Made by a program: the position numbers and the translations under genes. A stretch of DNA of 64,000 nt. Origin: a virus. Taxonomy: Duplodnaviria > Heunggongvirae > Uroviricota > Caudoviricetes. The DNA lies in IMG/VR virus record IMGVR_UViG_2795385694_000001; one strand, given 5' to 3'. Of the stretch, positions 1 through 64,000 are shown one piece after another. Each line of letters begins with the position of its first letter. Within the stretch, counting starts at the first letter, position 1. The notes under the pieces were generated by a model, which was not told where the DNA came from, did not search any database, and worked only from the letters and a program-made list of their open reading frames with translations.

Positions 1-210
1 ATGGGAACATACGAATACGGGGCCAAGCTAGAGCAGAAATGTATAGAGCCAGGACACTGGCTCATTGAGGGGTACGACGTGTGGCGCGAAGATGCTTGGG
101 CATATTCCGATACCGTCTGGCATATCGAGCAGTTCGGTAAGCGCGTAGCCACCTGTATATCCCTAGCGGATGCCAGGGATTCAATTCGGAACCGTATCTT
201 CAACACCTAA
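1..210 (+). CDS. hypothetical protein (5' partial at window edge)
   Basis: ORF runs from the window start; coding-like codon usage; no recognisable domain. Confidence 0.3.
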   Translation: MGTYEYGAKLEQKCIEPGHWLIEGYDVWREDAWAYSDTVWHIEQFGKRVATCISLADARDSIRNRIFNT

Positions 211-235
211 CCCATACCAACTAAGGATAGAAACA

Positions 236-448
236 ATGGATTACTTATACATTCGCGCATGGGATCGCATGATGGGGTCTTACCCGTCATGGACAAAAGG
301 CCAACTATCCAAAGCTCGCAGGGAGTCCGCACCAATGCTTGCCATCTACCACAGAGACGGCAAGTGGATGACGGTCAACGACATTGATGTGGTGGAAACG
401 CTTAAGCGCCTGGCATACCACGCCGCCCTACTAACCCATACCAACTAA
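236..448 (+). CDS. hypothetical protein
   Basis: ATG at 236 preceded by AAGGATAGAAACA RBS; in frame with the 170..448 ORF. Confidence 0.4.
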   Translation: MDYLYIRAWDRMMGSYPSWTKGQLSKARRESAPMLAIYHRDGKWMTVNDIDVVETLKRLAYHAALLTHTN

Positions 449-547
449 TAGAGAGGCACGTGAACTCATTGCGTGACTCACAGAAGCAATTCTGTGGGTT
501 GCGTTGTGTGCTCACGACACACAATCCACACACGGAAGGGATTAGTA

Positions 548-1081
548 ATGGAGTTCACCGAAGTCTCCAATGAAGATGGTGTTGTCACTATCGAAGTTAC
601 GGGGCGTGGTTTTGACGCCAGGGGCACGGTAACTATTGGTACTGGCACATGGCCGCTATACAACATTCCTGATTGTGTAGCGCCTACTGTCGATGTCCGA
701 TTCGTCGGCACTGTGACCATCAACGGCAAGGACTACGAGCCTTGGCGCTGTAGTTCAATGTTCCACCCATACGCCCATGGTCAGAATGAACGTGAGGTGC
801 TCACCGACAAGGGCGTACAGGTACTGCCATACATGGCTAGCGCTGGCGGTTATCACCGAGAGCTGACTGACAGTGCACGAACCAAGCTGCGTGAGCTTGC
901 AACGGCGGTGGCCGATAAGTACCTGACAACCGAAGCATCCAAGGCGGCACTCATTAACGCGGCCATTTACAAGATAGCGGACGCTCGCATCGAGAAAGAA
1001 AAGGCCGAGGCCGCAGTACGGGACCGCGTGGCCGAACTAGACAGCGCGCGTGCATATCTCGCACAAATGGAACAACTCTAA
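548..1081 (+). CDS. hypothetical protein
   Basis: ATG 548 lies 7 nt after the conserved CACACGGAAGGGAT start-associated motif; the longer ORF from 473 is unlikely. Confidence 0.6.
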   Translation: MEFTEVSNEDGVVTIEVTGRGFDARGTVTIGTGTWPLYNIPDCVAPTVDVRFVGTVTINGKDYEPWRCSSMFHPYAHGQNEREVLTDKGVQVLPYMASAGGYHRELTDSARTKLRELATAVADKYLTTEASKAALINAAIYKIADARIEKEKAEAAVRDRVAELDSARAYLAQMEQL

Positions 1082-1170
1082 GCGTATTGCTCGCTTCAGT
1101 CGGGCACGGTCCAACCGTGTCCGGTTGTGGCAATCAATCACGGGATTGCCTACACACGGAAGGGATACGC

Positions 1171-1755
1171 ATGTCAAAGAATCGGAAGTCTGACAGCCTC
1201 TCAGTTGACGAGATGGCCGATCGCCTCTATTCGATCTGGCAGAGCGCAGAACCGTGGCAGCACGATTCAGGTACCAAGTGGTATGACGCCGCCCGGCAGT
1301 GGGTTATTGAGGCTGCGGAACGTCACAATGTCAGTAATGAGGTGGTGGCCGGTGTTATCGCGGCCTACTCACCACAGACCCGATGGGTGGACAACCTGCG
1401 GGACGCTGAGTACCACCTAGCCGGGTCACCTCTTCGCTCTGGAGTGATGGGGGCGAACGTTCGTCGTGCCGCTGCTGTCATTGAGCAGGGACTAGATGGG
1501 CTAGGAAACGGACCCAAGGTTAAAGCGTTCGCGCGCAACATCCTTGGAGATACCGACGCTGTCACTGTGGATGTATGGGCAGCACGTGCAGCGTTCGGCA
1601 CAATGGACAAATCCGTTGCAGCACAAACGATTGCGTGGGTTGGTGCCTATGACAAGGTGGCCGACGCATACCGCAAGGCCGCTGCCAATGCTGGTGTTCC
1701 TGCCTCTGTTATGCAGGCAACCGTTTGGGTAGCCATTAGAGGCAAAGCCGAATAG
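1171..1755 (+). CDS. hypothetical protein
   Basis: ATG 1171 directly after ACACACGGAAGGGATACGC; followed by a hairpin terminator. Confidence 0.6.
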   Translation: MSKNRKSDSLSVDEMADRLYSIWQSAEPWQHDSGTKWYDAARQWVIEAAERHNVSNEVVAGVIAAYSPQTRWVDNLRDAEYHLAGSPLRSGVMGANVRRAAAVIEQGLDGLGNGPKVKAFARNILGDTDAVTVDVWAARAAFGTMDKSVAAQTIAWVGAYDKVADAYRKAAANAGVPASVMQATVWVAIRGKAE

Positions 1756-1772
1756 TTCTAGATAGGCAGAGT

Positions 1773-1797
1773 GGGTCGCGAGTCTTTCTCGCGGCCC
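1773..1797 (+). terminator. hairpin terminator without a U-tract (I-shaped, mycobacterial style)
   Basis: GGGTCGCGAG-TCTTT-CTCGCGGCCC forms a 10-bp stem with one G.U pair, immediately after the 1755 stop. Confidence 0.45.
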
Positions 1798-1885
1798 GCT
1801 TGGTGTATCTAGCACCAAAACATCCTATGACCTGCATCGATTGGGTGCGTGGTCGGATGGTTTCACCACACGGAAGGGATACAAA

Positions 1886-2308
1886 ATGTCTACACGTTCA
1901 ATCCTCATGATTGCGACCGATACCGGTGACGCTGGTGTCTACGTACACAGTGACGGCTACCCGGACGGGGACTATGGCCGTCTTGCGGTGTACAGCAAGA
2001 TCATCGAACGCGATGGGGTAGATAAGTTCCGGGCCACCATCCTGGCCGGTGCCGAATTCGGTGGCTGGTCATCGATTTTCGGCGAAGAGAACCCGGACAA
2101 CTACCTTGGCGCTGACCGGGCCGAGTCTGTACCTGGTTACGGCGTGCGCTATCTAGACGCTGAAAAGTGGTTAATCCGCCCGGGTGACGATCTCTACGAC
2201 GCAGGCGCGGAGTACATCTACCACATCGCCAAAGACGGCACTATCACATGGGCCGAGGTGAATACCAGCGCGTACGGCGCGCTCACTTGGAATCGATTCT
2301 CAGCCTGA
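1886..2308 (+). CDS. hypothetical protein
   Basis: ATG 1886 follows CACACGGAAGGGATACAAA; 140 aa. Confidence 0.6.
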   Translation: MSTRSILMIATDTGDAGVYVHSDGYPDGDYGRLAVYSKIIERDGVDKFRATILAGAEFGGWSSIFGEENPDNYLGADRAESVPGYGVRYLDAEKWLIRPGDDLYDAGAEYIYHIAKDGTITWAEVNTSAYGALTWNRFSA

Positions 2309-2386
2309 ATAGGCAGCATGCACAGCGTGAACCACGTTGTGCGTGTGGTGTATTCAGCACCAACACACACGGAAGGGATACAAACC

Positions 2387-3436
2387 ATGCCTACAGAATG
2401 CCACCGTATCGACAACGCTAACGGCGTCTACATGTACGCCGATTCGCGCAAAGATGCATGGCACCAGCTTGGACAGCAAGTCGGTCGCACTATGACAGCT
2501 GAGGAGGTTCTCAGCGCGTCGCACCTAGCTGGTTGGGACGTACGGAAGATGCCTATCAGCATTCCGCAAGACCCAATCATCACAATAGATGGAGTTACTA
2601 CTCCACCTGCGATCATCGTGCCTGACAGGTATGCAACGGTACGAACCAACCCGATTACCAAGGAGATTGACTACCTCGGGATTGTGGGTGATCGCTACGA
2701 GCCGGTGCAGAACGAAGCATCATGTGATCTGTTGAACGCCATCGTAGATGAATCGGGTGCTCATTTCGAGACAGCCGGTGCACTCTATGACGGTCGCCAA
2801 ACATTCGTGACCATGAAACTGCCGAAGGTGATGGACATCGCTGGTGTCGACGGCAGAATTGACCGCACCGAGTGGTATCTAGCAGCACTCAACAGCCATG
2901 ATGGATCAAGTGCATTGCGGGTGATCCTGACTGGCGTTCGTATCGTCTGCGCCAACACGCAGCGGTGGGCACTGAAGGGTGCTCAGTCGTCATTCTCGGT
3001 GCGTCACACCAAGAATGCTAAGGCGAATATCGCGGAGGCACGTCGACTGCTGGGCATTACTTGGCAGTCTATTGGCACGATCGACGCTGAGTTCCGGCGC
3101 ATGGCTGAGGCTGAGATGTCGAACATCGAAGCTGAGGAGTTCGTTCGCAAGCTGCTCAAGGCTGACGATGTCGAGCCGGGTACCGCTGCGGCTACCCGCC
3201 GCGACAATGTGGCGAACGATATTTTCGACTTGTTCGTCTCGTCGGAAACCATTGCGCCGGTGCGTGGTACACGTTATGCGTTGTACAACGCATTTACTGA
3301 GTATCAGGACCACTACGCAGCTGTTCGCGGAGCTGGTGGCCGGGATGCGGATGCGCGCGCACTGCGCACCATTCGCGACGCCGAGAGTGAAACCTCACTC
3401 AAGGCGCGTGCGTTCCGTGGCCTACAGCTGGTCTAA
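2387..3436 (+). CDS. hypothetical protein, possibly DUF932/phage-plasmid-like family
   Basis: ATG 2387 after ACACACGGAAGGGATACAAACC; 349 aa; weak recollection of DUF932-type proteins only. Confidence 0.55.
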   Translation: MPTECHRIDNANGVYMYADSRKDAWHQLGQQVGRTMTAEEVLSASHLAGWDVRKMPISIPQDPIITIDGVTTPPAIIVPDRYATVRTNPITKEIDYLGIVGDRYEPVQNEASCDLLNAIVDESGAHFETAGALYDGRQTFVTMKLPKVMDIAGVDGRIDRTEWYLAALNSHDGSSALRVILTGVRIVCANTQRWALKGAQSSFSVRHTKNAKANIAEARRLLGITWQSIGTIDAEFRRMAEAEMSNIEAEEFVRKLLKADDVEPGTAAATRRDNVANDIFDLFVSSETIAPVRGTRYALYNAFTEYQDHYAAVRGAGGRDADARALRTIRDAESETSLKARAFRGLQLV

Positions 3437-3547
3437 CGGAAATGCATATTGATGCGGGATGGGTGGTCGCGTGGCTTATCTGCGCGGCCATCTACCTAGT
3501 CCAGTACGGGAGAGCTAAATAGGGAGGGTGGGACGCGAAGGGGTGCA

Positions 3548-3573
3548 AGCCTTTTCGCGGCCCGCCCGCTGTA
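3548..3573 (+). terminator. hairpin (terminator-like)
   Basis: CGCGAAGGGG-TGCAAG-CCTTTTCGCG forms a 10-bp stem including two G.U pairs, downstream of the 3436 stop. Confidence 0.35.
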
Positions 3574-3601
3574 TTTAGCAGCACACACGGAAGGGATACC
3601 A

Positions 3602-3844
3602 ATGACAACTATCGCGGCACGCCCGTTAAATGTGATCGCGGACGAGATTAAAAGGGATTGGATTAAACCGTTTTACGGCGCTGTCCCCTACTTGGATGCC
3701 ATGGCTGCGCTCGGTGATATCGATGAGCGTTACGGGTGTGACTCTGCCGAGTCCATCGTTCTAGGCTTCCTGGCCAACTCTGGCAGCTGGCGCGGTCAGG
3801 TGGCTCGCCGGATCAAGAAGGAACTGACAGACATCCTGGGCTGA
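3602..3844 (+). CDS. hypothetical protein
   Basis: ATG 3602 after ACACACGGAAGGGATACC. Confidence 0.55.
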   Translation: MTTIAARPLNVIADEIKRDWIKPFYGAVPYLDAMAALGDIDERYGCDSAESIVLGFLANSGSWRGQVARRIKKELTDILG

Positions 3845-3901
3845 ACAGGGAGCTGTCGTAGGTCTGCTGTATTCAGGCGGCAATACACGGAAGGGGTACG
3901 A

Positions 3902-4108
3902 ATGCATACATCCAGCATTCTGGGGACCAAGGGTGAGGGCGTCATGTGGCAGGGCCCTGGCCGACTGAAGTATGACGAGGCCTATAAGGAAGCCTCTGAC
4001 CACGCTCTTTACTGGTTTGGCCGGAAGAGCGGTGAGGTGTCTGTGGACGAAACTAAGATCATCCACAACGGGGTTCACGTTGCAAACATCCTGGTAGAGA
4101 GGATCTAG
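3902..4108 (+). CDS. hypothetical protein
   Basis: ATG 3902 after ATACACGGAAGGGGTACGA. Confidence 0.5.
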   Translation: MHTSSILGTKGEGVMWQGPGRLKYDEAYKEASDHALYWFGRKSGEVSVDETKIIHNGVHVANILVERI

Positions 4109-4111
4109 ACC

Positions 4112-4474
4112 ATGGTAAATCGCACTGAAGAGCGGGTGACATTCCTTGGGGACATCTTGGACGAGGGCATGGCAGCGGCTCGGTACTGGGCACACGAGCA
4201 GTCGTGGCACGTGCGAGATGACGGTACTAATGTCGTTGAATTCCTACCCGAGGGTGAGTCACCCGCAGCCACTGTTGACATTGACGTGGTTGCGCGAGGG
4301 CTGCGCCTTATCTGCGACGGCAAGGTTGAGTACTTCAACGCCGGATATGACGGTGCCACTCGCAGTCGCATCGCGGCGTACAACCGAACTAACGGGGATG
4401 AGGCTGACGCGGACGCAATCGACTACGACTGCATCATTCAAGCAGGTTTGTTCGGTGAGATTGTCTATAGCTAA
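4112..4474 (+). CDS. hypothetical protein
   Basis: ATG 4 nt after the upstream stop; GAGAGGA RBS. Confidence 0.5.
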   Translation: MVNRTEERVTFLGDILDEGMAAARYWAHEQSWHVRDDGTNVVEFLPEGESPAATVDIDVVARGLRLICDGKVEYFNAGYDGATRSRIAAYNRTNGDEADADAIDYDCIIQAGLFGEIVYS

Positions 4475-4512
4475 TGAGCCTGAGTAGGCAGTTTAATACG
4501 GTTGGGGAGTCA

Positions 4513-4731
4513 ATGATCATCCCCGCTATCCTCATCGCAGGTAGCGTAATACTCACTCCCCCAACAGCTCCCGACTGTGCACGATACGATGTGTGCAAGT
4601 ATCAGCCGGGATATAACGGGCCCCTCATGCCCACCTGGAACACTCCAGGAACGTATGGGGGCTGGACAACCAATCAAGTCTTGTGCGACCCGGTCACGTA
4701 CCAGTGTCGGCAAGTAGTACCAGGGAGTTGA
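4513..4731 (+). CDS. small secreted or membrane protein (N-terminal hydrophobic segment, 4 Cys)
   Basis: ATG 4513 with GGGGAG RBS; MIIPAILIAGSVILTPP signal-like N-terminus. Confidence 0.4.
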   Translation: MIIPAILIAGSVILTPPTAPDCARYDVCKYQPGYNGPLMPTWNTPGTYGGWTTNQVLCDPVTYQCRQVVPGS

Positions 4732-4733
4732 CC

Positions 4734-4823
4734 ATGACTCGGTATTGCATCACCTGTGAGCGTGAACGGGAAATGAGAGTCGAGAACGGCGAACAGTACT
4801 GCTCGGTAGGGCACCGGCAATGA
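4734..4823 (+). CDS. 29-aa CxxC...C zinc-ribbon-like peptide
   Basis: ATG 4734; its TGA overlaps the ATG of the next gene (ATGA); below the ORF-track size cutoff. Confidence 0.25.
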   Translation: MTRYCITCEREREMRVENGEQYCSVGHRQ

Positions 4824-5011
4824 CTGACATCAATGCAGTAATAGAACGGCTAGAGAGGGCCGACAAAGAGTTACAGGGGCTAGTTGCAATACAGGAAGAC
4901 CGGGTTCGTCACGGTCGGGGTGGTGCGCTAGAGGAACGAACTCGACTCGCCGGAAAAGTCGAAGGCGTACGTCTAGCTCTCTCATACCTAAGGGAAGAGG
5001 CAGAGGGATGA
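4820..5011 (+). CDS. hypothetical protein
   Basis: ATGA overlap with the upstream peptide; coiled-coil-like. Confidence 0.45.
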   Translation: MTDINAVIERLERADKELQGLVAIQEDRVRHGRGGALEERTRLAGKVEGVRLALSYLREEAEG

Positions 5012-5199
5012 AGGAATGGCGCGTTGTCCCGCGCACAGACAGACTGGGCAACCAACTCTGGTCACTGCAATACGACGTTATCTACCCATTGCCGGAACCG
5101 AAACGATACAACTTATGGCGAGAGGACCGCGTATTCCGAAATGCAGGGCGTGCACTCGCTGATCTAGCCTACCTACAGCAACACAAGGAGGGTCATTGA
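5008..5199 (+). CDS. hypothetical protein
   Basis: ATGA overlap with the upstream gene. Confidence 0.45.
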   Translation: MKEWRVVPRTDRLGNQLWSLQYDVIYPLPEPKRYNLWREDRVFRNAGRALADLAYLQQHKEGH

Positions 5200-5411
5200 C
5201 ACAGCAATACCGCGTTTCACTGAAGATGGATGACGGATTCACGAATGAAGCTGAGGGGGAGGATCTTCCGCAGCTCGTCACCACCACCAACGCACTCGCG
5301 GCGGGACATGGCGGCGAAGACGTTCACGACTACTTAGACGAGAACGGATCAATCATCTATACACGCAAGGGTAAGACAATCGGACGGGCTGACGTAACGC
5401 CAGTCATCTAA
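5196..5411 (+). CDS. hypothetical protein (TTG start)
   Basis: TTG start 5 nt after an AAGGAGGG RBS; overlaps the upstream stop. Confidence 0.4.
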   Translation: MTQQYRVSLKMDDGFTNEAEGEDLPQLVTTTNALAAGHGGEDVHDYLDENGSIIYTRKGKTIGRADVTPVI

Positions 5412-5479
5412 CACATCTGAATACGGAGGAGCCGCAGCGGGAGTCATTCTCGTTGCGGCTCTGCTGTTTTCAGCACACA

Positions 5480-5511
5480 GGGCATGGGACTCACGAACCC
5501 ATGCCCTTTTT
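5480..5511 (+). terminator. rho-independent terminator
   Basis: GGGCATGGG-ACTCACGAA-CCCATGCCC is a perfect 9-bp stem followed by TTTTT. Confidence 0.6.
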
Positions 5512-5534
5512 CTATGCCCAGAGGAAGGGAACGC

Positions 5535-6002
5535 ATGTTATTGGAAGGTTGGACATCAACGCCGGTTGAATACGAACGCCTCACTCGCGCTGAGGTAGTC
5601 GAGCACGAGCGCTACTGGGCCGAGATGGTTCTCAAGGCGCGAAGCCTACGGCGCAAGTATGACCGTGCGGTATGGCTGAAGGACATAAAACGGGCTGAGA
5701 GCCTCGCAGAGGCCCTGAAATCCCTTGGCCCATCCATGTTGTATGCCCACGGACGTTGGGAGCGTCACGGGCGCTGGAACCGGTACTACCAAGTACGTGG
5801 TGGTGCTGTACACACCACGCTGACATGCCGGTGCATCAACGGGGAGACGGTACTGAACCCGCTCCCCCAATTCGCCGGTAGGTCAAGGAAGTTCATCGCA
5901 GATCGATACAAGCTGTGCCGACACTGCGGGGACACCCACACGGGCGACATTCCTGCTGATCGAGCCTATCGATCGTTCAAAGCCTACCTGCTCATTACCT
6001 AA
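5535..6002 (+). CDS. hypothetical Cys-rich protein (CRC...CRHCGDTH)
   Basis: ATG 5535 after GAGGAAGGGAACGC; the upstream ATG at 5484 lies inside the terminator hairpin. Confidence 0.5.
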   Translation: MLLEGWTSTPVEYERLTRAEVVEHERYWAEMVLKARSLRRKYDRAVWLKDIKRAESLAEALKSLGPSMLYAHGRWERHGRWNRYYQVRGGAVHTTLTCRCINGETVLNPLPQFAGRSRKFIADRYKLCRHCGDTHTGDIPADRAYRSFKAYLLIT

Positions 6003-6071
6003 AGCGCGGTCTGACCTGCATTAAGTGGGTCGGGTTTACGTTCTGAATACACGAAGGAAGGGATACCCAAA

Positions 6072-6152
6072 ATGTTCGAAGAGGAAGAGATAGATTACGG
6101 CCCCGAGTGGTGGGGTGACTACCTCCAGGAGTCAGGGAGGTTGGCCCAGTGA
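6072..6152 (+). CDS. 26-aa acidic peptide
   Basis: ATG after ACACGAAGGAAGGGATACCCAAA; its stop overlaps the GTG of the next gene (GTGA). Confidence 0.25.
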   Translation: MFEEEEIDYGPEWWGDYLQESGRLAQ

Positions 6153-6343
6153 AGTGCTCAATCAGCTACTGCTGGGAGGACTCCGTGTCCAAAGAGATGT
6201 GCGCACACCACTACCAGCAGAACTACAAGCGGGACACGCGAGGCGATCGACGCAACCGGTCACGGCTCGCTAAGCGCTTGGAGGCTAAGGGTTTCAAGGT
6301 CTCTCAGGAGTACCTGGAGCAGCGATTGGCTGGCCTACGGTGA
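6149..6343 (+). CDS. hypothetical Cys/His-containing protein
   Basis: GTG start overlapping the upstream stop. Confidence 0.45.
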   Translation: MKCSISYCWEDSVSKEMCAHHYQQNYKRDTRGDRRNRSRLAKRLEAKGFKVSQEYLEQRLAGLR

Positions 6344-6615
6344 GCGCGCCAGTCACTCGGGATATGCGCTACTGGTACGAGCTTGGTAGACACACGCTAC
6401 TTCCCGGGACAGAGGTGTCCATTAAGGGCAAGACTGGCCGGTTCCGGTTCCAGTACTGGCGACACACCAGCTCTGGCATGGATGAACTCACGTTCGTCGG
6501 TGGGCCGCTACATGGACAGGGTGAGCGTTACGTCTCGGTCTACCCCGAGCGCGTTACACGGGTACATCGAATCAACAAGACATTGACCAACATTCAGAAG
6601 GAGAAGCGCAAGTGA
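6340..6615 (+). CDS. hypothetical protein
   Basis: GTGA overlap with the upstream gene. Confidence 0.45.
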   Translation: MSAPVTRDMRYWYELGRHTLLPGTEVSIKGKTGRFRFQYWRHTSSGMDELTFVGGPLHGQGERYVSVYPERVTRVHRINKTLTNIQKEKRK

Positions 6616-6785
6616 GCGCCACGGTGCTGGAGGCGCGATGGCTCACGAAAGGCCACTACCTGCCCGAATATGAGGAAGCGGTGACCGAGGTGGTTCAACT
6701 GGAGGACTTTGTCCTCGTGACATTCGCCAACGACCAGCCAGTGAAGGTCTTCCACGAAACTGACAAGGTCGAGGTGTGGGAATGA
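6612..6785 (+). CDS. hypothetical protein (57 aa, GTG start)
   Basis: GTGA overlap upstream and ATGA overlap downstream; GC3-rich; below the track cutoff. Confidence 0.35.
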   Translation: MSATVLEARWLTKGHYLPEYEEAVTEVVQLEDFVLVTFANDQPVKVFHETDKVEVWE

Positions 6786-6976
6786 GGTACTGCCCCACTC
6801 CCGACAAGAAGTCATATGTCAACAAAGGTGTAGCACTCCGAGCGGTTACCAGGATCCGCAAGAACAGTAGGACAAGGCACAACAAGAAGCGCTACATACC
6901 GGTGGAGCCGTACATCTGCACATGCGGCGAATACCACCTCTGCACTGCCGACAAAGCGAAGTTCAAACGCAAGTAG
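6782..6976 (+). CDS. hypothetical zinc-ribbon protein (YCP...CTCGEYHLC)
   Basis: ATG 6782 overlapping the upstream stop; last gene of a translationally coupled operon. Confidence 0.45.
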   Translation: MRYCPTPDKKSYVNKGVALRAVTRIRKNSRTRHNKKRYIPVEPYICTCGEYHLCTADKAKFKRK

Positions 6977-6982
6977 AGAAGA

Positions 6983-7015
6983 GGGTCAGCCCACATGGGT
7001 TGGCCCTTTTCTTTT
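6983..7015 (+). terminator. rho-independent terminator
   Basis: GGGTCAGCCC-ACAT-GGGTTGGCCC is a 10-bp stem followed by TTTTCTTTT. Confidence 0.6.
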
Positions 7016-7080
7016 ACCCAGATCGTTAGCAGACCTAACCAAATACCCACCCAATCATTCAGTCTCCTGCGGTATCATCT
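6984..7080 (+). other. candidate attP region (not resolved)
   Basis: Intergenic stretch immediately 5' of the serine integrase, where serine-integrase attP sites commonly sit; no core was identified. Confidence 0.2.
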
Positions 7081-8481
7081 GTGACTATGCGAGCTGCCGT
7101 CTACCTGCGCCAATCAATGGATAGAGAAGGTGATGGTCTAGCCGTCGAACGTCAGCGCGAAGACTGCCTGAGGATCTGCCGTGAGCGCGGCTGGGAACCC
7201 ACTCAGTACGTCGACAACGACACTAGCGCCAGCAAGGGCCGTCGACCGTCGTATGAGCGCATGCTCGCTGATATACGCAGTGGACGCATCGACGCCGTAG
7301 TGGTGTGGGATCTTGACCGCCTGCATCGCCAGCCCAAAGAGCTCGAGCAGTTCATTGAGTTGGCCGACGAGAAGCGGCTAGCCCTAGCCACTGTAGGCGG
7401 GGATGCCGATCTCTCCACCGATAACGGTCGGCTGTTCGCGCGCATCAAAGGCGCGGTGGCCAGGGCTGAGGTGGAGCGGAAGTCGGCAAGGCAGAAGCGC
7501 GCATTTCTCCAGATGGCCCAATCTGGTAAAGGCTGGGGCCCCCGCGCATTCGGATACAACGGTGACCATGACAAGCCGAAGATTGTCCTCAAGGAAGCTG
7601 AGGCCCTGAGGCGTGGCTACAAGATGCTCCTGTCGGGCGAAACCCTCTATTCAGTTGCAAAACACTGGAATGACGCTGGTCTGAAGACTCCCCGAGGGAA
7701 CCTGTTCAACGGAACCACGGTGCGCCGGATTCTTCAGAACCCACGCTACGCAGCTGTCCGCACCTACCACGATGAAGTCGTGGGCGAGGGTAAGTGGCCT
7801 GCGATCATTGACGAGACCACCTGGCAGGCTGTGAATGCCCTCCTTAGCGACCCATCACGCCATCAGCCGCGCCAGGTTCGTAAGTACGTCCTCGGCGGCC
7901 TACTCACCTGCAGCGAGTGTGGCCACAAGATGTCTGTGGGCGTACAGCACCGGAAAGAGGGGAATGTCCCCATCTACCGGTGCAAGCACGTCAGCTGCGG
8001 CAAGGTCACCCGACGTGTTGAGCGTATGGATGAATGGGTGAGGGAGATTGTCCTGCGCAGAATGTCGAGTCGGCATTGGGTTCCCGGCAATCAGGACAAC
8101 CGGGAAAGAGCCCTCCAGCTGCGTGAGGAGCTAGACACAATCAAGCAGCGAATGAGATCCCTCGCAATTGATTTCGCTGACGGAGAACTCACCGCAAGCC
8201 AGATGCGTATCGCTAATGAGCGCATGCGGGCGAAGCTTGATGACGTTGAGGACAAGCTGCGTCGAACCAATGTGCGCCCGATCCCCGATGGGATTCTCAC
8301 CGCGAATGACCGTGGCAAGTTTTACGACGACGAGATGTCTCTGGATGCGAAACGAGCCCTCATCGAGGCCTTATGCAACTCGATTGTCGTGCATCCCCTC
8401 AACCTCAAGGGCCGCAGTGCTTCCCAGGCTCCGCTCGGGCATAACATCGACGTCCACTGGCACAAGCCCAGTAATGGCTGA
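7081..8481 (+). CDS. int: large serine recombinase (serine integrase)
   Basis: N-terminal resolvase domain MRAAVYLRQS...VVVWDLDRLHR; zinc-ribbon CSECGHKM...CKHVSCGK; C-terminal coiled coil; 466 aa; the start may instead be ATG 7087. Confidence 0.9.
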   Translation: MTMRAAVYLRQSMDREGDGLAVERQREDCLRICRERGWEPTQYVDNDTSASKGRRPSYERMLADIRSGRIDAVVVWDLDRLHRQPKELEQFIELADEKRLALATVGGDADLSTDNGRLFARIKGAVARAEVERKSARQKRAFLQMAQSGKGWGPRAFGYNGDHDKPKIVLKEAEALRRGYKMLLSGETLYSVAKHWNDAGLKTPRGNLFNGTTVRRILQNPRYAAVRTYHDEVVGEGKWPAIIDETTWQAVNALLSDPSRHQPRQVRKYVLGGLLTCSECGHKMSVGVQHRKEGNVPIYRCKHVSCGKVTRRVERMDEWVREIVLRRMSSRHWVPGNQDNRERALQLREELDTIKQRMRSLAIDFADGELTASQMRIANERMRAKLDDVEDKLRRTNVRPIPDGILTANDRGKFYDDEMSLDAKRALIEALCNSIVVHPLNLKGRSASQAPLGHNIDVHWHKPSNG

Positions 8482-8568
8482 GATCCGCGACAGCTGCGAC
8501 TGAGTGAGTGGCGGCGCATCGCCCAGGATCCTGGCAAAGATCGCCTCGTCTTCGTCTGACCATTTCAT
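8371..8568 (-). CDS. hypothetical protein
   Basis: ATGA-coupled to the upstream gene; its 3' end overlaps the int 3' end by ~110 bp, so the true extent is uncertain. Confidence 0.3.
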   Translation of the reverse strand: MKWSDEDEAIFARILGDAPPLTQSQLSRISAITGLVPVDVDVMPERSLGSTAALEVEGMHDNRVA

Positions 8569-8822
8569 CGGGGTAGTGCCCCATCCACTCGCTTCATGAC
8601 TTCAGCGACGAGCGCCCATGACCCATCCGAATATCGGTGGTGCAGTGTGCCTGACGCGCTGGCCTTCGGGATCTTCGTACCGTCAAGTAGTGTTGCCTCG
8701 CGCTGCTCCGCTTCCCATCGGTAGACGTATGCACTACCACGGTCAGGGCTGAACATCTCCTGGCGAGTGATAAACACTTCACCAATCACTTTGTTGTTAA
8801 CCATAATTGGAATGATCAGCAT
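8565..8822 (-). CDS. hypothetical protein
   Basis: ORF track; coding-like composition. Confidence 0.45.
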   Translation of the reverse strand: MLIIPIMVNNKVIGEVFITRQEMFSPDRGSAYVYRWEAEQREATLLDGTKIPKASASGTLHHRYSDGSWALVAEVMKRVDGALPR

Positions 8823-9418
8823 GGCGCACCCCTCAGAATTACAAGTGCAGCATCTGCAGACGCCTTAAGGGCCCGAGCATTGCAGTGGTTCTCTTGGTCG
8901 AGATAGTAAGGCTTTTCATCCATCACGGCAGACGCCGTCTTGACATCTGTCTCAGCGCGACTGATTGCCTCCGCTGTGCCATCGCGGTCGACCGAGTCTG
9001 CGTATAACGAAAGGAATGCGCTGCGCAGTTCATGGCGGGAATCTGAGTCTGGGAAAAGCTTCGCCAGCCGCGAGTAGTGGTATGCATTCTCGCGTAGCTT
9101 ATCGACTATCGGTGCCCTGCGTAATAGCTCTGTGCCCCAGTGTGATTCGATGTCGAGCTCATTTGGCAGGGTCACGGTTGCGAACTTCAGGACGTCATCT
9201 GAGTCAAGATCGACAGGCTGGTAGTTACCGTACTCTGCGCCTGGTTCGCCATTCATCAGCTTGGAATGCTGGGCGAGCGCACGCATAGCAAGGCGGTCAT
9301 CGCTAATCGACGTGCGGTCAAACCACCCGAACCAGCTGTTGTCATCCGCCCACATCCACCCGAAGAGAAGTGCGACGAAGGCGAATCCGACCAAGGTTCC
9401 AATGATCCCTGGCATCAT
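8816..9418 (-). CDS. membrane protein (N-terminal TM helix)
   Basis: MMPGIIGTLVGFAFVALLFGWMW hydrophobic N-terminus. Confidence 0.5.
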   Translation of the reverse strand: MMPGIIGTLVGFAFVALLFGWMWADDNSWFGWFDRTSISDDRLAMRALAQHSKLMNGEPGAEYGNYQPVDLDSDDVLKFATVTLPNELDIESHWGTELLRRAPIVDKLRENAYHYSRLAKLFPDSDSRHELRSAFLSLYADSVDRDGTAEAISRAETDVKTASAVMDEKPYYLDQENHCNARALKASADAALVILRGAPC

Positions 9419-10113
9419 GGCCGATCCTCCAAGCCCTGGATTATCTCGATGATCTGATCAAGCGCCACGGGCTTGTCGTCCCACGCGTCAAGACCGACGT
9501 GAATCTGATTGATACGTGCTGGTTTGTTGCGCAGCGCAGCACCACGCCGCTTGGCCTCCCGGCCACCGATACTCAGCTTCTCTGGGCTATGCGTGTGGCC
9601 ATGCAAGATGTAATGCCCATAATCAGGCAGGCGCCACTCGGGATAGCGATCCTCATCCGTGTGGTCGCCCGTGTACGGAAAATGTGACAGCATCGCGGTC
9701 ACGTGACCATCTCTCAGCGGAATTCGAACTTTCGCGGCCAACTGAACGCACTCGAACGGCGCAGGCCTGTCGGGTTGATCCTGGCCAAGATAGATGGGCA
9801 ACCACTTATGCGAGTCGCGGCGCAAAGGATGTGGGCCACAATGATTTCCCGGAATACCGCGCTTGCGGCCAGGGCGAGCACGCAGCCAATCCAGGGCCCT
9901 CAATTGCGCTGTCTTGGTGCCGGACGAAATGTCACCCAACACCCACACGACATCGTCAGGCGCAACCATGCTGTCCCAGTTACGGGCCAGCTGCGCGTCA
10001 TGAGAGTCGATCTCCGCGCCTACGTAGCGTGGTAGCACCCATCCACGAGTGCGTTCCCTGGCCACCTTCTCGTGGCCGATATGTAGGTCAGATGTGAACC
10101 ACACATTGCTCAT
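9415..10113 (-). CDS. calcineurin-like metallophosphoesterase
   Basis: Motifs DLHIGH, VLGDIS, GNHCG and HGHTHS match MPP family signatures. Confidence 0.75.
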   Translation of the reverse strand: MSNVWFTSDLHIGHEKVARERTRGWVLPRYVGAEIDSHDAQLARNWDSMVAPDDVVWVLGDISSGTKTAQLRALDWLRARPGRKRGIPGNHCGPHPLRRDSHKWLPIYLGQDQPDRPAPFECVQLAAKVRIPLRDGHVTAMLSHFPYTGDHTDEDRYPEWRLPDYGHYILHGHTHSPEKLSIGGREAKRRGAALRNKPARINQIHVGLDAWDDKPVALDQIIEIIQGLEDRP

Positions 10114-11153
10114 TCGATCACCTCAGTGAATGGCCCGAATCGCTCTTCGAGCAGACCCATGGAGCGCAAGGTGTACCACTCCTCGTCCCCAACCTTCGAC
10201 TTCCATGAACCTGAGACGAACTTGTACCGACGCCCTATTCGGCCATCTACAGGACTCCACACCGTTCCGTCTCTAGCCTCTTCACAATCCAGGCTCGGAA
10301 GTACACGGGGCTCAAGGATTTCGGTGTAGGGGGCATATGTGGGAGACGGGTTGCCGACAGCCCAAATGTCAGGACATTCGCGCCAGCGCCAGCCGTTCTG
10401 GTACTTCCATTCATCCCCGTCACGGTCCCGCCACCGCGATCCCTGCTCGTCTACCCCTAGACGGTCAACGACACGGGGTTTACGTCCGGTGGCGTCTTTG
10501 AATTTGACCCTCTGTTGATGGTCTGCCACGAAGTCGATTGCCGGTTCCTGTTGTGCCGTAACGTCAAAGTCAACCGAACTTTGACTTTCGTTGGACTTTC
10601 CCGGTTCCTGTTGTGCTGTTGGGTCGATTCGCTTGACCGGCCTGAACTGCTCAATGAACCGCTCGACAGGATCGTTGGCGCTGGACCATTCCCCGATCTC
10701 GTTCACCGAGGAACAGGTGTACAGGATTCGGTTTACGGTCTCTTCCCAATAGTCACGCTCCCGGAGCGCGCTATCTTCCGCCTTATCGAGGCGATCGATC
10801 TCCGCGTGTAGTTCATCGAGCGTCTTCCCTGTCGGGTCGTAGATGACAGGCCAAGAGTCTGCGTCGTCCGCATCGGTAGGTTCTTCTGCGAACAACTCCG
10901 AGTCGTACAGTGGCTTGTAGCTCCAATGGGGCGAGCCCCAGAATTTGTCTCGGTCGCCTTGGACCCGGATGGCTACAGCCTCCCCGTCTGGTCGTCGTGC
11001 GATGGTGCCAACAGGCGCACCCTCGGGGACGCTGTTAGCGGCAGCGATCATTGCGTCTACCTCGTAGAGGCCGATCACTTCATCGACATTGAACGATAGG
11101 TAGTCAGCCATCGCTTTCCTCTGCGCTTCAGACGGATTCAACACGTTCACCAA
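10110..11153 (-). CDS. hypothetical protein with internal TAQQEP repeat and a C-terminal SLDCxEARDGTVW domain
   Basis: ORF track; the C-terminal ~60 aa are paralogous to the C-terminus of the 37110..37577 product. Confidence 0.55.
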   Translation of the reverse strand: MVNVLNPSEAQRKAMADYLSFNVDEVIGLYEVDAMIAAANSVPEGAPVGTIARRPDGEAVAIRVQGDRDKFWGSPHWSYKPLYDSELFAEEPTDADDADSWPVIYDPTGKTLDELHAEIDRLDKAEDSALRERDYWEETVNRILYTCSSVNEIGEWSSANDPVERFIEQFRPVKRIDPTAQQEPGKSNESQSSVDFDVTAQQEPAIDFVADHQQRVKFKDATGRKPRVVDRLGVDEQGSRWRDRDGDEWKYQNGWRWRECPDIWAVGNPSPTYAPYTEILEPRVLPSLDCEEARDGTVWSPVDGRIGRRYKFVSGSWKSKVGDEEWYTLRSMGLLEERFGPFTEVIE

Positions 11154-11833
11154 CCAAACTCCTTTGGTACATAGACTTGGTTCTGCGGTCGGATGAAGTC
11201 CGAATCCGCTGGCGGTTGGTCAGATTCTGTGATGCGAATCAGCAGACGCCATCCACGTTCAGTAGCCTGCGACGCCTGGTGGATGTTCCACCAATCCCAT
11301 GAGTGCCAAACAGCCTCTTGCGCGACCAATTTCCGCAGGGTCGTGCAACCATCAATCCGGCGAGTTAATTCTGAGTAGAGCTGTTCGCCTTCGTCGTGCT
11401 TAATCGGCAGGTGCAGTAATCCATCAATGAACACAGTCGGGCAGTCGTTTCCAACGTGCAGCGTGTGGTAGCGCGGGTAATAGCCCTCAAGGGAACGGTA
11501 ATTCTGCAGCGGAAGGGACGGCGTGCCCCAATTCGCTGGGGTCACGGTCTCGTCTGCAGCGCTGTAGCGCGGCACACCATCGGTATGCCACCCGGGAATC
11601 GCAGGCCACCAACCAGGCATCAGCATAGAGACCTTAGTGTCCACGAAGATGTGCTTGTGGTCCCCCACAATTGGGGCTGACTGCAGGAGTCCGCGCAAGA
11701 GTGGACCTCCATAGAGCACAGCATTCGGCAGGCTCGCGCGGCGCAGGTTCGGTGTCCCCTCGATTAGCGCGTGGTCGGATTCCGCTCTGGGCCCGATCAC
11801 CACAGGGTTGCGGTTAAACCAGTAGGCGGTCAT
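11147..11833 (-). CDS. putative Fe(II)/2-oxoglutarate-dependent oxygenase (PhyH-like WHTD...H motif)
   Basis: GWHTDG then YHTLHVG motifs; start chosen at MTAYWF with ATGA overlap to Pth2. Confidence 0.4.
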   Translation of the reverse strand: MTAYWFNRNPVVIGPRAESDHALIEGTPNLRRASLPNAVLYGGPLLRGLLQSAPIVGDHKHIFVDTKVSMLMPGWWPAIPGWHTDGVPRYSAADETVTPANWGTPSLPLQNYRSLEGYYPRYHTLHVGNDCPTVFIDGLLHLPIKHDEGEQLYSELTRRIDGCTTLRKLVAQEAVWHSWDWWNIHQASQATERGWRLLIRITESDQPPADSDFIRPQNQVYVPKEFGW

Positions 11834-12183
11834 AGCAGTTTCAGCTCCCCTGTAATCGGCGCGAGTTCGTCGGCGGTCGCTGGGCCAATGGCACAACAGG
11901 TAGTTGTGAGCACGCCGTGGAACTCAGTCTGTCCGTTGTCGGTAATCAAAGAGTTCGGGATCCCGGCCTTAATTGCCTTATCCCACAGCTCAATCAGCGC
12001 ATCTTCACTCTCGACACGTACACATACCTTGGTGAAACTCCCCTGCAGCCACTCTTCAACGCGCGGATCCGAGAGGTATTCGAGCGTCGCAGCCAGCGAT
12101 GCATGTGCGCCCTGTGCGACCATCTTGCCTGCGCGCATACCAAGGTCTTTGCGCATGACGATCATTTGCTTCAGCTCACTCAT
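11830..12183 (-). CDS. pth2: peptidyl-tRNA hydrolase, PTH2 family
   Basis: KQMIVMRKDLGMRAGKMVAQGAHASL ... ITDNGQTEF...CAIGPATADELAPITGELKLL aligns along its length to archaeal/eukaryotic Pth2 (PTRH2). Confidence 0.85.
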   Translation of the reverse strand: MSELKQMIVMRKDLGMRAGKMVAQGAHASLAATLEYLSDPRVEEWLQGSFTKVCVRVESEDALIELWDKAIKAGIPNSLITDNGQTEFHGVLTTTCCAIGPATADELAPITGELKLL

Positions 12184-12299
12184 CGCCGTTCACTTCTCCC
12201 ATGGTCTGAGCGCCGTCATAGACGGTCACCGGGTCGTAGTCGCATGCCGAATCGCGGTACCCCTTGCCTGGGATCACCGGGTACTTCTCAAACCAGAAC

Positions 12300-12812
12300 T
12301 CACCGTGCAAGAGCGCACGGTCCAGTGTGTGGGTCGACGTGGTAACTGGCTGGTGGTGAACATAGCGGGCCGCTGTAGCCGAAATTGGTAACCGAGATCC
12401 CCGCGCGTTCTGCTCGCTTCATGCAATCCCAGGTACCGCGTGAATCCTTCAACGGGAAGGCGATACACGTATCGGCACCACGGTCGACCATCTCCTGGTT
12501 TCGCAGGTGCCCAGCGACCGGGCAATAGCGAGTACCGTTCTTCCACCGAACGGCATGAGTGCAGTGCTGGTCGCAGTCTCGGTACCAGTCCGCAGGAACG
12601 CCCTCGTTCATTACCGGAAGGCCCTTAGCCATCGCTTCGTCGGCCCACTGCGATGCGAACAGGTCAGCACCGCTCGGGCACTCCCCCTGCACCACAACGA
12701 GATCGCCCTGGCCGCGCTTCCCTGCAATCGCAAGCTGGGCATTCAGAGCGGAACGTACGAACTTACGGGACGGCCAGGCCCGACTACCTGTAACCAGAAC
12801 GCGGCGCGTCAT
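12300..12812 (-). CDS. SLOG/DUF2493 (YspA-like) protein; apparent frameshift near the 3' end
   Basis: VLVTGSRAW...VVQGECPSGADLFASQWA...PADW motifs; a coding-like frame continues to 12184. Confidence 0.6.
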   Translation of the reverse strand: MTRRVLVTGSRAWPSRKFVRSALNAQLAIAGKRGQGDLVVVQGECPSGADLFASQWADEAMAKGLPVMNEGVPADWYRDCDQHCTHAVRWKNGTRYCPVAGHLRNQEMVDRGADTCIAFPLKDSRGTWDCMKRAERAGISVTNFGYSGPLCSPPASYHVDPHTGPCALAR

Positions 12813-12979
12813 AGCAAGGCACCCACAACCGTCACCAATAGGCCGATCACCGCAACGACCATCGCAACCGGCAATAGTGTCAGCGGCAGGTCATAGACCA
12901 AACCCATGACGCACATTCCTGACGGAACCCCCACGAGTACGCCCGACCAGTATGGAACGAGAGGGTTCAATGCCCCCAC
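12809..12979 (-). CDS. small two-TM membrane protein
   Basis: Hydrophobic C-terminal half of the 12809..13219 ORF; GTG or ATG internal start; ATGA overlap with the downstream gene. Confidence 0.3.
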   Translation of the reverse strand: MGALNPLVPYWSGVLVGVPSGMCVMGLVYDLPLTLLPVAMVVAVIGLLVTVVGALL

Positions 12980-13073
12980 CTCAGCTCCATCAACACCGGG
13001 AAGATTAGGACCAGGATGACCACGAGCCCACCCATCGCCAGTGACACGTACCAAGCCCAATCGTCCAGGCGCT

Positions 13074-13373
13074 TCATAGCTTCTCCAGCTTGTAGGTTGA
13101 AAGAACTTTCCGGATCGCGCCTGGATAAGTCCACCCCTGTCCGGCCTCCTCTTCCACGGCGGCAATGAAGGCCTTCTCGACAGCCTCCTGCTCCTCAAGT
13201 GCCTGGTAAGTCTCAGCACGCTCTCCGAGCCATAGCGCGACCTCTCGGATTCGGTCCGTGCCTGGACTAGATGGGCCGGAAGAAATCCCGCGCCATATAA
13301 TGTCGCGCGCGAACAAAATCATTTCCGGCGTGACAGTCGGAATCCTCTCGAAGTCATAGGGATTCGATGTCAT
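13074..13373 (-). CDS. hypothetical protein
   Basis: ORF track; ATG 13373. Confidence 0.5.
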   Translation of the reverse strand: MTSNPYDFERIPTVTPEMILFARDIIWRGISSGPSSPGTDRIREVALWLGERAETYQALEEQEAVEKAFIAAVEEEAGQGWTYPGAIRKVLSTYKLEKL

Positions 13374-13484
13374 GCCTGACGCTCCATCTTGATGTTCTCA
13401 ATCAACTCCGCTACCGACGCTACGAAGTCAACCACGCTCAGGGCGACGATTGTGATGCTCAAGTACTTTCTGAATTCCTTCATA
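13372..13484 (-). CDS. 36-aa hydrophobic peptide
   Basis: MKEFRKYLSITIVALSVVDF...; preceded by an 11-aa leader ORF that starts in the ACCCACATGAACC motif. Confidence 0.25.
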
Positions 13485-13560
13485 TACCAATGCTATTGAG
13501 CGATTCGGGGTTCATGTGGGTACGAAAAATGCCCCCAGCTTTCGCTGAGGGCTCTTCGAG

Positions 13561-13631
13561 TAGTCCATGCGGGAATCAAACCCGCACCAACACCTTGAGA
13601 GGGTGGTGTGCTCTCACTACACCAATGGACC
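13561..13631 (-). tRNA. tRNA-Glu (anticodon CTC)
   Basis: Hand-folded cloverleaf: acceptor GGTCCAT/ATGGACT, T-arm GCGGG-TTTGATT-CCCGC, anticodon loop CTCTCAA. Confidence 0.6.
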
Positions 13632-13637
13632 TTAGGG

Positions 13638-13976
13638 CTATTGCTCAACCCACTTGCCGGATTCACGAACCTCTGTCTTGAGGTTAACCGGCCACATATC
13701 ACGCTCCACTTGGGCACGTTGTAGGTCTTCGCGGCCCACCTGACGTTTCACCCATAGCTGGAACTTTGGTGAGCTCACCATGCGCCTGAACGCGGCCTGC
13801 TTGTTCTGCAGCTGGCTACGCTCCTCGCGCGACTCACCCACCGCGCCAGAAGGCTCATGCGTAATCCGCACGCCCGTCTCGCGCTTGTTCTGGTTTTGAC
13901 CGCCTTTGCCCCCAGATCGGAATGTGTCCACACGACAATCCGAGAGGGTGACAGACAGTACCCGTTCTCTACTCAC
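13638..13976 (-). CDS. arfB: ArfB-like peptidyl-tRNA hydrolase (class I release-factor GGQ domain protein)
   Basis: FRSGGKGGQNQNKRETGVRITHEPSG ... ESREERSQLQNKQAAFRRM matches the GGQ catalytic domain of ArfB/ICT1 and RF1. Confidence 0.8.
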   Translation of the reverse strand: MSRERVLSVTLSDCRVDTFRSGGKGGQNQNKRETGVRITHEPSGAVGESREERSQLQNKQAAFRRMVSSPKFQLWVKRQVGREDLQRAQVERDMWPVNLKTEVRESGKWVEQ

Positions 13977-13977
13977 G

Positions 13978-14051
13978 TCAAGTCGACCGGATTTGAACCG
14001 GCGTCCCCCGCCGTGACAGGGCGGTGCTTTAGACCTCTAAGCTACGACTCG
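13978..14051 (-). tRNA. tRNA-Asp (GTC)
   Basis: Acceptor CGAGTCG/CGACTTG, D-stem GCTT/AAGC, anticodon arm CCGCC-CTGTCAC-GGCGG, T-arm GCCGG-TTCAAAT-CCGGT. Confidence 0.7.
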
Positions 14052-14302
14052 AAAGAACGTTTGCCCCCAGTGGTTTTCGAGGCCACTGGGGCAGGTACGA
14101 ACAACCTGAGCCAACTTTCTGGGAATCAAACCCTGGAGCTGCTTGGCCAAAACTCCCGTGGAGACGGTGCGAATTGAACGCGACCACACCAATCTTGCAA
14201 GGATCGGTCGCCACCTTGGAACATGCGCCCCCAAGGCCCCCGTTTTGACAAGACTGGGTCTGAACTTGGACGGTTACCTCAACGGAGCCGACAACCCTGT
14301 AG

Positions 14303-14376
14303 GGCCTCATCGAGGTCTCGAACCCCGCGCCTCTTCGTTACTAAGGAAGTGCTCTAGCCAGATGAGCTAATGAGGC
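14303..14376 (-). tRNA. tRNA, anticodon AGT (Thr?), with a C.C mismatch closing the anticodon stem
   Basis: Acceptor GCCTCAT/ATGAGGC, D-arm GCTC..GAGC, T-arm CGGGG-TTCGAGA-CCTCG. Confidence 0.55.
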
Positions 14377-14425
14377 CTGGTGCATAGGCGTTTTGAACAG
14401 GTGCCCTTGCAAGTGGCCTGTGGCG

Positions 14426-14493
14426 TACCCAGTCGAGGAATCGAACCCCGCTTGGCTGGATGTAAGCCAGCTTTCGTCCCAGACTAACCAGGC
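14426..14493 (-). tRNA. tRNA-Val (TAC), short D-arm
   Basis: Anticodon arm GCTGG-CTTACAT-CCAGC, T-arm CGGGG-TTCGATT-CCTCG, acceptor with G.U pairs; 68 nt. Confidence 0.5.
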
Positions 14494-14498
14494 ATGAG

Positions 14499-14573
14499 AA
14501 CGAGTGACCAGATTCGAACTGGCACGACCTGTTTGGAAGACAGGGATGCTAAACCGTTAAACATCACACTCGC
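14499..14573 (-). tRNA. tRNA-Gly (TCC)
   Basis: Acceptor GCGAGTG/CACTCGT, D-stem GATG/CATC, anticodon arm CCTGT-CTTCCAA-ACAGG, T-loop TTCGAAT. Confidence 0.7.
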
Positions 14574-14577
14574 ATGG

Positions 14578-14644
14578 AGCGGCAGAGGTGACTCGAACAC
14601 CCTTGCAGCGGCTTAGGAGGCCACGCACTTTCCGGAACTACCGC
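14578..14644 (-). tRNA. tRNA-Arg (CCT)?, degenerate D-arm
   Basis: Acceptor GCGGTAG/CTGCCGC, anticodon arm GTGGC-CTCCTAA-GCCGC, T-arm GGGTG-TTCGAGT-CACCT; only 67 nt. Confidence 0.45.
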
Positions 14645-14649
14645 TTGGT

Positions 14650-14719
14650 AGGTTCGCACAGAATTGAACTGTGATTGCCGACGTATCAGATCGGTGTCCT
14701 TACCGTTGGACGACGAACC
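14650..14719 (-). tRNA. tRNA-Ile (GAT)
   Basis: D-stem GTCC/GGAC, anticodon arm CCGAT-CTGATAC-GTCGG, T-arm CACAG-TTCAATT-CTGTG. Confidence 0.6.
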
Positions 14720-14721
14720 AG

Positions 14722-14793
14722 TGGGTCTGGTAGGACTCGAACCTACGTCTCCGACTTAAGAGGACGGAGCTAAACCATCTCAGCTACAAACCC
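14722..14793 (-). tRNA. tRNA-Lys (CTT)
   Basis: Acceptor GGGTTTG/CAGACCC, D-stem AGCT/AGCT, anticodon loop CTCTTAA, T-arm GTAGG-TTCGAGT-CCTAC. Confidence 0.65.
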
Positions 14794-14801
14794 ATTGTTG
14801 G

Positions 14802-14873
14802 TAGGGCGCAAGGGATTCGAACCCTCAACACGCGAGGTAAAAGCTCGGGGTGATTCCGTTTCACCAACGCCCA
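14802..14873 (-). tRNA. tRNA-Lys (TTT)
   Basis: D-stem GTGA/TCAC, anticodon arm CCGAG-CTTTTAC-CTCG, T-arm GAGGG-TTCGAAT-CCCTT. Confidence 0.6.
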
Positions 14874-14876
14874 ATA

Positions 14877-15047
14877 TCAATTCATTGCCGGAAACGCCTC
14901 CCACACATGCGGATAAGCAGCGCGGTATGCGTCGCGACTGGAGCGTGTAAGAATTGTCGTCGGCTTACACCCGACAACCACCAGCCCTTCCCTGCTCACC
15001 CTCTCCACCGCGAGCTCAGGAGTCATCCTCCTGCCGTACACAAACAT
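14877..15047 (-). CDS. small hypothetical protein embedded in the tRNA array
   Basis: The ORF 14877..15113 was trimmed to the first ATG that does not overlap the tRNA at 15085..15159; moderately GC3-rich. Confidence 0.3.
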   Translation of the reverse strand: MFVYGRRMTPELAVERVSREGLVVVGCKPTTILTRSSRDAYRAAYPHVWEAFPAMN

Positions 15048-15084
15048 CGTGCCGGTGGTCGTCTCGACATCGAATACTTTCACG

Positions 15085-15159
15085 TAGTCGGCGCGAGGAT
15101 CGAACTCGCACACACCGAGGTTTGAACTCGGCGGCTTTGCCAGGTTTGCCTAGCCGACC
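15085..15159 (-). tRNA. tRNA with anticodon CAA (Leu-type) but class I (short variable arm)
   Basis: Acceptor GGTCGGC/GCCGACT, anticodon arm CCGAG-TTCAAAC-CTCGG, T-arm GCGAG-TTCGATC-CTCGC. Confidence 0.5.
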
Positions 15160-15217
15160 ATGCTCAGCATTTAACCGACCCGAGGCGGTCGGCACCCGTG
15201 AGGGCTGTTTGAACCGG

Positions 15218-15291
15218 TACTCCAAGAGGGATTCGAACCCACAACCTCCAGGGTCTAAGCCTGTCGCCTCTGCCAGTTGGGCTATTGGAGC
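15218..15291 (-). tRNA. tRNA with anticodon TAG (reads CUA; Leu-type) but class I structure
   Basis: Acceptor GCTCCAA/TTGGAGT, anticodon loop CTTAGAC, T-arm GTGGG-TTCGAAT-CCCTC. Confidence 0.5.
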
Positions 15292-15348
15292 TTGGTGCCG
15301 ATATTGCCGCGTCGGCTTTACGGTGACTCCTACTCACCGAGCGCGTCG

Positions 15349-15420
15349 AGACGAGGGCCGGGATCGAACCGGCGTGGGTCAGGGTTGCAGCCTGCCAGCT
15401 AGCCACTCACTCACTTCGCC
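15349..15420 (-). tRNA. tRNA-Cys (GCA)?, D-arm unclear
   Basis: T-arm GCCGG-TTCGATC-CCGGC is perfect; anticodon arm CAGG-CTGCAAC-CCTG; acceptor has one A.C mismatch. Confidence 0.45.
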
Positions 15421-15428
15421 CTAAGCCG

Positions 15429-15593
15429 CTATTCTGCGGCGGGTGCTGCCTTCTTCGCGGGGGCCTTCTTGGCTACCGGCTTCTCTTCCACTGCGTAGTG
15501 GAAGTCCTCAAGGGCATCCATACGATCAATCAGGTCGTTTACCGCCTTGACGATGTCGATATGGGCGATGCCCGTGCGCAGCTTGTCAGTCAT
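15429..15593 (-). CDS. 54-aa protein with Lys/Ala-rich tail (MTDKLRTGIAHIDIVKAV...)
   Basis: ATG with AAAGG RBS at 6-nt spacing; lies between tRNAs; below the track cutoff. Confidence 0.4.
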   Translation of the reverse strand: MTDKLRTGIAHIDIVKAVNDLIDRMDALEDFHYAVEEKPVAKKAPAKKAAPAAE

Positions 15594-15616
15594 ATTGGCC
15601 TTTCGGTGTCTGTACG

Positions 15617-15687
15617 TCCCCGTGCGCGGAGTTGAACCGCGATAACCTCGGTCACAGCGAGGGGCTCTGCCATTGAGCTACACAAGG
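15617..15687 (-). tRNA. tRNA-His (GTG)
   Basis: Classic D-arm TAGCTCAATGGCAGAGC, anticodon arm CCTCG-CTGTGAC-CGAGG, T-arm CGCGG-TTCAACT-CCGCG. Confidence 0.7.
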
Positions 15688-15751
15688 TATGGCGCTGGCC
15701 AGAGCAGCATGGCATCTCTGTTCCTTCGGGCTTTGTACCGGCAGCGCTCAG

Positions 15752-15826
15752 ACCCGTTGACAGGATTCGAACCTGCATGCGTTGCGCCTTCGTAGGGCGG
15801 TGGGCGCTCCATTGCCCAACAACGGG
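15752..15826 (-). tRNA. tRNA-Arg (ACG)
   Basis: Acceptor CCCGTTG/CAACGGG, D-stem GGGC/GCCC, anticodon loop CTACGAA, T-arm GCAGG-TTCGAAT-CCTGT. Confidence 0.7.
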
Positions 15827-15905
15827 ATAGCCCGACTCTTTAACCTTCTCCGTGGGTTTCGGGACCAGACTAATTCTCCTGGGAGGTGCTGGCGAGCGGA
15901 CCCTG

Positions 15906-15980
15906 TGGCGGGTACCGGATTTGAACCGGTGGTCTCAAGGTTATGAGCCTTGCGAGATGGCCGAGCTTCTCTAACCCGCT
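15906..15980 (-). tRNA. tRNA-Met (CAT) (initiator, elongator or Ile-lysidine type not resolved)
   Basis: Anticodon arm CAAGG-CTCATAA-CCTTG is perfect; T-arm ACCGG-TTCAAAT-CCGGT. Confidence 0.65.
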
Positions 15981-16105
15981 ATGTATGGTGACTCATTCCG
16001 GCAGGACAGTTCGTCGCCTACCGTATCCGCGCGAGTCAACGCGACCTTTTACGTGGAGTGCCCAGCTTTTCACCAGTAGCTGTGGAACCTGGTTTCCCTT
16101 ACACG

Positions 16106-16179
16106 CCGACTCTCCCCGAATCGAACGGGGGCGCACCGGGCTTCAACCGGTCGCTCTTACCTAACTGAGCTAAGAGTCG
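16106..16179 (-). tRNA. tRNA-Phe (GAA)
   Basis: D-arm TAGCTCAGTTAGGTAAGAGC, anticodon arm ACCGG-TTGAAGC-CCGGT, T-arm CCCCG-TTCGATT-CGGGG, acceptor CGACTCT/AGAGTCG. Confidence 0.75.
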
Positions 16180-16473
16180 ATTGTTAGAGGCTGAGAGTAC
16201 ACCCGCTATCGAGAACCTTTCGCAGCATTATGGATTCGCTGCTTCTCCAGGCCATCCCTGACCTAGTTCTCACGCCTGGTCCGTTACCGTGAACCACTCG
16301 TTATGCCGAAAGCTACTCTGCGGCTTTCCCTTCGCGATGAGATGGCCGTCTCACTGCTGCAGTACTTGCCTACAAACCGCACTCACCTTGCGGGACTATT
16401 GTGCGGCCCAGATTCCCGAGGGTCTGGGATTAAGGCGCTTTTGCTCCTCGGCAGGGGAAGGACTTTTGCTTTT

Positions 16474-16545
16474 TATTGACGACGGGACTTGAACCCGCAC
16501 ATCCAGTTTCCAATAACTGGTGACCTACCGTTGGTCTACGCCATT
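16474..16545 (-). tRNA. tRNA with a non-standard 8-nt (or 6-nt) anticodon loop; identity unresolved
   Basis: D-arm GACC-AACGGTA-GGTC, T-arm GCGGG-TTCAAGT-CCCGT; anticodon region CCAGT-TATTGGAA-ACTGG. Confidence 0.45.
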
Positions 16546-16999
16546 CTCGCAGCGGAGAATGATTTGACTAGAGACGTGCTTCCCCATGAAGTTCCGAACC
16601 CTTTTGGGGCACAGAATGCTTCACGCCTCTCGTGCTTTCGCCTGGCGGGGCTAATTACACTCTCTCTCAACCGCATTGCGAGCCGTCGCCCGACGCGAGA
16701 TCAATCATGGAACACGCCCTTGCTTGCGAAGCTCGGACTCAGTTCCTTCCGCTCCACAGGGCGCTTGTTCGATAGCCTTTTCACACGCACGTACGTGATG
16801 GTGTCCTCAGCACTTTGCCGTTGGACGGGGCGTAACTCGCAACCTGGCAGCCATCTCTGACTGCTCAAGGATTGGATTGCATGGATTGCCCTTGCGGGTG
16901 GTGGGTTGTCACCCCACCTTTCACCACCTTGCGGTGGCTTATGGGCCATGCCCCGAATATCTTAACTATATCTCCCACAACGGAGTTCGTGTGGGTGAG

Positions 17000-17082
17000 C
17001 GGAGAGGCAGGTATTCGAAACCTACTGCGAACAGCGCTCCGGTTAGCAACCGGGCCTAGTCACCTAACTAGTTGCGCTCTCC
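17000..17082 (-). tRNA. tRNA-Ser (GCT), class II
   Basis: Acceptor GGAGAGC/CCTCTCC, anticodon loop TTGCTAA, variable stem-loop GCG-CTGTT-CGC, T-arm TAGGT-TTCGAAT-ACCTG. Confidence 0.6.
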
Positions 17083-17161
17083 ATGGTCCACCATTTCAGC
17101 ACCGACGCGATCTTCAGTGCACCTGTTCAGCCACCATTCAGGCAGGTGGAAGTCTTTAGAG

Positions 17162-17246
17162 CGGAAAGTCGAGGAATCGAACCCCCAGGACGCACTGCCT
17201 GCCCCGGTATTCGACGCCGGTTGCCGACCATTCAGCGGGACCTTCC
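17162..17246 (-). tRNA. tRNA-Ser (CGA), class II
   Basis: Acceptor GGAAGGT/ACTTTCC, anticodon loop GTCGAAT, long variable arm GCAGG..CCTG. Confidence 0.55.
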
Positions 17247-17328
17247 ATCGCCCCAGAATTCATGACGCAGCCTGGCGCACACTGCGGACAGCCAACTCAT
17301 GGCAGGTACCTACCGGTTGACCCAAATG

Positions 17329-17401
17329 CTGATGACCCTGGATTCGAACCAAGACCTACGTGGTTCAGAGCCACGTGTGCTGCCGGTTACACCAATCATC
17401 A
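17329..17401 (-). tRNA. tRNA-Gln (CTG)
   Basis: D-arm GTG-TAACCGGCAG-CAC, anticodon arm CGTGG-CTCTGAA-CCACG is perfect, T-arm CTTGG-TTCGAAT-CCAGG. Confidence 0.7.
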
Positions 17402-17480
17402 ATGCTGAGACTGGCCTTGCGGGCGGGGGAACGTTTCTGCTTGCCGCAAGCCTTCAGTTCGTTCCACACCAGTCTCATTG

Positions 17481-17557
17481 TCTCGCCGTCAGGAGTCGAA
17501 CCTGCACACCCGAAGGAGCAGATTTACAGTCTGCGTTGATCGCCTATTCGCGACGAG
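17481..17557 (-). tRNA. tRNA-Tyr (GTA)
   Basis: Anticodon arm GCAGA-CTGTAAA-TCTGC is perfect; extended variable region; T-arm GCAGG-TTCGACT-CCTG. Confidence 0.6.
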
Positions 17558-17609
17558 ATTGGAGCCAGTGCTCGGCTTCTCGCCGATTCGCATGCACACA
17601 CTGACATGG

Positions 17610-17682
17610 CTGGCTTGGAAGGATTCGAACCTACACCTCGCGAGTTAACAGCTCGCTGCTCTACCAATTGAGCTACAGGCCA
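17610..17682 (-). tRNA. tRNA-Asn (GTT)
   Basis: D-arm TAGCTCAATTGGTAGAGC, anticodon arm GCGAG-CTGTTAA-CTCGC, T-arm GTAGG-TTCGAAT-CCTTC. Confidence 0.7.
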
Positions 17683-17801
17683 AGAGCGAGGGTCGCCAGT
17701 GTCAGCGCGCTTTCCGACCTGTGCGACCCTCTTGCCCGTCCTGCTTAGAGATGAGACGGAGCCGAAAACACCCGTACGGTCATCATACGTGATGACCAAC
17801 G

Positions 17802-17876
17802 TCTGCCAGGCGCGATTTGAACACGCGATCTCCTGGACCCAAACCAGGCGGGATGGCCAAACTTCCCTACAAGCAG
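17802..17876 (-). tRNA. tRNA-Pro (TGG)
   Basis: Anticodon arm CCTGG-TTTGGGT-CCAGG is perfect; T-arm GCGTG-TTCAAAT-CGCGC. Confidence 0.6.
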
Positions 17877-18156
17877 ATGATGGACGACACGGCCCAGGTA
17901 CGGCACCTCAGGTCGGATCCTTTTTATCGGAACCTACTGCGGGATTACCCTGCCATCCATATGGCCACCGGCATCCCGATGGTCGCGCGGAGATGTCTCT
18001 CCACATTCCCCGTACGACCGACGCTTTCCTGGAGCTACCTGTACTTGCGCATGTGGTCTGACAGCCGGGGCCACACTGACTAACGAGGATGTTCTCCCTT
18101 TGCACTACCGGCAGCCTACGCCGCCAGTCGGGGCTCGAACCCGAATCTTCCTCTCG

Positions 18157-18510
18157 TGGAGCTGCCCGGAATTGAACCGGGATGTTACGTGACTTGTCAC
18201 AGTCTTCTACGTGCGTAGTCCACCGATTGGGTCGGTTGGGGTGGACGCCTGTCCGAATCGAGACCTCAGACTCTCGACCGATCTTCCAGCACAGTTTGTC
18301 GCCTGAGAGCTGGTCATTGCGAGTTCCCCGTATTCGCGACGGTGGATTGGTACACGGAACGGGTAAACCGTGGTACCCCACCGGACTACGCAGCTAGGGC
18401 GTAGTCGGACTGAGCAGAAGCTGCAGTTATTGTGGTTGCACTGTTACGGGCGTTGCGGGCCCGGCACGCTTCTCAGTAAGTTGACACGCAATCGAATACC
18501 TGTCAGCCCC
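18157..18510 (-). ncRNA. ssrA: tmRNA (ssrA), one-piece, mycobacterial type
   Basis: 5' GGGGCTGACAGG...GAAGCGTGCCGG...GCAACCACAATAACT then tag reading frame GCA GCT TCT GCT CAG TCC GAC TAC GCC CTA GCT GCG TAG (AASAQSDYALAA), 3' CCCGGTTCAATTCCGGGCAGCTCCA; this parallels the M. tuberculosis ssrA layout (tag ADSHQRDYALAA, as recalled). Confidence 0.85.
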
Positions 18511-18567
18511 ATTGAAGTATCTATATCTCTATGGAATTTTCAAATGTCATGCCACACAGAGGCATTG

Positions 18568-18638
18568 CACGGGCGGAGAGAATCGAACTCCCACTAACGG
18601 GTTTGGAATCCGTTGTCCTACCTTTGGACCACGCCCAT
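18568..18638 (-). tRNA. tRNA-Trp (CCA)
   Basis: D-stem GTCC/GGAC, anticodon loop TTCCAAA, T-arm GGGAG-TTCGATT-CTCTC. Confidence 0.6.
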
Positions 18639-18688
18639 ATCACCGGGATTTCCGGCTCCGGTAACCGGTGTGAACTAAGTCTACGGCC

Positions 18689-18702
18689 CACCCACATGAA
18701 CC
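18689..18702 (+). promoter_or_regulatory. representative copy of the recurring ACCCACATGAACC motif (see findings)
   Basis: CACCCACATGAACC between the terminator and the first gene of the tRNA array. Confidence 0.5.
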
Positions 18703-18710
18703 TCTAGCGA

Positions 18711-18748
18711 ATAAAAACGGGCCCCGATCCACTGAGGAACCGGGGCCC
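18711..18748 (-). terminator. rho-independent terminator for - strand transcription
   Basis: GGGCCCCG-(14-nt loop)-CGGGGCCC followed on the - strand by GTTTTTAT. Confidence 0.55.
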
Positions 18749-18768
18749 AACGTCGAGAAAGCCTACGC

Positions 18769-18948
18769 TTACTGCTTGGTTGGGAAGGTTCCGTCATCAG
18801 CCGGAATGGTGCCGTTCCACCATCCGTGAGCCTTCGCCTGTGACCACTTGTCGCGGTCAGCCGACCCATAGATGGCCTCGACCACCTGCGAGCGGAACAG
18901 GTCAGCCTGTGGAGTTCCCGCTACGGGCTTGTTGTTCTGATTCGCCAT
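18769..18948 (-). CDS. 59-aa hypothetical protein (MANQNNKPVAGTPQADLFRSQ...)
   Basis: ATG 18948; just below the 60-aa track cutoff; followed by the terminator. Confidence 0.4.
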   Translation of the reverse strand: MANQNNKPVAGTPQADLFRSQVVEAIYGSADRDKWSQAKAHGWWNGTIPADDGTFPTKQ

Positions 18949-19026
18949 GTGGTGAGTCCTTGCCTGAAAGTCTTTGATGCACAGACACTGTGCTTACATC
19001 TATATTCTAGCACGCGTTTGCTGTGA

Positions 19027-19344
19027 CTATTCCCGCCAGTTCCTTGACGTGGGATGTTTGACCTTCTTCTTCGCCTTCCCGCCTCGACGCTGATTGCAAA
19101 CCAGGTGGCAGGGAACGAGATTCGAAACGTCGTAGCAGAGTGGGTCATCCCAGGCGAGATCTTTCACGGGGATGATGTGGTCTACGGTCGCGCTCATCGG
19201 GTCAGGCCATTTGAGGCTCAGGTCAATGAACTCGTGGCATTCGTCGCAGATCTGGTTTGCACGTAGTACGCGGGCTTTCGCCTTATCGAACTTGACGCCA
19301 GTACGACCGAGAGAGCGCGGGCCGTTCTTCGATGAAGTCGGCAA
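19027..19344 (-). CDS. HNH endonuclease
   Basis: CDECHEF...HIIPV...NLVPCHLVCNQRRG is an HNH motif. Confidence 0.75.
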   Translation of the reverse strand: MPTSSKNGPRSLGRTGVKFDKAKARVLRANQICDECHEFIDLSLKWPDPMSATVDHIIPVKDLAWDDPLCYDVSNLVPCHLVCNQRRGGKAKKKVKHPTSRNWRE

Positions 19345-19365
19345 TGGGTTCCTCTACCCATTATC

Positions 19366-19599
19366 TCACGAGCTCTTGGCTTCGCTCTCTGCATCGCTGT
19401 AGCCCATGTCGTATCCCTCGTCATAACCGGCGTCATAGCCTCGGCGGTAGTCTGCATTGCTTCTTGAGTCGCCCAGTCTGTGTGCCAAATCTTCCCAGCG
19501 AAGCTGCTCTTCGTGCTCCAGTTCGTACCAGTACTTCGAGCCACATGGACGCCACAGGTCGTAAAGTTCAGCACCGGTCACTGTGGCAACCCAGCCCAT
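19366..19599 (-). CDS. hypothetical protein
   Basis: ORF track. Confidence 0.45.
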   Translation of the reverse strand: MGWVATVTGAELYDLWRPCGSKYWYELEHEEQLRWEDLAHRLGDSRSNADYRRGYDAGYDEGYDMGYSDAESEAKSS

Positions 19600-19913
19600 C
19601 CTTCAAGGCGTGCCAGTTGGCGCTCAAGCTCATCCAGGCTTGCGTTCTGGGCCTTGTTAGCACTCTTGGTGGTTGCCCCAAACCCGGCCTTCACGAGAGC
19701 CTCTGCGGCTTCCTTTGCGGACAATGGGCTAATTCGATACAACCCACTTACGACCTGCGCGTTCTTGAAGTTAGTGCGCCCATGCTTCTCGATGATCGCA
19801 GCCATCACATCGACGTCGGACACGTCCCCACCTACTTGGTGGGGACTGTCGGCATGACCGGCGTCGGCCAGCAGAGGAGCGCAATGCCCTTGTCCTTGGC
19901 GATGTCCAGACAC
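19578..19913 (-). CDS. hypothetical protein; possibly the frameshifted C-terminal part of the upstream SPFH gene
   Basis: Overlaps the 19832..20692 3' end by 82 nt in a different frame; coiled-coil-like tail. Confidence 0.35.
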   Translation of the reverse strand: MSGHRQGQGHCAPLLADAGHADSPHQVGGDVSDVDVMAAIIEKHGRTNFKNAQVVSGLYRISPLSAKEAAEALVKAGFGATTKSANKAQNASLDELERQLARLEGWAGLPQ

Positions 19914-20692
19914 TTGGAGACCAGCACGTTGGGGTCGCGTGATACGGAGCTTGACAGAATCTCATTTGCGCGGGCCTGGGCCTCGGCAGTCTTCTGGTCC
20001 TGCAGGGCCACCGAGGTGGCAGCGCGGGACTGGTTGATTTGATTGATCTTCTGTTCGGTGCCCTCGTCGTAGTCGATCGTCGGGACAGCTACGTCCAAGA
20101 TTTCGACTTGGGTGCCCACCTTGCTTGCAAGGATTTTGCGGGCCTGCTCCGACAGCTCTGGCAGTGGAGACTGGTCGAGATTCTTCGGGGCCAAAGGGTC
20201 GAACGTTGCGAACACCTCGTTCAATGCAACCTGCAGGTTTCGGGTGACCAGGTTGGTTCGAACGTTGTCGAATGTCTTGTACTGGACGAATAGCTCTGGC
20301 GTGGCTTCCTGCTTAATCTGCCAACGAACTGACACATCCGCGTCTGCAGTGGAAGAGTTACCTAGACGAACCTTGATGCGGTTATCACCCTTGTGCTGGT
20401 CGATCTGGATCGCCCCGTCCATCTCAGTGACGTTCGCCCACGGGGCCTTGAAGTGTAGGCCGTTGGACAGCGTTGAGCCATTCGGTCGCCCGAACGTGGT
20501 CTCGATACCAATCTGTCGAGTACCAACGGTGGTAATCGAAGCGAAGATACCGAAGATCAGCGCGAATACACCGGCACCGGCAGCGGTGAGGAGTGGGATG
20601 TATCGATCTTTGTGGGGCGCGATCGGAGTTGCAATAACGGCAATTCCGGCAACGATGAGCAGGATCAGGGTGATCCACATTGTGGGCGGCAT
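19832..20692 (-). CDS. SPFH/band-7 (prohibitin-like) membrane protein
   Basis: N-terminal TM segment then VGTRQIGIETTFGRPNG..GLHFKAPW...VSVRWQI typical of the SPFH domain. Confidence 0.7.
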   Translation of the reverse strand: MPPTMWITLILLIVAGIAVIATPIAPHKDRYIPLLTAAGAGVFALIFGIFASITTVGTRQIGIETTFGRPNGSTLSNGLHFKAPWANVTEMDGAIQIDQHKGDNRIKVRLGNSSTADADVSVRWQIKQEATPELFVQYKTFDNVRTNLVTRNLQVALNEVFATFDPLAPKNLDQSPLPELSEQARKILASKVGTQVEILDVAVPTIDYDEGTEQKINQINQSRAATSVALQDQKTAEAQARANEILSSSVSRDPNVLVSKCLDIAKDKGIALLCWPTPVMPTVPTK

Positions 20693-20796
20693 AGACGGCT
20701 CCTAGATTTCGGTGGTGAGTAATTCGGCTACGGTCACGGGGCGCTGAGACCCACGTCTGAAGTGAAATAGCCTGTGGTAGAGGTAGATGAGCTGCT

Positions 20797-21309
20797 TCAC
20801 GCAACGTTTCCGAACAGGCGCTCCATCACGTTGTCGGTAGAGGCCCGGAACTCGGCAAGGTTCTTCGAGTGGTTGTCCACATCGCCTGGCTGAGTGCTGA
20901 GACGTGAACGCCACTCGAGGTTGTCGGCGTCGCAGTTTTGTGGATCACCGTCAATGTGGTGGACACGCCACTTCTGCACTTCACGTTGATCAGCTCGGTT
21001 GTACGGCACGCCATGGAATGCAGAAGCGACTAGGGTGTCTACCCGTAAGAGCAGACTCCAACTCGCAGTACGCCCGGATCCACGATGAATCGACACGTAT
21101 AGATGGTCATCAGCTGGTCGGTTCTTACTGGCGTTCCGGCCAATTCGCCGCGACAGGTAGTAGCCGTTGTAGTTGCGTTTCCATGTCGTGCCGTCCTTGC
21201 GGGTGAATTCCCGGGTGAACGGCAACGATCGAACGATACCTGTGTTGGACACTTCATACCGCTGGTCCAGGAAAGGGATTGGCTTCCAGATCAGCTCAGG
21301 TGTCTCCAT
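20797..21309 (-). CDS. HNH homing endonuclease (NUMOD4-like N-terminus plus HNH)
   Basis: YEVSNTGIVRSL motif; VHHIDGDPQNCDADNLEW. Confidence 0.8.
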   Translation of the reverse strand: METPELIWKPIPFLDQRYEVSNTGIVRSLPFTREFTRKDGTTWKRNYNGYYLSRRIGRNASKNRPADDHLYVSIHRGSGRTASWSLLLRVDTLVASAFHGVPYNRADQREVQKWRVHHIDGDPQNCDADNLEWRSRLSTQPGDVDNHSKNLAEFRASTDNVMERLFGNVA

Positions 21310-21524
21310 CAGCGTCCCTCCTCGGCCCAGTAAGCCTCCATCACCTTCGTGACGGCCTTGTACCAGTCAGGGCGTCCACTCAGCTCGCCGTCAACGGCAT
21401 CGAAATAGACCTCGCCCGTTGCGGTTTCTTCGATCTCGCCGTCCAGATGCTGGCGGTCAAGCTCGCTGATGAGAACCTCTTCGAGCTGGCGGATAAGCAC
21501 TGTGTCATCGGGGCGCAGGCTCAC
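21309..21524 (-). CDS. hypothetical acidic protein
   Basis: ORF track. Confidence 0.45.
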   Translation of the reverse strand: MSLRPDDTVLIRQLEEVLISELDRQHLDGEIEETATGEVYFDAVDGELSGRPDWYKAVTKVMEAYWAEEGR

Positions 21525-21737
21525 CTAGATCTGCTCCAGGGCCTTGACGACCTCTTCCGGGAAGAGGCCTGACTCTTTCACAGCCAAAATAAACGCGTCA
21601 GAAAGCGCCATGATTCCATCGGCGGTGCCAAGCCAAGAGAAAAACTCACCAGCTAGGTCGATGGGAATGCCATTGAAACCAATGCTAACGGTGTCGTTGC
21701 TGTTGATCTTGAAAGTGGTTTCGATTTGGTTCTTCAT
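21525..21737 (-). CDS. hypothetical protein
   Basis: Start moved to ATG 21737 (MKNQIETT) with AGGAA RBS; the longer form would overlap the upstream gene. Confidence 0.45.
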   Translation of the reverse strand: MKNQIETTFKINSNDTVSIGFNGIPIDLAGEFFSWLGTADGIMALSDAFILAVKESGLFPEEVVKALEQI

Positions 21738-21739
21738 AG

Positions 21740-22546
21740 TCAGATTCCTGTCACGTTGGTGGATGCAATGCAATGGGTGTCTTTCAGCCACTTACCGCAG
21801 TCCTGGCACTGGAAGCGCGTGTAAACACGAGTGGCGTTCTTTCGAGTGCCCTGCTTGGTGATGTGCGTGGAATTGCAGTTTGGGCAATGCATCTCGCCGT
21901 CCTCGGTCCACAACCCGAGGTTCATTCCACGCAGCCACGGACGGGTGTCGTAGTAGAGCTCCACCGTCTGATCGACGTCGCGCATGTTGTAGCTCTTCAT
22001 TGACCGACGAGCACGGCGTAGCACATCGCCCTGGCCGAAGCGCAGTGTGCGCCAAAGGCCATTCTCGGTGTTCTCCTTGCCCTCCATCGCCTTTGCCTTT
22101 GCGACGTAGCGCATTGACTTGGCGTATGGGTTGAAGTTTCGCGAGATTTCCTTCATGAGATCGATGTCCACATGAGGAGCTGGTGGCATTAGGTCGTAGT
22201 ACCAGAACGCAGTATTGAGGTGCTTGACGTCGAAATTCTTGCTGTTGTACCCGACGACGTAGTCAGCTGCCGACAGGAGGTCCCAAGCCTGCTCCACCAT
22301 GTTCTGATGTCCACCACCCGGGGTGTGAGACTGGTTGTCCTGCGGGAGGTTCCCATCCCATTCGGCAACGAACTTGGTCTTGTGGTCGGGGTCGTCAATC
22401 CACCGGTAGGCGAAGCAGATGGTGCGAGGAGGCTCGATAACGCGTTCGGGGGCGATCCAACTGCCGTACTGCTTGCCTTCCCACACCCCGTCAACCAAAG
22501 CCGACTGGCGCTCGATATCGATTGCCAGGATCTTCGCATCCGTCAT
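21740..22546 (-). CDS. DEDD-type 3'-5' exonuclease (DnaQ/RNase-T-like) with C-terminal zinc ribbon
   Basis: LAIDIE, YNSKNFD and Y..D motifs; CPNC...CQDC. Confidence 0.65.
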   Translation of the reverse strand: MTDAKILAIDIERQSALVDGVWEGKQYGSWIAPERVIEPPRTICFAYRWIDDPDHKTKFVAEWDGNLPQDNQSHTPGGGHQNMVEQAWDLLSAADYVVGYNSKNFDVKHLNTAFWYYDLMPPAPHVDIDLMKEISRNFNPYAKSMRYVAKAKAMEGKENTENGLWRTLRFGQGDVLRRARRSMKSYNMRDVDQTVELYYDTRPWLRGMNLGLWTEDGEMHCPNCNSTHITKQGTRKNATRVYTRFQCQDCGKWLKDTHCIASTNVTGI

Positions 22547-22559
22547 ATGTCTGCCTATC

Positions 22560-22793
22560 TCAGTTCTGGAACTGTTCTTCGAGCTTCGCGGTGGTGAGCT
22601 TGTCCCAATGGGCGATGAATTCTTCTGTCATGACATGCAATTGCTCACCGGACACGAGAAAGGCATGTGGCTCACCGCTCTTATGGGTGAGCACCTGAAT
22701 GAAGATGTTCTCAGTGACCCGGACGGTCACGCCCATGTCTGTCTCAATGGCTTCGAGCTGACCGAGATGCTCGAACTCGCCCGTAGCGCTCAC
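22560..22793 (-). CDS. hypothetical protein
   Basis: ORF track. Confidence 0.45.
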   Translation of the reverse strand: MSATGEFEHLGQLEAIETDMGVTVRVTENIFIQVLTHKSGEPHAFLVSGEQLHVMTEEFIAHWDKLTTAKLEEQFQN

Positions 22794-23059
22794 TCGGGGG
22801 CCGCGAAGCAGTCGAGGGTCGTACCAGCGAGAAAGGCCGCGAACAGCCTGTCAGCCATCTCGCCCCGCTCTTCTACGGTCTGCACCCAGACGCTCTTTGG
22901 AGACGCTACGAGCGTGTCGGGGCCTGCGACGATTAGGAGGTAGCGTCCATCCTCCAGCGCAACAGTGAGGTGTCCGTTGGAGTAGTGGAATGGGAGCCGC
23001 GTCCCTGGTGTTTTCAAAGTTTCCATGTGTCCCAGTCTATTTCGGTAAAATGGGATCAT
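22790..23059 (-). CDS. hypothetical protein
   Basis: Start placed at the ATG inside the ACCCACATGATCCC motif (MIPFYRNRLG); the longer annotated form overlaps the upstream gene. Confidence 0.45.
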   Translation of the reverse strand: MIPFYRNRLGHMETLKTPGTRLPFHYSNGHLTVALEDGRYLLIVAGPDTLVASPKSVWVQTVEERGEMADRLFAAFLAGTTLDCFAAPE

Positions 23060-23067
23060 GTGGGTAG

Positions 23068-23289
23068 TTATTTTCGACCGAAACCCGTGTACGGATCGAC
23101 CCTCTCGCTCAGGTAGTTCAGGAGATGGAGCCCCGTAATAGCCACGGCGGCATGACAAATAGCCCAACCAAGACGAGAGCTCAGCCACCTATCAAACTGG
23201 TGACTGAGCTTCTCATCTTCGGGCGCAAAGTATTCAACGGCGGCAATGTACACCACCAGGCCGATCCAGCCCTTTTCTGAATAGCGCAT
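23068..23289 (-). CDS. small membrane protein (2 TM)
   Basis: WIGLVVYIAAVEYF and WAICHAAVAITGLHLL hydrophobic segments. Confidence 0.4.
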   Translation of the reverse strand: MRYSEKGWIGLVVYIAAVEYFAPEDEKLSHQFDRWLSSRLGWAICHAAVAITGLHLLNYLSERVDPYTGFGRK

Positions 23290-23660
23290 TAGTCGCGGAA
23301 CTTCTCCAACCCCTTCGGGCCCTTGAAACGATCATCGAACTCGGGGAAGTTCTTGCGGAAATACATCAATGCCAAAGCATGGAAGATCACGGCGGTGAGG
23401 TGCTCCAGGCCGGTGCCGCCCTCGCCATTGTCGAACTCTTCGCCATTCCACCACGCCATAGCGTGACGCATCATCGCGTCGTACGACTTAGACCACTCAT
23501 AGCCCTTGGCCCAGTTATGGTCTGAGTACTTCTTCGCGCCCTTGCCGTACAGCTCCGCAACCTCTAGGAGCTCACGCACCGGCAGCAGGGACATGCGGAC
23601 GTCGTTGCCCGCCTTCTGCCCTCCCGTGGAGGAGGTGGTCATCACTTCCCCGACACTCAC
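23289..23660 (-). CDS. hypothetical protein (possible MazG-like NTP pyrophosphohydrolase, weak)
   Basis: ORF track; helical, acidic; weak resemblance only. Confidence 0.45.
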   Translation of the reverse strand: MSVGEVMTTSSTGGQKAGNDVRMSLLPVRELLEVAELYGKGAKKYSDHNWAKGYEWSKSYDAMMRHAMAWWNGEEFDNGEGGTGLEHLTAVIFHALALMYFRKNFPEFDDRFKGPKGLEKFRD

Positions 23661-23932
23661 GCGCCAAGCTCCCTTGCTGCTTCGTTCAGAAAATCATTGG
23701 CCTGGTCGTGGATCCCACGCAGGACGTCCTCGTCAACCTCGATGAGTTCATCGCGCTCATACACAGAGCTGAACTCGATTCCGTCTTCGAGGTGTTCGAT
23801 TGCGATCCGGCGAGCGACCTCAGTGATCGCTTCTGGGGTCACTTCTTGACCCACACTGTGATGGTCTTCTCCTGTGAGACAACCTCTTCGGTGGGTCCGT
23901 CGTAGTAGCCACCATTGAAGGAGGCATACCAC
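23657..23932 (-). CDS. hypothetical protein
   Basis: ORF track. Confidence 0.45.
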   Translation of the reverse strand: MVCLLQWWLLRRTHRRGCLTGEDHHSVGQEVTPEAITEVARRIAIEHLEDGIEFSSVYERDELIEVDEDVLRGIHDQANDFLNEAARELGA

Positions 23933-24267
23933 CCATCACGACGGAAGTAGCGAACCTCGCCATTATCATCGGTAATCTTGAAGACAAACCAGTACTGGTC
24001 GCCTTGACCTTCGCCTCCGAAGGTGTCCTCAAGCTCAATACGCCCGAAGCCTTCGAAGTACTTGTAATCAATCTCCGACTCGGGGATCGGAGCGAATTTG
24101 CGGGCGTCCGGGTTCCACCGCTCCTTGCTCACCCCGATGTATTCCTCGAACTCGTGCCAGCCGGTGATGTGCTCAGTCTTCGGCTCGGTCTCTTTGTACG
24201 GAATGTAGGTCACATCCCAGCCGGTATCCTGTACCAGCTCTTCGATATCCTCGACGGTGTAGCTCAC
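23839..24267 (-). CDS. hypothetical protein, paralog family member 1 (MSYTVEDI...)
   Basis: Shares the MSYT(V/I)xDI...GGEG...FKV(T)...R(Y/H)FRR.G(W/Y)YASF.GG.YDGPT.EV pattern with the next two genes. Confidence 0.5.
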   Translation of the reverse strand: MSYTVEDIEELVQDTGWDVTYIPYKETEPKTEHITGWHEFEEYIGVSKERWNPDARKFAPIPESEIDYKYFEGFGRIELEDTFGGEGQGDQYWFVFKITDDNGEVRYFRRDGWYASFNGGYYDGPTEEVVSQEKTITVWVKK

Positions 24268-24599
24268 TTGATCTCCTCATATACGTTCATAAGCTTCTGC
24301 GTGACCCTTACTTCCCTTGTAGGGCCGTCATAGTCGCCGCCCACGAAGGATGCGTAGTAGCCACTGCGTCGGAAGTGGCGCTCAGTGCCATCAAGGCTGG
24401 TGACCTTGAAGATCATCCAAAGGTCTTCACCCTTTCCTTCGCCGCCGTACTGATCGATAAAGGTCGCTCGCCCGATGCCAGGGATCACTACCTCTTCATC
24501 CCCGTACTCGAGCAGATCTTCGAACTCGAACCAGTTACCGGACCACTCGTTTTCTTCGTCTTCGATCGCCTTGTTGAGTTCCTTGATTGTGTAGCTCAT
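24264..24599 (-). CDS. hypothetical protein, paralog family member 2
   Basis: Tandem paralog; ATGA overlap with neighbours. Confidence 0.5.
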   Translation of the reverse strand: MSYTIKELNKAIEDEENEWSGNWFEFEDLLEYGDEEVVIPGIGRATFIDQYGGEGKGEDLWMIFKVTSLDGTERHFRRSGYYASFVGGDYDGPTREVRVTQKLMNVYEEIK

Positions 24600-24928
24600 C
24601 AGATAGACCTCCAGTCAGCCTTCTTTACGTGCGCGGCCTCTACCTCGAATGTGTCTCCACCCCAGTGGATTCCGTCATAGGAAGTGGCATAACCACTGTG
24701 CTTGAAATGGCGAATGCCCGAGAAACTCCTCACCTCGAAAACGAAGTACACCTGTGTACTCACGCCCTGTTCCTTCTCTGGGGTGTGGGCCTCAACAAGG
24801 GTGGCTATGCCGATGCCCGGAAGACCGACAGAGGCACCCATCTGCAGAAGGTTGTAGAGCCCTTCCCAGGCGATCCCGGGTGCTACGAAGGTCGTAGCGA
24901 GGTCGGTGATGTCGTCAACGGTGTAGCT
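24599..24928 (-). CDS. hypothetical protein, paralog family member 3
   Basis: Start taken at the internal MSYTVDDI to match its paralogs; the track ORF extends to 24976. Confidence 0.45.
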   Translation of the reverse strand, partial: SYTVDDITDLATTFVAPGIAWEGLYNLLQMGASVGLPGIGIATLVEAHTPEKEQGVSTQVYFVFEVRSFSGIRHFKHSGYATSYDGIHWGGDTFEVEAAHVKKADWRSI

Positions 24929-25734
24929 CATACGGTTTCCAATCGCTTCAAAAAGTGGCTGTTGTCTTTGTGCCACTGCACGTAATCGAGATCCGGCTTA
25001 CGGAACTCGTCAAAGTGGCTGACGATGAACTGAGCGCTTCTCCCCTTCGTTAGGGAGGTGATTGTGCGGCGCAGGGCCCACTGGTATGCCGCCCCGGGTG
25101 AGTACTTGTAGTCATTGGGGATCACCAACCGCTCCAGTGCGGTCACGTAGATCTCCTCGCGGAACATCTGCACGATGCGCGCATGGGGCATCGCCCAGAC
25201 CTTCCCCATGTCCATCTGGACCGTCTTGCCGTCCTTCAGGCACTCGTCATAGATGGGCTTCCCGGGTGTGTAGGCCACGGAGTGGTGGATGGAGTCATGG
25301 TCATAGATGCGCCTCACCGCGTCGGTGAAGAACTCGTCCGACTCCTGGGTGAGGTCCACCTGCTTCTTGCCGTGGAGGTCTTCCCACACCCTGTAGAGCA
25401 CGTCATGCCATTCGGGGATGAGCTTGGCTCCCCTACGCTTGAGGTCCAGCATGTCGGCCATGTGCTTGCCCCAGGAGTTGTTCTTCAGCTCCCAGTAGGC
25501 GTGCGAGTGCTTGATTGTGTACAGCTGATCTGGGCTTGCGAATACGGACGTCTTGTCCGTCAACTCCAGAATCTCGTACAGCCGGGGATCCCAGAATGCG
25601 TCCCCTCGGATAGATGGGTCCGCGAGTGAGGTGTTTGGCTCGTTCGTGAAGAGGTCCACGTCCTTCGGTTCCCGCCAGTCGGGAAACCAGTGCTTCGCGG
25701 CTACCGAGCCGACGATGAGCGTGGTCAAATCCAT
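24928..25734 (-). CDS. putative nucleotidyltransferase-fold protein
   Basis: LIVGSVAAKHWFPDWREPKDVDLF resembles the Pol-beta NTase hG[GS]x(n)DxD motif; otherwise unassigned. Confidence 0.4.
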   Translation of the reverse strand: MDLTTLIVGSVAAKHWFPDWREPKDVDLFTNEPNTSLADPSIRGDAFWDPRLYEILELTDKTSVFASPDQLYTIKHSHAYWELKNNSWGKHMADMLDLKRRGAKLIPEWHDVLYRVWEDLHGKKQVDLTQESDEFFTDAVRRIYDHDSIHHSVAYTPGKPIYDECLKDGKTVQMDMGKVWAMPHARIVQMFREEIYVTALERLVIPNDYKYSPGAAYQWALRRTITSLTKGRSAQFIVSHFDEFRKPDLDYVQWHKDNSHFLKRLETV

Positions 25735-25931
25735 GCCTTCTGTCGGCGGATGCGGTGGATGCGACGGCGAACGCGCGACCGCTTCGGGTTGTACTCCCCT
25801 CGTCCCACGGCGAGGCTGCGCTTCAGAGCGCGGCCCGGGACTCGAGACCAGCGCTCACGGGCTTCAATCGAATCGGCGGGAACCATCGGGTTCTCGCCGT
25901 CCACGTGGACGTGGCCTTCGTGCTCACTCAC
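25725..25931 (-). CDS. small Arg-rich protein
   Basis: ORF track; ATGA-coupled with the upstream peptide. Confidence 0.35.
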   Translation of the reverse strand: MSEHEGHVHVDGENPMVPADSIEARERWSRVPGRALKRSLAVGRGEYNPKRSRVRRRIHRIRRQKAWI

Positions 25932-26072
25932 TCGCAGGCTGCCTTACCGGGGAGGTAACCGTTTACACCGCTAGCAATCCAGAGCAGCGCAACCCAAGGA
26001 AACGGGACGAAGCCTGACACTAGGATGATGCCGAGGAGGCTCAGACTCAGGGGGATAACCAGGGGATTCATT
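25928..26072 (-). CDS. 47-aa membrane peptide (MNPLVIPLSLSLLGIILVSGFVPFPWVALLWIASG...)
   Basis: ATG overlaps the stop of the 26068..26526 gene; two hydrophobic segments; below the track cutoff. Confidence 0.3.
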
Positions 26073-26526
26073 TCTCTCCACATCCGTTGTGATTGATGAA
26101 CTTTCGCCAGTGTTTCCAGCCATTTGGACAGTGGAAACCCCAGTCACGAGTCACGCGGCCAGTGATGATCAGGGTGGTGGCTGGCTTCTCGTACCACCGG
26201 TCGTGTTCGAAGCTCCATATCGGCAGAGGCACCAGCTCCACACGATGGGCCACGGTCGCTCGCCGGAACGCGATACTCGGGGCCTTTCGCAGGTTCCGTG
26301 ATCCGTCCGCGCGATGCTCCCAGTAGGAGCCCTTCAATAGAATCGACACAAACCACCAGGGATGGTCGTGAAGTGCGCGATCGTCATCCGACCCGAGGAA
26401 CTTGTGAAGGTAGATGTTGAAGCGCTTATTGCGCGGAATGACGTGCCACCGCAATAGGTATGGGGTCCCATCCTGGCGGTTGAGAGTGATGTCAGGAGCC
26501 CTCATGCGCGGAGTTCCTCCAAACAC
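26068..26526 (-). CDS. hypothetical protein with conserved HKF...DDDRALHDHPW motif (possible metal-dependent enzyme)
   Basis: ORF track; His/Asp-rich motif. Confidence 0.5.
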   Translation of the reverse strand: MFGGTPRMRAPDITLNRQDGTPYLLRWHVIPRNKRFNIYLHKFLGSDDDRALHDHPWWFVSILLKGSYWEHRADGSRNLRKAPSIAFRRATVAHRVELVPLPIWSFEHDRWYEKPATTLIITGRVTRDWGFHCPNGWKHWRKFINHNGCGEK

Positions 26527-26792
26527 TGATTGGCGATTGCTTGAACCCGAGCAAGAGGATCCACCGGCAACGAACCGATGGCACCGTGACGGTGCCTAAC
26601 CCCATATGTTTCGAAGCGGATATCTGACAAGGCACTTCTTGCTTTGTCTAGTCGGCTAGACAAAAGGTGGATCGTAGTCTGCTGTGTCGCAATGATTTCC
26701 GCCATCGTCTGAATGCTGCCATTCAGCGATGCCGTTGCGCCCCAGTCGTTTCCATCCATGGAAATAATCGTATCGACGGGATTCGGGTTCAT
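26502..26792 (-). CDS. hypothetical protein
   Basis: ATG 26792 is the ATG inside the ACCCACATGAACCC motif (MNPNPVD...). Confidence 0.5.
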   Translation of the reverse strand: MNPNPVDTIISMDGNDWGATASLNGSIQTMAEIIATQQTTIHLLSSRLDKARSALSDIRFETYGVRHRHGAIGSLPVDPLARVQAIANQCLEELRA

Positions 26793-26928
26793 GTGGGTGA
26801 GAAAAAGTAGAGCCCCGGTCGGCGGCGCGTGAGAGGGCGTCTAGATACATCGACCGGGGCGACTACTGGAGCGTAGCTCTACAGCAGCTACTTACATTAT
26901 ATAGCTATGGTGCGCAAGCCTGAGTTTG

Positions 26929-27552
26929 CTAAAGACCCAGTTCGCGACATACCAAGCTAAAGAGCTGGCTGAAGAAGTTCGATGACTTCCCAATGCGTGC
27001 AGCTAGATCCGTGGTTGGAACGGAAGGGTTGGCAATGATCGCGTTCAACACATCCAGGCATGCTGCGCGACTCTGATGCCCGACACGGCGATGGAACACA
27101 GCGAAGTCGGGACGAGCTGTCACCAGCTCATGGGCGGCACGTGCCTTTTCCAGGCGGTTGCGGTAGCGAGTATCCACACCGTTGTGAGCGTGGAGAGCTT
27201 CGCCAGTCAGTGCCTCTACCGGCATGGTGATCTGCTTAATATCAGGCCACTCGGGGCGCATCGCTGCGCGTTCAGCTGGAGTGGTCCCACCCCAGATGCC
27301 GAATTCCTCGCCATTATCCAAAGCCCAGGTACGGCACATGTCCAGAACGGGGCAGCGTGAGCACGTGGCCTTTGCGCGCTGCTCGGCGTAGGCCACCATT
27401 TCGGTAGCCAACTCCGGAGTGACTCCATCCTCGACCAGCTCTTCCACGGTGAGGAAATGCGACTCCTGGTCATCAGGGTCACATACGGCTTTGCTGCGCC
27501 AATCAAGATCCAGGTCGCTGGCCGTAGGTGGGCGCTCGATCATAGCGGTCAT
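26929..27552 (-). CDS. WhiB-like transcriptional regulator with C-terminal HTH extension
   Basis: AVCDPDD...CSRCPVLDMCRTWAL...GIWGGTTPAER Fe-S cluster Cys pattern and G[IV]WGG motif. Confidence 0.7.
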   Translation of the reverse strand: MTAMIERPPTASDLDLDWRSKAVCDPDDQESHFLTVEELVEDGVTPELATEMVAYAEQRAKATCSRCPVLDMCRTWALDNGEEFGIWGGTTPAERAAMRPEWPDIKQITMPVEALTGEALHAHNGVDTRYRNRLEKARAAHELVTARPDFAVFHRRVGHQSRAACLDVLNAIIANPSVPTTDLAARIGKSSNFFSQLFSLVCRELGL

Positions 27553-27571
27553 TTGGTTTGTATCCCTTCAA

Positions 27572-28030
27572 TCAGTCCCGGTCGTGTACCGGGACTTTTG
27601 TTGCAAGTGCGACAAGTTCGGCCAGGGTGCAGCTAACCCACTGCTTCATGGGATCAGTTGTGCCCTTGCGCTTGTGAACGAAGAACCCGGCAAGAGCTCC
27701 CGCGTTCTTGGCCTCTACTTTAGCCTCCCCAACCCCTTCGGGAAGGCTTAATGTAGCTACGTCCTTAGTTTCGATAACGATGTCGTGACCGTCAATACGG
27801 AAGTTGACAACATCGCCCTTGTCAACACTCCCCCAGCTCGGTGCAACCTGAATGTTGGGGTCCTGCAATGCTTCTCGCAGCCCATCAACAATGAGGCGAT
27901 TGAACTTCGCCCCTGCGGCTTTCGCCGACTTCCGGTTCCTACTCAACGACCCGCTACCTTTACGTCCGAACCTGTTTACGCGACAGACCCTCAACCTCCC
28001 CGGCTGACTGTCCGTCAGTGGAATGACCAT
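27572..28030 (-). CDS. putative PD-(D/E)xK-family nuclease
   Basis: Start at ATG 28030 (MVIPLTD), 25 bp downstream of an ACCCACATGAAC motif; GDVVNFRIDGHDIVIETK resembles a D...ExK motif. Confidence 0.4.
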   Translation of the reverse strand: MVIPLTDSQPGRLRVCRVNRFGRKGSGSLSRNRKSAKAAGAKFNRLIVDGLREALQDPNIQVAPSWGSVDKGDVVNFRIDGHDIVIETKDVATLSLPEGVGEAKVEAKNAGALAGFFVHKRKGTTDPMKQWVSCTLAELVALATKVPVHDRD

Positions 28031-28194
28031 ACAGAGAGGGTATGACAACCGGCACCCACATGAACTGCAAACGCCTCCCCACCGATGCACAGATGCCCTC
28101 CCAAGTCTCGTTTGGCAGACTGTAACCCTGGTCACACGGGGTCAACATCTGGGGACTCGGCTTTACCAGACAACTGACTGGTTGGGTTTGCCGC

Positions 28195-28518
28195 CTAGCG
28201 GATGAAGTCGGGCCGGTCATCCTCTTCCTCGGGGATCCTGCGGGCCATGGCCGCATAGAACTCCGCGCGTCGCGCCTTCGCCTTGGGGGTCTTCCCGAAC
28301 ATCTCGGGAATCCATTCACCAGCCACCCACACCGTACTCTCCTGGCGGTCAACGCAATTAGCCTTCAAGCACTCAGGACGTACCGGACATTCGCCACAGA
28401 TGCTCTGGACCTCGGCAGTATCCTTCTCGCCAAGTTCGTTGGGGTCCTTGATGAAACGGATATCTCCACCACACTGGATGTACTGATACCACTCCTGGTT
28501 TGAATTCCAGAGCTTCAT
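28195..28518 (-). CDS. WhiB-like regulator
   Basis: CGECPVRPECLKANC plus an upstream Cys; ~107 aa. Confidence 0.65.
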   Translation of the reverse strand: MKLWNSNQEWYQYIQCGGDIRFIKDPNELGEKDTAEVQSICGECPVRPECLKANCVDRQESTVWVAGEWIPEMFGKTPKAKARRAEFYAAMARRIPEEEDDRPDFIR

Positions 28519-29810
28519 GCCGCGAACCGCATCTGGTCGAAACGTTCAGCAAGGATCACGACATCCTCAGGGCCCTGGCGATTCTTCACGAAGCACGCGT
28601 TCATCAGTGGCACGCCCTGGTCTTCGTCATCTCCATGGGACGTAGGTGGACGGGACAGGATGACAGCGACATCAGCCGTCTGCTCAATGCCGCCCGATTC
28701 TCGAAAGTCCGACTTGTTCGGAAGACGCGGCTTGCCGTTGTGCTGCTCGAGGCTGCGATTCAACTGTGCTGCAACAAGAACCGCACAGTCCAGCCGCCGC
28801 GCAATGCTACGAGCCATGGTCGCGATGTAGTCGACTTCCAGCACACGCGAGTCAAATCGCTTGGCAGACTTGACCAGCTGCAGATAGTCAATGAATACGA
28901 AGTCCAGACCGAACCGCTGCTTGTGCACCCGGCACCTCTGCGCGATCTCCTCGATGGTGAGGTCTGGCTCATCATCGATCGTGAAACGGATCTCTGCATT
29001 GTCAGCGGCCCATCGGCTGATCTTCTCCTGCTGAGACGGATCCATCTTGCGCCGGAAGATCGGCTTGTAAGGGGTCTCTGTTCCACATGCAGCAAGACGG
29101 CCCATCAGGTCGTCCTTGGAGAGCTCCAGGGAGAAGACCAGCGTCTCGTACCCCTGCTTGGCGATATGCCACGACACCTGCGTGCCGAAGATCGTCTTGC
29201 CGCAGCCAGGGCGTGCGCCCGTCACATACAGCCGCTGACTCTGATAGCCCCCACCGAGCTGGTCATTGACGTTCATCCAGGGTGTTGGCAAGAACGGACG
29301 ATCATCCTCCTGCGCTGTAGACCACTGGTCATATAGTTCGCGGAAGCCAAGGGAGTAGACCTCCTGCATGTCATCCAGCTGGTCAAGGAAGGATCGCGCG
29401 GCCTCCAACGCCTCCGGGATCTCGCCCGGGTCGTCATGAAGCGCCTGGAACCTCTGCCCCAGGCTGTTGACGGTTCGGATCTTCCACTGCTCAGTGACGA
29501 TCTGCGCGTAATAACCGACGTTCCCCGGCACATTGCAGTGCTCCATGCAGGTCTGCAGGTAGGGGGCTCCACCAGACTTACGCAGATCCTTACTTCGGCG
29601 CAGGCGGTCGAATACCGTCATGGCGTCAATAGGCACCGCCTCCGCATACATGCCCTGAATGCACGTAAAGAGGAGTTCGTTGGTTGGGTGATAGAAGTGA
29701 TCAGCCCTCAGGCCCTCCAGCTTGGAGAACACGTCAGGGTTCAGGAGGAGCGCTCCGATTACACCTTGCTCAGCTCGGAGGTCGTGGGCTGGCTCTCGGT
29801 CTCCTGACAC
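28515..29810 (-). CDS. dnaB: DnaB-like replicative helicase
   Basis: N-terminal DnaB domain (GVIGALLLNPDVF), Walker A GARPGCGKT, RecA-like core with Walker B and arginine finger. Confidence 0.9.
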   Translation of the reverse strand: MSGDREPAHDLRAEQGVIGALLLNPDVFSKLEGLRADHFYHPTNELLFTCIQGMYAEAVPIDAMTVFDRLRRSKDLRKSGGAPYLQTCMEHCNVPGNVGYYAQIVTEQWKIRTVNSLGQRFQALHDDPGEIPEALEAARSFLDQLDDMQEVYSLGFRELYDQWSTAQEDDRPFLPTPWMNVNDQLGGGYQSQRLYVTGARPGCGKTIFGTQVSWHIAKQGYETLVFSLELSKDDLMGRLAACGTETPYKPIFRRKMDPSQQEKISRWAADNAEIRFTIDDEPDLTIEEIAQRCRVHKQRFGLDFVFIDYLQLVKSAKRFDSRVLEVDYIATMARSIARRLDCAVLVAAQLNRSLEQHNGKPRLPNKSDFRESGGIEQTADVAVILSRPPTSHGDDEDQGVPLMNACFVKNRQGPEDVVILAERFDQMRFAA

Positions 29811-30280
29811 TCGACCCTCTCTCTATAAATCTGGGTGATCCATGCCCGTGAAATCTCCCTGTGCCAGAAGCGGATAGCTTCTGGGTCGGTCATGTCGTCG
29901 GGTGGATACTGCTTGGGCATCTTGATGCCGAACCGGTTCTCCACAGCTTTTACGTTCGTGGTCTTCCACTGCTGCTTCATCCAATTCCGTTGGGCTGCAC
30001 GCTCGTCTGCGAAAAGATCGACGTCGTCGTACCGGCCCTGCTTTAGCCACGAATGCGCTGCGGGAACATAGGTCAAGTCGTCCGGGTCACATGACATCGC
30101 AAAGTTGCGCGCGGACTCAATGAGCTTGGCCGGATCTTGCCCCTTGTTTTCGACCAGGTCAGCGAAAACACGCTCGGCCTCACTGATGGCAGTGTGTTTG
30201 GGATAGGCATCCCAGAACTGCCTGAAAGACCGAGCGTGTTTCTTACGCGCCTCGCCGGGGGTTAGCTTCTCGCTCACCAA
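29759..30280 (-). CDS. hypothetical protein
   Basis: ORF track; the start may be internal. Confidence 0.4.
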   Translation of the reverse strand: MVSEKLTPGEARKKHARSFRQFWDAYPKHTAISEAERVFADLVENKGQDPAKLIESARNFAMSCDPDDLTYVPAAHSWLKQGRYDDVDLFADERAAQRNWMKQQWKTTNVKAVENRFGIKMPKQYPPDDMTDPEAIRFWHREISRAWITQIYRERVECQETESQPTTSELSKV

Positions 30281-30705
30281 TCCGGTTCATCGTTGTTGGA
30301 GTCGCCGCCCCAAGCATCTTCTGTGGGCTTCTGGCGTTGCGCGCCGCCCTTCTGCGGAGCTGCAGTGGCAAAGCGAAGATCGGGGCCGAAGGAGTCGAAC
30401 TCAACTTCCAGCACGGAGCGCTTCTCACCCTCGCGGGTCTCAAATGAGCGCTGCTTGATCTGGCCGTGGCCGATAACGCGGTCTCCGCGCGAAAGGCTCT
30501 CGGCTACATTCTCCGCGAACACATCCCAGATGGTTCCGTTCAGGAACGTGGTGTCGCCGTCGACCCAGTTTCCACCCGGGTCCTTCTTTCGGGTGTTCGT
30601 CGCCACCGACACATTGACCACGGCCTTACCGCCGCCAGTAAAACGGACCTCGGGATCACGAGTGAGGGTGCCAACAACAGTGACTTCAGGAAGGGTGATG
30701 CTCAT
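30274..30705 (-). CDS. ssb: single-stranded DNA-binding protein
   Basis: OB-fold SSB signature VVGTLTRDPEVRFTGGGKAVVNVSVA...; Gly/Gln-rich acidic tail. Confidence 0.85.
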   Translation of the reverse strand: MSITLPEVTVVGTLTRDPEVRFTGGGKAVVNVSVATNTRKKDPGGNWVDGDTTFLNGTIWDVFAENVAESLSRGDRVIGHGQIKQRSFETREGEKRSVLEVEFDSFGPDLRFATAAPQKGGAQRQKPTEDAWGGDSNNDEPDW

Positions 30706-30726
30706 ATGCTCTCAATTCGTTCGGGA

Positions 30727-31080
30727 TCAGTTGCTGGACCATGGGTCTCGTAGATCGATGTCTCTATGATATTCGGCCCCCAGTAGGTTCATGTGGGTGA
30801 ACTTTCCCAGGTGGTGCTGGTAAATCGGGATGGAAGCTGGCTCTTCCCAAGGCCTTACGTGATAGCCCTCAGAGTGTGCTGCGTTGGGGTTGTGTTCAAT
30901 CCACCCATGGCAACCGACAGTTCCGTGTCCGCACACGTGGACGATGTTGTCAAGGCTCCACAGGCCTCCCTGAGACCTCTTCTTGCGGTGGTGCATAGAC
31001 AGTCCACCACCGATGCCGCAACGCTCGCATAGGCCACCTGAGCGGCGTGGGACCTCTACGCGGCACTGCTTCTCGGTCAT
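30727..31080 (-). CDS. HNH endonuclease
   Basis: CERCGIG...MHHRKKRSQGG...NIVHVCGHGTVGCHGWIEHN; start at MTEKQC with TAATG overlap upstream. Confidence 0.65.
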   Translation of the reverse strand: MTEKQCRVEVPRRSGGLCERCGIGGGLSMHHRKKRSQGGLWSLDNIVHVCGHGTVGCHGWIEHNPNAAHSEGYHVRPWEEPASIPIYQHHLGKFTHMNLLGAEYHRDIDLRDPWSSN

Positions 31081-31235
31081 TAAATGGGGAGGAGGATCCG
31101 CGCAAGCTGACGAAGCAACTCCCGCTGCCACGGAATGACGATCTCACCGAGCATCGCCTCAAGCTGCTGAATGAAGTTGGGTGCAGGCCTTACAAACTCG
31201 CGAAGCTCAGCGTCCAATGCGTCAAAGTCAGCCAT
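31080..31235 (-). CDS. 51-aa hypothetical peptide
   Basis: ATG 31235; its stop overlaps the HNH start (TAATG). Confidence 0.3.
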   Translation of the reverse strand: MADFDALDAELREFVRPAPNFIQQLEAMLGEIVIPWQRELLRQLARILLPI

Positions 31236-31406
31236 TGCGTGTCCTTCTCCTCAGTTCCTCGCGCTGGTGGGTCTGCAAGCTCTTCAAAACCTTCGTGAAC
31301 GGCCACGTCTTGCCATCGTGAATCAGCTTGCCGTCGCGGTCATACGCGGGCCGCTGGTCAGGGAGCTTGTTCGGCAACGCGGGGGCGTGAAAATGCGATG
31401 GGCGCA

Positions 31407-31745
31407 TCAGGATCCGAGTCCTCTCATCTGTACGTCAGTCCCAGCTAGAGAGCTATACAGCGTCCAGCGGGATGGGAAGTTGAAACCGAGATCCTCGAAC
31501 CAGTCGCGGTCCCATTCGGGAGTCTCTGTAGCCCAGATGAATTCACCATTGGACAGCTCAATGACTGCTGATTTCACCGTCTTCTCTTCGGGGTGTGCGA
31601 AGAGGTAGTCGCCCATGTAGTAGCACAGCCAAGCGCCCGGGGTAAGGTCCGGCTCTTTCAGTTCGCCGGAAAGATTCTGAAACAGCTGACGCAAAGAACT
31701 AAGTAGCTTCACAGCACGTTCTCCTTGAATTCCAGAGTGAGCCAA
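31407..31745 (-). CDS. hypothetical protein
   Basis: ORF track. Confidence 0.4.
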   Translation of the reverse strand: MAHSGIQGERAVKLLSSLRQLFQNLSGELKEPDLTPGAWLCYYMGDYLFAHPEEKTVKSAVIELSNGEFIWATETPEWDRDWFEDLGFNFPSRWTLYSSLAGTDVQMRGLGS

Positions 31746-31911
31746 AGCCCGTCTGGCTCTTGAGTAATTCGAACGGAATACGCATCACCCCCGGGGATCG
31801 TCAGTAGCGCAGCGCCGTGGGTAAGCGTCAGGGCAACCTGGTAGTCCGAGTGAGGGTGACTGCGAATAGCTTGTGCGATGCGGCTTTCCAGTCGCACGCG
31901 GACGGAGTTCA
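31709..31911 (-). CDS. hypothetical protein (67 aa, GTG start)
   Basis: GTGA overlap with the upstream stop; the longer track ORF overlaps 31909..32433. Confidence 0.35.
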
Positions 31912-32433
31912 CATCTCCCCCAGGTACTTTGTTTCGGTGTAGCTTTGGGACTGACTTGGCGCGTCCATGACGGCCTCCCAGTCGTGGAAGTTCCTCACGC
32001 AGAAGCGAAGGTTGGTTTCCTCGTTCGGCTTGTCCCACCAGACAACGTCGTCATCGAGAACTCGATACTCGACATAGCCGTTCGCAGCATCACACCGCAG
32101 GATGGTGAAGCCGAAGGGCGACTGAAGTTCGGTAAGCCGATCCTTTTGACAGCGAGCGGGATCCAGATCTTTGGCGATCAACGCAAACTCATCAGCCGCA
32201 GTAATCACTGGGCGGTCAGTAGCGTCGCGATCGATGCGAAATCGTCCGACCTCGCCGTGACCTTCAGCGATTAGAGTGGAGTTGAAGAACTCCTCGCCAG
32301 TCTCCGGGTCCTGCCAACCCTCATCGGGGTACTTTCCCACTAGTCGAAGCACAATCTCACTCAAGACCCAGCTCCTTCGCCCACTCCTGGAAGTGCTCTG
32401 CCGAGCTCTCGTCACGCAACGCCTTGCTGTCAA
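31909..32433 (-). CDS. hypothetical protein
   Basis: ORF track. Confidence 0.5.
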   Translation of the reverse strand: MTARRCVTRARQSTSRSGRRSWVLSEIVLRLVGKYPDEGWQDPETGEEFFNSTLIAEGHGEVGRFRIDRDATDRPVITAADEFALIAKDLDPARCQKDRLTELQSPFGFTILRCDAANGYVEYRVLDDDVVWWDKPNEETNLRFCVRNFHDWEAVMDAPSQSQSYTETKYLGEM

Positions 32434-32668
32434 GCCACTTTGCGAGGCCTTCCGCTGACTGCGCTGTGTAGCGCTTCACTGCAACCTCCGAGATGCCGCG
32501 CGACTGAAGAAGCTTCGTGCGGTCATGGTCATAGGAGGCGAGCACTACACGGATGTTCGCGGCCATACCATGCGGGTATTCACCGTGCTCCTCGAGATAG
32601 TCGAGGACGTGCGAAAGTGCAACGTACAGAACCTCTCCGTAGGAGATGGGGATCTGGGCGCTACTCAT
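32357..32668 (-). CDS. hypothetical protein
   Basis: Start trimmed to MSSAQIPIS to avoid a 130-nt overlap. Confidence 0.4.
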   Translation of the reverse strand: MSSAQIPISYGEVLYVALSHVLDYLEEHGEYPHGMAANIRVVLASYDHDRTKLLQSRGISEVAVKRYTAQSAEGLAKWLDSKALRDESSAEHFQEWAKELGLE

Positions 32669-33020
32669 CGCGCATCTCGTCTTCAAGCCGGTTGAAGAAC
32701 TCGCCTTCAGCCTCTTTGTACTGCTCGGTGATTGCCGCCAGGAAGTGTTCGCCAACCTCACGGGCGATAGCGTCTCCAGCCACCAAACCAACAGGACCGT
32801 AATTGGCGTGAAGATACTCTGCGACTAGCTCGTTGTATCCGAGCAGCCAGTCCGCGATCTTGTCGCGGTACGCCTTTGGGATATTCGTATGCAAGGCTAG
32901 GAAGTTGATAAACGTACGCGGTGCTTCTGCGATGGTGAATGGCAGCGAGAGGTTCATTGAATCGACCCGCTTGGGCTGGGCAGGAAGCTTGATGGGGTCA
33001 GGGATTGGCTTACGGGCCAT
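32661..33020 (-). CDS. hypothetical protein
   Basis: ORF track. Confidence 0.45.
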   Translation of the reverse strand: MARKPIPDPIKLPAQPKRVDSMNLSLPFTIAEAPRTFINFLALHTNIPKAYRDKIADWLLGYNELVAEYLHANYGPVGLVAGDAIAREVGEHFLAAITEQYKEAEGEFFNRLEDEMRDE

Positions 33021-33397
33021 CAGAAGTTTCCTCCACCAGTTCCGAATACTTGTGCCAGCAGTTTGGAGCGCATTCCGATCGCGATCAGCTCTTTCTCAAG
33101 GGCTGACAATCGGCGTTCACAGAGACCAAGCTGGGCATTGGCGATATCGAGGTCAATGCGCTCCTGCTCGGTCTCCTCGGCTGCGTGAGCCTTCGCCTTG
33201 CCGACAGCACCAGTGAATGCCATCATCTTGCGGGCTTCGGCTACGGCGAATCGAGTCGCGCGCCAATCCTTCTGCGCCCTATGCCAGGCAAGAATCTTGT
33301 TCCACTTCGTGATAAGGAAGTTGACCCTATCCAGCTCGCGGTCGATAAGGTCGGGCGTGAGATCCGTATACGTATAGTCCACCAACTCGTCGCTCAT
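33020..33397 (-). CDS. hypothetical protein (coiled-coil)
   Basis: ORF track. Confidence 0.5.
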   Translation of the reverse strand: MSDELVDYTYTDLTPDLIDRELDRVNFLITKWNKILAWHRAQKDWRATRFAVAEARKMMAFTGAVGKAKAHAAEETEQERIDLDIANAQLGLCERRLSALEKELIAIGMRSKLLAQVFGTGGGNF

Positions 33398-33603
33398 TCG
33401 ACCTCATACCAGTCAGTGACAGTGCGCTGCAATAGTTTCCGCCCGCTGGCTTCATCCACGTACTTACGTGCCTGGGCTTCCGTCAGTTCACCCACTTCTT
33501 CACGGCAGGCAACCTCTCCGCATGGGTACGAAAAGCTCCATTCGACGTAGCACTTTGGCAGCGGCTTGTTCTGCGCTTCGAGCTGCTCCTGCACGCTACT
33601 CAT
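33394..33603 (-). CDS. hypothetical protein
   Basis: ORF track; ATGA overlaps. Confidence 0.45.
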   Translation of the reverse strand: MSSVQEQLEAQNKPLPKCYVEWSFSYPCGEVACREEVGELTEAQARKYVDEASGRKLLQRTVTDWYEVE

Positions 33604-34118
33604 CCGATGCCGTCCACAATGCCAAGGGCAACGGCTTCATCCATCGCCAAATACCATTCCTTGTCCCGCATGTGCTCACGGAACTCGTTGTAAGACAGCT
33701 TGCAACGGGTGTGAGCTTTGATGTAGCGCTCGACCCACTTCTCGCTGAACTCGAGCTCATTGCGTACCTGAGCCATCGTCTGGTCGTGAAAGGTCAGTAG
33801 CGGCTCATGGATGTAGATGTAGCCCATCTGCCCACCTAGACGTACGTCGCCAGCCTGGAGGATCAATGAGGCTGCAGAAGCGGCTCGTCCGCGCACACGA
33901 GTGGTGATGTGGTGTCCCCCACCACCGGCCTCAGACATTCGCACGAGCTCGTCATAGATGGCGTCCCCATGCTCCATGGATCCGCCTGGTGAGTTGATGA
34001 TCAACTCAATCGGACGCCCCGGGTGGTCGATACCAATATCGCGCAGGAGGTTGAGGGTCTTGCGTGCGCCCTTCTCGTCAATCTCGCCATGTAGCCACAG
34101 CTCTGCCGGTTCCATCAT
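33600..34118 (-). CDS. ClpP-like serine protease
   Basis: INSPGGSMEHGDAIYDEL and AASLILQAGD...GQMGYIYIHEP are ClpP-family motifs. Confidence 0.75.
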   Translation of the reverse strand: MMEPAELWLHGEIDEKGARKTLNLLRDIGIDHPGRPIELIINSPGGSMEHGDAIYDELVRMSEAGGGGHHITTRVRGRAASAASLILQAGDVRLGGQMGYIYIHEPLLTFHDQTMAQVRNELEFSEKWVERYIKAHTRCKLSYNEFREHMRDKEWYLAMDEAVALGIVDGIG

Positions 34119-34972
34119 GCAACTCGCTTCAGCTCAGGGACGACACGCAGCTTGCGGGCCCACTGGCCACCGCGAACAATGTCGCGGCCACGGGCGAGGG
34201 GAACCTCGTAAATCCCCCACCTCCATTTCCCGCGCTTATCGGGAGTCTGGGGACAGTGGAACATCAATGCTGTCTCGGTATCGCAGTCATGGTCAGCGAA
34301 TTCAGCCGTACTGTCACCGTTCGGCCAGAAGTCGGCCCATGGAATGTCTTGCTGGACAACTGAATCCTGATACAGCTGACCCATCACGTAAAGCGCCAGC
34401 TGAGCGCAGACACCCATGCGGTACTGGTCGTCCTTGCCGGTCTTGATGTCCACCATGTAGCGGACACCATTCCATTCGACAATGCGGTCAGCAGAACCAG
34501 CAGCGCGTAGCGTAGACACTCGGCCATCGGGTAGCTCCATGCGATCGTTCGCTTGGAGGAAGACCTCTCGCGCCAAGAACGTCATCCCGGGAATGGATGC
34601 GATGCACTCGTGATACCCGTCCAGAATGGGCTTCATATCCTCATCGACCAGTGACCAGTCGAGGTTGCCCTCTTCCAGGACTCCGGTGAAGTCGTGAATC
34701 GATGTTCCACGCGATGACTTGTTCATCGCACCGCCGATGGTCTCGGCCTGGTTGATGACTTCCTTGATCTCGCCCTTGCTCGAGTCCCAGCTGCCGCCCT
34801 TGGCGATGATCGCCTTCACGCGGTTGAGCAGCTGAGGGTTCTGCGCAAGGCCGAACATGGCGTTGGCCTGATGCCAGGCAAACAGCCCGTCCCCCGGCTT
34901 GTCCAAATCCTTAGCGAGAGTTGAACAACGGGAGTATGCGACCCTTCGTCCCCCATCGGGGGTGTACAGCAT
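34115..34972 (-). CDS. recombination exonuclease (YqaJ/lambda-Exo-like, PD-(D/E)xK)
   Basis: VDIKTGKDDQYRMGVCAQLALY motif; sits directly downstream of the annealase gene. Confidence 0.65.
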   Translation of the reverse strand: MLYTPDGGRRVAYSRCSTLAKDLDKPGDGLFAWHQANAMFGLAQNPQLLNRVKAIIAKGGSWDSSKGEIKEVINQAETIGGAMNKSSRGTSIHDFTGVLEEGNLDWSLVDEDMKPILDGYHECIASIPGMTFLAREVFLQANDRMELPDGRVSTLRAAGSADRIVEWNGVRYMVDIKTGKDDQYRMGVCAQLALYVMGQLYQDSVVQQDIPWADFWPNGDSTAEFADHDCDTETALMFHCPQTPDKRGKWRWGIYEVPLARGRDIVRGGQWARKLRVVPELKRVA

Positions 34973-35013
34973 GGGTCGCTGATACCGGTCCCGGGGGATT
35001 GCCCAGTCAGTAA

Positions 35014-35637
35014 TTAGGCACTCGCAAGCAGCTCGAAGTGGGTGGCAGTCGCAGTCAAGGCGTCCACGTCAGTGGAGCTCACCACGGCACCGCCATCTGG
35101 GTACTGCTCCGCGAACCAGACCTGCACGTCCTTCGATGCCACGCCAGCGGCCTTGGCTGCAGCCTTCACGCGCTCCAGCGCCTCTGCGGCCCCAGGGTTG
35201 GTGGTCTTCTTCGGGGCAGCCTTGCGTGGTGCGGCCTTGGCGGAAGCGGCGTTGCCATCATCATCAACATCGGCCACCAAGCCGAGTGCTGCCATGTAGG
35301 CGTAGCGGCGTGCGTAGGTGATCGCGGAGCCGTGGGCCTGTGGGTCGTTCTTCACTGGGTGAAGGACCATCGTGGAAGAGATCTGCTCGCCGCTCTCGTG
35401 GATGACAACAGTCTTGAGCGTGTCGTAAACCTTGCCATCGGCGTTGACATAGGAGGGCTGCTGGGAGACAGCAAGACCATGCTTAGCCAGCACCGGCTGA
35501 GCCTCGCGCATCACTGCCGGAAGGTCGGCGTACTTGGACTTGAAGAACGGGTTCGCCGTGTCCTTGGCGATCACCCCGAACTCGGACTGTGCAGCAACGA
35601 GGGCCTCTGCGAGGGTTGAGTGCTTGAATTCGCTCAC
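35014..35637 (-). CDS. single-strand annealing protein (Erf/RecT-like recombinase)
   Basis: KDTANPFFKSKYADLPAVMREAQPVLAKHGL resembles the Erf-type NxFxKxKY motif; Ala/Lys-rich C-terminus. Confidence 0.7.
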   Translation of the reverse strand: MSEFKHSTLAEALVAAQSEFGVIAKDTANPFFKSKYADLPAVMREAQPVLAKHGLAVSQQPSYVNADGKVYDTLKTVVIHESGEQISSTMVLHPVKNDPQAHGSAITYARRYAYMAALGLVADVDDDGNAASAKAAPRKAAPKKTTNPGAAEALERVKAAAKAAGVASKDVQVWFAEQYPDGGAVVSSTDVDALTATATHFELLASA

Positions 35638-35704
35638 CAGTCAGTAGCTCCTATGTAGAGAAAAACGAACAAAACGACTCCCCATGGCCACCATGGGATT
35701 TGAA

Positions 35705-35932
35705 TCACTTAGAAAAATCTTCAAGAGACTTAGCCACCAGCCAGACCATTCCGGCAACGAGCGCGATCACCACCGCGAGCGCAATCGGGCCCCAGAGAGG
35801 GGCAGTGACCCACCACCACGACCAATCCTGAACCGGGTTCTCCCAAGGGCAGATTTTCATCATGGCGAGAATGCCGAAGAGAACCGTTCCGCCTAGACCC
35901 GAAATCGCCTGAGAATTCCCAGAATCACTCAC
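35705..35932 (-). CDS. small two-TM membrane protein
   Basis: GTG start with GTGA overlap; GTVLFGILAMMKI and WVTAPLWGPIALAVVIALVAGMVWLV. Confidence 0.4.
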   Translation of the reverse strand: MSDSGNSQAISGLGGTVLFGILAMMKICPWENPVQDWSWWWVTAPLWGPIALAVVIALVAGMVWLVAKSLEDFSK

Positions 35933-36360
35933 GCTGGTGTCACCTTCTTCTGAGCCTGCAGGACTGTGCCGTGGTTCCGGGCAACCCCTCGGACAAGTTC
36001 GACAACCTGTCCCTGAGTGCGGCTCGGGTCGTCGTTGTAAGCCGACACGTCCCCGCCGAATCCAGCTGGGATGGCGCGCGAGATCAACCGGTGAGCACCC
36101 CACCAAGCGCGCATATCGTCCCGAGCGGCGGACTTACCCACCGCAGCGTCCAAGGCTCCAAGGATGTCGTAGCGCACGGTGTCCCCGATACGCTCATGTC
36201 GCACACCCTGCGTCCAACCATTTGCCAGAAGGCGCGCCGCAATCTGGAGTGTTGCCGCTACAGCCTCGGGATCATCCAGCACCACAACGTTATTCTTGCG
36301 GGCGAGACGGCGTAGCCAATCAGCAGTAGACATAGCTGTAATTTTATCAACTACCCACAT
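35929..36360 (-). CDS. hypothetical protein
   Basis: ATG 36360 is the central CATG of a CTACCCACATGATG motif. Confidence 0.5.
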   Translation of the reverse strand: MWVVDKITAMSTADWLRRLARKNNVVVLDDPEAVAATLQIAARLLANGWTQGVRHERIGDTVRYDILGALDAAVGKSAARDDMRAWWGAHRLISRAIPAGFGGDVSAYNDDPSRTQGQVVELVRGVARNHGTVLQAQKKVTPA

Positions 36361-36623
36361 GATGCAGTTTGCTGGCGAATCATCCAGCTGTTGTCACGAG
36401 TCTTGTCGAGATCCCATGGCTCAGCACCCATATTCCGTAGCTCACGACACACCCTGGTGCGCTGAATCTTGAGTGTCAGCACGGCGTCAGCGTCAGATTC
36501 CCTGTGCCGCTCACGAATTGACTCATCAAGCAGGAAGAGGTCGAGAAGCTTCTCGTTCCTATTCTCCAGAAACTTGGCTGCGGATTCACTCACGCATACC
36601 AGGCTGAGCCCATACACCGACAT
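36351..36623 (-). CDS. hypothetical protein
   Basis: Start at MSVYGLSL, whose ATG lies in the motif variant ACCCACACGAACATG. Confidence 0.4.
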   Translation of the reverse strand: MSVYGLSLVCVSESAAKFLENRNEKLLDLFLLDESIRERHRESDADAVLTLKIQRTRVCRELRNMGAEPWDLDKTRDNSWMIRQQTASCG

Positions 36624-37109
36624 GTTCGTGTGGGTATGAGCGCCGAGGGACACGACCCCCTCGGCGGCGCGACTGCGCACTCAGGTCGACAGGAAGGGAT
36701 ACTACTTTGCTCGGCCTCCCTGAGTCTCGAAACCCATTCTACTGATCCTGGCTTAGATGGAATCCCACAACGGAAATAATGAACCATTTCCGCAGGTCAG
36801 GGTGTTTCACCCACATGAACCCATGCGCCATGTCGTAGCCTCCTAAAAGGAGAGTGCGAACGCAGTGAGCACGCACCTCCCGCTAGGGAGGCCCACGCCG
36901 GATTGGCGTGGCTGCCCGGAGGGCATCAACCTCCAGACCGCAGCGTCCCCACTTGAGCATGGTTCTCGGTGAAATGAATAACCCTTGCACTCAAGGTATC
37001 TCACGTTGAGATGGAGGTAGTCGTTACGTAAGTCGGGAACGGTACTAGAGCGCGTGCGCGCGAGCCCGCTACCCACATGAACCCGAAATGCGCTGCAAGA
37101 CTTTGACGC

Positions 37110-37577
37110 ATGGGAATTGAAGTACAGAAGGCTCGCGGGAACGAGGTCATCTACCGCACCCCGGACGGCCCGATCCACATCAAGGCTTGGGATGACGAGA
37201 ATGGTAGGTGGTACGTATCGCTGAACGCCCCTGACCGGTACCCGAACGGATCACGCAAGCAAACTACCCGCACCCTGCATATCGGCACGCAGTTTCGCGG
37301 CGATATCGAGGCGTTTGTCCAGGCATTCGCAACGATCTACGAGGCGGCCAGCGCTCCGAAGTCTCTAGAACCCCTCCGTGTGCTTACGTCCCTAGACTGC
37401 GATGAAGCGCGTGACGGCACGGTGTGGGCTGACTCGGATGAGGGATTCCCTTTCCACTACCGATTCCGGGGTAGTCACTGGGAATATTTCGCTCTCGAGG
37501 GTGAGCGCAGGTGGGCGGCGCTGGACGACCCACACTTGCTTAGCGGTTGCGGCCCCTATGTCGAGGTGCCCGCGTGA
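37110..37577 (+). CDS. hypothetical protein with a C-terminal SLDCDEARDGTVW domain
   Basis: First gene of the + strand island; C-terminal domain paralogous to the 10110..11153 product. Confidence 0.55.
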   Translation: MGIEVQKARGNEVIYRTPDGPIHIKAWDDENGRWYVSLNAPDRYPNGSRKQTTRTLHIGTQFRGDIEAFVQAFATIYEAASAPKSLEPLRVLTSLDCDEARDGTVWADSDEGFPFHYRFRGSHWEYFALEGERRWAALDDPHLLSGCGPYVEVPA

Positions 37578-38242
37578 GCCATCGCTCCCCTCGCCACAAA
37601 GAGGTCGCATCAAAAGGACTAATCCTCCTCGCTGAGGTTGGATCCGGCCTCCACGGTGTGACCCTGGAGGGCACCGACGACCATGACGAGATGGGTATCT
37701 GCATTCCCCCACCGGAATGCGTTCTGGGCCTGGAGAAGTTCGAGCAGTACACCGATCGTTGGCACTCAGACGGGACACGCATTCCTGACGGAGTGCGCAG
37801 TCAGCATGGCGATACCGACCACACGACGTATGCGCTGAACAAGTGGGCTCGCCTTGCAGCGCAGGGGAACCCGACCGTTCTACTCCCGTTGTTCGCACCC
37901 AAGGGAAAGATCTATAAGCAGACGCTGGAGGGCACTCAACTTCTTAGGGCCCGGAGTCTGTTCCTCTCGAGGGACGCTGGATGGCGGTTCCATGGGTATC
38001 TGAAAGCCCAGCGTGCGCGCATGATCGGCGAAAAGGGTGTGTCGAAACACAAGAATCGCCGCGAGCTGGTGGAGCAGTTCGGTTTCGACACGAAGATGGC
38101 CTACCACGCTCTGCGCCTGGCTGTTCAGGGTTCAGAATTGATGACTCGCCAAACCATCACAGTTCCCATGGCTGCTTCGAACGTGAGTTGGCTTCGGTAC
38201 GTGCGCAATGGCGGGGCATCACTCGAGGACGTGACGCGGTAG
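37574..38242 (+). CDS. Pol-beta superfamily nucleotidyltransferase; ORF ends at an in-frame TAG with a coding-like 44-codon extension to 38377
   Basis: LLAEVGSGLHGVTLEGTDDHDEMGI matches the hG[GS]x9-13DhDh NTase motif; GTG start overlaps the upstream stop. Confidence 0.55.
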   Translation: MSHRSPRHKEVASKGLILLAEVGSGLHGVTLEGTDDHDEMGICIPPPECVLGLEKFEQYTDRWHSDGTRIPDGVRSQHGDTDHTTYALNKWARLAAQGNPTVLLPLFAPKGKIYKQTLEGTQLLRARSLFLSRDAGWRFHGYLKAQRARMIGEKGVSKHKNRRELVEQFGFDTKMAYHALRLAVQGSELMTRQTITVPMAASNVSWLRYVRNGGASLEDVTR

Positions 38243-38395
38243 CTGGATCGCCTTACCGCTGCGCTCGAAATCGACATCGCGGCCTCGAGCCTCCCCGATC
38301 ACGTCGACCACGACCAACTGAACGACTTTCTCATCGGCCTGCACTACAGCTACTGGAAATGCACCGGTCAACTCTAAACACGAAGGGATAAGCAT

Positions 38396-38755
38396 ATGAG
38401 CAACAAGCGCAAGGACAGCATCGGAGTTCTCTCCAAGACCCAGGGAATGGTCAAGCTCGCGAAGCCGGGACCACCTGTTGCGGTTGGCACTCGCGTCACT
38501 GGGCACAACCTGGGCGCAGTGACGCACATTATCTCGATCGAAGCTGAGCGCGTAGGTGAGAAGCGTGCCATCGGTATCACTTTCAATGAGGATGGCAGCC
38601 TTCACGCTGTGACCGTCCACTCCGCCGAAGGTCCGCTCGCGGAATTCAAGCCAGGCACCCTCCTGAGCATTGGCGATAGTGGAGACCTTGTCGTCTTCGA
38701 TGAGGAGTACTTCTTCGACCCCGTCAGCGGTGCCAGGGTGGTTGAGGTTCGCTGA
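38396..38755 (+). CDS. hypothetical protein
   Basis: ATG after ACACGAAGGGATAAGCAT start-associated motif. Confidence 0.55.
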   Translation: MSNKRKDSIGVLSKTQGMVKLAKPGPPVAVGTRVTGHNLGAVTHIISIEAERVGEKRAIGITFNEDGSLHAVTVHSAEGPLAEFKPGTLLSIGDSGDLVVFDEEYFFDPVSGARVVEVR

Positions 38756-39024
38756 TGAAGACCTACGTCCACAACCCCACTGAGGTTGAGGCTATCCAGG
38801 TAGTGCGGCCATGGAAGGGCGTTCAGGACGCTGTCCCGTTCGCTCACATGGTGAAGAAAGCCTCTGGCGCGTTCGACTACTTCAAGGTTTCATTTCCCGG
38901 CATCTCAGAGGTTGAGCGCGCGTACGAAGGTGACTGGATCGTGAAGGACCACGGTTACTACGAAGTGCTCACGAATGTTCAGTTCCAGTATTACTACGGA
39001 GATGCCAATGGCCACGGCGACTGA
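38755..39024 (+). CDS. hypothetical protein
   Basis: TGATG overlap with the upstream gene. Confidence 0.5.
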   Translation: MKTYVHNPTEVEAIQVVRPWKGVQDAVPFAHMVKKASGAFDYFKVSFPGISEVERAYEGDWIVKDHGYYEVLTNVQFQYYYGDANGHGD

Positions 39025-39292
39025 GGCGGATGTCTCGCATCTGGTGGAGTCGGCATTTGATGAATGCGGATCCACCAATAATGATGTCGAGCATCAGGGC
39101 AAAATCGCGGCGCTTTGGGTTGGTCACACTTGCGCTACCTACCTCATGTGCGAGGCACACTTCAAGCGGGCAATCGACGTGCATATCCCTCGGCACAATC
39201 TCAAGATTGCGCAGATTGGCCACATCACCTGCGCGCTGTGTGATCGAAAGTTCCTCACCGCAGAGGAGTTCGTGAAGGTGTATCCACTATGA
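39008..39292 (+). CDS. hypothetical Cys-rich protein
   Basis: ATG 39008 with GGAG RBS; 7 Cys/His residues. Confidence 0.45.
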   Translation: MATATEADVSHLVESAFDECGSTNNDVEHQGKIAALWVGHTCATYLMCEAHFKRAIDVHIPRHNLKIAQIGHITCALCDRKFLTAEEFVKVYPL

Positions 39293-39906
39293 CCATCACA
39301 CTCCCCGACCTTGGGGATCTCGACATGGAGTCCGTGTTGGAGAACTCCTACAAGGACTTCCACTGCAAGGGCTTTGATTACCTCTGCCTGTTTCGCTCAC
39401 CTGAGCTCACGCTGAAGGCCTACTTCTTCGAGGGTGACGCCCAGGACGCGAGTGAGGTGGTGAACCCTCACAACCATCGCTACGACTTCCACACCACGTG
39501 CCTGTCCGGCGCGGTGGAGAATCGCTGGTACCGGTCCTACCCATTCACCTTCGACGCTGAGTCGAAGCCACAGAACTACAACATGTTTGACTGGCACACG
39601 CCTCTCAACGGTGGTGGTGGCTTCACGATCTCTGGTGAGATCACGTTGCAGAATTACAAGTCGATCCAACGCACCCCTGGTGGTGGATACCGGATGGCTG
39701 CAGATGAGCTGCACACCATCAAGATCCTGAAGCCAGACACAGTTCTGTTTCTCGTGCAGTACGAAGACGTGGTGCCATTGGACCAGCCAACGCAGACATT
39801 TACTCAGTCTGTCCAGCCACCTGACCTGTCGGGCCTGTACAACAAGTTCACCGCCGACCAGGCAGTGAAGAGGATTAAGCAGCTCCAGGAGCTGGCGAGG
39901 CCCTGA
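39289..39906 (+). CDS. hypothetical protein, possible cupin-like metalloprotein (NPHNHRYDFH)
   Basis: ATGA overlap upstream; His cluster. Confidence 0.45.
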   Translation: MTITLPDLGDLDMESVLENSYKDFHCKGFDYLCLFRSPELTLKAYFFEGDAQDASEVVNPHNHRYDFHTTCLSGAVENRWYRSYPFTFDAESKPQNYNMFDWHTPLNGGGGFTISGEITLQNYKSIQRTPGGGYRMAADELHTIKILKPDTVLFLVQYEDVVPLDQPTQTFTQSVQPPDLSGLYNKFTADQAVKRIKQLQELARP

Positions 39907-39926
39907 GACCCCCTGTAACGAAAGAA

Positions 39927-39959
39927 CCCCGGCTCACTATGGAGTCGGGGTTTTCTCTT
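39927..39959 (+). terminator. rho-independent (probably bidirectional) terminator
   Basis: CCCCGGCTC-ACTATG-GAGTCGGGG stem followed by TTTTCTCTT; lies between convergent genes. Confidence 0.6.
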
Positions 39960-39981
39960 GCCTACAGCCAGCTGAGGGCAG

Positions 39982-40233
39982 CTATGCGGCCAATGCACGG
40001 TAGTCCGCAATCAGCTCCTTCAGCTCCTCGGAGGCGAAGCCCTCCCAGACATTGTCGTCATCGATCAGCACAACAGGTGCGTTCATGAACCCGTGAGACG
40101 TCACGCGCTGATGCCATGTCGCGTCCTCGTCCAGACGGATCTCCTCGAAAGGGATCTCGTTCTTCTTGAGCTGGTTCTTCACCAACGTGCAGCGGTGACA
40201 GGACGGCCCGGTTGAAAAGACAGTGATGGTCAA
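39982..40233 (-). CDS. nrdH: NrdH-like glutaredoxin
   Basis: MTITVFSTGPSCHRCTLVK has the CxxC redox motif in a thioredoxin fold; ~83 aa. Confidence 0.75.
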   Translation of the reverse strand: MTITVFSTGPSCHRCTLVKNQLKKNEIPFEEIRLDEDATWHQRVTSHGFMNAPVVLIDDDNVWEGFASEELKELIADYRALAA

Positions 40234-40241
40234 GAGATTCC

Positions 40242-41207
40242 TTAAAGCGAACGCAGGTATGCCACTGCGGGTTCGATGTCGTAATTGATGTGAGGAAGGG
40301 TTGGCGGCGATTGTGCGACGAACTGACCGCCATAGATGATTGCCCTGAACACTGCGAAGATCTCCACGGGTGGATTGCGGATAATCTGCCCGACCTGTTC
40401 CAGAAGAGAGTCGGCCCCGATGAAGGCGTTCTTCAACTCCTGAACCACGCGGTAGACGGCGGTCATCATCTCTCCGGTTTTATCGTCCGGGGTGTCGGTG
40501 TAGATATCGCGGCCCCACACGCTGTTGGCCCCGTGGGCGTAGTCGTACCACCATGCCGGGGTGTCAACCAGGTGATCGTCGCCAATTCCGCGACCTGCCG
40601 GAACGGGCCAACCTGCGGCGCGGTTTCCGTTCGCCACGCCGACCTCACGACATGGGTTGCCATAAGTGACTGCACCGATGATGCGATCCTCGAGGTCGGT
40701 GCCCTTGATGTAGCGCTTCCACACCATCGAGGTGACAATGGCTCCCTGCGAGTAGCCGACCAGGACGAACTTTGCGGCCGGGAAACGGTCCAACCGCAGC
40801 TTCATCTGCCTCAGCAGTTCCGCGATACCAGCGTCCACCGAAGGCCCCATCGGGAATGCAGCAGCGGGATAGCCAATCCCCTGCCAGCGGAACAAGTCGA
40901 GAACCGCACGTGCCAGGTCAGCCGGATAGCCAGCGTCCCAGCCCGCTCCCGTGCCAGCGACAGTGAACAGCCACGGCTTCAACGCCTCAGGAACCCCGAG
41001 CGCCTTCTGCGTGGCGAAGTCCATCACGCCGTCAGTGCGTAGGCCACCCTTGTTGCGCTGGAAAGTCTTCAGGGCTTCGGTCAGCTCTGAGGTGAACTTC
41101 TCGGTGAGTTTCAGTGACTTGCCGTACGAGAACTTCGCGCGCAACTCCCCAATCGCCGCGAGAACAGGCAGGCCTTCCATGCCTTCCTGCCAGCCAATCC
41201 ATGCCAT
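40242..41207 (-). CDS. lysB: lysin B (mycolylarabinogalactan esterase)
   Basis: N-terminal peptidoglycan-binding domain; cutinase-like core with VLVGYSQGAIV catalytic Ser motif. Confidence 0.85.
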   Translation of the reverse strand: MAWIGWQEGMEGLPVLAAIGELRAKFSYGKSLKLTEKFTSELTEALKTFQRNKGGLRTDGVMDFATQKALGVPEALKPWLFTVAGTGAGWDAGYPADLARAVLDLFRWQGIGYPAAAFPMGPSVDAGIAELLRQMKLRLDRFPAAKFVLVGYSQGAIVTSMVWKRYIKGTDLEDRIIGAVTYGNPCREVGVANGNRAAGWPVPAGRGIGDDHLVDTPAWWYDYAHGANSVWGRDIYTDTPDDKTGEMMTAVYRVVQELKNAFIGADSLLEQVGQIIRNPPVEIFAVFRAIIYGGQFVAQSPPTLPHINYDIEPAVAYLRSL

Positions 41208-41270
41208 GGGTACTTCTTTCAGAGATGACGAACGGACCCACCAATAGCGGTGAGCCCGTCGCGTTTTGGG

Positions 41271-41585
41271 TTAGTGAGAGGTGCGGTACTGGTCGATCAA
41301 TTCCTGAACCAACTCCGGGTTGGCCTTCACCACAGCCTCAACGTGAACGGGGTCAGTCGAGCCCTCATGGAGGATCTTCTCCACCAAGTCCACGGCGGTC
41401 TTGTTCTTCTTCAGGAACGTCAAAACTGCAGTAACACCTGCGAATCCGACCATGAGTCCATGAACCCAGTTGGGCGGCAGGCCATCAGCGATGGCAAGAA
41501 CAGTCCCTTCCTGAGCGGCGAGCGCGCCGAGGAAGGCTACAAGGGCCTTGTAGATCTCAGGTAGGCGACGTAGGAGATCCATCAC
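41271..41585 (-). CDS. putative holin or membrane protein
   Basis: Hydrophobic segments; located between lysin A and lysin B. Confidence 0.4.
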   Translation of the reverse strand: MMDLLRRLPEIYKALVAFLGALAAQEGTVLAIADGLPPNWVHGLMVGFAGVTAVLTFLKKNKTAVDLVEKILHEGSTDPVHVEAVVKANPELVQELIDQYRTSH

Positions 41586-41791
41586 TTACCTCCGAACAAC
41601 TTTCCGATCGGTCCGAGAAACTGCTCTACCGCGTTCCCAACCGTCTTCTCGATGCAGTCGGGAAGCATCTCCCAGGCTTCGTTCTTGGCCTGCTGGATCT
41701 CCTCGCGGATGATCTTCTCGATCACCGGCTTGAGCTCGCGAACAATCGGCGAAACAAACGCCTCTCCAACGAACTTCGCTACAGCGCTCAC
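41582..41791 (-). CDS. hypothetical protein
   Basis: ORF track; ATGA overlaps. Confidence 0.4.
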   Translation of the reverse strand: MSAVAKFVGEAFVSPIVRELKPVIEKIIREEIQQAKNEAWEMLPDCIEKTVGNAVEQFLGPIGKLFGGK

Positions 41792-43182
41792 TTCGCGGCC
41801 TCCTTGTAGGCCTCGAGGATCTCCTTCGGGACACTGGCAAGAATCTTCTTGGCACGTGCGATGTTGCCCTTGTCGGTAACCGCGCCTTCACCTGCAGCAG
41901 TGCGGATTACGCGCTGTAGTGCGTCCTCATCACCCAGAACGGCAAGGCGCTCGATGAGCTCGGCGTGCTCCATGCCATCGTCGTTCAACAGCATTCCAGC
42001 CAGCGTGTCCACGGGGCCCTCACCCGGGGTGCGGTAAATCGAGCGAGACTCCCAGCGATTGGTCAGCTCGAAGTAGATGCGGTTCAGCTTCAGCCGATCG
42101 TCATCAGTGAACATGTCATCCTCTCCAGCCTGAGCTGAGAATTCGAGTAGGTAGTTGTTGAAGACGTCCCACGGAAAGTTCGGCCCCACGTCGGTGTGGT
42201 TGCCGATACCAAGGCCGACAGTGATTCCGTTGTGGTCGGTAATTCCGTCAGTGGTAGGAAGCTGCGAATACTTGTTTCCCACAAGGATCTGGACCGGAAT
42301 CCCGTACTTCACACAGTCCTGCACAGCCAAGTAAGCAGAGACTCGAATTGCTTTGTCGTACTTCTGAAGCCATTCGATGCGGCTCATTGAGGCGTAAGAT
42401 CCTGCGAACACCTGATTGATCGTGTATCCATTGGCATCCAACACAGACCATGAAGCGTCGTCGGTGTCAACGAGATCCAACGTCTTCCCGTCTGGATCAA
42501 TCACGTAGTGGTAAGAGACACCCGCACCGGCCATATAGTTGACCAGGTCCATACCAAGTGCGTTGCCCTCTTCGGTGTGGAGGACGATCAGGCGTGGCTT
42601 TCGACCATTGCGCGACTGCCAATTTGGAGCCCACTGCCCGATAATGTTCTCCTCTTCAAAGAACCTCGGCGGCAGAACAATCCCAGTGGTCAGTCGGTTG
42701 AAGTACTCAACAGCCACTCCCATTGCCTGGTCGTAACGATCGGGGAACGCGGAGCGCTGTACTTTCTGGGCACACTGGCCCGGGGTAAGCCCAGGATCGT
42801 TGTAATCGAACGCTTTAAGCCCAAACTTGCGAGGGTTCGCCAGATGGTCATAAAACATGGCAGCAGCCTTGTAAGGGTCCATGCGATCATCGAGCGAACC
42901 CCACTCAGGAAAGTTCTGCTGCTGAAACTCATTAACGGACGTACCGTCCGTTCCCACCGCGTCATACTTGAACCTCTTGTCAAGGGACTCTGGGTAATTC
43001 GAGTTTGCGTACATCACGAACTTCGACTCCACCCACGCGGTGGCCAGCGCAATGTGGATGCCGCGTGAAGTGATGCCGAGATCCTGCCCGCAACGAATGA
43101 CGATCCGTGCGATGTCGTCCTTGGTGTAGAACATGAAGCCCTTAAGGGGTGTCAGCGATGATGATGTCGGAGATCTCCACAC
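41788..43182 (-). CDS. lysA: lysin A (endolysin with amidase-2/PGRP-type domain)
   Basis: RLIVLHTEEGNALGMDLVNYMAGAGVSYHYVIDPDG...DASWSV is an N-acetylmuramoyl-L-alanine amidase signature; multidomain, 464 aa. Confidence 0.85.
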   Translation of the reverse strand: MWRSPTSSSLTPLKGFMFYTKDDIARIVIRCGQDLGITSRGIHIALATAWVESKFVMYANSNYPESLDKRFKYDAVGTDGTSVNEFQQQNFPEWGSLDDRMDPYKAAAMFYDHLANPRKFGLKAFDYNDPGLTPGQCAQKVQRSAFPDRYDQAMGVAVEYFNRLTTGIVLPPRFFEEENIIGQWAPNWQSRNGRKPRLIVLHTEEGNALGMDLVNYMAGAGVSYHYVIDPDGKTLDLVDTDDASWSVLDANGYTINQVFAGSYASMSRIEWLQKYDKAIRVSAYLAVQDCVKYGIPVQILVGNKYSQLPTTDGITDHNGITVGLGIGNHTDVGPNFPWDVFNNYLLEFSAQAGEDDMFTDDDRLKLNRIYFELTNRWESRSIYRTPGEGPVDTLAGMLLNDDGMEHAELIERLAVLGDEDALQRVIRTAAGEGAVTDKGNIARAKKILASVPKEILEAYKEAAK

Positions 43183-44146
43183 CTGGTGTCAGGAGATCCG
43201 ACTTAAATCCGAGGCCGAAATAGCGCTCGCCCTCACCGTGGTTCACGAGCTGCGTTGTGTCTGTCCAGCTGACAATCGGCGTCAACGAGGTACCGACGTA
43301 CAGTGAGTACGCATTGGTGAGTGGGTTGTATTCGGCGGTGTAGTTCTGGTTAGTGGCAGTGGTGTACTGCACCGGAGTGACGCGACTCTGCGTGGTAACT
43401 GGGCCCGTCCCGGTAACAACCTCGACAGTGTCGTGCTGCCACAGGCCATTCAGAAAGACACCATTGTGTTTCAGTGCCGCATAATTGGTCATGTCGTAGT
43501 TCGAACAGATCGCAATCCACGCGGTGCCAGAACCGAATCGAATCGTGTTGTATGTCAGGCGAATCGCATCGGTTTTCAAGGGCGCGTAGTACAGCATGGC
43601 CACGTCGTCAAACAACGTAGGTCCACCACCAGCGCCATCGGTAATCGATGCCGCCGCGACCGCATTCGGAAGGCTGCGGTACGCGTTGTCGTAGACGCGC
43701 GGCTTGCCATTCATGATGCGCCACGCAGGATCCACCACGAAGCCGGGAGTGCCGAAGCTGTAGCGGTACTGCACACCATCGAACTCGCCAGACTGAGGCG
43801 GTGCATCAGGGAATGGAGCTTCGCTTCGAATCACAGTTCCCTGTAGCTCGAGCCGGGGCTCATCCAACTCCGGGGTCTGAATATGCAGAGTCCACGAAGC
43901 GCCACGCGGCAAGGCATTCGAAATAGCCTTGGCCTCAAGGAAGGTCACTGTAGAACCAGCGACAATGCCTTCAAATGTGGCGAGCGTCTGGCTATAAGTG
44001 TTTTTGATCGTCAGGAATGCTGTAGTTCCAGATGGGAACTTCTTACCACCACTGAGCGTGTACTTATAGTGAAGCGGATTGTCGCGATTCAGCTCAAGAG
44101 GCTGGTTGCTGAGAACCCGAGTCGAAGGCGTCCAAATCGCCATCAA
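43142..44146 (-). CDS. minor tail protein (putative)
   Basis: Position at the distal end of the tail gene block; beta-rich composition. Confidence 0.45.
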   Translation of the reverse strand: MMAIWTPSTRVLSNQPLELNRDNPLHYKYTLSGGKKFPSGTTAFLTIKNTYSQTLATFEGIVAGSTVTFLEAKAISNALPRGASWTLHIQTPELDEPRLELQGTVIRSEAPFPDAPPQSGEFDGVQYRYSFGTPGFVVDPAWRIMNGKPRVYDNAYRSLPNAVAAASITDGAGGGPTLFDDVAMLYYAPLKTDAIRLTYNTIRFGSGTAWIAICSNYDMTNYAALKHNGVFLNGLWQHDTVEVVTGTGPVTTQSRVTPVQYTTATNQNYTAEYNPLTNAYSLYVGTSLTPIVSWTDTTQLVNHGEGERYFGLGFKSDLLTPGVEISDIIIADTP

Positions 44147-44165
44147 AACTCTCTCTTTCAGTGTA

Positions 44166-44522
44166 TCAGGAGACGCGCTTCGCGAGATTGATCTTGCGGC
44201 GCAATGCGATACGCTCTTCTTCGTTCAGTCCGGTAATCTTCGGGAACAGGTCATCCAGGATGTCCGTAAGCCCGGTGACCGCGCCCACCAGCTGATCCAA
44301 CCGGTCGCGAAGTTCCGCATTCTCCTTGCGCACTTCCTCGCGGATTGCGGTGGAGATAGCCGAAAGTACTTGCGCTTCATCGACCTTGCGCTTACGTCGA
44401 CCTGTTGCGAGCTCAATAATCTTGCTCAGCACACCACCAGCGGCCAGGGCCCCAAACAGGGAGACCACTGTCTCGGCGTCAAGATCAATGAGCTCGTCCA
44501 CCAGGCTCACAACTCGGCCCAA
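44166..44522 (-). CDS. hypothetical protein
   Basis: TTG or GTG start; helical. Confidence 0.4.
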   Translation of the reverse strand: MGRVVSLVDELIDLDAETVVSLFGALAAGGVLSKIIELATGRRKRKVDEAQVLSAISTAIREEVRKENAELRDRLDQLVGAVTGLTDILDDLFPKITGLNEEERIALRRKINLAKRVS

Positions 44523-44667
44523 TCTGCTACCTCAGCTTCGGGGGCGTAGTGCCCACCAACTTCTGAGTGCATCACCGCCCACTTGCCATCGGTGCGCTGA
44601 ATGGCTACGGCCATTCGGTCGGGGGACACGCGAATCACTGGATTCGTGTTGTCAGTCAATGTGTTTC

Positions 44668-46254
44668 CTATACAGATGCGGTGTTGTCGTGTCCTGGGAC
44701 ATCGACATCACGTGCCGCCTCAACAACGGAGAGCCCTCTGTCCTCCGGGGAAACGACACCAAGACGATCAACCGCCGCGATACTCATAGCCCGCTCGGTC
44801 TCACCCACAGTTGCGCTGCGTTCGCTTTCATTTACCGCGATATCGCGTTCAGTTTGAGGAACATTGACGGATCGATCGACTGGATCGATATAGACGATCT
44901 CGCGGATGGATCCGAACCATGCCCACATCGATGCGTTTACCGACAAGTCGGCATCAGCGGTGAACTTCGCCCCGACCGTTCCGGTTCCAAGAACCTCTAC
45001 CGCCAAGCTGGCAGCTGCCGCGTAGTTCACCTGCGCTGCTGCGGTCATAGCCGCGATCAGATCTAGGTTGGTATCTGCGACATTTCCACCAGTCGAATCT
45101 GGAGTACTGTCGAACTCTATTCCCAGCGCTGCTTCTGCGCTGACGGTCTTGTATGCCTCTGCGGTGATAAAGGCCATCGCCACTAGGTTCGCGGCCAGGC
45201 TTCCCTGATACTTCAGTCCAGCTTCAAGGCCAGCACCAACGCCGAGTGCGCTCCCAATCGCTTGCCCGCGTGCTGCCACTGCAGTGACAGCGGTAACCAG
45301 ATTCAGGGCGCTCGCGACACCGAGGTCTACATTCGCACCTGCCAGCAACGAAGCTGTCAGGGCGAGATTTACGTCCCCTACCCCGTACTCGGTGGCTGCA
45401 GCTGAGGTGGACGTGTTTACCGCCAGCGAGGCTGCCCCGTTCAATACCTTGACGATCGCACCGACTGGCGTAGACGAGAGAAACAGGCTCGACTGAACCT
45501 TGGCGTCATACCGATTGATACCAACGGGTGTGGCCGCAGCGGAAAGATTCGCACCCATGGACTGGCCCCGAGAGCCGGTCACGGATGACGTGGCGGTTAC
45601 TGCCAAGGCTGCACCCACGACAGCGCTGTTAGTCAGTCGTGCGGTGGGCGATGCGATAGCCGAAAGATTGGCGTCAGCTGTCCAAGCGACTGGCTCGTAC
45701 CAGGCGAAGAACCAGATCTGCCCACCACCACCAGGCCGTCCTGGCTTCACACCGATCGTAAAGAATCCGCCCGTGCCTGGACCACCACCGCCGCCTGGCG
45801 CTAGGCCATCGTTGTTGGCAGCGGCTGTACCGCCACCTGTATAGGCATTACCGTTGTAGGTGATGCTCCCAGGCGACTCTCCAGGAGTGTTCTTACCGTT
45901 TCCCGCATAGGCACCAGCACCGCCAGCACCACCAGCAGCAGTCGTGGTGGAGCCATTGAATGTCGCGGATGATCCGCCCCCAGCTCCACCGGCTTTCTCA
46001 ATCGGGCCTGCGGAGCCGCTGGCTCCAACCGACCAATCAATATTGGGCGCGGCCCAAGAAGCCCCTGGTGGACGAGTAAGCGTGAAGGTCTGCCATGACC
46101 CTTTCTTGCCGCCCTCGCCTGTGGTGTTCTGGCCACCGTCACCGCCACCGCCACCACCGCCAGCTCCAAGGAGGATTACATCTACCCGGTTCGCTTCGGG
46201 TGGCAGCACGTAAGAACCGGAGCCTGACGTATATGTAGTCGACCCCAGCGCCAT
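44668..46254 (-). CDS. minor tail protein with Gly-rich (collagen-like) segment
   Basis: GGGGGGGDGGQ and GGAGG repeats typical of actinophage minor tail proteins. Confidence 0.6.
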   Translation of the reverse strand: MALGSTTYTSGSGSYVLPPEANRVDVILLGAGGGGGGGDGGQNTTGEGGKKGSWQTFTLTRPPGASWAAPNIDWSVGASGSAGPIEKAGGAGGGSSATFNGSTTTAAGGAGGAGAYAGNGKNTPGESPGSITYNGNAYTGGGTAAANNDGLAPGGGGGPGTGGFFTIGVKPGRPGGGGQIWFFAWYEPVAWTADANLSAIASPTARLTNSAVVGAALAVTATSSVTGSRGQSMGANLSAAATPVGINRYDAKVQSSLFLSSTPVGAIVKVLNGAASLAVNTSTSAAATEYGVGDVNLALTASLLAGANVDLGVASALNLVTAVTAVAARGQAIGSALGVGAGLEAGLKYQGSLAANLVAMAFITAEAYKTVSAEAALGIEFDSTPDSTGGNVADTNLDLIAAMTAAAQVNYAAAASLAVEVLGTGTVGAKFTADADLSVNASMWAWFGSIREIVYIDPVDRSVNVPQTERDIAVNESERSATVGETERAMSIAAVDRLGVVSPEDRGLSVVEAARDVDVPGHDNTASV

Positions 46255-46644
46255 TTACGCCGCCAGAGGGCCCAGGGACAAGCCGCAGTTAGTCAGGGTC
46301 AAGGTGTCACCCGACTGAACACTCTTCGGGACAGACAGAACAGCCGACCACTGAAAGTTGCCTCCGGTAGAAGCGTCCCAGATCGAAATATGGGTGATGG
46401 TTTCAGTGGCGGTCATTGACCAGGACGGGTTCGTTCCGGTCAGTGCAATAGCACCAGATGCAGCCGCAGCGAATGCTGCCTGACTCCTCGCGGATACAGC
46501 CGATCCTGCAGCGGTGCCAGCCGCGCCCGGGTCTGCGGTGTGAAGCCGTACCCATAGGCCACCGGGCTGAGCCCAGGCGGTCCCACCACGTAGGTGGTCA
46601 AGAATCTTATTGGCAAGATTGGCAGTGTGAAGACCAACGGTCAT
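46255..46644 (-). CDS. hypothetical tail-associated protein
   Basis: ORF track; synteny. Confidence 0.45.
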   Translation of the reverse strand: MTVGLHTANLANKILDHLRGGTAWAQPGGLWVRLHTADPGAAGTAAGSAVSARSQAAFAAAASGAIALTGTNPSWSMTATETITHISIWDASTGGNFQWSAVLSVPKSVQSGDTLTLTNCGLSLGPLAA

Positions 46645-46730
46645 TCGGAATCCTTTGAATCACTTGGTCGCTCAACCTCAGCGTCTGCCCACGCCGTTAG
46701 AGCGAAAACGATCTCAGTAGGCTCGTTCAC

Positions 46731-47012
46731 CTACATCTCCTTGATTTCGACCGTGAAAGTTCGGTCATCCTCACGACCACCGTTGGTAATGACGTGAACG
46801 GTGACGTCGTACTTACTTCCGGCTGCACCGGCAGAGACCCAAACAGTCACTGCGTCAACCGTGTTTGAGACAGTTCCGACAGTCAGGCCGCCAGTTGGGG
46901 ACACCGTCGCCGTTGCCGACGTGATCGTGTCGCCAGGGGCAAGCCAGTCAGCCCAATTAAGGGTGTAGTCGAGAACCGCGTCAGGATCCTGTTTAAATGT
47001 CCTGAGCGACAA
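46731..47012 (-). CDS. hypothetical protein
   Basis: ORF track. Confidence 0.45.
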   Translation of the reverse strand: MSLRTFKQDPDAVLDYTLNWADWLAPGDTITSATATVSPTGGLTVGTVSNTVDAVTVWVSAGAAGSKYDVTVHVITNGGREDDRTFTVEIKEM

Positions 47013-47021
47013 AGTAACTCC

Positions 47022-47348
47022 CTAAGACTTAGGAATGGATTCGTAACCCATGGCCGAAAGCGCCGCATCATGTGACGAGCACTCTTCAATCCGGCACAGC
47101 GGAGTCAGCCCATTGGCTGGGTTGAAGTCCGCGTCAAGAACCACCGCGTTCTCGTCTGACAGGAAGACGTCAACTGTCTTCGGCAGGTGGAGCATGTTCA
47201 CCGGAATGCCAAGCAGATTGCCCAGGGACTCGGCAGACGCAACAGTGATCAGTAGGTACCACGTTGTGTCACCATCCGAGCAGCGGTAGTGATTAGTCTT
47301 CGGGCAGAACTGCGGTAGAAACTCCGAAATCAGTTCGGCTGTATGCAT
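47022..47348 (-). CDS. hypothetical protein
   Basis: Start at MHTAEL with TAATG coupling; the long track form (MRWWRWRW...) is an artefact of G-rich overlap. Confidence 0.45.
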   Translation of the reverse strand: MHTAELISEFLPQFCPKTNHYRCSDGDTTWYLLITVASAESLGNLLGIPVNMLHLPKTVDVFLSDENAVVLDADFNPANGLTPLCRIEECSSHDAALSAMGYESIPKS

Positions 47349-49018
47349 TAACCCTCTTTCCAGAACACCCACAGCACACCACTGGCCCCGGGGCCTCCTG
47401 TACCGCCCGATCCTTTGCTTCCGGTGTCGTAGCCAGCGCCACCACCCCCGCCACCCCCGCCACCACCGGGGTATCCGCCAGCACCACCATTCCCGCCCTT
47501 GGCCTGAGCCAAAGTGCCGGTCGGGTTTCCACCGCCACCGCCACCGCCACCGCCACCACCGCATTTGGTGTCGACCCCAGCGGATACTGACTCTCCAGCC
47601 GTCCCGTTTGTTGCCGGTAGTGCGCTAGGTGATCCACCAGTTCCGCCTACCGCAGATGCGGACGCGACTCCGGTTCGACCTGTGGTTCCATAGTTGGCCG
47701 ATGTTCCGGCTTTATAACCACCGGTGCCACCTGCCCCGCCACTGCCAGGTGTGGACGACGTTGCCAGGAAGGCGAATTCGCTCTTGCTTTGGATACCGCC
47801 AGCACCAGCGACAGTCGTCAAATAGGACCCAAACGATGTGTCGTTGCCATTCGTTCCGATTGTTACGTTGACCGGCCAAGTAATGGCAGACGGGTCGAGC
47901 CCTAGCTTCAGGAACCCGCCGTTCAGACCACCAGAACCGGCAGCCCCACCAGCTGACGTGGTTCCACTAGATCCACCAAACCCGTTACTACCAGAGCCAA
48001 TTCCGATAACGAATACTTCGCTAAGATTTGCAGCCGGTTTCTCGTAGGACTGCGATGAAACGATTGTGTCCACGGTGTAGCCGTTGATTACGGCTTGCTT
48101 GATCGCCTCGATAGTCGTCTTGACTTCAGCTGGCGAGCCTGTCGCGGACGATCCACCGAACCAGCCATTGGTGATCGCCTGAAAGCCCCCGACAACGACG
48201 TTTCCGAGATCTACCAGGCCCTCAACAGCACTCTTCGCCACCTCACCAACCAGCTTGGAGGCGTCATACCCACCTTCGCCATTCAGGTGAGACGTCTTGC
48301 CAGTGATGGCATTCCACCAGTCCTTGACATCTTGGAGAGCCTGGTTGATAGGCGTGACCAAGACACCACGGAAGATGTCAATGACCTGGTTGATCATGGA
48401 GTTGATGCCGTTAAGCACTCCCCCGAGGCCCGCGATCATATCCTGCGCAAACTGGCCGGAAACGATCTTCGAAGCGTCGAGGCCGGGAATCACACTGCCC
48501 GACAGCAGGCCACCGATCAGTGTGGCGAGCTTTCCCACCGGGGCGAGGATCATGTCAATGAAGTCAGCCGCAGCCGCAAGCGGATTGAACGACGGCGAGT
48601 TGAAGTCGATGTGCGCGAGGAACTTCTTCAGATTGTCGAACCAGAGCTTCAGCTCAGCGATTCCGCCATCCGCGATACCGGTGATCCACTTGACGATGTC
48701 ACCGAGAAGCGGAACTTCCTTGAGACTGTTGAGGAATGCCTCCATTCCCTCGTCAAGATTGATATTCAACCCGGGGAACAGACGATTTACCAACGCCTCG
48801 AGGATCGCAAGAGGCAGTCCCAGCGCCGCATTCAATCCATGGAAGATCGCATCAGACGCGTTATTCAGTGAACTGGTGTTCTGAACGCGCTGCTTGAGCA
48901 TCTCCTCAATGGGCCCACGCGTTCGACCAGCTAGATTGCCAAGCCCCGCACCAACAACGCCACCGTCATGTCCAGATAGGTCATACCCACTCGGATCGCT
49001 GCCAGTCGGCATCGTCAT
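47348..49018 (-). CDS. minor tail protein with Gly-rich C-terminus
   Basis: GGGGGGGGGGNP, GGNGGAGGYPGGGGGGGGG. Confidence 0.6.
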   Translation of the reverse strand: MTMPTGSDPSGYDLSGHDGGVVGAGLGNLAGRTRGPIEEMLKQRVQNTSSLNNASDAIFHGLNAALGLPLAILEALVNRLFPGLNINLDEGMEAFLNSLKEVPLLGDIVKWITGIADGGIAELKLWFDNLKKFLAHIDFNSPSFNPLAAAADFIDMILAPVGKLATLIGGLLSGSVIPGLDASKIVSGQFAQDMIAGLGGVLNGINSMINQVIDIFRGVLVTPINQALQDVKDWWNAITGKTSHLNGEGGYDASKLVGEVAKSAVEGLVDLGNVVVGGFQAITNGWFGGSSATGSPAEVKTTIEAIKQAVINGYTVDTIVSSQSYEKPAANLSEVFVIGIGSGSNGFGGSSGTTSAGGAAGSGGLNGGFLKLGLDPSAITWPVNVTIGTNGNDTSFGSYLTTVAGAGGIQSKSEFAFLATSSTPGSGGAGGTGGYKAGTSANYGTTGRTGVASASAVGGTGGSPSALPATNGTAGESVSAGVDTKCGGGGGGGGGGGNPTGTLAQAKGGNGGAGGYPGGGGGGGGGGAGYDTGSKGSGGTGGPGASGVLWVFWKEG

Positions 49019-49021
49019 GGG

Positions 49022-49477
49022 TTACTCCTTGGATTTGATGTACTCAGTGAGCAGGATCAATTTCTTGATCTCGGACTCGAACTGTTTGGAGATCTTGGCG
49101 CGCTCCTCATCGGAACCAGCCGCCTTGATCTTCTTGAGAAGTTCCGCATACTCGGGATGTTCTTCAGCGATATACCCAAGAACCTCTTCGGCTTTAGCCT
49201 TCAGGTCGTTGGACTTACCGAAGTCTTCTGGCTTCTCATCCACAATGTCCGCGACGGCGAACTGGCCCCCACCTACAGCCCACTTCGTGGCAAGCTCTGG
49301 GTGCCAACGCAATCCGAGTTTCCACCACAGTTCAGATGTGGGTTCCCAGGACTGAACGATCGCCATAACCTGGTTCGGATTCGCACCTGGTCGCGGATCA
49401 ACCATGCCTACGCCAAGGACCCAGGCCATTCCTTTAGGGTGCTCTGGATCGGGCGGATGAACATTAACCGGAGGCAT
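49022..49477 (-). CDS. hypothetical tail-associated protein
   Basis: ORF track; synteny. Confidence 0.45.
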   Translation of the reverse strand: MPPVNVHPPDPEHPKGMAWVLGVGMVDPRPGANPNQVMAIVQSWEPTSELWWKLGLRWHPELATKWAVGGGQFAVADIVDEKPEDFGKSNDLKAKAEEVLGYIAEEHPEYAELLKKIKAAGSDEERAKISKQFESEIKKLILLTEYIKSKE

Positions 49478-49522
49478 CTGCTCCTACCTCTATTGTCTCA
49501 CGGATTAGCCTGCAGGCCAGCA

Positions 49523-51292
49523 CTAACTAATGAGGTGGACACCGATGTTCTGGAGGATGTCCTTGATCTTCTTAGTTAGCCGAGCAAGACGTTCACCGAC
49601 CGACATTGCGGCCTTGTTCTGCCCGATCTTCACCTGGACGCTGAGTGGCGTATTGGACGCGTTATCCCATGAAGGAATGATCTCCTCGACCTGGGAAACG
49701 AAAATGCGGTCACCGTAACCACGGCTAGTGGAGCCGACGCGGGAACCAATTGCGAAGTGTGCACCCGGAATAATCCACGAGTTACCCCTCAAGGACAGTG
49801 TATGCGAGGTCTCAGACTTCGACGCCAGGAAACCACCACGTAGAGCGGCCAGCGCAGACAGCGACCACGAGTTGTTTTCAGCACCCTGCTGGTACAGCTC
49901 CCAAAGGTGCACCCACCCAAGGTTCTTCGCGCGGCCAGTGTTCTTCCATTCCAACCACGCGGCGATCGTGCCCACCAGGAATGGCATGATCACGTCAGCT
50001 GCGATGGTTCCCGCCGACGAGAATCCACCAAGTAGGAAGTATCCCAGGATATTTCCGGTGGTCTCGATGATCAAACGTGCGATGGCATCCGCTGCCGGGT
50101 TGTCACCACCAACCACCACAGACACTGCAGTGGCAGGGCTCCACGTGAGCTCGCTGGTCTCGACTGGAGACCAGCTCGAATCTCTGATGACCAACCACGG
50201 CATTTGCGCCAAGGTGGCAAGCCACCCGCTCCCGTAGTACTCGTCAGGATGGTAAGTCTCGTCATCTGCGATGACTGACGCGGTGTCCTCAATGAAGCCA
50301 CCGACATACTGCACGACCGAACGGACCATGCCATCTGCGATCGTTCCGCCGAGGAAGGTTCCGCCCAGGATGGGGTTGTAATACCCGCTGTCGTCAACGA
50401 TCTCGAAGATCAGTGCGCCATTCGCTGGAGTCTCAACGAACAGAATGCCGTTCTCAGTCTCGCCCTCATCGGAGAAGCAACGCCTCCACCTGATGGTCAG
50501 CTGTGCATCCTCCAGGGCGTCCGCGATCACCGAATCGATCGGGTTCATGCGGGTACCGAGGACGGTCCACAGGGACGAATCATCAAGCGGTAGTGGATTG
50601 GCCTTGATGTGACACTGCCAGTTCTCCCACTCGGTAGGCAGTAGCCCGAGCCACTGGCTGAGGTCGAATGGGTCGTCTGGCAGGTGATAGATAGGTGCCT
50701 GTACTCGAATCAGGTTGATCAGGATCATGATCGAGCAGGCCCATTTCGCAGGGCCCAGGATGGGTAGCACCCTTGGCCACTGGAAAACCGGGATAGGCAG
50801 GGCCGGGTTCGGGGGCCCGAGTAGGAACTGGAGGAACTGGAGGTCGTCGTTGAACGTTAGTTCCATGTACGCCATGCCATCTCGCATCTTCTTGGCATGG
50901 TGGTGAAGCAAGCCCGTCCAACGGAGCTTGCCGCCGAAGAAGTCGATACGGATGACAACGTTCTTGCGCGCGTGAGGATCATCAGGAATGGAGCGCATCC
51001 ACTCCGAGATGTAGTGATCGAAACGCAGCTCAAGCACACCCTGAGTGGAGGTGTTCTTCTTAAACGGGAACGAGGCCTTGATAGTGTCGCGGTAATCGAC
51101 ACGTCCGTAGTACTCGAGGCCTGGCGATCCGTCTTCCTTGTTGCGCCAGAAGGAGATCACCGGCTTTGCCATGCGAAGCCACATCAGCTCCTGGCGATAT
51201 GCCTCGACAGACTCATTGATGCCCGAGATCTCCTCGAGCGTCCTTAGGCTCATACAGCCCCCACTGGTCGGCTCCAGGGGCGCGAGTACCAC
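49523..51292 (-). CDS. minor tail protein
   Basis: 589 aa, immediately downstream of the tape measure gene. Confidence 0.55.
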   Translation of the reverse strand: MVLAPLEPTSGGCMSLRTLEEISGINESVEAYRQELMWLRMAKPVISFWRNKEDGSPGLEYYGRVDYRDTIKASFPFKKNTSTQGVLELRFDHYISEWMRSIPDDPHARKNVVIRIDFFGGKLRWTGLLHHHAKKMRDGMAYMELTFNDDLQFLQFLLGPPNPALPIPVFQWPRVLPILGPAKWACSIMILINLIRVQAPIYHLPDDPFDLSQWLGLLPTEWENWQCHIKANPLPLDDSSLWTVLGTRMNPIDSVIADALEDAQLTIRWRRCFSDEGETENGILFVETPANGALIFEIVDDSGYYNPILGGTFLGGTIADGMVRSVVQYVGGFIEDTASVIADDETYHPDEYYGSGWLATLAQMPWLVIRDSSWSPVETSELTWSPATAVSVVVGGDNPAADAIARLIIETTGNILGYFLLGGFSSAGTIAADVIMPFLVGTIAAWLEWKNTGRAKNLGWVHLWELYQQGAENNSWSLSALAALRGGFLASKSETSHTLSLRGNSWIIPGAHFAIGSRVGSTSRGYGDRIFVSQVEEIIPSWDNASNTPLSVQVKIGQNKAAMSVGERLARLTKKIKDILQNIGVHLIS

Positions 51293-52164
51293 TTAGGCAC
51301 CTCGAGCTGGAGGCGATAGCCACCAACGGCGTCCTTCACCTGAACCGGGAGGCGGCTATAAGTCCCGCCAGCAATCGGGTACAGAAGATCCTTACCCTTC
51401 CAGAGTCCCTGAAGATGAATACGGTTGGCTGCCATCAGGGTTTGCACTCGCGGGTCTGAGTTCGCAACACAGCCAGCGCCCTTGGGCAGGTACGGGAGCT
51501 CGACGGTTCTACCGGAGTCCTGGATGCCTCGCCCATACTCTTCGTTGCCAAAGGAGAAGTCGGGCAGACGCCAGCGCGCCTGGTCGGTGAGAGTCCACTT
51601 AGGCCAGACGGGAACGTCACAGTCAACATCAAGCTTGAAAGTGGTTCGACCACTGGCGGTGTCGCCGTCCCACTCGTAGAAGTCCGAGGGCCCCACAAAG
51701 AACGGCAACTCAGCGGCAACAGTCATCACGACGGTGCTGCAGGCATACAGCGCGGGGTCCTTGCCCTCCCAGGGACCGTCCTCGTATGCGCGGGGTTCTT
51801 CGAGAAGACGAACCCTCAAATCGCGGTAGCCATCCGAGGTGGTGAAGCGAATGGTCGCTTCCTTCACGTAGTCAAACGCGAACCGCCACTTGGAGTCGAC
51901 TGTGCGCCAAACCTCAGGGTCTCCCCCGTCATCAAAGATGTTGACGGTGAATACGACGTCCCTACGCTCCCATCGGAAGTCAACGAACGTCTGTCCATAC
52001 GCACCCGGAAGCCACATCGACTTGACCGGGGCATCGATCATCCCCTTGAGCTTGGGCATGAGCTCCACGCCCTGCTCACCCTTACCGGGCCCGGAGATAC
52101 AGAAGTACTCTCCGTGCACGCCGAAGATCTCAATCTTCGCGGTGTAATCGATTGTGTCCATCAC
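51250..52164 (-). CDS. minor tail protein
   Basis: Gene directly after the tape measure gene. Confidence 0.5.
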   Translation of the reverse strand: MMDTIDYTAKIEIFGVHGEYFCISGPGKGEQGVELMPKLKGMIDAPVKSMWLPGAYGQTFVDFRWERRDVVFTVNIFDDGGDPEVWRTVDSKWRFAFDYVKEATIRFTTSDGYRDLRVRLLEEPRAYEDGPWEGKDPALYACSTVVMTVAAELPFFVGPSDFYEWDGDTASGRTTFKLDVDCDVPVWPKWTLTDQARWRLPDFSFGNEEYGRGIQDSGRTVELPYLPKGAGCVANSDPRVQTLMAANRIHLQGLWKGKDLLYPIAGGTYSRLPVQVKDAVGGYRLQLEVPKWYSRPWSRPVGAV

Positions 52165-52209
52165 AAGTTTCCGTAGAATGGAAATGAAACGCGCAGCGGC
52201 AGTGTGCGT

Positions 52210-55200
52210 TTAGCCGTACTTGGAGATGTAAGGCATTGCTGCCTGCGCATCCGATGTCGCCTGAACCCTCTTGAATTCATCAAGGTTCGTGACGTGGTAC
52301 TGACGGTTGTCGTTGACCAACTTCGGTACGCCGGTCTGCTGCGGCTGACGAGAAGGCAGCATTGGGATACCCGAGGCAGACTGGGTGGATCCACCAGTGG
52401 CGGTACCAACCAGTAGCGACGACAGGATGTTCACGGCACCAGAGATGGCCTGGCCACCCATCTGGAAACCGGCCTGAATCCCCTGCCCTGCAGCTCCACC
52501 AGCGCCAGGCGCGGCGGTGTTGATACCCATAGAGGCAGCCATCGCGGCTAGGCCACCAATGGCTCCTGCAGCGCCCTTGATCGCACCCGAGACACTGGGG
52601 TTGTTGTGCTCCTGCGAGGTAGGTGCAGCACCCAGGGTCGCGCGCATGTCTGGCTGATCGGTAGGAGATGCGCCAGGCTGTGCACCTGGATCACCCGCCT
52701 GTGGCCCGGCACCCATAGCGGCACCAGCTCCACCAACCTCAGTCAAAGCGTCATTGACCTGAGGAAGAGCGCCAGGGTCAGGAGCGGGAGCAGTCGCCCC
52801 GGGCCCTGGCGCACCTCCGGTCGAAGGGACCGCACCAGCTGCGCCAATAGATGGCACCTGAACAGCGGGAGCAGGCTGCTGCTCGGGCTGATCTAGGTCT
52901 AGCGGTCCAGGGGTCTGGCCACCAGCTCCAGGAGCAGGAGGAGGCGGAATGAAGAGCGGGAATCCACCGTCAGCGAATCCCTTGGCGACGTTGCGTGGAA
53001 CCTTCTTGCTGTTGAGCGCATCGAACAGCGCGGGCCCATAGAACTGGGTCGCGTCTCCGCTGGTGCGATACTCACCAGTCGACAGCCATGCCAAGTCGTT
53101 GGCCCAGCCACCATCGGCAAAACCGACACCGCGCCCGATCTGGTTTGGCGATCCGTCCTTGTTAACGCCCCATCGCTTGATGGTGTAGTTGATGGCAGCG
53201 GCGATCTGGGATACCGGGTCGTTGATACTTCCCGAGCCGATGTTTTCGACCTTGTAGGAGTCGAAAGTGGTTGGTAGGAAGTTAAATAGACCCTGGACGG
53301 TTTGCCTTCCGCCCTTGCCATCCGTGTCATTGGGATTGATCGAGAACGGATCACCCTTCGACTCGGTCCAGATCTGCTCCTCAAGGGGCTTCTGCCACAA
53401 GGAGGGATCCACGCCCATTGCCGCACAGATCTGTGCGATGAGCGCTCCATAGCGCGCGTGGATCTGCTCCTTCGTGGTCGACTGTCCGAGACCGCTCGTA
53501 GGAGCCCCACCCTTGCCCGAGCTGTATGCACTCGGATCGAATGACATCCCGTTGGCCGCTAGCTTCTGCTGCAGCTGAGGGCTCAAGCCTGCGACACCGC
53601 TTGAGTAGTCAGACATCGCCTGGTCGGCCACATCAGCGCCCGCGTTGGATCCGTTGGATCCATTGAGTGCGCTCATGAATTTGTCGAGCGGGTTGGAATT
53701 CTTCTTAGGCTCGTCGCTCAGGTAGTAGTTGCCGATCTGCTGGGCCGCCTGGACATACGACAAGTCAAGGCCGAAGATTCCAGCCAGCGCCTGCAGACCG
53801 ACCTGGCCGACCTGCTTCGCGATCGATACCGGCTGAATGTTGTCAGGCAGAGTCTTCAATGCTGCCAATAGGTTTGGTGTACCCGATCCACCGCCGTGCT
53901 GGTAGATGTTAGGCAGCATCGCCCGGCCACCAGGCAATGGGATAGACCAGCTCTGACGGGTGTGGACGTGGTCGGTGTGTCCACCCCAGTCGTCGCGGTA
54001 GTAGTCCTCAATCGACTGGTTAGCGCCACGATCACCTGGATCAACGCCGATCTTGGTTCCGTCACGCGGATCCATGAAGATGACCTGCTCCATGCCGGGA
54101 ACAGACTTCACGTACTCCGCGAAAGCACGAAGGTTCTCGGGAGGACCAGTCCAGTCGATGCCCTTGTTCAGGCCACTCTTTTCCTGGTGCCCCGGATAAG
54201 TGGATGCCTTCAGTCCGAAGGCCGAACCGAGCTGGTTGACCCAGTCAGGGAACTTAACTCCCTGGCCGCCGAAGCCTTCGCTATTGGATCCGACCGCAAT
54301 GCCGTATGGCTCGCGGATATCAGGCACCCCGCCACCCAGTGCAATGTCCGCACCCGGGATACTGAAATCAGTTCCAGGGCCCGGTGTTACGGGCGTATCG
54401 CCAAGATGAGGGGCTGGCTTACCGATCGAAGGTGCTGCACCACCAGGGTTTAGCGTCTGCTTCGGGCCAATCGGAGGAAGATCGGGCGCAGGAGCAGGAC
54501 GTGGTGGAGGTGCAGGAAGAGGCGCAGGTGCTGGAGCGGGCGCTGGAGCGGGTGCTGCTGGCTCGGGCATGAAACCAGGCGCGACAGCGGGCATTGGCGC
54601 GATACCCCCACCACCGCCAATGGGGCCGATAGGGCTCGGCACCGGCATAGGAGGCTGCTGTGGGATATCGAACGGGAATCCGCCGCCGAAGTGGCGAGGA
54701 ATCCTCTTGTTGTTCAGGTCGTCAAATAGCTTGACACCGTAGTAACTAACGGCATCTGCATTGGTAATGTGCTCGTATGGCGAGACGCGAACCAGGTTCA
54801 TGTCGTCGCGCGGACCACCGATACCCCGAACGAGACCGCCGTCCTTGAACTTCTGGACATCTAGAAGCTGAGCAGTGGCATCAGCAGTCAGGTGAGTCTC
54901 GTACTGGCCGTCGCGAACCTTTGTGGTCGAACCGATCGTCTCATCAACGTTCGGATCACGGTCGGTAGTGATTACACCGTTACCGTCCTGACCGATCGCA
55001 ATGTGCGAGGAGTCATTCAGCCCACCGAAGGGCCCGAAGATCGCAGCGCCACGGCCACCAGGCTTGAAGCGCCCCTGTCCGTTAGATGCCTCGTTGACCT
55101 GTCGCTTGTCCGCACCATGCTGGCCCAGCGAGCTCGGGATGTCGCTAAGACCGATCAGCGGGGCCGCGAGATCGATGGTCCCAGTAGACTTCAGTACCGA

Positions 55201-57960
55201 GGTGAAATCGTGCGGGATAGCTCCAGTGGCCTGTCCAGCAGAAATGCGAGGCGTGTTAACGGCAGCAGGCATCCATGGAAAGATGTTGTGGCTCTGGAGA
55301 ATATCGTTGTATGCCTTGTCGACCTTCTCCTTAGCCTTCTGGTCACCACGCAGACCGGCCACGAAAGTGTCAAGGTCAATGCCACGCTCGCTCCATAGGT
55401 CAGCGTCACCACGCCAGACCTCGCTCGAACCGATGATCGACTTCAGCTGCTCCTGGCCCGCGCCAAGGAGCTGATTGCGCTGTGCGTCGTTACCAGGGAG
55501 CATCGCAGCGAGAAGCTGGGCATCGCTCTGAACCAGGTTGGAGCGACGAGCATCCTCAAAGAGGTTCCTATCCCCCAGGCCAGGGATGGCGTACTTCTGG
55601 GCGCTCTTAGCAGTCTCGGTTACACCCTGCGCGTTGAGATTGCCAGTGACGTCGTCAATAGCACCCTTCAGGCCATCGAGCGCAACCCTCTGCCTATCGG
55701 CGTCCTCGGCAGCCTTGCGGTGAGACTCTCCGAGCTTGTCAATGGCGATGATCGCACCACCCACGGCAGCAGTGAGCGCCAGCGGTCCGAACAGGGCCCC
55801 GGCGAGCGCACCAACACGGGTGAGCATCGAAGCCCTACCGGCCCCGCCGATCTTCTCCCCCGCACGCGTGGCCGCGTCACCAACATCGTTGATGCCCTTG
55901 CGAGCATTGCCTGCCGCAGTAGTAGTCGCGGTGAGCTTGGGCTCAACCTCTTTGACCTTGCGACCGAATGCGTCATACCGGTTACCTGCGCGGTCTACAG
56001 CCTCACCAAAGCGCAGGGCCTCCTCACGCGCCTGACGGCTCGAGAGACCAGGAAGCTCCTCGCCCTTGGCGACACGGAGGTTGCGCGCGGTCGCCTGAAC
56101 GCCAGGGATGTTGCGAGTTCCCTCGAAACGTGCAGCGGCCTCAACAACCTTGTTGTAGTTCTTCCAGGCCCCAGTGAGCCCCTCAAGAATGGGCTTGACC
56201 GTGCGGTAGGTCAGATAGACCTTCAGCAGCGTGGAGAGCGCATGAGTGTGCTGCTCAATCCACCTCGCGGAGCTGATGAATACGCCGAGGGCTCCAAGCA
56301 TCGCTGCCGACCACTCGCGCGCAGCCTCTACCGCATCTCCGATTCCCCCCTTGACACGCTTCAACGCATCCCAGAGGCGATCAATGAAGTCGCGAGCCTC
56401 ACCGAAGTACTTCGCCAACATGTTCTGGCCACGTGTGGACTTCAGGAAGTCGTCAAGCTTCTTCGTTCCATCGGCCAACGAGGAGATGAATCCGCCCTTA
56501 TGACCGGAAGCCTTGTCGAAGGCAGCGGCCACCGACGAGACGATCCCGCCGATGTTCAACAGCGAGTTGCCAAGATCACCGATGGCCTTCAGGCCTGAGT
56601 CAATCCAGCGGTCGAGCGAACCGTCAGTGGAAACTCGCTTGGTGAACCGATCGAAGCGGTCGAAGACCGAAGAGAACGCATTACCAATGCGTGGCAGGAA
56701 GTCCGAGGACTCCTTGGTCAACCGGGTGAAGCCACTGATCAGTGGGTCCATTCCCCGGGCCATGTTGCGCCAGAAGATGTCAGTGTTGCCGAAGATCGCG
56801 GACATCAATCCCTGGTTGGCATTGCCGCCAACAGAGGACAGCGCGCTCCTCAGGGCAGCGTTGATTCCGCTTGCGGTGCGACGGATTCCGATGGACAGTC
56901 CCGGCAAGGCCTTCTGGCCTAGCTCCGTAATCGCTACGTCGAGGCCCTCGCTAAGCGCGTCCTGAGAGCTCTGCTGAAGTTCATGCCATGCACCCGATAG
57001 CCCATGGACCGCCTCAACGGTCTTGCGCATATTCGGCGACAGCTGGCCGAGCGCCTTATCTACCTCTGAGATCTTCGAGGCGCTGAGAGCCTCTGTGTTC
57101 TTCGCAATCTGGTCGAGGGCATCAAGTACCCGATCCGCGCCTTCTACGCCCTGAGCGTTCGCGTCAGCGGCATCCTGCGCAGTCCTCTGCGCCCTGGTCT
57201 GGACCTCCTGTAGGTGATCCAGTGCCTGAAGGTACGAAAGCTGGTCACGCTTCAACTCAGTGAGCGAACGCTGACCACCCTCACGAATACGGTCAGCAGC
57301 CTCCTGCACGGACAGAACGGCATCCGCCACATTCAAGGACGAACGACGGTTCTCCGCATTCAGGTCCTGAATCTCGCGGATAGTGTCGCGAACAGCCATG
57401 CGATACGAGCGATACGAGCTCTCCACATTGCGGTTCGCAGTGGCGATCTCACGCGCGCGAGTCGTTGCGTCCTTGGAGTCTGCCGAGTAGGCCTTGAAAG
57501 CAGCGCCAACACCATTGAGTCCAACGGCAAGTGCGCCAACCGATGCCAGTGCACCGCCAAGTAGGCCAGGAAGAGCAAAGGCGCTCTTAGCCAACGCGTC
57601 TAGGCCCGACGTGGCGCTACCAGCCGCATACGCAAGAGCCGGTAGGGCGTCGAGCCCAATTACCTTGATGTTTAGGCGAAGTGCCTTAGAAAGAGAGTTC
57701 CGCTTGAAGATGTGCTCAACCTGCGAAAGGTCGCGACGGAACGTCTGGAGATCTGCCCGGACGGGGATCGAAACCGCATTCAGTTCCTGGCGCTGACGCC
57801 AAGCCTGTACTTCTGCTTCGGCCTTGCCGAGCTGCGGGTCAAATTCGATCTTGATGTGATCGAACTTCATCGCATTGAGGCGGCGATCCGCCTCAGTCTT
57901 GAACCCACGCAGAGTAGGGACAATGCGGATTGCGGCCTCACCCACTAGGGTGGCAGCCAT
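52210..57960 (-). CDS. tape measure protein
   Basis: 1916 aa; long helical N-terminal region with hydrophobic segments; internal motifs commonly embedded in tape measure proteins. Confidence 0.9.
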   Translation of the reverse strand: MAATLVGEAAIRIVPTLRGFKTEADRRLNAMKFDHIKIEFDPQLGKAEAEVQAWRQRQELNAVSIPVRADLQTFRRDLSQVEHIFKRNSLSKALRLNIKVIGLDALPALAYAAGSATSGLDALAKSAFALPGLLGGALASVGALAVGLNGVGAAFKAYSADSKDATTRAREIATANRNVESSYRSYRMAVRDTIREIQDLNAENRRSSLNVADAVLSVQEAADRIREGGQRSLTELKRDQLSYLQALDHLQEVQTRAQRTAQDAADANAQGVEGADRVLDALDQIAKNTEALSASKISEVDKALGQLSPNMRKTVEAVHGLSGAWHELQQSSQDALSEGLDVAITELGQKALPGLSIGIRRTASGINAALRSALSSVGGNANQGLMSAIFGNTDIFWRNMARGMDPLISGFTRLTKESSDFLPRIGNAFSSVFDRFDRFTKRVSTDGSLDRWIDSGLKAIGDLGNSLLNIGGIVSSVAAAFDKASGHKGGFISSLADGTKKLDDFLKSTRGQNMLAKYFGEARDFIDRLWDALKRVKGGIGDAVEAAREWSAAMLGALGVFISSARWIEQHTHALSTLLKVYLTYRTVKPILEGLTGAWKNYNKVVEAAARFEGTRNIPGVQATARNLRVAKGEELPGLSSRQAREEALRFGEAVDRAGNRYDAFGRKVKEVEPKLTATTTAAGNARKGINDVGDAATRAGEKIGGAGRASMLTRVGALAGALFGPLALTAAVGGAIIAIDKLGESHRKAAEDADRQRVALDGLKGAIDDVTGNLNAQGVTETAKSAQKYAIPGLGDRNLFEDARRSNLVQSDAQLLAAMLPGNDAQRNQLLGAGQEQLKSIIGSSEVWRGDADLWSERGIDLDTFVAGLRGDQKAKEKVDKAYNDILQSHNIFPWMPAAVNTPRISAGQATGAIPHDFTSVLKSTGTIDLAAPLIGLSDIPSSLGQHGADKRQVNEASNGQGRFKPGGRGAAIFGPFGGLNDSSHIAIGQDGNGVITTDRDPNVDETIGSTTKVRDGQYETHLTADATAQLLDVQKFKDGGLVRGIGGPRDDMNLVRVSPYEHITNADAVSYYGVKLFDDLNNKRIPRHFGGGFPFDIPQQPPMPVPSPIGPIGGGGGIAPMPAVAPGFMPEPAAPAPAPAPAPAPLPAPPPRPAPAPDLPPIGPKQTLNPGGAAPSIGKPAPHLGDTPVTPGPGTDFSIPGADIALGGGVPDIREPYGIAVGSNSEGFGGQGVKFPDWVNQLGSAFGLKASTYPGHQEKSGLNKGIDWTGPPENLRAFAEYVKSVPGMEQVIFMDPRDGTKIGVDPGDRGANQSIEDYYRDDWGGHTDHVHTRQSWSIPLPGGRAMLPNIYQHGGGSGTPNLLAALKTLPDNIQPVSIAKQVGQVGLQALAGIFGLDLSYVQAAQQIGNYYLSDEPKKNSNPLDKFMSALNGSNGSNAGADVADQAMSDYSSGVAGLSPQLQQKLAANGMSFDPSAYSSGKGGAPTSGLGQSTTKEQIHARYGALIAQICAAMGVDPSLWQKPLEEQIWTESKGDPFSINPNDTDGKGGRQTVQGLFNFLPTTFDSYKVENIGSGSINDPVSQIAAAINYTIKRWGVNKDGSPNQIGRGVGFADGGWANDLAWLSTGEYRTSGDATQFYGPALFDALNSKKVPRNVAKGFADGGFPLFIPPPPAPGAGGQTPGPLDLDQPEQQPAPAVQVPSIGAAGAVPSTGGAPGPGATAPAPDPGALPQVNDALTEVGGAGAAMGAGPQAGDPGAQPGASPTDQPDMRATLGAAPTSQEHNNPSVSGAIKGAAGAIGGLAAMAASMGINTAAPGAGGAAGQGIQAGFQMGGQAISGAVNILSSLLVGTATGGSTQSASGIPMLPSRQPQQTGVPKLVNDNRQYHVTNLDEFKRVQATSDAQAAMPYISKYG

Positions 57961-57973
57961 TTAGTCTCCTGGA

Positions 57974-58264
57974 CTATTGACGCTGTGTCCGTTCGCGATT
58001 GCGCTGCTGCGCGCGCTCGACAGCGTTCTTGGTTTTGATCAACTTCCGCTGGAGACGCAATTCGAGGCCCTGAATGACAGGACCCGGCAAGGACTTACCG
58101 ATCTGCACCTCGACGAGGCGCTTCAGCCACGCGATATCTTCGGTGTGCCCGAAGATGCGTACCTTGTTGGGACCGTCATCGCTGTCCTTACGAGACCCCA
58201 TCCATTCGATAGTTTCCGGGTCGTTGAGAACAGCCTCATTGGTCAGAGTGCCCTGGATATTCAT
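57974..58264 (-). CDS. tail assembly chaperone, frameshift (T) part
   Basis: The -1 frame is open from within the end of the upstream G gene (58426) through this ORF without a start codon. Confidence 0.5.
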   Translation of the reverse strand: MNIQGTLTNEAVLNDPETIEWMGSRKDSDDGPNKVRIFGHTEDIAWLKRLVEVQIGKSLPGPVIQGLELRLQRKLIKTKNAVERAQQRNRERTQRQ

Positions 58265-58422
58265 CAGGGTGTCAAAGAATCCGAGTAGCTCATCAATGGG
58301 CCGCTTGCGTCGCCATCGGCCATCGCCAACCGGCTCCCACTGGAAGTACTCGTATGCAGAAAAATGAAGAAGGTGCTGGCAATCCCAGCAGATCGCTGAC
58401 CAGTAACGGTCAACGATCGTGA

Positions 58423-58713
58423 TTAGTCTTTTAGGCCCTCATCACCCGGCGCTCCGAAGAAGTGGCGCAGGTAGAGGGTGTTGAAGTTCTCCCACACGTG
58501 CTTTGGCAGCGGGTCGAACAGCTCGTGGACGGCGTCGTACAGATCACCGAACAAGGCGCGCTCACCGGCCTCAATCGTTGGGGCGGAACGCCACGCGTTC
58601 ACCTGCGCCTGAGTTGGCTCAAGGAACTTTAGTCCCTGGAACTCCAGCGGAGGGATAGCATTTTCAGTCTGGAGCTTCTCCCAGACTGAATCGGTGTTCT
58701 TTGCAGTAGCCAC
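58423..58713 (-). CDS. tail assembly chaperone (G)
   Basis: Position between the major tail and tape measure genes; ~96 aa. Confidence 0.55.
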   Translation of the reverse strand: MATAKNTDSVWEKLQTENAIPPLEFQGLKFLEPTQAQVNAWRSAPTIEAGERALFGDLYDAVHELFDPLPKHVWENFNTLYLRHFFGAPGDEGLKD

Positions 58714-58807
58714 TTGATCTGCTCCTATCGAAAGTGGTTGTTACAGAGGTAATCCCCAGCCCCGCAGCGCTGCCGCAGGGCCGGGGAAAGTCATTGAATT
58801 GCCAGGA

Positions 58808-59701
58808 TTAGCTGACGGTGATACTCACCGTCGAGGTCTTGCCCTGGTAGGTCGCGGTAATAGTTGCGCTACCGGTTGCGACACCAGTGACCTTGCCGTG
58901 CTTATCAACCGACGCCTTGGTAGGTGCCGAGCTGGTGTACTTGGCGATCGGGGTGTAGTTGATCCCGTTATCACCGGTCACGGTGATCTGCGAGTTGGCA
59001 GCCACGGCCACAGTCGCAGTCGAAGGAGTCGCAGTGATCGAAGCGATCGGAGCCACGAAGCCGGTCTTATCAACCAGGCGTAGCCAGCCAGGTCCGCACC
59101 AACCCTGAAGGACCGAGAAGCCCATTTCCTTGTCGCGGAAGGCCTGGAACGTCATCTTGTAGGTGACTGCTCCATCGTCCTTGCTGTCCTGGTTGTCGAC
59201 CTTCACCAGCTTGGTACGCGGCATGATGTAGTAGGCGAAGAGGTCCTCACCGTTCACGTCATCGCTGGCCACCAGGTAGGCGCGGTAGAAGATATTGCGC
59301 GGCAGCGTGGGAGCCTTCAGGGTCACACCACCACCGGGCGAAACCTCGAGGTTAGTGCTGTCGAAGACAGTTCCCCAGAACTTCTCCAGCACAACCTTCT
59401 TGGTCTCAAGGAACTCGGCCTCGAACTGAACGGTGCGCTTGGAGATGATGGTGCGCGCAGGCTCCGCGTCACCGTAGGACTCGATGTCAGTCGAATCGAT
59501 GTTGTGGGTGATCGAGACACCGGCCTTCTTCTCGATCATGCCTGCAGACTCGGCGGTCGCGGGCACGTCAAGGTCGCCGGTAACTAGATCCTCGAGAGTC
59601 GCGACAGCGGGGTTATCCATGTCATCGAACAGGATCGCGAAGTGCATGTTCGCACGGATGAGATCGTTGTTCGCGTCGCGAATGGTCTCAAAATCAGCCA
59701 T
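58808..59701 (-). CDS. major tail protein with C-terminal Ig-like (Big_2) domain
   Basis: C-terminal TATPSTATVAVAANSQITVTG...KVTGVATGSATITATYQGKTSTVSITVS. Confidence 0.7.
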   Translation of the reverse strand: MADFETIRDANNDLIRANMHFAILFDDMDNPAVATLEDLVTGDLDVPATAESAGMIEKKAGVSITHNIDSTDIESYGDAEPARTIISKRTVQFEAEFLETKKVVLEKFWGTVFDSTNLEVSPGGGVTLKAPTLPRNIFYRAYLVASDDVNGEDLFAYYIMPRTKLVKVDNQDSKDDGAVTYKMTFQAFRDKEMGFSVLQGWCGPGWLRLVDKTGFVAPIASITATPSTATVAVAANSQITVTGDNGINYTPIAKYTSSAPTKASVDKHGKVTGVATGSATITATYQGKTSTVSITVS

Positions 59702-59719
59702 GAGCTAGAGATGTCCTTG

Positions 59720-60229
59720 TTAGGGAAGCGATTTGATGATCTGCCGGTACTTCGGCAGCCCTTCGGGCTCGCGGAGCGAGATCTTGAAGGAGATGGGGAT
59801 GAACTTCTCGTCCACGTACTCCTCAGGTACGAGCTGTGGACCGAGCCACTCCTCCGACTTGCGGATCGTGGTTGTATCGCCATCTGGCAGGGTGATCGGA
59901 AGTCCCGTCACCACTTCGTCATCCATCATTCGACGGACGAAACGGATTAGTTTCCAAGACTCTTTGCGAGTCGGCGTAATAGCGGCGATCTGGATCACTG
60001 CCTGATCCATGCGAAGTGAGGGATCAAACCGTCCAGGCTGTCGCCATACCCGCAGAGTGGGCTGCGTACCACCAACTTCCTCACCTGGAGAAAGGCTGTA
60101 CCAACCTGGCGGAAGCCAAGTGCATACTTTGACCTTGTCTCCAAGGAGCCGCGAAAGATAGCTCATAACAAGCACTTCCGCGTCGGTATCATCGTCCTCG
60201 TACCAGTCGGGAAGTTCCAACATGGTCAT
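59720..60229 (-). CDS. head-tail joining or tail terminator protein (putative)
   Basis: Synteny. Confidence 0.4.
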   Translation of the reverse strand: MTMLELPDWYEDDDTDAEVLVMSYLSRLLGDKVKVCTWLPPGWYSLSPGEEVGGTQPTLRVWRQPGRFDPSLRMDQAVIQIAAITPTRKESWKLIRFVRRMMDDEVVTGLPITLPDGDTTTIRKSEEWLGPQLVPEEYVDEKFIPISFKISLREPEGLPKYRQIIKSLP

Positions 60230-60648
60230 AGAGGCGGCAATTCTGCGTAGAGGGCTGAGCGAAGCGCTCCCGAACCCTGATAGATGGATCCGTGCTGGCC
60301 CTCAGATGGGTTCTTACGACCCATCTCATCTGCGAGCGCGTAACGCACTCCAACAGTGATTTGGCCAATCCAGCGGTCAGTCTTGTATCCACCAATGAAC
60401 ACTTCGGCAGAAACAGCACCAGCCATCGCGCCCGGGTGACGGTCGCTCTGCTGCTTGGGTCGGGCCTCGAGACTGGTCACGTAGTTGACGGCGACCTTGG
60501 CGGTGTACTCGCCGGTTAGCGCGTGAAGTCGCGTCCCTACAAGGATTTGCGCGAGAGCCGGGTTCGGATCCTTGTAAAAGTAGGCAAGCCCACCCTCTGC
60601 GTGACGTTCGAGCGGGTAGCCCTTGTCAGCGTCAGTTGATGGTGGCAT
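60226..60648 (-). CDS. head-tail connector protein (putative)
   Basis: Synteny. Confidence 0.4.
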   Translation of the reverse strand: MPPSTDADKGYPLERHAEGGLAYFYKDPNPALAQILVGTRLHALTGEYTAKVAVNYVTSLEARPKQQSDRHPGAMAGAVSAEVFIGGYKTDRWIGQITVGVRYALADEMGRKNPSEGQHGSIYQGSGALRSALYAELPPL

Positions 60649-61039
60649 CTACAGTTACCCAGTGGTATTCAGGTGGGGTACCGGTCATCAGCTGGGGGTA
60701 GTCCCACATGCCAGTCGAAGTGACCTTGTACTTCATTTCATTGATCACTAGACGGTCACCGAACTTGACCTTGATGGCGTTCTTGTTCGGGATCCCAATC
60801 TGGCCAGTGGTATTCGAAGACTCTTGGCGATCCAGGGAGGAGAATGGAGCCTGTCCACCCATGATCAATCCATAGACGGTTCCGATACACCCATCGTCGC
60901 CTTCAAGGCGAATAACGTTGCCGTGCTCGTCAATCGGGTCTCCGTGCTCATCACGGCTATGTACTGCCCGGTAGACCTTCGCTGACAGCGAGCCGCGCCG
61001 AATCACAGATGCTCGCTCTCCATCCACCCCGGATCCCAA
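60632..61039 (-). CDS. head-tail connector protein (putative)
   Basis: Synteny. Confidence 0.4.
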   Translation of the reverse strand: MGSGVDGERASVIRRGSLSAKVYRAVHSRDEHGDPIDEHGNVIRLEGDDGCIGTVYGLIMGGQAPFSSLDRQESSNTTGQIGIPNKNAIKVKFGDRLVINEMKYKVTSTGMWDYPQLMTGTPPEYHWVTVDATIN

Positions 61040-61482
61040 GGGTTGAAATAAGGAAGTGGCTTGTCGAAACCGAGGATTCGCACGTAGCCGAGAACCATGT
61101 CCATGTCATCTCGACAAGTCCCCTGCACCCAGAGCTGTCCGCTAGGGCGGTACTTCTGGAGAAAGGCCTTCTCAGCGTCTGTAAAGAACCCGTTCGGGTA
61201 TGCAAGACGGTCGTACGAAGCGGACTCGGGGCCCTTGACCTCGTAGGTGACGTGGCGGGGGTTTTCGAACTCCCTGCGCGCAGCAGCGGCGACAATGCCG
61301 CGAACTGTGACGGAAACCGTGTCACGATCCGGCCAGAGCTTGCCCGAGATCATTCGAGCCCACCCGGAGGCCACACGGAGGATGAACCTCGCGCGGGCCT
61401 TGTCGTCGTCATCGAAGACGACGCCCATCCAGGTGGCTAGCTCATCTGCGGTGGCAAGCTGGTCGGGAAAATCGTCGGCCAT
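61003..61482 (-). CDS. head-tail adaptor (putative)
   Basis: Synteny, directly downstream of the capsid gene. Confidence 0.45.
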   Translation of the reverse strand: MADDFPDQLATADELATWMGVVFDDDDKARARFILRVASGWARMISGKLWPDRDTVSVTVRGIVAAAARREFENPRHVTYEVKGPESASYDRLAYPNGFFTDAEKAFLQKYRPSGQLWVQGTCRDDMDMVLGYVRILGFDKPLPYFNPWDPGWMESEHL

Positions 61483-61494
61483 CTTGCCTCCCGA

Positions 61495-62637
61495 TCAGGC
61501 GACAGTGATGGTGTAGTTGTCCGTAACCGAACCGATAGTCGCGGTGATCTTGGCGGTACCTGCTGCCACACCAGTCACGACGCCGTTCGCGTCAACGGTC
61601 GCCTTGGCGGGGGTGTCCGAGACCCAAGTGACCATCGAGTCACCGGCACGGTTGTCCAGGTTGGAATCAACCAACGAGAGCGCGCGAGTCGCACCTACAG
61701 CCACGTCGCCCTTGTTGCCGATGGCAACCGACGTTGCGGCTAGCTGGATACGAGCTGCGCGGACAAACCCGGGATCGGGATCAACCACGGCCTTGTATCC
61801 GGCCCAGGTGTCGACCAACGAACGGTCAGTAGTGATCTGCGAGTCGTAGTCACCCAGCCAACGCAGGCCAATTCCATTCTCGGAACCAACAGTCGACACA
61901 GCGACGTTGTTGGAGAACGGCTTACCAGGTGCGCGGGTAACCAGCACGAAGGCAGTTGGGTGGAACAGGAACGCCGCACCGTGAGGGATGGTGTCCACCA
62001 CAACCACGTCATATCCGGCCAGACGACCGATACGGGCGTTGGTCAGGCGGTCAGCACCAGCCTGTCCCGCCGAGTCGTAGCGCACGAAACGGTCGTCAAG
62101 AAGCAGGGCCTCTTCGACAGCCGATCCGACAAGAAGGACGCGTCCCTCACGGGGAACGAAAGCGTCATTAAGCTGACGACGGGCGTGGATCACCGCGTTG
62201 TAGATCGCATCCACGGCAGCGGTGTGCACCTGCTGGTATGGGGCGTCAACGATGGTGGCCGCGACACCGGCCTCGAGCTTCTCGCTGACAGAGCGGACCT
62301 GACGTGGCAGGACGTCGACGCCAAAACTGTGGACGTCGAGCTCGCGCTCCTCGTCAGTCAGAGCGATCAGGTTGTACACCACATCGGTCAGACGGACATC
62401 GACCGAAGTCTCAGTCAGGTCGCTGACCTGCATAAGACGGTCCTGCCCAGTCGCGCGAAGCTTGCGCGTGTGAGCGATAGTTGGCTGCGGGATACGGATG
62501 GTGATCGTGTCGTTGTACTTGCCACCGAAGTCACCCAAACCGTCCTTCCACACGAAGTGTGGGAGAACAAGTTCCGACTGCAGCATGCCGAGGATCGTGT
62601 TAATGATCACGGTCGGCTTCAGGAATGCGTTAGCCAT
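61495..62637 (-). CDS. major capsid protein (HK97-like) with C-terminal Ig-like domain
   Basis: 380 aa downstream of the scaffold gene; C-terminal DSMVTWVSDTPAKATVDANGVVTGVAAGTAKITATIG is a Big_2-like decoration. Confidence 0.8.
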   Translation of the reverse strand: MANAFLKPTVIINTILGMLQSELVLPHFVWKDGLGDFGGKYNDTITIRIPQPTIAHTRKLRATGQDRLMQVSDLTETSVDVRLTDVVYNLIALTDEERELDVHSFGVDVLPRQVRSVSEKLEAGVAATIVDAPYQQVHTAAVDAIYNAVIHARRQLNDAFVPREGRVLLVGSAVEEALLLDDRFVRYDSAGQAGADRLTNARIGRLAGYDVVVVDTIPHGAAFLFHPTAFVLVTRAPGKPFSNNVAVSTVGSENGIGLRWLGDYDSQITTDRSLVDTWAGYKAVVDPDPGFVRAARIQLAATSVAIGNKGDVAVGATRALSLVDSNLDNRAGDSMVTWVSDTPAKATVDANGVVTGVAAGTAKITATIGSVTDNYTITVA

Positions 62638-62674
62638 AAGCTACGAAATGTCCTTGGATTAAAGGGAAACCGGG

Positions 62675-63421
62675 TTAGCGCCGAGTGGTGAGCCCACCGC
62701 GCTCGCGGTCCTGCTTGATCTGATCGAGGATCGATGCGGTCATCGCCTCGTCCGAGTCCTCACTGGACCCGCCTCCACCACTCTGACCCTTACGAGGTCC
62801 ATCGCCCTGTGGCGCAGTATCTTTCGGAGCCTTCTGCGCAGGCGTCTTCTTGGTGTTTGACCCGCCCTCACTCAGGACGTCGAGTAGTTCTTGTGCGTCG
62901 GCACGCATCGCATCTTCGTCATCTCCCGTGATGCGGGAGGCGAATCGGACTGGAAGTCCAATCTCTTCGGCGATCTCACGCGCGAGATTGTTGCGATCGG
63001 TAGATGCTTTGAATTCGCGGAGCTGCTGAAGCTCATTTGCCAGAGTGGCCTTTTCAGCCTCCCAACGCTGCGCGTCGGTCTGACCGGCTGCCTCAAACTG
63101 CTTGAGGCGCTCTACCTCTGCCTTTAGTGTATCACGCTCAGCGGTAAGGGGATCGAGCTTGTTCTTACGATCACGCGCGAGGCGGTCAGTGACCAGCTTG
63201 TTTCCCCACTCGGTAGCGGCTTCCTTGCTCTCGAAGCTCCACCAGTTGTTTGCCGCAGGAGGGGTGATATCCGCTCCGTCATTGCCGGAATCGTCGCCTG
63301 CCCCAGCGTCATTCCCAGCATCCTCAGACCCGCCCATGATGGGCCAGATAGGGCCGCGCGAGGTGAAACCAATAGCCTGAAGGCCGGTGGTTGGGTGAAT
63401 GGGCATCAGTGATTCGCTCAC
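62675..63421 (-). CDS. scaffolding protein
   Basis: Glu/Ala/Arg-rich coiled coil (ERDTLKAEVERLKQFEAAGQTDAQRWEAEKATLANELQQLREF); Gly/Asp-rich N-terminus. Confidence 0.65.
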   Translation of the reverse strand: MSESLMPIHPTTGLQAIGFTSRGPIWPIMGGSEDAGNDAGAGDDSGNDGADITPPAANNWWSFESKEAATEWGNKLVTDRLARDRKNKLDPLTAERDTLKAEVERLKQFEAAGQTDAQRWEAEKATLANELQQLREFKASTDRNNLAREIAEEIGLPVRFASRITGDDEDAMRADAQELLDVLSEGGSNTKKTPAQKAPKDTAPQGDGPRKGQSGGGGSSEDSDEAMTASILDQIKQDRERGGLTTRR

Positions 63422-63472
63422 TGCATTCTCTTCTCTCCGAACCGTTTTCGGTCGTTCGTGAAACCGTCCTGG

Positions 63473-63988
63473 CTACGCAGCCAGTTGCGAAAGGCGCGTG
63501 TTCGCCCACTCCACCTGGGGAGAATTACGGCTGAATCCTGCGCCGAGGAGAGCTCGCGATCGGCTCTCAAGTTCTTTGCGCACCATGCCTAGATCGGGTG
63601 TGGTGCGCTTGAAAGGGGTGTACTGCTCGCGGAACTTCGCGGCCTGATCTTTGTTTGATAGCCAGTACCATTCGCGGGAAACCTTGTCCCACTGATCGAA
63701 ATAGAACTGAGCCTCTTCGTCGCGGATCGCTTCGTGCTTCTGTCCGAACGACTTCTCGCGCGCATAGACCGGACGCAATTGGCAGCGGCAGTGGTTGTGC
63801 ACCTTGGCGACATTCGAGAAGCCTTCGGGCAACTCTGGTCCATCCTTCGGTGCGATGAAGTCCTGGTCTCCCTTGGTTAGGGATCCGTTCCAAGGATTAG
63901 CTCGGCCACCCTTGAACGAACTCTTTCGGAAAACCGCTCCCCTACTTGCCAATAGGGCGCAGAACCAACAGGGGTTGCCATCGGTCAC
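63473..63988 (-). CDS. capsid morphogenesis protein (MuF-like or protease C-terminal region), probably 5' partial
   Basis: The ORF reaches the window edge; HNHCRC motif; synteny upstream of the scaffold gene. Confidence 0.35.
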   Translation of the reverse strand: MTDGNPCWFCALLASRGAVFRKSSFKGGRANPWNGSLTKGDQDFIAPKDGPELPEGFSNVAKVHNHCRCQLRPVYAREKSFGQKHEAIRDEEAQFYFDQWDKVSREWYWLSNKDQAAKFREQYTPFKRTTPDLGMVRKELESRSRALLGAGFSRNSPQVEWANTRLSQLAA

Positions 63989-64000
63989 GCGTGCATAGCC

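Follow-up and report, generated by a model that had tools for sequence, protein, structure and literature searches.

A start-associated motif and a stop-codon hairpin between the small genes of a Mycobacterium abscessus MabI prophage

Upstream of the integrase of a mycobacterial prophage lies an arm of small genes, several of which begin a few nucleotides beyond nearly the same 15 letters. What is this motif doing ahead of the start codons? Does it stand alone, and does it work on the DNA or on the message? The window analysed here (64,000 nucleotides, IMG/VR record IMGVR_UViG_2795385694_000001) is a MabI, cluster M-type prophage of Mycobacterium abscessus. Its first 8 kb share 93.5% identity with prophiT49-2 (MabI; Mclasvirinae), and it carries 21 tRNAs, a tmRNA and a serine integrase at 7081-8481. 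MabI prophages have been grouped with cluster M (PMC8092301) and reside in clinical M. abscessus strains. In prophiT49-2 the counterpart of the motif-bearing arm (530-6066, upstream of the integrase) is the block of genes 147-166. Its genes, small as they are, include members of DUF932 and DUF7178; the corresponding arm of one relative holds an ArdA-like anti-restriction gene.

The motif and the start codons

The motif, ACACGGAAGGGATAC, is present in four exact and three near-exact copies, all on the + strand between 530 and 6066. The exact copies lie at 1154..1168 (ATG 1171; 194 aa, DUF7178), 1868..1882 (ATG 1886; 140 aa), 2367..2381 (ATG 2387; 349 aa, DUF932) and 3585..3599 (ATG 3602; 80 aa). 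The others are ACACGGAAGGGATTA at 530..544 (two mismatches; ATG 548 of a 177-aa ORF, 548-1081), ACACGGAAGGGGTAC at 3885..3899 (one mismatch; ATG 3902; 68 aa) and the variant CGAAGGAAGGGATAC at 6052..6066 (three mismatches, with CTGAATACA directly 5'; ATG 6072), where the ORF has 26 aa and is overlapped by the next gene. How much of this could be chance? Allowing up to three mismatches, the 64-kb window holds eight matches compared with 1.32 expected, a count reached by none of 100 shuffles, and seven of the eight are on the + strand. The eighth, at 18352, has three mismatches and lies antisense to the tmRNA gene. All seven + strand copies are followed by an ATG 2-6 nt past the motif end, whereas 4.3% of + strand positions have an ATG 2-7 nt on that opens at least 25 codons (p ~3e-10). 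A sequence-only reading of the window had described a near-invariant, start-associated motif confined to genes of one transcription direction, and the counts bear it out on both points. The distribution along the arm follows the gaps: all eight intergenic gaps of at least 57 nt contain the motif or a variant of it, and it is absent from all 12 tight or overlapping junctions. The same start codon recurs among relatives, being ATG in 59 of the 61 distinct units from MabI and 26 of the 29 from the cluster M phages Bongo and Rey.

Weaker copies are also found. One of them, GAGGAAGGGAAC at 5521..5532 (+), precedes ATG 5535 of a 155-aa gene; another, AGGAAGGGATAC at 36691..36702 (+), is an orphan of uncertain status in a divergent intergenic region, followed by a 12-codon TTG ORF and by no longer one. 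These two and a partial copy on the - strand (27560..27571) were missing from the earlier list. That list did include the copy at 38378..38392 (+), which is real and precedes ATG 38396 of a 119-aa gene, but which has lost 1 nt of the motif (ACACGAAGGGATAAG) and directly follows a TAA stop. The 38396 gene had on this ground been assigned to the same regulon; the tie is weak because the copy is degenerate and has no hairpin, and a dedicated regulon for the gene set is possible.

As proposed from the letters, the motif includes a Shine-Dalgarno sequence. Its GGAAGGGA is complementary to the last 8 nt of 16S rRNA, giving a computed 8-bp duplex of -9.8 kcal/mol, where 85 rightward genes have a median of -7.5; this strength is unexceptional. 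In the window's units the predicted probability that the Shine-Dalgarno sequence is unpaired is moderate (0.33-0.67). Conservation runs beyond the need for 16S pairing, taking in a 5' ACAC and a 3' TAC, and G is never present at positions -8 to -6 ahead of AAGGG. That ACAC and TAC are so well conserved is not explained by a strong ribosome site alone.

A hairpin around the stop codons

Several copies had been credited with a partner, an upstream site of sequence TGTATTCAG. Scored on its own this site is weakly non-random, with eight matches against 3.6 expected and five of 100 shuffles reaching eight. What, then, is the partner? It turned out to belong to a hairpin of 53-64 nt, as the 3' strand of its basal helix; the 5' strand of that helix, CTGAATAGG, holds the upstream gene's stop codons, and the idea of an independent site has to be abandoned. 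The partner copies at 1804, 2349, 3570 and 5465 are true 3' strands; the one at 3867 is a deletion remnant, and the one at 6040 has the opposite orientation, that is, the 5'-arm type CTGAATAC. The geometry of the hairpin is fixed. Above a base of 7 bp comes a G.G mismatch; two further pairs, one an invariant G.U, lead to an A.G mismatch, beyond which about 14 bp with no set sequence carry a short loop. Downstream follows a CA-rich leader poor in G and U, then GGAAGGGA, with the ATG 5-9 nt on.

Four complete hairpins of this kind are present on the + strand: CTAGATAGGCAG ... TGGTGTATCTAG at 1758..1812 (23 bp, -38.8 kcal/mol; 68.8 bits with a covariance model), CTGAATAGGCAG ... TGGTGTATTCAG at 2305..2357 (65.5 bits; the upstream ORF ends in TGA at 2306-2308), CTAAATAGGGAG ... 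GCTGTATTTAG at 3515..3578 (-42.9 kcal/mol, 55.2 bits; its base contains the TAG of a micro-ORF, 3442-3522) and the cluster M type CTGAATACGGAGGAG ... CTCTGCTGTTTTCAG at 5417..5473 (54.1 bits). The remnant at 3841..3876 (+, 23.9 bits) has lost about 17 nt of 5' stem and loop compared with prophiGD54-2. Elsewhere on this strand other structures take the place upstream of the motif: a different 58-nt hairpin of 24 bp (459..516) ahead of the 530 copy, two shorter hairpins (1101..1150) ahead of the 1154 copy and a canonical terminator-like hairpin with TTTTT (5479..5507) between the hairpin at 5417-5473 and the 5521 variant. The copies at 3885, 6052 and 38378 lack the hairpin and some hairpins have no motif nearby; hairpin and motif are thus separable, because each occurs without the other at some sites.

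Of 12 sequence sets searched, 10 yielded hairpins of one common template, 29 distinct ones in all; these sets comprise seven separate genomes and, for the rest, contigs of related prophages. In an alignment of such hairpins compensatory changes are seen in 15 of 22 pairs and 98.7% of cells are paired, although the hairpins had been picked for their folding and many are orthologous to one another, which makes the percentage circular in part and the counts non-independent. None of 500 shuffles reached any of these measures, and sliding the partners lowered pairing to 32-49%. A covariance model seeded with 14 of the hairpins gave, at E<=1e-6, about 10 matches in Bongo (one a seed) and about 13 in Rey (four of them seeds), the best match at each site being on the transcribed strand in the leftward right arm; elsewhere in the 64-kb window, as in prophiT49-2 over its left 45 kb, it found nothing. 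The antisense strand scores far lower (in one case 23.0 versus 68.8 bits), and 83 of 93 units fold better on the sense than on the antisense strand (mean -7.2 kcal/mol; Wilcoxon p 9e-13). The better folding of the transcribed strand therefore indicates RNA structure, and the variable, covarying stems likewise point to RNA structure, not to a DNA-binding site.

Could the motif itself still act on DNA, as a stoperator-type operator for the MabI/cluster M repressor or within a phage-specific promoter? It has the asymmetry, the copy number and the invariable orientation with transcription of cluster A stoperators; no repressor has been recognised in MabI prophages (PMC8092301), the orphan copy at 36691 sits in a divergent control region, and a leftward operon in the left arm of prophiT49-2 is headed by a motif copy. 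Action on DNA, however, is hard to reconcile with a motif that contains a Shine-Dalgarno sequence and keeps a fixed 2-8 nt to the ATG. In the promoter form, transcription would start within ACAC and each hairpin would terminate the preceding unit; terminators without U tracts, as reported for the actinophage phiC31, fit such an arrangement. But a sigma-70-type promoter is found in none of the gaps, and in several units the CA leader lies just 2-9 nt past the hairpin, leaving no room for one. The -10-like TATTCA is, moreover, replaced in Bongo by TTCTCA or TGCTCA with pairing kept, and the G.U pairs, like the folding bias towards the sense strand, speak for RNA. Action on DNA is accordingly a reading that we consider improbable.

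A second fold is available to the same strand. The 3' basal strand and the 4 nt downstream of it can form a small hairpin, GGTG-TATTCAG-CACC at 2347..2361 (+), with + strand equivalents at 1802-1816, 3568-3582 and 5462-5475. At least 4 bp of it can form in 23 of 27 tails, a number that swapping the downstream parts lowers to 15.6 +/- 1.9.

Lineage, cassettes and a module on the message

Are these elements peculiar to M. abscessus? The homologous unit ACACGGAGAAGGGAA with its hairpin is present in Bongo, Rey and Estes, where CACACGG(A/AG)AAGGGAA stands ahead of ATG in the corresponding arm and CACACGGAGAAGGGAA lies 4-10 nt 5' of the ATG (6 nt in Estes gene 172). Cluster M phages have named conserved repeats, CR1-CR4, with stem-loops upstream of CR3 and CR4; according to Fitzgerald et al. 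2021 (PMC7953290), who summarise Pope et al. 2014 (J Virol 88:2461) as the original source, the insertions in Estes and Aziz bring along a CR3 copy. The window's motif probably equals CR3, an equation drawn from the Estes gene 172 insertion and not from the published consensus. Judged by sequence, motif and hairpin are the M. abscessus version of these already reported repeats, which in themselves will not surprise phage specialists. Two papers on MabI prophages make no mention of the repeats, and we found no functional tests of CR1-CR4 of cluster M in the literature.

The motif consensus differs by lineage, GGAAGGGATAC in MabI and GGAGAAGGGAA in Bongo and Rey. The rRNA of the two groups of hosts is presumably identical, so the difference cannot derive from rRNA; a trans-acting factor particular to each lineage is one possible cause, concerted evolution another. 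In the first case the motif would be an mRNA site for a dedicated protein or RNA, of phage or host, that jointly switches translation or stability of the gene set. Phage T4 provides precedents: RegA represses by binding the ribosome sites of early genes, and the nuclease RegB cuts GGAG in early Shine-Dalgarno sequences. The conservation of ACAC and TAC fits such a factor, as do the conserved G.G, G.U and A.G of the hairpin base, which resemble a protein-recognition feature, and the wealth of translation functions in these phages (about 21 tRNAs, tmRNA, a release-factor-like protein, peptidyl-tRNA hydrolase and RtcB). A segment of the phage tmRNA is even complementary to the motif, but this is a post hoc match and Estes, which lacks tmRNA, keeps the repeats. 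No candidate factor has been identified, and recombination among copies can homogenise the motif by itself. We regard a dedicated factor as unlikely, if somewhat less so than action on DNA.

Recombination has been at work around the motif. When the window is compared with prophiT49-2, prophi86-1 and IMG/VR prophages, identical upstream units are found joined to different genes, the switch falling exactly at the motif: the 1154 unit leads to the 194-aa gene in the window and to a 346-aa gene in UViG_2693429628, and the 1868 unit to the 140-aa gene in the window and to the 346-aa gene in prophi86-1. These comparisons show that the motif copies are junctions for gain and loss of gene cassettes, and that the motif serves as their crossover point because the same 15-20 nt recur ahead of many genes. 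Is this perhaps all there is to it? The repeats might have no regulatory role and be short homologies for moving cassettes between related phages, or mere passengers. Cassette junctions that fall exactly within the motif would be expected then, and the Estes/Aziz insertions with their CR3 copy (PMC7953290) agree with this, as does Estes gene 172 with its CACACGGAGAAGGGAA. Passengers, however, need neither a fixed distance to the ATG nor a functional-looking Shine-Dalgarno sequence; the motif is conserved between MabI and cluster M despite unrelated flanking sequences, and stems that alter their sequence yet keep pairing imply selection on structure. A lack of any role is the least credible of the readings considered here, and a very improbable one.

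The reading that we hold most likely, at a probability of roughly 0.55, is that the motif and its former partner make up one intercistronic module, inherited by the cluster M/MabI phages and acting on mRNA. Each gene or gene pair of the arm ends in stop codons within CTGAATAGG, at the base of a hairpin. We infer that the arm would be transcribed polycistronically into long RNAs. The hairpins would punctuate these RNAs as RNase III-type processing sites, as stabilisers of 3' ends or as partial terminators, so that their role would be one of processing, stability or insulation. A terminating ribosome or a cleavage could open the basal helix, upon which the 3' strand could refold with the next 4-6 nt into the small hairpin. 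The motif would be an exposed, strong site that loads new ribosomes past each hairpin.

A bolder version makes each unit a two-state RNA switch, read by a specific factor, with the basal helix around the stop codon as one state and the small hairpin as the other. A terminating ribosome, or a cut at the conserved G.G / G.U / A.G, would flip the unit, and the flip would set translation of the next cassette; the long-hairpin state would put the stop codon beside the next ribosome site and could permit ribosome transfer across the hairpin. This version we find improbable, a shade more so than action on DNA. Were it true, the arm, with its cassette junctions at the motif, would be a self-contained, plug-and-play cassette array with its own expression punctuation. 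The results themselves give something to build with: a covarying RNA hairpin of fixed geometry, a stop codon in its base and crossover points in the motif offer concrete constructs, and the units could become portable expression junctions for mycobacterial genetics.

Comparison with known systems

Which known elements does the module resemble? Intrinsic terminators were considered and rejected, as the four long hairpins run into CAGCACC or ACACAC and not into a U tract, a T run being found only at 5479-5507. Integron attC sites were rejected too: the adjoining recombinase is a serine integrase and not the tyrosine recombinase IntI, the end boxes are CTGAATA / TATTCAG and not RYYYAAC / GTTRRRY, and the junctions lie within the start-proximal motif and not in the hairpin. 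Cluster A stoperators share with the motif asymmetry, multiple copies, intergenic position and a single orientation relative to transcription; they are, however, repressor sites on DNA without a Shine-Dalgarno sequence or a fixed relation to start codons, whereas the window's motif keeps 2-6 nt to the ATG.

A closer likeness is offered by phage T7, in whose early mRNA Dunn and Studier reportedly described RNase III processing signals between cistrons. In both cases hairpins of about 50-60 nt and partly conserved sequence stand between consecutive genes, with about two helical turns of duplex, small internal loops and the next gene's ribosome site following. The T7-type duplex of at least about 20 bp with internal loops, between cistrons, has its match here in 23 bp with two 1x1 mismatches. 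The differences are that these mismatches are purine-purine and not larger loops, that the host is a mycobacterium and that cleavage is only hypothetical here.

The sequence-only reading had drawn its parallel with the SAS/ESAS elements of cluster K mycobacteriophages, described in Pope et al. 2011 (PMC3203893). As it had noted, the position is alike: both SAS and the window's motif are short, asymmetric, multi-copy and Shine-Dalgarno-containing, lie 2-8 nt 5' of the starts of non-structural genes preceded by gaps above 50 bp, have an upstream inverted repeat at about half of the copies and share GGGATA. The cluster K SAS has a 13-bp consensus, GGGATAGGAGCCC, in 11-19 copies (PMC3203893). With up to two mismatches this consensus gives one match in the window against 1.58 by chance, that is, it is absent; phage cluster and consensus both differ. 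The inverted repeats of ESAS, 17 bp each, are conserved, and such departures as they show lend RNA pairing no support (PMC3203893), whereas the window's stems are free in sequence and compensatory in 15 of 22 pairs. The function of SAS/ESAS is still untested (PMC12699233).

Cluster K is consequently not the closest parallel; the conserved repeats of cluster M, CR3/CR4, are nearer, and their lineage is common with that of the window (Vilmaviridae, Mclasvirinae). Genomes of the cluster M type have about 80 kb, a serine integrase far from attP, a large tRNA array and a tmRNA, and the window, with its serine integrase, 21 tRNAs and tmRNA, agrees with that type. In cluster M the repeats lie among leftward small genes that adjoin the serine integrase in the rightmost region, and the window's arm is placed likewise. 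The MabI consensus ACACGGAAGGGATAC departs from that of cluster M in lacking the GA of GGAGAAGGG (a 2-nt gap) and in having TAC in place of the A-rich 3' bases. Stem-loops 5' of the repeats are common to both and follow one covariance template, and in cluster M as in the window's cassettes, inserted genes carry a copy of the repeat with them.

Motif copies, start codons and the ribosome

Is the motif, the 15-nt start-associated repeat that includes the Shine-Dalgarno (SD) sequence, more than a chance recurrence? With up to three mismatches allowed, ACACGGAAGGGATAC has eight matches in the window against 1.32 expected, a number that none of 100 shuffles reaches. Seven are on the + strand, all within 530-6066, and four are exact. 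Every one of the seven ends 2-6 nt upstream of an ATG opening an ORF; seven random positions would all precede such an ATG with a probability of ~3e-10, and the tie to translation starts proposed by the sequence-only reading is thus borne out. In the arm (the + strand small-gene block upstream of the integrase), the motif or a variant occupies all eight gaps of at least 57 nt and is missing from all 12 tight or overlapping junctions; a sequence search adds a weak copy at 5521 (+). The repeat is a real, strongly non-random feature. The further copy claimed at 38378 exists as a + strand site, but only as a variant with a 1-nt deletion, directly 3' of a stop codon.

The first 8 kb of the window share 93.5% identity with Mycobacterium phage prophiT49-2, and prophi86-1 and prophiGD54-2 are also close. 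All three are M. abscessus prophages of ~80 kb (Vilmaviridae, Mclasvirinae), and passages of PMC8092301 and PMC9934374 group such MabI prophages with the cluster M mycobacteriophages. The start codon is ATG in 59 of 61 MabI units (upstream hairpin, motif and start region). In an IMG/VR viral scan the exact 15-mer is multi-copy only in prophage contigs, nearly all of 78-80 kb and one of 28 kb; against genome contigs, the matches listed include only single chance ones in unrelated taxa. Outside the arm, an orphan AGGAAGGGATAC at 36691-36702 (+) has a hairpin upstream and only a 12-codon TTG ORF downstream. Its surroundings, a 457-nt divergent region flanked by the central leftward island and the rightward early genes, are 98.7% identical in prophiT49-2. 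A partial copy, TTGAAGGGATAC at 27560-27571 (-), with a small hairpin upstream and an ATG 7 nt downstream, marks the junction of a resolvase-like and a WhiB-like gene in the rightward early operon. On the - strand of prophiT49-2 (~10447-10470), ACACGAAGGAAGGGATTGAG precedes gene 27, the first of the left-arm leftward block, so a motif copy stands at the head of this block too, outside the window. Beyond DUF7178 and DUF932, Pfam and PHROGs searches assigned the motif-preceded genes only to families of unknown function.

How could the motif serve these starts? Mycobacterial 16S rRNA ends in 3'-UCUUUCCU-5'. GGAAGGGA pairs with its last 8 nt, two of the pairs being G.U, at -9.8 kcal/mol, compared with a median of -7.5 for 85 rightward prophiT49-2 genes. 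The bases upstream of GGAAGGGA are almost exclusively A and C, and positions -8 to -6 contain no G. Recognition of the motif by a dedicated trans-acting factor is another reading, one we hold doubtful. As a separate observation, nt ~146-160 of the phage tmRNA, CCCGUUCCGUGU (window 18352-18366; tmRNA gene 18156-18510, - strand), are complementary to the motif at -17.9 kcal/mol, and the tmRNA of Bongo, a cluster M phage, pairs with the Bongo-type motif at -20.3 (0/300 shuffles as low). This complementarity is probably incidental, because Estes, also of cluster M, has no tmRNA and still has the repeats. A tRNA-like gene at 16474-16545 (-) is given a two-base anticodon (tg) by ARAGORN and appears in the prophiT49-2 record as tRNA-?(Gln|Pro).

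A hairpin built on the upstream stop codon

What is the partner motif, noted upstream of the motif and taken by the sequence-only reading for a separate site? When the units are folded one by one, TGTATTCAG pairs with CTGAATAGG ~40-50 nt upstream; the partner motif is the 3' arm of a hairpin whose 5' arm is CTGAATAGG. The latter has a TGA in one frame and a TAG in another, and the upstream ORF terminates inside or immediately before it. In the window these hairpins occupy 1758-1812, 2305-2357, 3515-3578 and 5417-5473. A directed search of the transcribed strand found 29 distinct hairpins across the window, MabI relatives, Bongo and Rey (another cluster M phage), all on one template: a 7-bp base, a 1x1 mismatch (G.G in 24/29), two pairs (an invariant G.U, then C-G or G-C), a second 1x1 mismatch (A.G in 26/29), and a top of ~14 bp, unrelated in sequence, with a short loop. 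U tracts are absent from the long hairpins, and often just 2-9 nt separate these from the CA-rich leader.

Two smaller elements lie nearby. The base of hairpin 3515-3578 contains the TAG of a predicted, unannotated micro-ORF at 3442-3522 (+), 26 codons long and hydrophobic (MHIDAGWVVAWLICAAIYLVQYGRAK). Micro-ORFs of a similar kind occupy the same place in prophiGD54-2 and one IMG/VR prophage, with amino-acid changes that preserve the hydrophobic core. Between stop-codon hairpin and motif, a small repeated hairpin, TGACCTGCATCGATTGGGT / TGACCTGCATTAAGTGGGT, occurs at 1828-1846 and 6012-6030 (+), with relatives in prophiGD54-2, prophi86-1, Bongo and Rey.

The hairpin is under selection as an RNA structure, as covariation, model recovery and strand bias indicate. 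In a 14-sequence alignment, 98.7% of cells are paired, a figure that is partly circular since a folding criterion decided which hairpins entered and orthologues are numerous among them. Both sides have changed in 15 of 22 pairs, none of 500 shuffles reaches any measure, and sliding the partner lowers pairing to 32-49%. Covariation between the 3' strand and the three stop-codon positions of the base is perfect (TGA/TCA, TAG/CTA, TAA/TTA). When trained on these 14 hairpins, a covariance model recovers four hairpins plus a remnant in the window, each of them on the + strand within the arm, with no match in the other 57 kb; at E<=1e-6 it finds ~10 sites in Bongo and ~13 in Rey, most of them outside the training set. 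These compensatory changes and the recovery of unseen copies are stronger evidence than percent paired. At each site the transcribed strand gives the best match, antisense scoring far lower, and sense folds better than antisense in 83 of 93 distinct units (mean advantage 7.2 kcal/mol). Rfam gave no match in window 1-8600 at E<=1.

Might the motif instead be a DNA operator or promoter element? A sigma-70 scan called no promoter in any gap and the strand bias lies in RNA folding; we consider this reading unlikely. TATTCA was tried as a -10 element and rejected: the final T is missing, and Bongo has TTCTCA or TGCTCA with the pairing kept. The sole + strand terminator call (5428-5462) falls within hairpin 5417-5473 and corresponds to its inner part.

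The base of the hairpin has a competing partner. GGTG or GCTG, the four 3'-strand bases that face the mismatches, can pair with CACC or CAGC within the 4-6 nt right after the long hairpin, leaving TATTCAG as the loop. This pairing accounts for the final GCAC of the partner motif. At least four contiguous Watson-Crick pairs form in 23 of 27 distinct tails, against 15.6 +/- 1.9 when downstream parts are swapped among units, which points to two possible states of the basal part, with the upper stem still folded. An interim view of the partner motif as merely a small stem-loop (GGTG...CACC) was revised; that stem-loop is what can form in place of the long hairpin's basal helix. With the 5' arm blocked in silico, SD unpaired probability falls in most of 20 units (mean 0.64 to 0.42), a change that varies by unit, so that sequestration of the SD by the freed 3' arm is only suggestive.

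Exchange of modules and a possible function

Across prophages, one upstream unit is joined to different genes, the switch point falling within the motif. The unit whose motif starts at 1154 heads a 194-aa gene in the window and a 346-aa gene in UViG_2693429628; that at 1868 a 140-aa gene in the window and a 346-aa gene in prophi86-1; that at 530 a 177-aa gene in the window and a 194-aa gene in prophiT49-2. The few bases between motif and ATG are each gene's own and are kept. Modules of a gene and its hairpin are therefore gained and lost by recombination between motif copies. At 4483-4494 (+) stands CTGAGTAGGCAG, a hairpin 5' base with the rest of the unit missing; at that point prophiGD54-2 has a full hairpin, motif and 77-aa gene, which indicates a deletion in the window. 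The ends of the window's first two ORFs carry a junction repeat other than the motif, the exact 18-nt direct repeat CTAACCCATACCAACTAA (207-224 and 431-448, +); the corresponding end of prophiT49-2 contains two copies of CTAATCCCCTACTACA and a third, degenerate one. Do the repeats matter for recombination alone? The switch points speak for this, the covariation of the hairpin against it, and we think it very improbable.

We favour, at a probability of about 0.55, an RNA-level intercistronic module that combines punctuating hairpins with exposed, strong ribosome-loading sites. The hairpins would punctuate long transcripts and may direct processing, stabilise the RNA or cause partial termination; after each of them, ribosomes would load at one of the exposed, strong sites. 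Phage T7 has RNase III sites, interrupted-duplex hairpins, between its early genes; the size and interrupted duplex of the present hairpins resemble these sites, a resemblance only.

Relation to cluster K and cluster M repeats

The SAS/ESAS elements of cluster K, the parallel first drawn, resemble the motif in position but are not its closest relatives. The window lacks the K SAS consensus, and the authors of PMC3203893 judged the ESAS repeats not to form RNA hairpins, the opposite of these units, where the hairpin is an RNA structure. Cluster M is closer. The right-arm leftward genes of Bongo, Rey and Estes have CACACGG(A/AG)AAGGGAA 4-10 nt before the ATG and same-template hairpins upstream. 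A passage of Fitzgerald et al. 2021 (PMC7953290, citing Pope et al. 2014) describes conserved repeats CR1-CR4 in these phages and inserted genes that arrive 'with associated copies of CR3'. One such insertion, Estes gene 172, has CACACGGAGAAGGGAA 6 nt upstream of its ATG, with no template-type stop-codon hairpin; this makes it very likely that CR3 is a repeat of the present motif type. The passages covered here of PMC8092301 and PMC9934374, two papers on MabI prophages, do not mention these repeats. The system is the MabI version of one already described for cluster M phages, to which the present analysis adds the hairpin anatomy with a stop codon in its base, the covariation and strand bias, the alternative small hairpin, the pairing with the 16S 3' end and the junction role of the motif copies.

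Follow-up and report, generated by a model that had tools for sequence, protein, structure and literature searches.

On balance, the interval 11830-18640 of the window (the whole stretch of 64,000 nucleotides that was analysed) is probably the translation-support region of a temperate, cluster M-like, serine-integrase mycobacteriophage of cluster MabI, present as a prophage in a Mycobacteroides abscessus-type genome; this judgement covers the anatomy of a MabI translation toolbox and its proposed mechanism taken together. The region shares 96.3%, 94.4% and 86.3% identity with prophiT49-2, prophi86-1 and prophiGD54-2, respectively, positions 1-25000 are 95.1% identical to prophiT49-2 across 86% of their length, and the gene order is that annotated in the MabI relatives. 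A preliminary description had reported here a phage-borne block of translation-support genes, with a tmRNA, an ArfB/ICT1-type GGQ protein and a Pth2 beside a near-complete set of about 24 tRNAs, and had regarded it as an undescribed, coordinated unit. The three named parts were indeed found (Table 1). Their combination with tRNAs is already known, as it is annotated in the M. abscessus prophages prophiT49-2 and prophi86-1 (94-96% identical) and has drawn comment in the literature. Genes for RF-1, Pth and tmRNA, described as "related to ribosome rescue", have been reported from the tRNA arrays of both the cluster M-like (G1) and the cluster C (G4) groups (Morgado & Vicente 2018, PMC5966550). 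In prophiGD54-2, 21 tRNAs are encoded along with a tmRNA and a release factor, a content described as "suggesting substantial translational reprogramming" (Dedrick et al. 2021, PMC8092301).

Table 1 Features of the translation-support region and its borders, listed from high to low coordinates.
Feature	Position	Strand	Basis or remark
Terminator-like hairpin, 13 bp then TTTTTATT	18718-18749	-	Pattern scan
tRNA-Trp(CCA), first gene of array	18567-18638	-	ARAGORN, Rfam
tmRNA	18154-18510	-	Rfam RF00023; ARAGORN 18156-18510
tRNA-Pro(TGG)	17801-17876	-	ARAGORN, Rfam
tRNA-Asn(GTT)	17607-17682	-	ARAGORN, Rfam
tRNA-Tyr(GTA)	17480-17557	-	ARAGORN, Rfam
tRNA-Gln(CTG)	17328-17401	-	ARAGORN, Rfam
(8/4) tRNA-Ser(CGA)-like gene, unannotated	17162-17247	-	Rfam tRNA-Sec model, covariation, homology
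GOLLD RNA	16188-16960	-	Rfam-matched core 16188-16631; 5' part predicted
tRNA-like module in GOLLD linker	16474-16545	-	ARAGORN, Rfam
14 tRNAs: Phe, Met, Arg(ACG), His, Cys, Leu(TAG), Leu(CAA), Lys(TTT), Lys(CTT), Ile, Gly(TCC), Val(TAC), Thr(AGT), Asp	13977-16179	-	ARAGORN, Rfam, annotation of relatives
mini-RF, 112-aa GGQ protein	13638-13976	-	Pfam RF-1 PF00472, phrog_3122
tRNA-Glu(CTC), last gene of array	13560-13631	-	ARAGORN, Rfam
Terminator-like hairpin, 9 bp then ATTTTTCG	13531-13552	-	Pattern scan
Segment replacing RtcB and two small membrane-protein genes of relatives	12597-13382	-	Comparison with relatives
SLOG/YAcAr protein	12300-12812	-	Pfam PF10686, E 2.5e-10; "DprA-like" in relatives
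Pth2, archaeal/eukaryotic-type peptidyl-tRNA hydrolase, 117 aa	11830-12183	-	Pfam, TIGR, structure alignment

The RNA genes form an array running from tRNA-Trp (18638) to tRNA-Glu (13560), which comprises the tmRNA, 20 canonical tRNAs, an (8/4) tRNA-Ser, a GOLLD RNA in which a tRNA-like module is embedded, and a single protein gene, that of the GGQ protein here designated mini-RF. Two terminator-like hairpins, one between the upstream ORF 18769-18948 and tRNA-Trp and the other immediately after tRNA-Glu, are the putative upstream edge and end of the array transcription unit, as located by a pattern scan whose site count was not above the shuffled expectation. All parts lie on the - strand, as described before, but they do not form one contiguous block: the Pth2 gene is about 1.35 kb from the array, beyond the hairpin 13552-13531 and outside the putative array transcript, in a downstream protein operon with the SLOG/YAcAr gene. 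ARAGORN identified the 20 canonical tRNAs, covering 18 amino acids, and one odd tRNA(tg), which together with the (8/4) tRNA-Ser(CGA)-like gene make 22 tRNA-like genes rather than about 24. Neither ARAGORN nor Rfam searches disclosed a tRNA-Ala in the array. The set is thus not near-complete and cannot stand alone, since tRNA-Ala is missing while Ala and Ser together supply about 18% of the residues that the late genes encode, and by strict wobble the canonical tRNAs cover 61-66% of the phage codons, a share that rises to 79% when U34 superwobble is allowed. Small ORFs lie among the 14 tRNAs of the 3' part, for example at 15429-15593 and 14877-15113.

Two RNA genes inside the array had been overlooked. 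In the first, the (8/4) tRNA-Ser(CGA)-like gene, the acceptor stem measures 8 bp and the T stem 4 bp, the D stem has 5 bp and closes a loop of 4 nt, the variable arm is long, and the discriminator is G73. The Rfam tRNA-Sec model scored it at 28.5 bits (E 0.019), under the gathering score; it is 85% identical over 88 nt to a sequence in Rey, and the annotated tRNA-Ser(cga) of EniyanLRS is its homologue. Covariation analysis found 99% of cells paired, with four pairs changed on both sides, against at most 59% in slid controls. The second is the GOLLD RNA, for which RF02032 gives 195.7 bits (gathering score 150, E 1.2e-53); the model also matches in prophi86-1, prophiT49-2 and Rey, and the relatives have no CDS annotated at this region. 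The 5' domain probably reaches about 16960-17160, judging from weak homology with the sequence upstream of the Rey match. The embedded module has a non-canonical anticodon loop of 6 or 8 nt and is labelled tRNA-Gln(ttg) or tRNA-?(tg) in databases; its anticodon arm is identical across three prophages.

A role in tolerance has been proposed for long tRNA arrays of other bacteria, and the prophage array and its rescue genes could likewise be expressed under stress (stationary phase, ribosome-targeting antibiotics) and raise the tolerance of the lysogen. Such a benefit would be consistent with the GOLLD RNA of a chromosomal 32-tRNA cluster in M. aubagnense, which is expressed at a low level and rises twofold in stationary phase (Behra et al. 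2019), and with a cyanobacterial tRNA array that has been linked to survival of translational stress (PMC8421152). We nevertheless consider it quite improbable, the counterpart genes in prophiGD54-2 being predicted early lytic genes (Dedrick et al. 2021).

The tmRNA, placed previously at 18157-18510, was confirmed with minor adjustment by RF00023 (82 bits; gathering score 47). Its tag peptide, as given by ARAGORN, is AASAQSDYALAA, in an intact frame closed by a UAG stop, the acceptor stem GGGGCUG/CAGCUCC includes the G3-U70 pair, and CCA is not encoded. A weak promoter-like site was detected upstream by pattern scan, at 18543-18516. The window yielded no smpB-like sequence, so that the tmRNA would need SmpB from the host.

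The mini-RF is a GGQ protein, as stated earlier, though not of the ArfB type. PF00472 matches its residues 8-69 (E 1e-18), with the GGQ motif at residues 25-27, and the protein consists of RF1/RF2 domain 3 together with a long helix and, at the C terminus, a beta-hairpin; its best profile matches are domain 3 of RF2 and RF1. It belongs over its full length to phrog_3122 (E 1e-59), a family of more than 200 mycobacteriophage records labelled "RF-1 peptide chain release factor" that occurs in the tRNA- and tmRNA-rich lineages cluster C, cluster V, MabI and some of cluster M. The ArfB/ICT1 assignment was rejected: the NCBIfam ArfB model reached 25 bits against a cut-off of 100, over residues 6-40 only, and the sequence has no basic C-terminal tail. 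The mini-RF also differs from PrfH in being devoid of the decoding-like domain (TIGR03072, 54 bits against a cut-off of 166.65).

The gene does abut tRNA-Asp, its GTG start at 13976 being preceded by C13977 and the tRNA discriminator A13978, which leaves a gap of 1 nt; the stop TAG is followed by an in-frame TAA, 6 nt before tRNA-Glu. A downstream start is impossible because residues V9, D13 and C14 are invariant, and T10 nearly so, in 37 homologues. The same flush tRNA-ORF-tRNA-Glu(CTC) layout is found in prophiGD54-2 and prophi86-1 and in the metagenomic phage contig L006, where the upstream tRNA is Gln instead, and apparently in contig L012, whose called start is 15 nt past tRNA-Gln. This position between two tRNAs implies that the mini-RF message would be leaderless and freed by tRNA processing.

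The Pth2 was likewise borne out as an archaeal/eukaryotic-type enzyme: PF01981 covers its full length (E 5e-32), TIGR00283 reaches 98 bits (cut-off 82), and it aligns end to end with the archaeal Pth2 structures 2zv3, 1wn2 and 1xty. The neighbouring SLOG/YAcAr gene recurs beside GGQ or RNA-ligase genes in other phages. At the site where the relatives carry RtcB, about 790 bp have been replaced; within the segment only 12964-13097, a membrane-protein gene remnant, is shared with the relatives, and RtcB is absent from the window (best tblastn E 3.1).

Another possible, though doubtful, reading is that the island serves mainly to survive host RNase and tRNA-modifying toxins and abortive-infection systems, such as VapC/MazF-type nucleases, MenT nucleotidyltransferases, TacT-type acetyltransferases and anticodon nucleases. 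Spare tRNAs would then substitute for damaged ones, the mini-RF would clear jammed ribosomes as PrfH does, RtcB would religate cut RNA and Pth2 would strip blocked aminoacyl-tRNAs. Indeed, each of the three sequenced MabI relatives shows the order GGQ, tRNA-Glu, (small genes), RtcB, SLOG protein, which recalls the rescue-then-repair order of the PrfH-RtcB2 operon (Burroughs & Aravind 2019). In L006 the GGQ array is accompanied by a SLOG protein and a PF09414 RNA ligase, and Pth2 lies near a polynucleotide kinase/phosphatase in WXIN. In addition, a study of MenT toxins suggests that some of them could act on phage-encoded tRNAs as a phage defence; among its references is work on a tRNA-acetylating toxin and a detoxifying enzyme, both in M. 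tuberculosis. However, the loss of RtcB makes the repair arm dispensable in the window, the mini-RF is without the PrfH decoding-like domain, and in cluster C the GGQ gene is part of the replication module and has no ligase anywhere near it.

Comparison of related phages showed that tmRNA, GGQ and Pth2 genes are mixed and matched: prophiGD54-2 is without Pth2, and Rey, which has a tmRNA and RtcB, shows no annotated GGQ or Pth2 gene in the region of its array. The modules are thus inherited independently, as a loosely linked toolbox assembled differently in each phage and not as one fixed machine; because they are not co-inherited, a coordinated function can only be presumed. An undescribed three-way unit of an ArfB/ICT1-type factor, tmRNA and Pth2 is therefore very improbable, even though the GGQ motif, tmRNA and Pth2 gene occur within 6.8 kb on one strand, given the missing ArfB features, the missing tRNA-Ala, the earlier publication of the combination and its annotation in relatives, and the separate inheritance. 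It is also unlikely that the genes are mere cargo, with tRNAs kept for codon supply and tmRNA, mini-RF and Pth2 separately acquired in a permissive region shuffled by HNH endonucleases. The independent presence and absence of modules, the exchange at the RtcB site and the HNH endonuclease genes that border or interrupt the arrays agree with cargo, but the accessory genes all share stalled ribosomes and peptidyl-tRNA as substrates, the GGQ family is concentrated in phages with many tRNAs and a tmRNA, and the flush layout is conserved in two lineages. Moreover, the GGQ gene is directly downstream of the PTH2 gene in the metagenomic contig L014, an adjacency that favours a possible functional link, as does the nearness of the GGQ gene to RtcB or a different RNA ligase in the relatives and L006, although the neighbourhood comparison found no conserved partner gene adjoining the GGQ gene.

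In the favoured reading, that of a MabI translation toolbox, the array would be transcribed during lytic growth and cut by host tRNA-processing enzymes, which would also free the mini-RF message as a GUG mRNA with a 1-nt leader or none. Leaderless mRNAs are efficiently translated in mycobacteria. The phage tRNAs would supplement or replace those of the host, whose G+C content is about 64% against 57.7% in the phage. The tmRNA, with host SmpB, would rescue non-stop ribosomes and add a host-type ...DYALAA degron, the mini-RF would act on stalled ribosomes, hydrolysing their peptidyl-tRNA independently of any codon, and Pth2 would recycle peptidyl-tRNA off the ribosome and possibly N-blocked aminoacyl-tRNA too. 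If so, ribosomes and tRNAs would stay available to the phage.

Nucleotide comparison of the flagged region placed it at 86–96% identity to three prophages of Mycobacterium abscessus belonging to cluster MabI, namely prophiT49-2 (OQ417962; 96.3%), prophi86-1 (MW584160; 94.4%) and prophiGD54-2 (MW584202; 86.3%). Positions 1-25000 of the window matched prophiT49-2 with 95.1% identity over 86% of the length, and the match covers the annotated serine integrase. The GenBank records of these relatives name a "peptidyl tRNA hydrolase", an "RF-1 peptide chain release factor", a tmRNA with the same tag and the individual tRNAs, and the order shared with the window is tRNA-Trp, tmRNA, tRNAs, GOLLD, tRNAs, tRNA-Asp, RF-1 gene, tRNA-Glu, DprA-like gene, peptidyl-tRNA hydrolase gene; compared with prophiT49-2, the window lacks tRNA-Ala and tRNA-Glu(TTC). 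Because of the high identity and of the same genes being annotated in the relatives, the window is taken to be a further cluster MabI (cluster M-like) prophage. In contrast, cluster M phages such as Rey have only about 78–83% identity to the window, confined to tRNA genes. These phages (Bongo, PegLeg and Rey) were reportedly described by Pope and colleagues in 2014 as long-tailed temperate phages with 21–24 tRNAs, a tmRNA and RtcB.

The preliminary description had regarded the combination of tmRNA, GGQ protein, Pth2 and tRNAs as undescribed. This was wrong, given the annotation of the same genes in near-identical prophages and two earlier publications on the rescue content: Morgado & Vicente 2018 (PMC5966550) defined a 'G1' array group (cluster M-like) and named RF-1, Pth and tmRNA as ribosome-rescue genes, and Dedrick et al. 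2021 (PMC8092301), the source for the MabI prophages, described prophiGD54-2 as encoding 21 tRNAs, a tmRNA and a release factor.

Features of the translation-support island and of its surroundings in the window
Feature	Position	Strand	Description
Gene of phrog_1843 protein	11147-11896	-	249 aa
Pth2 gene	11830-12183	-	predicted peptidyl-tRNA hydrolase
SLOG/YAcAr protein gene	12300-12812	-	'DprA-like'
RtcB-site replacement	12597-13382		about 790 bp, mostly unrelated to relatives, about 650 bp unique
ORF at RtcB site	12809-13219		136 aa
Remnant shared with relatives	12964-13097		134 bp
ORF at RtcB site	13074-13373		99 aa
Terminator-like hairpin	13552-13531	-	just after tRNA-Glu
RNA array	18638-13560	-	tRNA-Trp to tRNA-Glu
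Mini-RF gene	13638-13976	-	GGQ protein, 112 aa
GOLLD RNA (RF02032)	16188-16631	-	mid-array
tRNA-like module	16474-16545		within GOLLD linker
Rejected ORF	16701-16949		sole ORF of the gap 16632-17327
(8/4) tRNA-Ser(CGA)-like gene	17162-17247	-	supported, previously unannotated
tmRNA	18156-18510 (ARAGORN); 18154-18510 (Rfam)	-	RF00023
Terminator-like hairpin	18749-18718	-	before tRNA-Trp

Two of the proposed components were borne out. The tmRNA was found both by ARAGORN and by the covariance model RF00023 (82 bits against a gathering score of 47, E 3e-30). Its acceptor stem, GGGGCUG/CAGCUCC, contains a G3-U70 pair, the T arm (GGUUCAAUUCC) is normal and CCA is not encoded. The tag frame is intact (GCA GCU UCU GCU CAG UCC GAC UAC GCC CUA GCU GCG UAG) and reads AASAQSDYALAA followed by the stop, and the resume codon, the UAG stop, the hydrophobic degron end and a tRNA-Ala-like domain are all present. 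MabI tags are host-like and of 12 residues, while the tmRNA of the cluster V phage EniyanLRS (L004 911-1325) is annotated with the unusually long tag AVDTDVDFAMWEAELASDLVAA and stop. A tblastn search of the window with an approximate E. coli SmpB query found nothing like smpB (best E 4.4), a weak negative.

The archaeal/eukaryotic-type Pth2 was likewise confirmed at the domain level, its product matching PF01981 over the full length (E 5e-32, 110.9 bits against 23) and TIGR00283 with 98.1 bits (cut-off 82); the score with NF003314 was 109.5, under the cut-off of 126. The protein equals in length the archaeal and eukaryotic enzymes compared (2zv3, 1wn2, 1xty and human Bit1, 1q7s), and its alignment with them, archaeal crystal structures included, runs from one end to the other. 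Aligned with 1xty, residues K20, D82 and T86 coincide with its GK and D-x-G-x-T motifs and are the counterparts of K18, D86 and T90, which we take to be the catalytic residues of S. solfataricus Pth2. It differs from these enzymes in being encoded by a phage, and one that infects a bacterium; the bacterial host's own peptidyl-tRNA hydrolase is of the unrelated Pth1 type. Only 40 records of the phage collection contained homologues.

The third component, the 112-aa GGQ protein here designated mini-RF, had been described as a hydrolase of ArfB/ICT1 type, of which the GGQ/RF-1 domain stood and the type did not. Pfam RF-1 (PF00472) covers residues 8-69 only (E 1e-18), with GGQ at residues 25-27, and among NCBIfam models RF2 ranked first (E 2e-19), followed by RF1 (1e-17), PrfH (1e-14) and ArfB (1e-5). 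The ArfB model NF006718 gave 25.2 bits against a cut-off of 100, aligned to residues 6-40 only. A sequence search of the PDB (phmmer, E<=0.01) ranked domain 3 of RF1 and RF2 first, ahead of PrfH and, after it, C12orf65; chains of ArfB or ICT1 were absent from its results and from the top 50 Foldseek matches. The whole protein (residues 1-112) belongs to phrog_3122, "RF-1 domain peptide chain release factor" (E 1.1e-59). Its AlphaFold model, built with 37 homologues (mean pLDDT 87.5), shows the GGQ sheet domain and a helix spanning residues 55-67, then a long helix (70-93) and a beta-hairpin (102-111). Its best Foldseek matches were ribosome-bound RF2 and RF1; PrfH came 32nd and mtRF-R 47th. 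The C-terminal part is kept across clusters, W75 and W109 being invariant and P96 nearly so. The net charge of this tail is +2 in mini-RF and +0.4 on average in the family (range -3 to +4); that of E. coli ArfB, computed on an approximate sequence, is +13.

Mini-RF resembles ArfB (YaeJ) and ICT1 as a small GGQ-domain protein devoid of a stop-codon-reading domain, for which codon-independent release on stalled ribosomes may be proposed, but it lacks their flexible linker and basic C-terminal tail, in place of which a structured helix and beta-hairpin are predicted. Membership of ArfB was rejected on the profile score, the missing ArfB/ICT1 structural matches and the tail that is not basic, and the protein is read as a mini release factor derived from RF1/RF2 that keeps domain 3 together with the connecting helix and the opening strands of the domain that follows. 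PrfH of the PrfH-RtcB2 system is comparable as a release-factor-derived GGQ protein, found among both fold and sequence matches, and in the MabI relatives mini-RF is encoded near RtcB. However, PrfH has about 200 aa and a decoding-like domain, mini-RF falls far under the PrfH cut-off (TIGR03072, 54.2 bits against 166.65), and the operon partner RtcB is absent from the window and at least two genes away in prophi86-1, prophiT49-2 and prophiGD54-2.

Homologues of mini-RF are carried by 280 records of the phage collection, 208 of them Mycobacterium phages, and the best 120 of 1638 homologues measure 97–142 aa, mostly 105–130 aa. The family is not covered by the Burroughs and Aravind survey of release-factor evolution, and literature searches found no experimental work on phage mini-RFs. 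An S4-like or small RNA-binding partner, by analogy with MTRES1/mtRF-R, was considered and rejected: the candidate, EniyanLRS gp128 'RNA binding protein', has no Pfam match, and neither the window nor the neighbourhood of the GGQ gene in the other loci contains a homologue of it. No conserved small partner gene adjoining the mini-RF gene was found.

The mini-RF gene is the only protein gene of the array with a recognisable domain. Its GTG start (13976) lies 1 nt past the tRNA-Asp discriminator, A13978 being followed by one C, and its stop is TAG with an in-frame TAA, ending 6 nt before tRNA-Glu. No room is left upstream for a ribosome-binding site, and the complete or near invariance of residues 9-14 among the homologues leaves no usable downstream start. 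The same flush succession of tRNA, ORF and tRNA occurs in prophi86-1 and prophiGD54-2. It also occurs in the metagenomic phage contig L006 (9925-10401), where tRNA-Gln precedes the ORF and its last five codons (15 nt) are shared with tRNA-Glu(CTC), and probably in contig L012 (1412-1886), where the called GGQ start is 15 nt after tRNA-Gln and the ORF likewise ends in a 15-nt overlap with tRNA-Glu(CTC). In these two contigs the GGQ stop codon would be lost once RNase P cuts at tRNA-Glu. From the flush position between two tRNAs we infer that tRNA processing would release a leaderless or 1-nt-leader mini-RF mRNA; leaderless AUG and GUG mRNAs are translated efficiently by mycobacteria.

Terminator-like hairpins lie at both ends of the array and are among the strongest such sites in 11000-20000. 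They may bound the array transcript, in which case Pth2, lying 1.35 kb beyond, would be transcribed separately; this reading is only suggestive, since the hairpin scan as a whole showed no enrichment over shuffles.

ARAGORN disclosed 22 genes on the minus strand of the array, consisting of 20 canonical tRNAs, one "tRNA-???(tg)" and one tmRNA. The canonical tRNAs serve 18 amino acids, and tRNA-Ala is missing. Adding to them the (8/4) tRNA-Ser-like gene and the module embedded in GOLLD, both treated below, brings the tRNA-like genes counted by ARAGORN and a permissive Rfam scan to 22, against about 24 tRNAs in the preliminary description. Under strict wobble the 20 canonical tRNAs read 61% of the codons of late genes and 66% of those of early genes, rising to 79% with U34 superwobble. 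The phage still depends on host tRNAs, and with this dependence and incomplete coverage the term "near-complete" was an overstatement.

The (8/4) tRNA-Ser-like gene came from a weak tRNA-Sec-like match (28.5 bits, below threshold) in the permissive Rfam scan. The stretch is 85% identical to one in Rey (L003 7472-7556) and homologous to the annotated tRNA-Ser(cga) of EniyanLRS. The predicted cloverleaf has an acceptor stem of 8 bp, a D stem of 5 bp closing a 4-nt loop, a T stem of 4 bp and a long variable arm. In an alignment of four copies, 99% of cells were paired, against at most 59% in slid controls, and four pairs had changed on both sides; counted over these four sequences, covariation backs each of the five helices, and both the acceptor stem and the variable arm show compensatory changes. 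Three of the four have G as discriminator and one has U, and the anticodon CGA sits in a loop G-U-CGA-A-U with a C31-A39 mismatch. These features support a previously unannotated (8/4) tRNA-Ser(CGA)-like gene, for which serylation and decoding of UCG would be expected; the (8/4) tRNA-Ser or allo-tRNA type has been reported in phages (Mukai et al. 2017). The tRNA-Sec reading was rejected, the Rfam score being below threshold and the anticodon CGA, not UCA. The Rey record gives this stretch as gp113, a hypothetical protein of 42 aa, which is probably a mis-annotation.

Mid-array, Rfam detected a GOLLD RNA with 195.7 bits against a gathering score of 150 (E 1.2e-53, model positions 1-416), which probably extends to about 16960-17160. 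The preliminary description made no mention of it. The RNA was found by Rfam in prophiT49-2, prophi86-1 and Rey too, and it is annotated in none of the three. An odd tRNA-like module lies within its linker and has an identical non-canonical anticodon loop in three prophages, a loop that fits published notes of a pseudo-tRNA in mycobacterial GOLLD genes. Behra et al. 2019 described GOLLD inside mycobacterial tRNA clusters, carrying an internal pseudo-tRNA, and Kretsch et al. 2025 noted tRNAs in the linker and described a 14-mer cage, the homo-oligomeric nanocage being shown by cryo-EM for GOLLD env-38. A structured RNA of about 430 nt was reported in 81% of surveyed tRNA arrays (Morgado & Vicente 2018, PMC5966550). 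The GOLLD of the window is like that of Mycobacterium tRNA arrays in its full-length Rfam match, its location in a phage tRNA island and its tRNA-like linker insert. A protein gene in the 700-nt gap between GOLLD and 17327 was considered and rejected, since the sole ORF is annotated in no relative and part of the stretch is homologous to sequence upstream of the Rey GOLLD match.

The components had further been proposed to form a coordinated unit, which comparison of phages does not sustain, the combinations of parts varying and their physical linkage not being conserved. The window has tmRNA, GGQ and Pth2 without RtcB; prophi86-1 and prophiT49-2 have all four, and prophiGD54-2 differs from the window in lacking Pth2, with tmRNA, GGQ and RtcB present. 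Rey has an array laid out as in the window, with tmRNA, GOLLD and the (8/4) tRNA-Ser element, as well as RtcB, while the annotation of the array region includes neither GGQ nor Pth2. EniyanLRS combines array, tmRNA, SLOG protein and GGQ, while in Cali (cluster C) and related contigs the GGQ gene is amid replication genes and in Nanosmite (cluster M), unlike in the window, it is part of a protein operon near the integrase and not of the array. WXIN has both Pth2 and GGQ, more than 12 kb apart. In contig L006 the GGQ gene belongs to an array of 21 tRNAs, close to genes for a SLOG protein and a PF09414 RNA ligase, and in another metagenomic contig (L014, 69 kb) Pth2 adjoins GGQ. In this last case (1027-1863) PTH2 is directly upstream of the mini-RF gene with a 121-nt gap, and there are no tRNAs within 1.5 kb of the pair. 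What recurs is co-occurrence with many tRNAs, tmRNA and RNA-repair genes, and the translation-support parts are better called a toolbox than a fixed unit. That they are pure mosaic cargo, brought together in such varying combinations, was judged less likely.

It seems rather probable that the island serves as a toolbox for maintaining translation in the lytic phase; a benefit to the lysogen was considered less likely. The tRNAs would supplement the supply for a phage of 57.7% G+C in a host of higher G+C (about 64%), and tmRNA, with host SmpB (assumed), would rescue ribosomes and add a host-type degron. Mini-RF would release the peptide independent of the codon, and Pth2 would recycle released peptidyl-tRNA.

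The RtcB site bears on a second version of this toolbox, directed at counter-defence. RtcB was not found anywhere in the window (tblastn with prophi86-1 RtcB, best E 3.1), and, together with one small membrane-protein gene, it is present in all three sequenced MabI relatives and missing here. The relatives share only a short remnant with the DNA at this site, beyond which the phage collection gave no match to indicate its origin; its two ORFs had no family matches, and the 99-aa one had no protein match either. Counter-defence, which overlaps with translation maintenance, would accord with the GGQ-RtcB-SLOG neighbourhood of the relatives and with the PrfH-RtcB2 rescue-and-repair precedent, by analogy, but RtcB has been lost from the window, and we regard this version as somewhat unlikely. 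In MabI, in cluster V, in Nanosmite of cluster M and in a metagenomic phage, a SLOG/YAcAr gene lies close to the GGQ gene or to an RNA ligase, with copies at L004 6270-6707, L006 240-704 and L011 1-209; its product may act as a partner in repairing RNA or supporting translation. The phrog_1843 protein encoded at the Pth2 end of the island is of unknown function, is called 'oxidoreductase' in prophiT49-2 and has no Pfam match; its H-x-D motif (HTDG) hints at a possible 2-oxoglutarate/Fe(II) oxygenase with RNA or protein as substrate.

On the whole the preliminary observation was largely real and its interpretation right in part, the errors concerning the ArfB assignment, tRNA completeness and novelty. 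As first submitted the island adds little to what is already annotated in near-identical prophages, and the interest that is left lies in mini-RF, its tRNA-punctuated gene and the unannotated (8/4) tRNA-Ser. The mini-RF family is large and not ArfB, and its gene is arranged in the manner of tRNA-punctuated mitochondrial messages. Only tentatively, mini-RF, with its conserved Trp-rich beta-hairpin, might represent a class of rescue factor not yet characterised, which works alone and independently of the codon and differs from ArfB, ICT1, PrfH and mtRF-R. It would be made from a leaderless mRNA that tRNA-processing enzymes excise out of the tRNA array, and phages would use it along with Pth2, tmRNA and, in the relatives, RtcB to set ribosomes going again after host defences that target RNA have jammed them. 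Phages of M. abscessus are used therapeutically, so there would be practical value in knowing whether such islands help phages to overcome defences aimed at tRNAs or ribosomes, or alter how well lysogens tolerate stress.

Follow-up and report, generated by a model that had tools for sequence, protein, structure and literature searches.

A Pth2-family peptidyl-tRNA hydrolase gene beside a tRNA array in a Mycobacterium abscessus prophage

The Pth2 gene and its neighbourhood

The whole stretch of DNA analysed here, 64,000 nucleotides long and called the window throughout, has a uniform G+C content of 55–60% and aligns over its full length with M. abscessus prophages of approximately 80 kb. Positions 460–25000 show 95% identity to Mycobacterium phage prophiT49-2 (OQ417962) and 94% to prophi86-1 (MW584160), two M. 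abscessus prophages of about 80 kb within the Vilmaviridae/Mclasvirinae, which have been placed in cluster MabI and are organised like the cluster M mycobacteriophages (PMC8092301, PMC9934374). The window belongs to a temperate phage of M. abscessus, a prophage of cluster MabI (cluster M-like), and lies entirely within prophage DNA. The features relevant to this study are the following:

7081–8481, plus strand: serine integrase
11147–11833, minus strand: 228-aa protein of family phrog_1843 (E = 7e-72), directly downstream of the Pth2 gene
11830–12183, minus strand: Pth2-family peptidyl-tRNA hydrolase gene, 117 aa, stop codon included in the coordinates
12176–12310, minus strand: small 44-aa ORF upstream of the Pth2 gene, 95% identity to gp142 of prophi86-1 (tblastn)
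12300–12812, minus strand: SLOG/YAcAr-domain protein (PF10686, E = 2.5e-10; phrog_289), in the same operon as Pth2
13531–13552, minus strand: hairpin of nine pairs, seven of them G-C, with a T run behind it, directly adjoining the end of the last tRNA gene (consensus scan)
13560–18638, minus strand: 21 tRNA genes and one tmRNA (ARAGORN), tmRNA tag peptide AASAQSDYALAA
13638–13976, minus strand: stand-alone RF-1/GGQ-domain protein of 112 aa (PF00472, E = 1.1e-18), between tRNA-Asp and tRNA-Glu

The Pth2 gene is an ATG-to-TGA reading frame of 117 codons that occupies exactly positions 11830–12183 of the minus strand, and the two plus-strand ORFs overlapping it (11771–12391 and 11917–12345) lacked comparable support. 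Comparison with close relatives in the minus-strand frame gave dN/dS values of 0.04–0.14, and protein identity still amounted to 85–86% where nucleotide identity had fallen to 73%. The gene is genuine and evolves under purifying selection.

On both sides the gene overlaps its neighbours: the stop codon of the 44-aa ORF overlaps the Pth2 start codon in ATGAGTGA, and the ATG of the phrog_1843 gene overlaps the Pth2 stop codon in an ATGA at 11830–11833. These stop/start overlaps suggest that the run forms one translationally coupled operon. The SLOG/YAcAr protein shares 72% identity with gp141 of prophi86-1 (tblastn) and is labelled 'DprA-like' in relatives. The 44-aa ORF matched no family in a profile search, and the phrog_1843 protein returned no match in Pfam and PDB sequence searches. 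Beyond phrog_1843, the minus strand continues with a gp146 homologue, a calcineurin-like phosphoesterase annotated 'MRE11' and two further ORFs, past which the serine integrase lies in convergent orientation. Six proteins of the operon were also compared with the PADLOC defence models, a library that covers defence systems and not anti-defence genes; as none of the six gave a match, a relationship of the operon to known defence systems was rejected.

Several small minus-strand ORFs separate the SLOG/YAcAr gene from the hairpin at 13531–13552. The hairpin may terminate transcription or be a processing site where the tRNA array gives way to the Pth2 operon; it came from a scan whose overall count of hairpin-type sites was not above that of shuffled controls. 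A promoter scan likewise gave counts no higher than in shuffled sequence. Read from position 18638 downwards, the array consists of tRNA-Trp, the tmRNA and 20 further tRNA genes, among which ARAGORN found no tRNA-Ser. The block ends 1.4 kb upstream of Pth2 on the same strand, which bears out the statement of an earlier note on this DNA that a phage-borne Pth2 gene stands next to a tRNA array. In the prophi86-1 record this array is annotated as well; the window has one extra tRNA-Tyr in comparison.

The RF-1/GGQ-domain protein within the block carries the motif SGGKGGQ, and the prophi86-1 counterpart bears the label 'RF-1 peptide chain release factor'. In the PDB, the 112-aa protein matched domain 3 of RF1/RF2 and, more weakly, RF-H; it is probably an on-ribosome peptidyl-tRNA hydrolase. 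GGQ hydrolases of the ArfB/ICT1/PrfH type resemble Pth2 in that they cleave peptidyl-tRNA in ribosome rescue; however, they have a different fold and act on the ribosome, not on released peptidyl-tRNA. This comparison fits the neighbouring GGQ gene, located 1.5 kb upstream in the same block, and not Pth2 itself.

Family membership, fold and conserved residues

The earlier note had proposed that the 117-aa product aligns along its length with PTH2-family proteins, and profile searches confirmed this: PF01981 (PTH2) matched over profile positions 1–115 of 115 with E = 5.1e-32 and a score of 110.9 bits (gathering cutoff 23). Among the NCBIfam models, the protein exceeded the cutoff of TIGR00283 'arch_pth2' (98.1 versus 82 bits) and remained below that of the archaeal equivalog NF003314 (PRK04322; 109.5 versus 126 bits). 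Judged by these profile scores, the protein falls within the Pth2 family and outside the strict archaeal orthologue set. The sequence contains the motifs K5xxIVxRxDLxMxxGKxxAQxxHA28, D82xGxTE87 and I110TGELKLL117; hence, the N-terminal, DxGxTE and C-terminal motifs quoted earlier are present, whereas the quoted 'GIGP' reads AIGP (98–101).

A phmmer search against PDB sequences returned Pth2 chains only, led by M. jannaschii 2zv3 (E = 4.5e-23) and including P. horikoshii 1wn2 (E = 3.8e-19), S. solfataricus 1xty, T. acidophilum 1rlk, human Bit1 1q7s, A. fulgidus 1rzw/3erj and 24bt. Expectation values ranged from 1e-12 to 1e-23, with 24bt being weaker. The latter entry, a 127-aa 'peptidyl-tRNA hydrolase', was considered as a candidate for an already solved structure of a phage or bacterial Pth2 and set aside as a distant match only (E = 8e-9 and 1e-7); a literature search found no paper on it. 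Similarity to Pth1 was not detected by Pfam, NCBIfam, PDB sequence or fold searches, and the protein does not belong to the Pth1 family.

For structure prediction, the window protein was aligned with 45 homologues from databases, and this alignment served as AlphaFold2 input for a monomer. The resulting model (mean pLDDT 95.9, pTM 0.89) comprises four strands and four helices, in line with the alpha/beta single-domain fold of Pth2, in which about 115–120 residues form a four-stranded sheet with flanking helices, and both Pfam and the model indicate a full-length single domain with no extra domain. Foldseek matched the model to six Pth2 structures in the PDB (2zv3, 1wn2, 1q7s, 1xty, 1rlk and 3erj) with TM-scores of 0.86–0.90 and rmsd values of 1.6–2.5 Å, and the first non-Pth2 fold in the list had an E value of 0.27. 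Structure prediction thus agrees with the family assignment and gives no sign that the protein is unrelated to Pth2.

No variation is seen at K20, Q24, H27, D82, G84 and T86 among the 46 aligned sequences, nor after addition of three archaeal crystal-structure sequences. The GK..AQ..HA and DxGxT motifs around the active-site Lys and Asp are kept, with K20 aligning with K18 and D82 with D86 of S. solfataricus Pth2, which we take to be the mutationally defined catalytic residues of that enzyme (Fromant et al. 2005). Archaeal Pth2 proteins (M. jannaschii MJ0051, 2ZV3; P. horikoshii, 1WN2; S. solfataricus, 1XTY) are of the same length as the window protein, show 39–46% identity to it, adopt the same fold (TM 0.88–0.90) and share the conserved Lys and Asp. 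They differ from the phage and bacterial clade by a one-residue insertion in the latter, which reads FHGVxT in place of the archaeal LEPGT, and also in their setting: archaea rely on Pth2 as their only housekeeping enzyme, whereas in the window it is an accessory gene beside the Pth1 of the host.

The host has its own Pth1. Bacterial Pth1 has the same physiological role as Pth2, the recycling of tRNA from dropped-off peptidyl-tRNA, and also detoxifies TacT products. Both enzymes catalyse the same reaction despite unrelated sequence and structure (PMC11994314, PMC11202043), with Pth1 acting as a monomer and Pth2 as a homodimer (PMC11994314).

Occurrence in related phages and linkage to tRNA arrays

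The closest homologues of the window protein are gp143 of prophi86-1 (QSM02395.1; 98% identity) and gp139 of prophiT49-2 (96%), both annotated 'peptidyl tRNA hydrolase' and located as in the window, with the SLOG gene and 44-aa ORF ahead of them and the tRNA/tmRNA/RF-1 array upstream. These orthologues and the window gene are effectively the same gene. Relatives carry RtcB beside the same operon; the RtcB ligase and gene 144 of prophi86-1 are missing from the window. In the MabI prophage prophiGD54-2, which possesses a tRNA array and tmRNA, the homologue of the 44-aa ORF is followed directly by the phrog_1843 homologue (gene 130), with no Pth2 in between, and the cluster M phage Rey combines a tRNA array, tmRNA and RtcB, again without Pth2. 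Because it is absent from prophiGD54-2 and Rey, Pth2 is an accessory cassette within a conserved operon and dispensable for this phage lineage.

Across GenBank, tblastn identified Pth2 in 39 phage records, including the mycobacteriophages Myrna (gp36, 'putative peptidyl tRNA hydrolase'), Phabba, Baka, Pound, Sandalphon and WXIN, Sinorhizobium phages of the phiM12 type and the jumbo phages Atu_ph07, XacN1, Xoo-sp13 and RsoM2USA, among others. The PTH2 proteins of jumbo phages (Iyer et al. 2021) and those of Myrna (gp36), Baka (gp70), Sandalphon (gp80), Phabba, Pound and WXIN belong to the same family (40–65% identity), are often encoded within tRNA arrays and have been interpreted in the literature in the same way as is done here for the window gene; the window element, in contrast, is an 80-kb temperate siphovirus-type prophage and no jumbo or lytic phage. 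Two narrow peptide patterns retrieved at least 426 IMG/VR contigs and, from GTDB species genomes, 413 loci, the latter mostly chromosomal and found in Kofleriaceae/Haliangiales, Chitinophaga and Planctomycetes. In a large protein collection, approximately 1,400 clusters matched Pth2, and the nearest of these bear the NCBI name 'aminoacyl-tRNA hydrolase [Mycobacteroides abscessus / chelonae]'. A passage in PMC4929431, citing Powers et al. 2005, attributes the Pth2 genes of some bacteria to lateral transfer. The description of the protein as archaeal/eukaryotic-type in a bacterial world of Pth1 stands as regards the family and requires correction as regards its distribution: the label is of historical origin, and the family has a firm place in both bacteria and phages. 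Because it is so widespread, the window gene is no oddity.

To what extent Pth2 genes accompany tRNA genes was evaluated with ARAGORN on the 80 viral loci that scored best in similarity to the query, each taken with 10 kb on either side. These loci, which include some near-duplicates and for which linkage counts ignore phylogenetic kinship, contained 664 tRNA or tmRNA genes in a total of 1,497 kb. At least one tRNA lay within 10 kb of Pth2 in 51/80 loci, at least four in 43/80 and at least ten in 29/80; a tmRNA was present in eight of the 80, and 92% of the RNA genes were on the Pth2 strand, the nearest tRNA being less than 500 bp away in many cases. No tRNA was found within 10 kb at 29/80 loci, those of Myrna and Phabba (L018 and L020) being examples. 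In contrast, the 80 best loci from bacterial genomes held 39 tRNAs in 1,249 kb, with at least four tRNAs at only three loci, one of which is a Mycobacterium prophage of the same kind as the window. Given this difference (43/80 viral versus 3/80 bacterial loci with at least four tRNAs), the association with tRNA arrays is a property of phage Pth2 and not of Pth2 genes generally, and the functional link to phage tRNAs suggested in the earlier note gains statistical support. For comparison, tRNA arrays were reported in only 102 of 4,312 mycobacteriophage genomes (PMC5966550). A phmmer survey of 160 loci showed that RtcB, the RF-1 domain, SLOG and phrog_1843 accompany Pth2 only within the MabI lineage; a fixed module of Pth2, RtcB, RF-1 and SLOG was therefore rejected, all the more as the window is without RtcB.

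Proposed role and competing explanations

Taken together, we consider it likely that the gene encodes a genuine Pth2 hydrolase, probably active, which as an accessory gene of a temperate MabI phage supports translation together with the tRNA block, the tmRNA and the GGQ domain. As is usual for the family, the enzyme would bind peptidyl-tRNA (or N-acyl-aminoacyl-tRNA) that has left the ribosome and hydrolyse the peptidyl-A76 ester to yield free tRNA, so that phage and host tRNAs would not stay locked as peptidyl-tRNA during heavy or damaged translation. A division of labour can be envisaged in which tmRNA and the GGQ protein release stalled ribosomes, with Pth2 acting off the ribosome on the released peptidyl-tRNA. 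The analysis demonstrates family membership, fold, conserved residues, purifying selection and linkage to tRNA arrays; that the protein is active, when it is expressed and what the phage gains from it are matters of inference. Predictions for related prophages would place expression of the Pth2 block early in the lytic cycle: Dedrick et al. list the corresponding block of prophiGD54-2 among the early lytic genes and use the phrase 'translational reprogramming during lytic growth' for the array, the tmRNA and the release factor. The most economical reading is that the gene supports intense phage translation in lytic growth, in concert with the tRNA array. Points against it are the score below the NF003314 cutoff, which sets the protein apart from orthodox archaeal orthologues, the accessory status of the gene, the 29/80 viral loci lacking a tRNA within 10 kb, the possible terminator between array and operon, and the need for a second enzyme beside host Pth1, which it leaves unexplained.

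The same chemistry might instead serve counter-defence, with phage Pth2 undoing the effects of host or prophage toxins that block tRNAs, as the earlier note had suggested when it mentioned toxins that trap peptidyl-tRNA. Its substrates could be N-acetyl-aminoacyl-tRNAs produced by GNAT toxins of the TacT/AtaT type, or peptidyl-tRNA and fragments arising after anticodon nucleases or mRNA interferases have stalled ribosomes, and it would act with the nuclease-resistant phage tRNAs, with tmRNA and the GGQ protein and, where relatives have it, with the RtcB ligase. Precedent exists in that M. tuberculosis Pth has been reported to reverse the acetylation of glycyl-tRNA by TacT, mycobacteriophage tRNA arrays have been argued to counter VapC-type tRNases (PMC10264068), and Iyer et al. 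ranked phage PTH2 among the RNA-repair counter-measures. The array of the window fits the VapC-evasion hypothesis, which predicts the observed lack of tRNA-Ser; RtcB stands beside the same operon in relatives, and the patchy, accessory distribution of Pth2 is typical of conflict genes. On the other hand, the window has no RtcB, phage Pth2 outside the MabI lineage does not generally have RtcB and RF-1 beside it, the operon is devoid of PADLOC hits (with the scope of that library as given above), and plain translational support explains the tRNA linkage equally well. We regard counter-defence as rather unlikely as the actual role, keeping in mind that toxin countering is one of two or three purposes that the chemistry equally permits. 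A wider version of the idea, which we put forward tentatively and with low confidence, is that phage Pth2 is no spare housekeeping enzyme and forms a dedicated part of a mobile translation-protection module directed against tRNA-disabling immunity of hosts or rival prophages. Such a module would have the tRNA array as its core and tmRNA, a GGQ hydrolase or RtcB as variable additions, and would be aimed at GNAT toxins, tRNases and modifiers of the acceptor end. If true, this dedicated role would explain why Pth2 occurs with tRNA arrays in phages and not in bacterial chromosomes.

Two further explanations fared worse. Host Pth1 could be poor at processing phage tRNAs with weak or mismatched 1:72 acceptor pairs, in which case Pth2 would be needed for these tRNAs. 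Archaeal Pth2 is not known to discriminate by the 1:72 pair. A non-Watson-Crick pair is indeed present at this position in 8/21 tRNAs of the window (five G:U, two pyrimidine-pyrimidine and one A·C), and unpaired 1:72 nucleotides have been held responsible for the resistance of initiator tRNA to Pth1 (PMC3488237). However, the same weak pairs occur in Rey and prophiGD54-2, both without Pth2, and several Pth2-linked arrays (e.g. loci L021 and L037) are wholly Watson-Crick at 1:72; the bacterial control was moreover too small to provide a baseline. Weak 1:72 pairs as the reason for carrying Pth2 are thus not supported and seem very improbable.

It is harder still to believe that the gene specifies a Pth2-fold protein with a non-enzymatic or other role, such as Bit1-like signalling or binding, or that it is a decaying passenger. 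Human Pth2 (Bit1) has a second, non-catalytic role, which together with the dispensability of the gene in sister phages could be counted in favour of this explanation. Against it, all residues invariant in the family are kept, including the proposed catalytic Lys and Asp, selection on the gene is strongly purifying, and the protein is a full-length single domain to which none has been added.

Returning to translational support as the preferred reading, both the observation of Pth2 in phages and its interpretation as ribosome rescue or tRNA recycling are already known, and the novelty implied by the earlier note could not be upheld: the gene carries the same annotation in MW584160 and OQ417962, and the same reasoning is found in PMC7824862 and PMC5966550. 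Morgado & Vicente (2018) described genes for RF-1, Pth (PTH2-like) and tmRNA within the tRNA arrays of mycobacteria and mycobacteriophages and suggested that they provide extra rescue factors (PMC5966550). Iyer, Anantharaman, Krishnan, Burroughs & Aravind (2021) pointed out that the enzyme borne by phages is the archaeo-eukaryotic PTH2, as opposed to the host-type Pth1, and linked it to ribosome rescue after tRNA cleavage (PMC7824862); the XacN1 paper lists Pth2 among the translation genes. To this, the present analysis adds the difference in tRNA linkage between viral and bacterial loci, the status of the gene as an accessory cassette and its position in the window, 1.4 kb from the end of the block of 21 tRNAs, tmRNA and GGQ domain.

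Phage Pth2 thus occurs in hundreds of phages and is strongly tied to tRNA arrays, and the literature searched apparently contains no experimental test, biochemical or genetic, of any phage Pth2. The MabI prophages offer natural variants for this purpose, with Pth2 present in the window, prophi86-1 and prophiT49-2 and absent from prophiGD54-2, and their comparison could tell general translation support from the countering of tRNA-directed immunity. The role of Pth2 is also relevant to the choice and engineering of therapeutic mycobacteriophages. The interest that remains lies in the reason phages have for combining their tRNA arrays with a second peptidyl-tRNA hydrolase unrelated to that of the host.

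Genes near Pth2

The peptidyl-tRNA hydrolase gene (Pth2) is accompanied by two annotated neighbours:

11147-11833, minus strand: phrog_1843 protein of 228 aa with a WHTDG motif, translationally coupled to Pth2
12300-12812, minus strand: SLOG/YAcAr-family protein (PF10686)

Pfam and PDB sequence searches with the phrog_1843 protein gave no match; its counterpart in the near-identical prophage prophiT49-2 is annotated as an oxidoreductase, and the related prophage prophiGD54-2 carries the gene without Pth2. Related prophages carry the second neighbour under the label "DprA-like DNA processing chain A"; this label may be an over-call, because the match is limited to the SLOG nucleotide-binding domain.

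Peculiarities of the tRNA array

Two elements stand out, one just past the array (13560-18638, minus strand) and one inside it:

13531-13552, minus strand: hairpin of 9 pairs (7 G-C) followed by ATTTTT, directly after the last tRNA gene (tRNA-Glu)
16474-16545, minus strand: tRNA with an abnormal anticodon loop, assigned a 2-base anticodon "tg" by ARAGORN

The hairpin is a possible terminator or punctuation point for transcription, placed between the array and the Pth2 operon. The anticodon stem-loop of the abnormal tRNA reads CCAGT-TATTGGAA-ACTGG with a loop of 6 or 8 nt, and its near-identical counterpart in prophage prophi86-1 is annotated as tRNA-Gln(ttg); it could act as a frameshift-prone or non-standard decoder. 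The 1:72 pair is non-Watson-Crick in 8 of the 21 tRNAs, five of which show G:U, while Met(cat) has A.C and both Ile(gat) and Lys(ttt) combine a pyrimidine-pyrimidine mismatch with an encoded CCA end. Such pairs likewise occur in the tRNAs of prophiGD54-2 and the cluster M phage Rey. Neither tRNA-Ser nor tRNA-Ala is present in the array.

A GGQ-domain protein and RtcB

Embedded between tRNA-Asp and tRNA-Glu lies a further protein-coding gene:

13638-13976, minus strand: stand-alone RF-1/GGQ-domain protein of 112 aa with the motif SGGKGGQ

The protein, which is missing the codon-recognition domains and showed no obvious basic tail in its C-terminal half, may represent a rescue factor of the ArfB/ICT1 or PrfH type. 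Relatives encode an RtcB ligase approximately 0.5 kb downstream, an arrangement reminiscent of the RtcB-PrfH pairing in bacteria. This RtcB-like RNA ligase was found in prophi86-1, prophiT49-2, prophiGD54-2 and Rey, and tblastn gave no match to it across the whole 64 kb window. Comparison of window 12813-13560 with positions 10143-11375 of the Pth2 locus L001 revealed that just remnants of two small membrane-protein ORFs are kept at the RtcB site.

Pth2 relatives in the PDB and in bacterial chromosomes

The PDB also holds, as 24bt, a chain of 127 aa under the name "peptidyl-tRNA hydrolase" that is distantly related to Pth2 (E 8e-9). The matches of the Foldseek search with the Pth2 model did not include 24bt, and a literature search found no accompanying paper. 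Chromosomal Pth2 is common in genomes of Kofleriaceae/Haliangiales (Myxococcota), Chitinophaga and Planctomycetes (bacterial loci L083-L161), where it shares 50-59% identity with the phage protein and shows no tRNA linkage. These bacteria may be the source of phage Pth2, or may have received the gene from phages.
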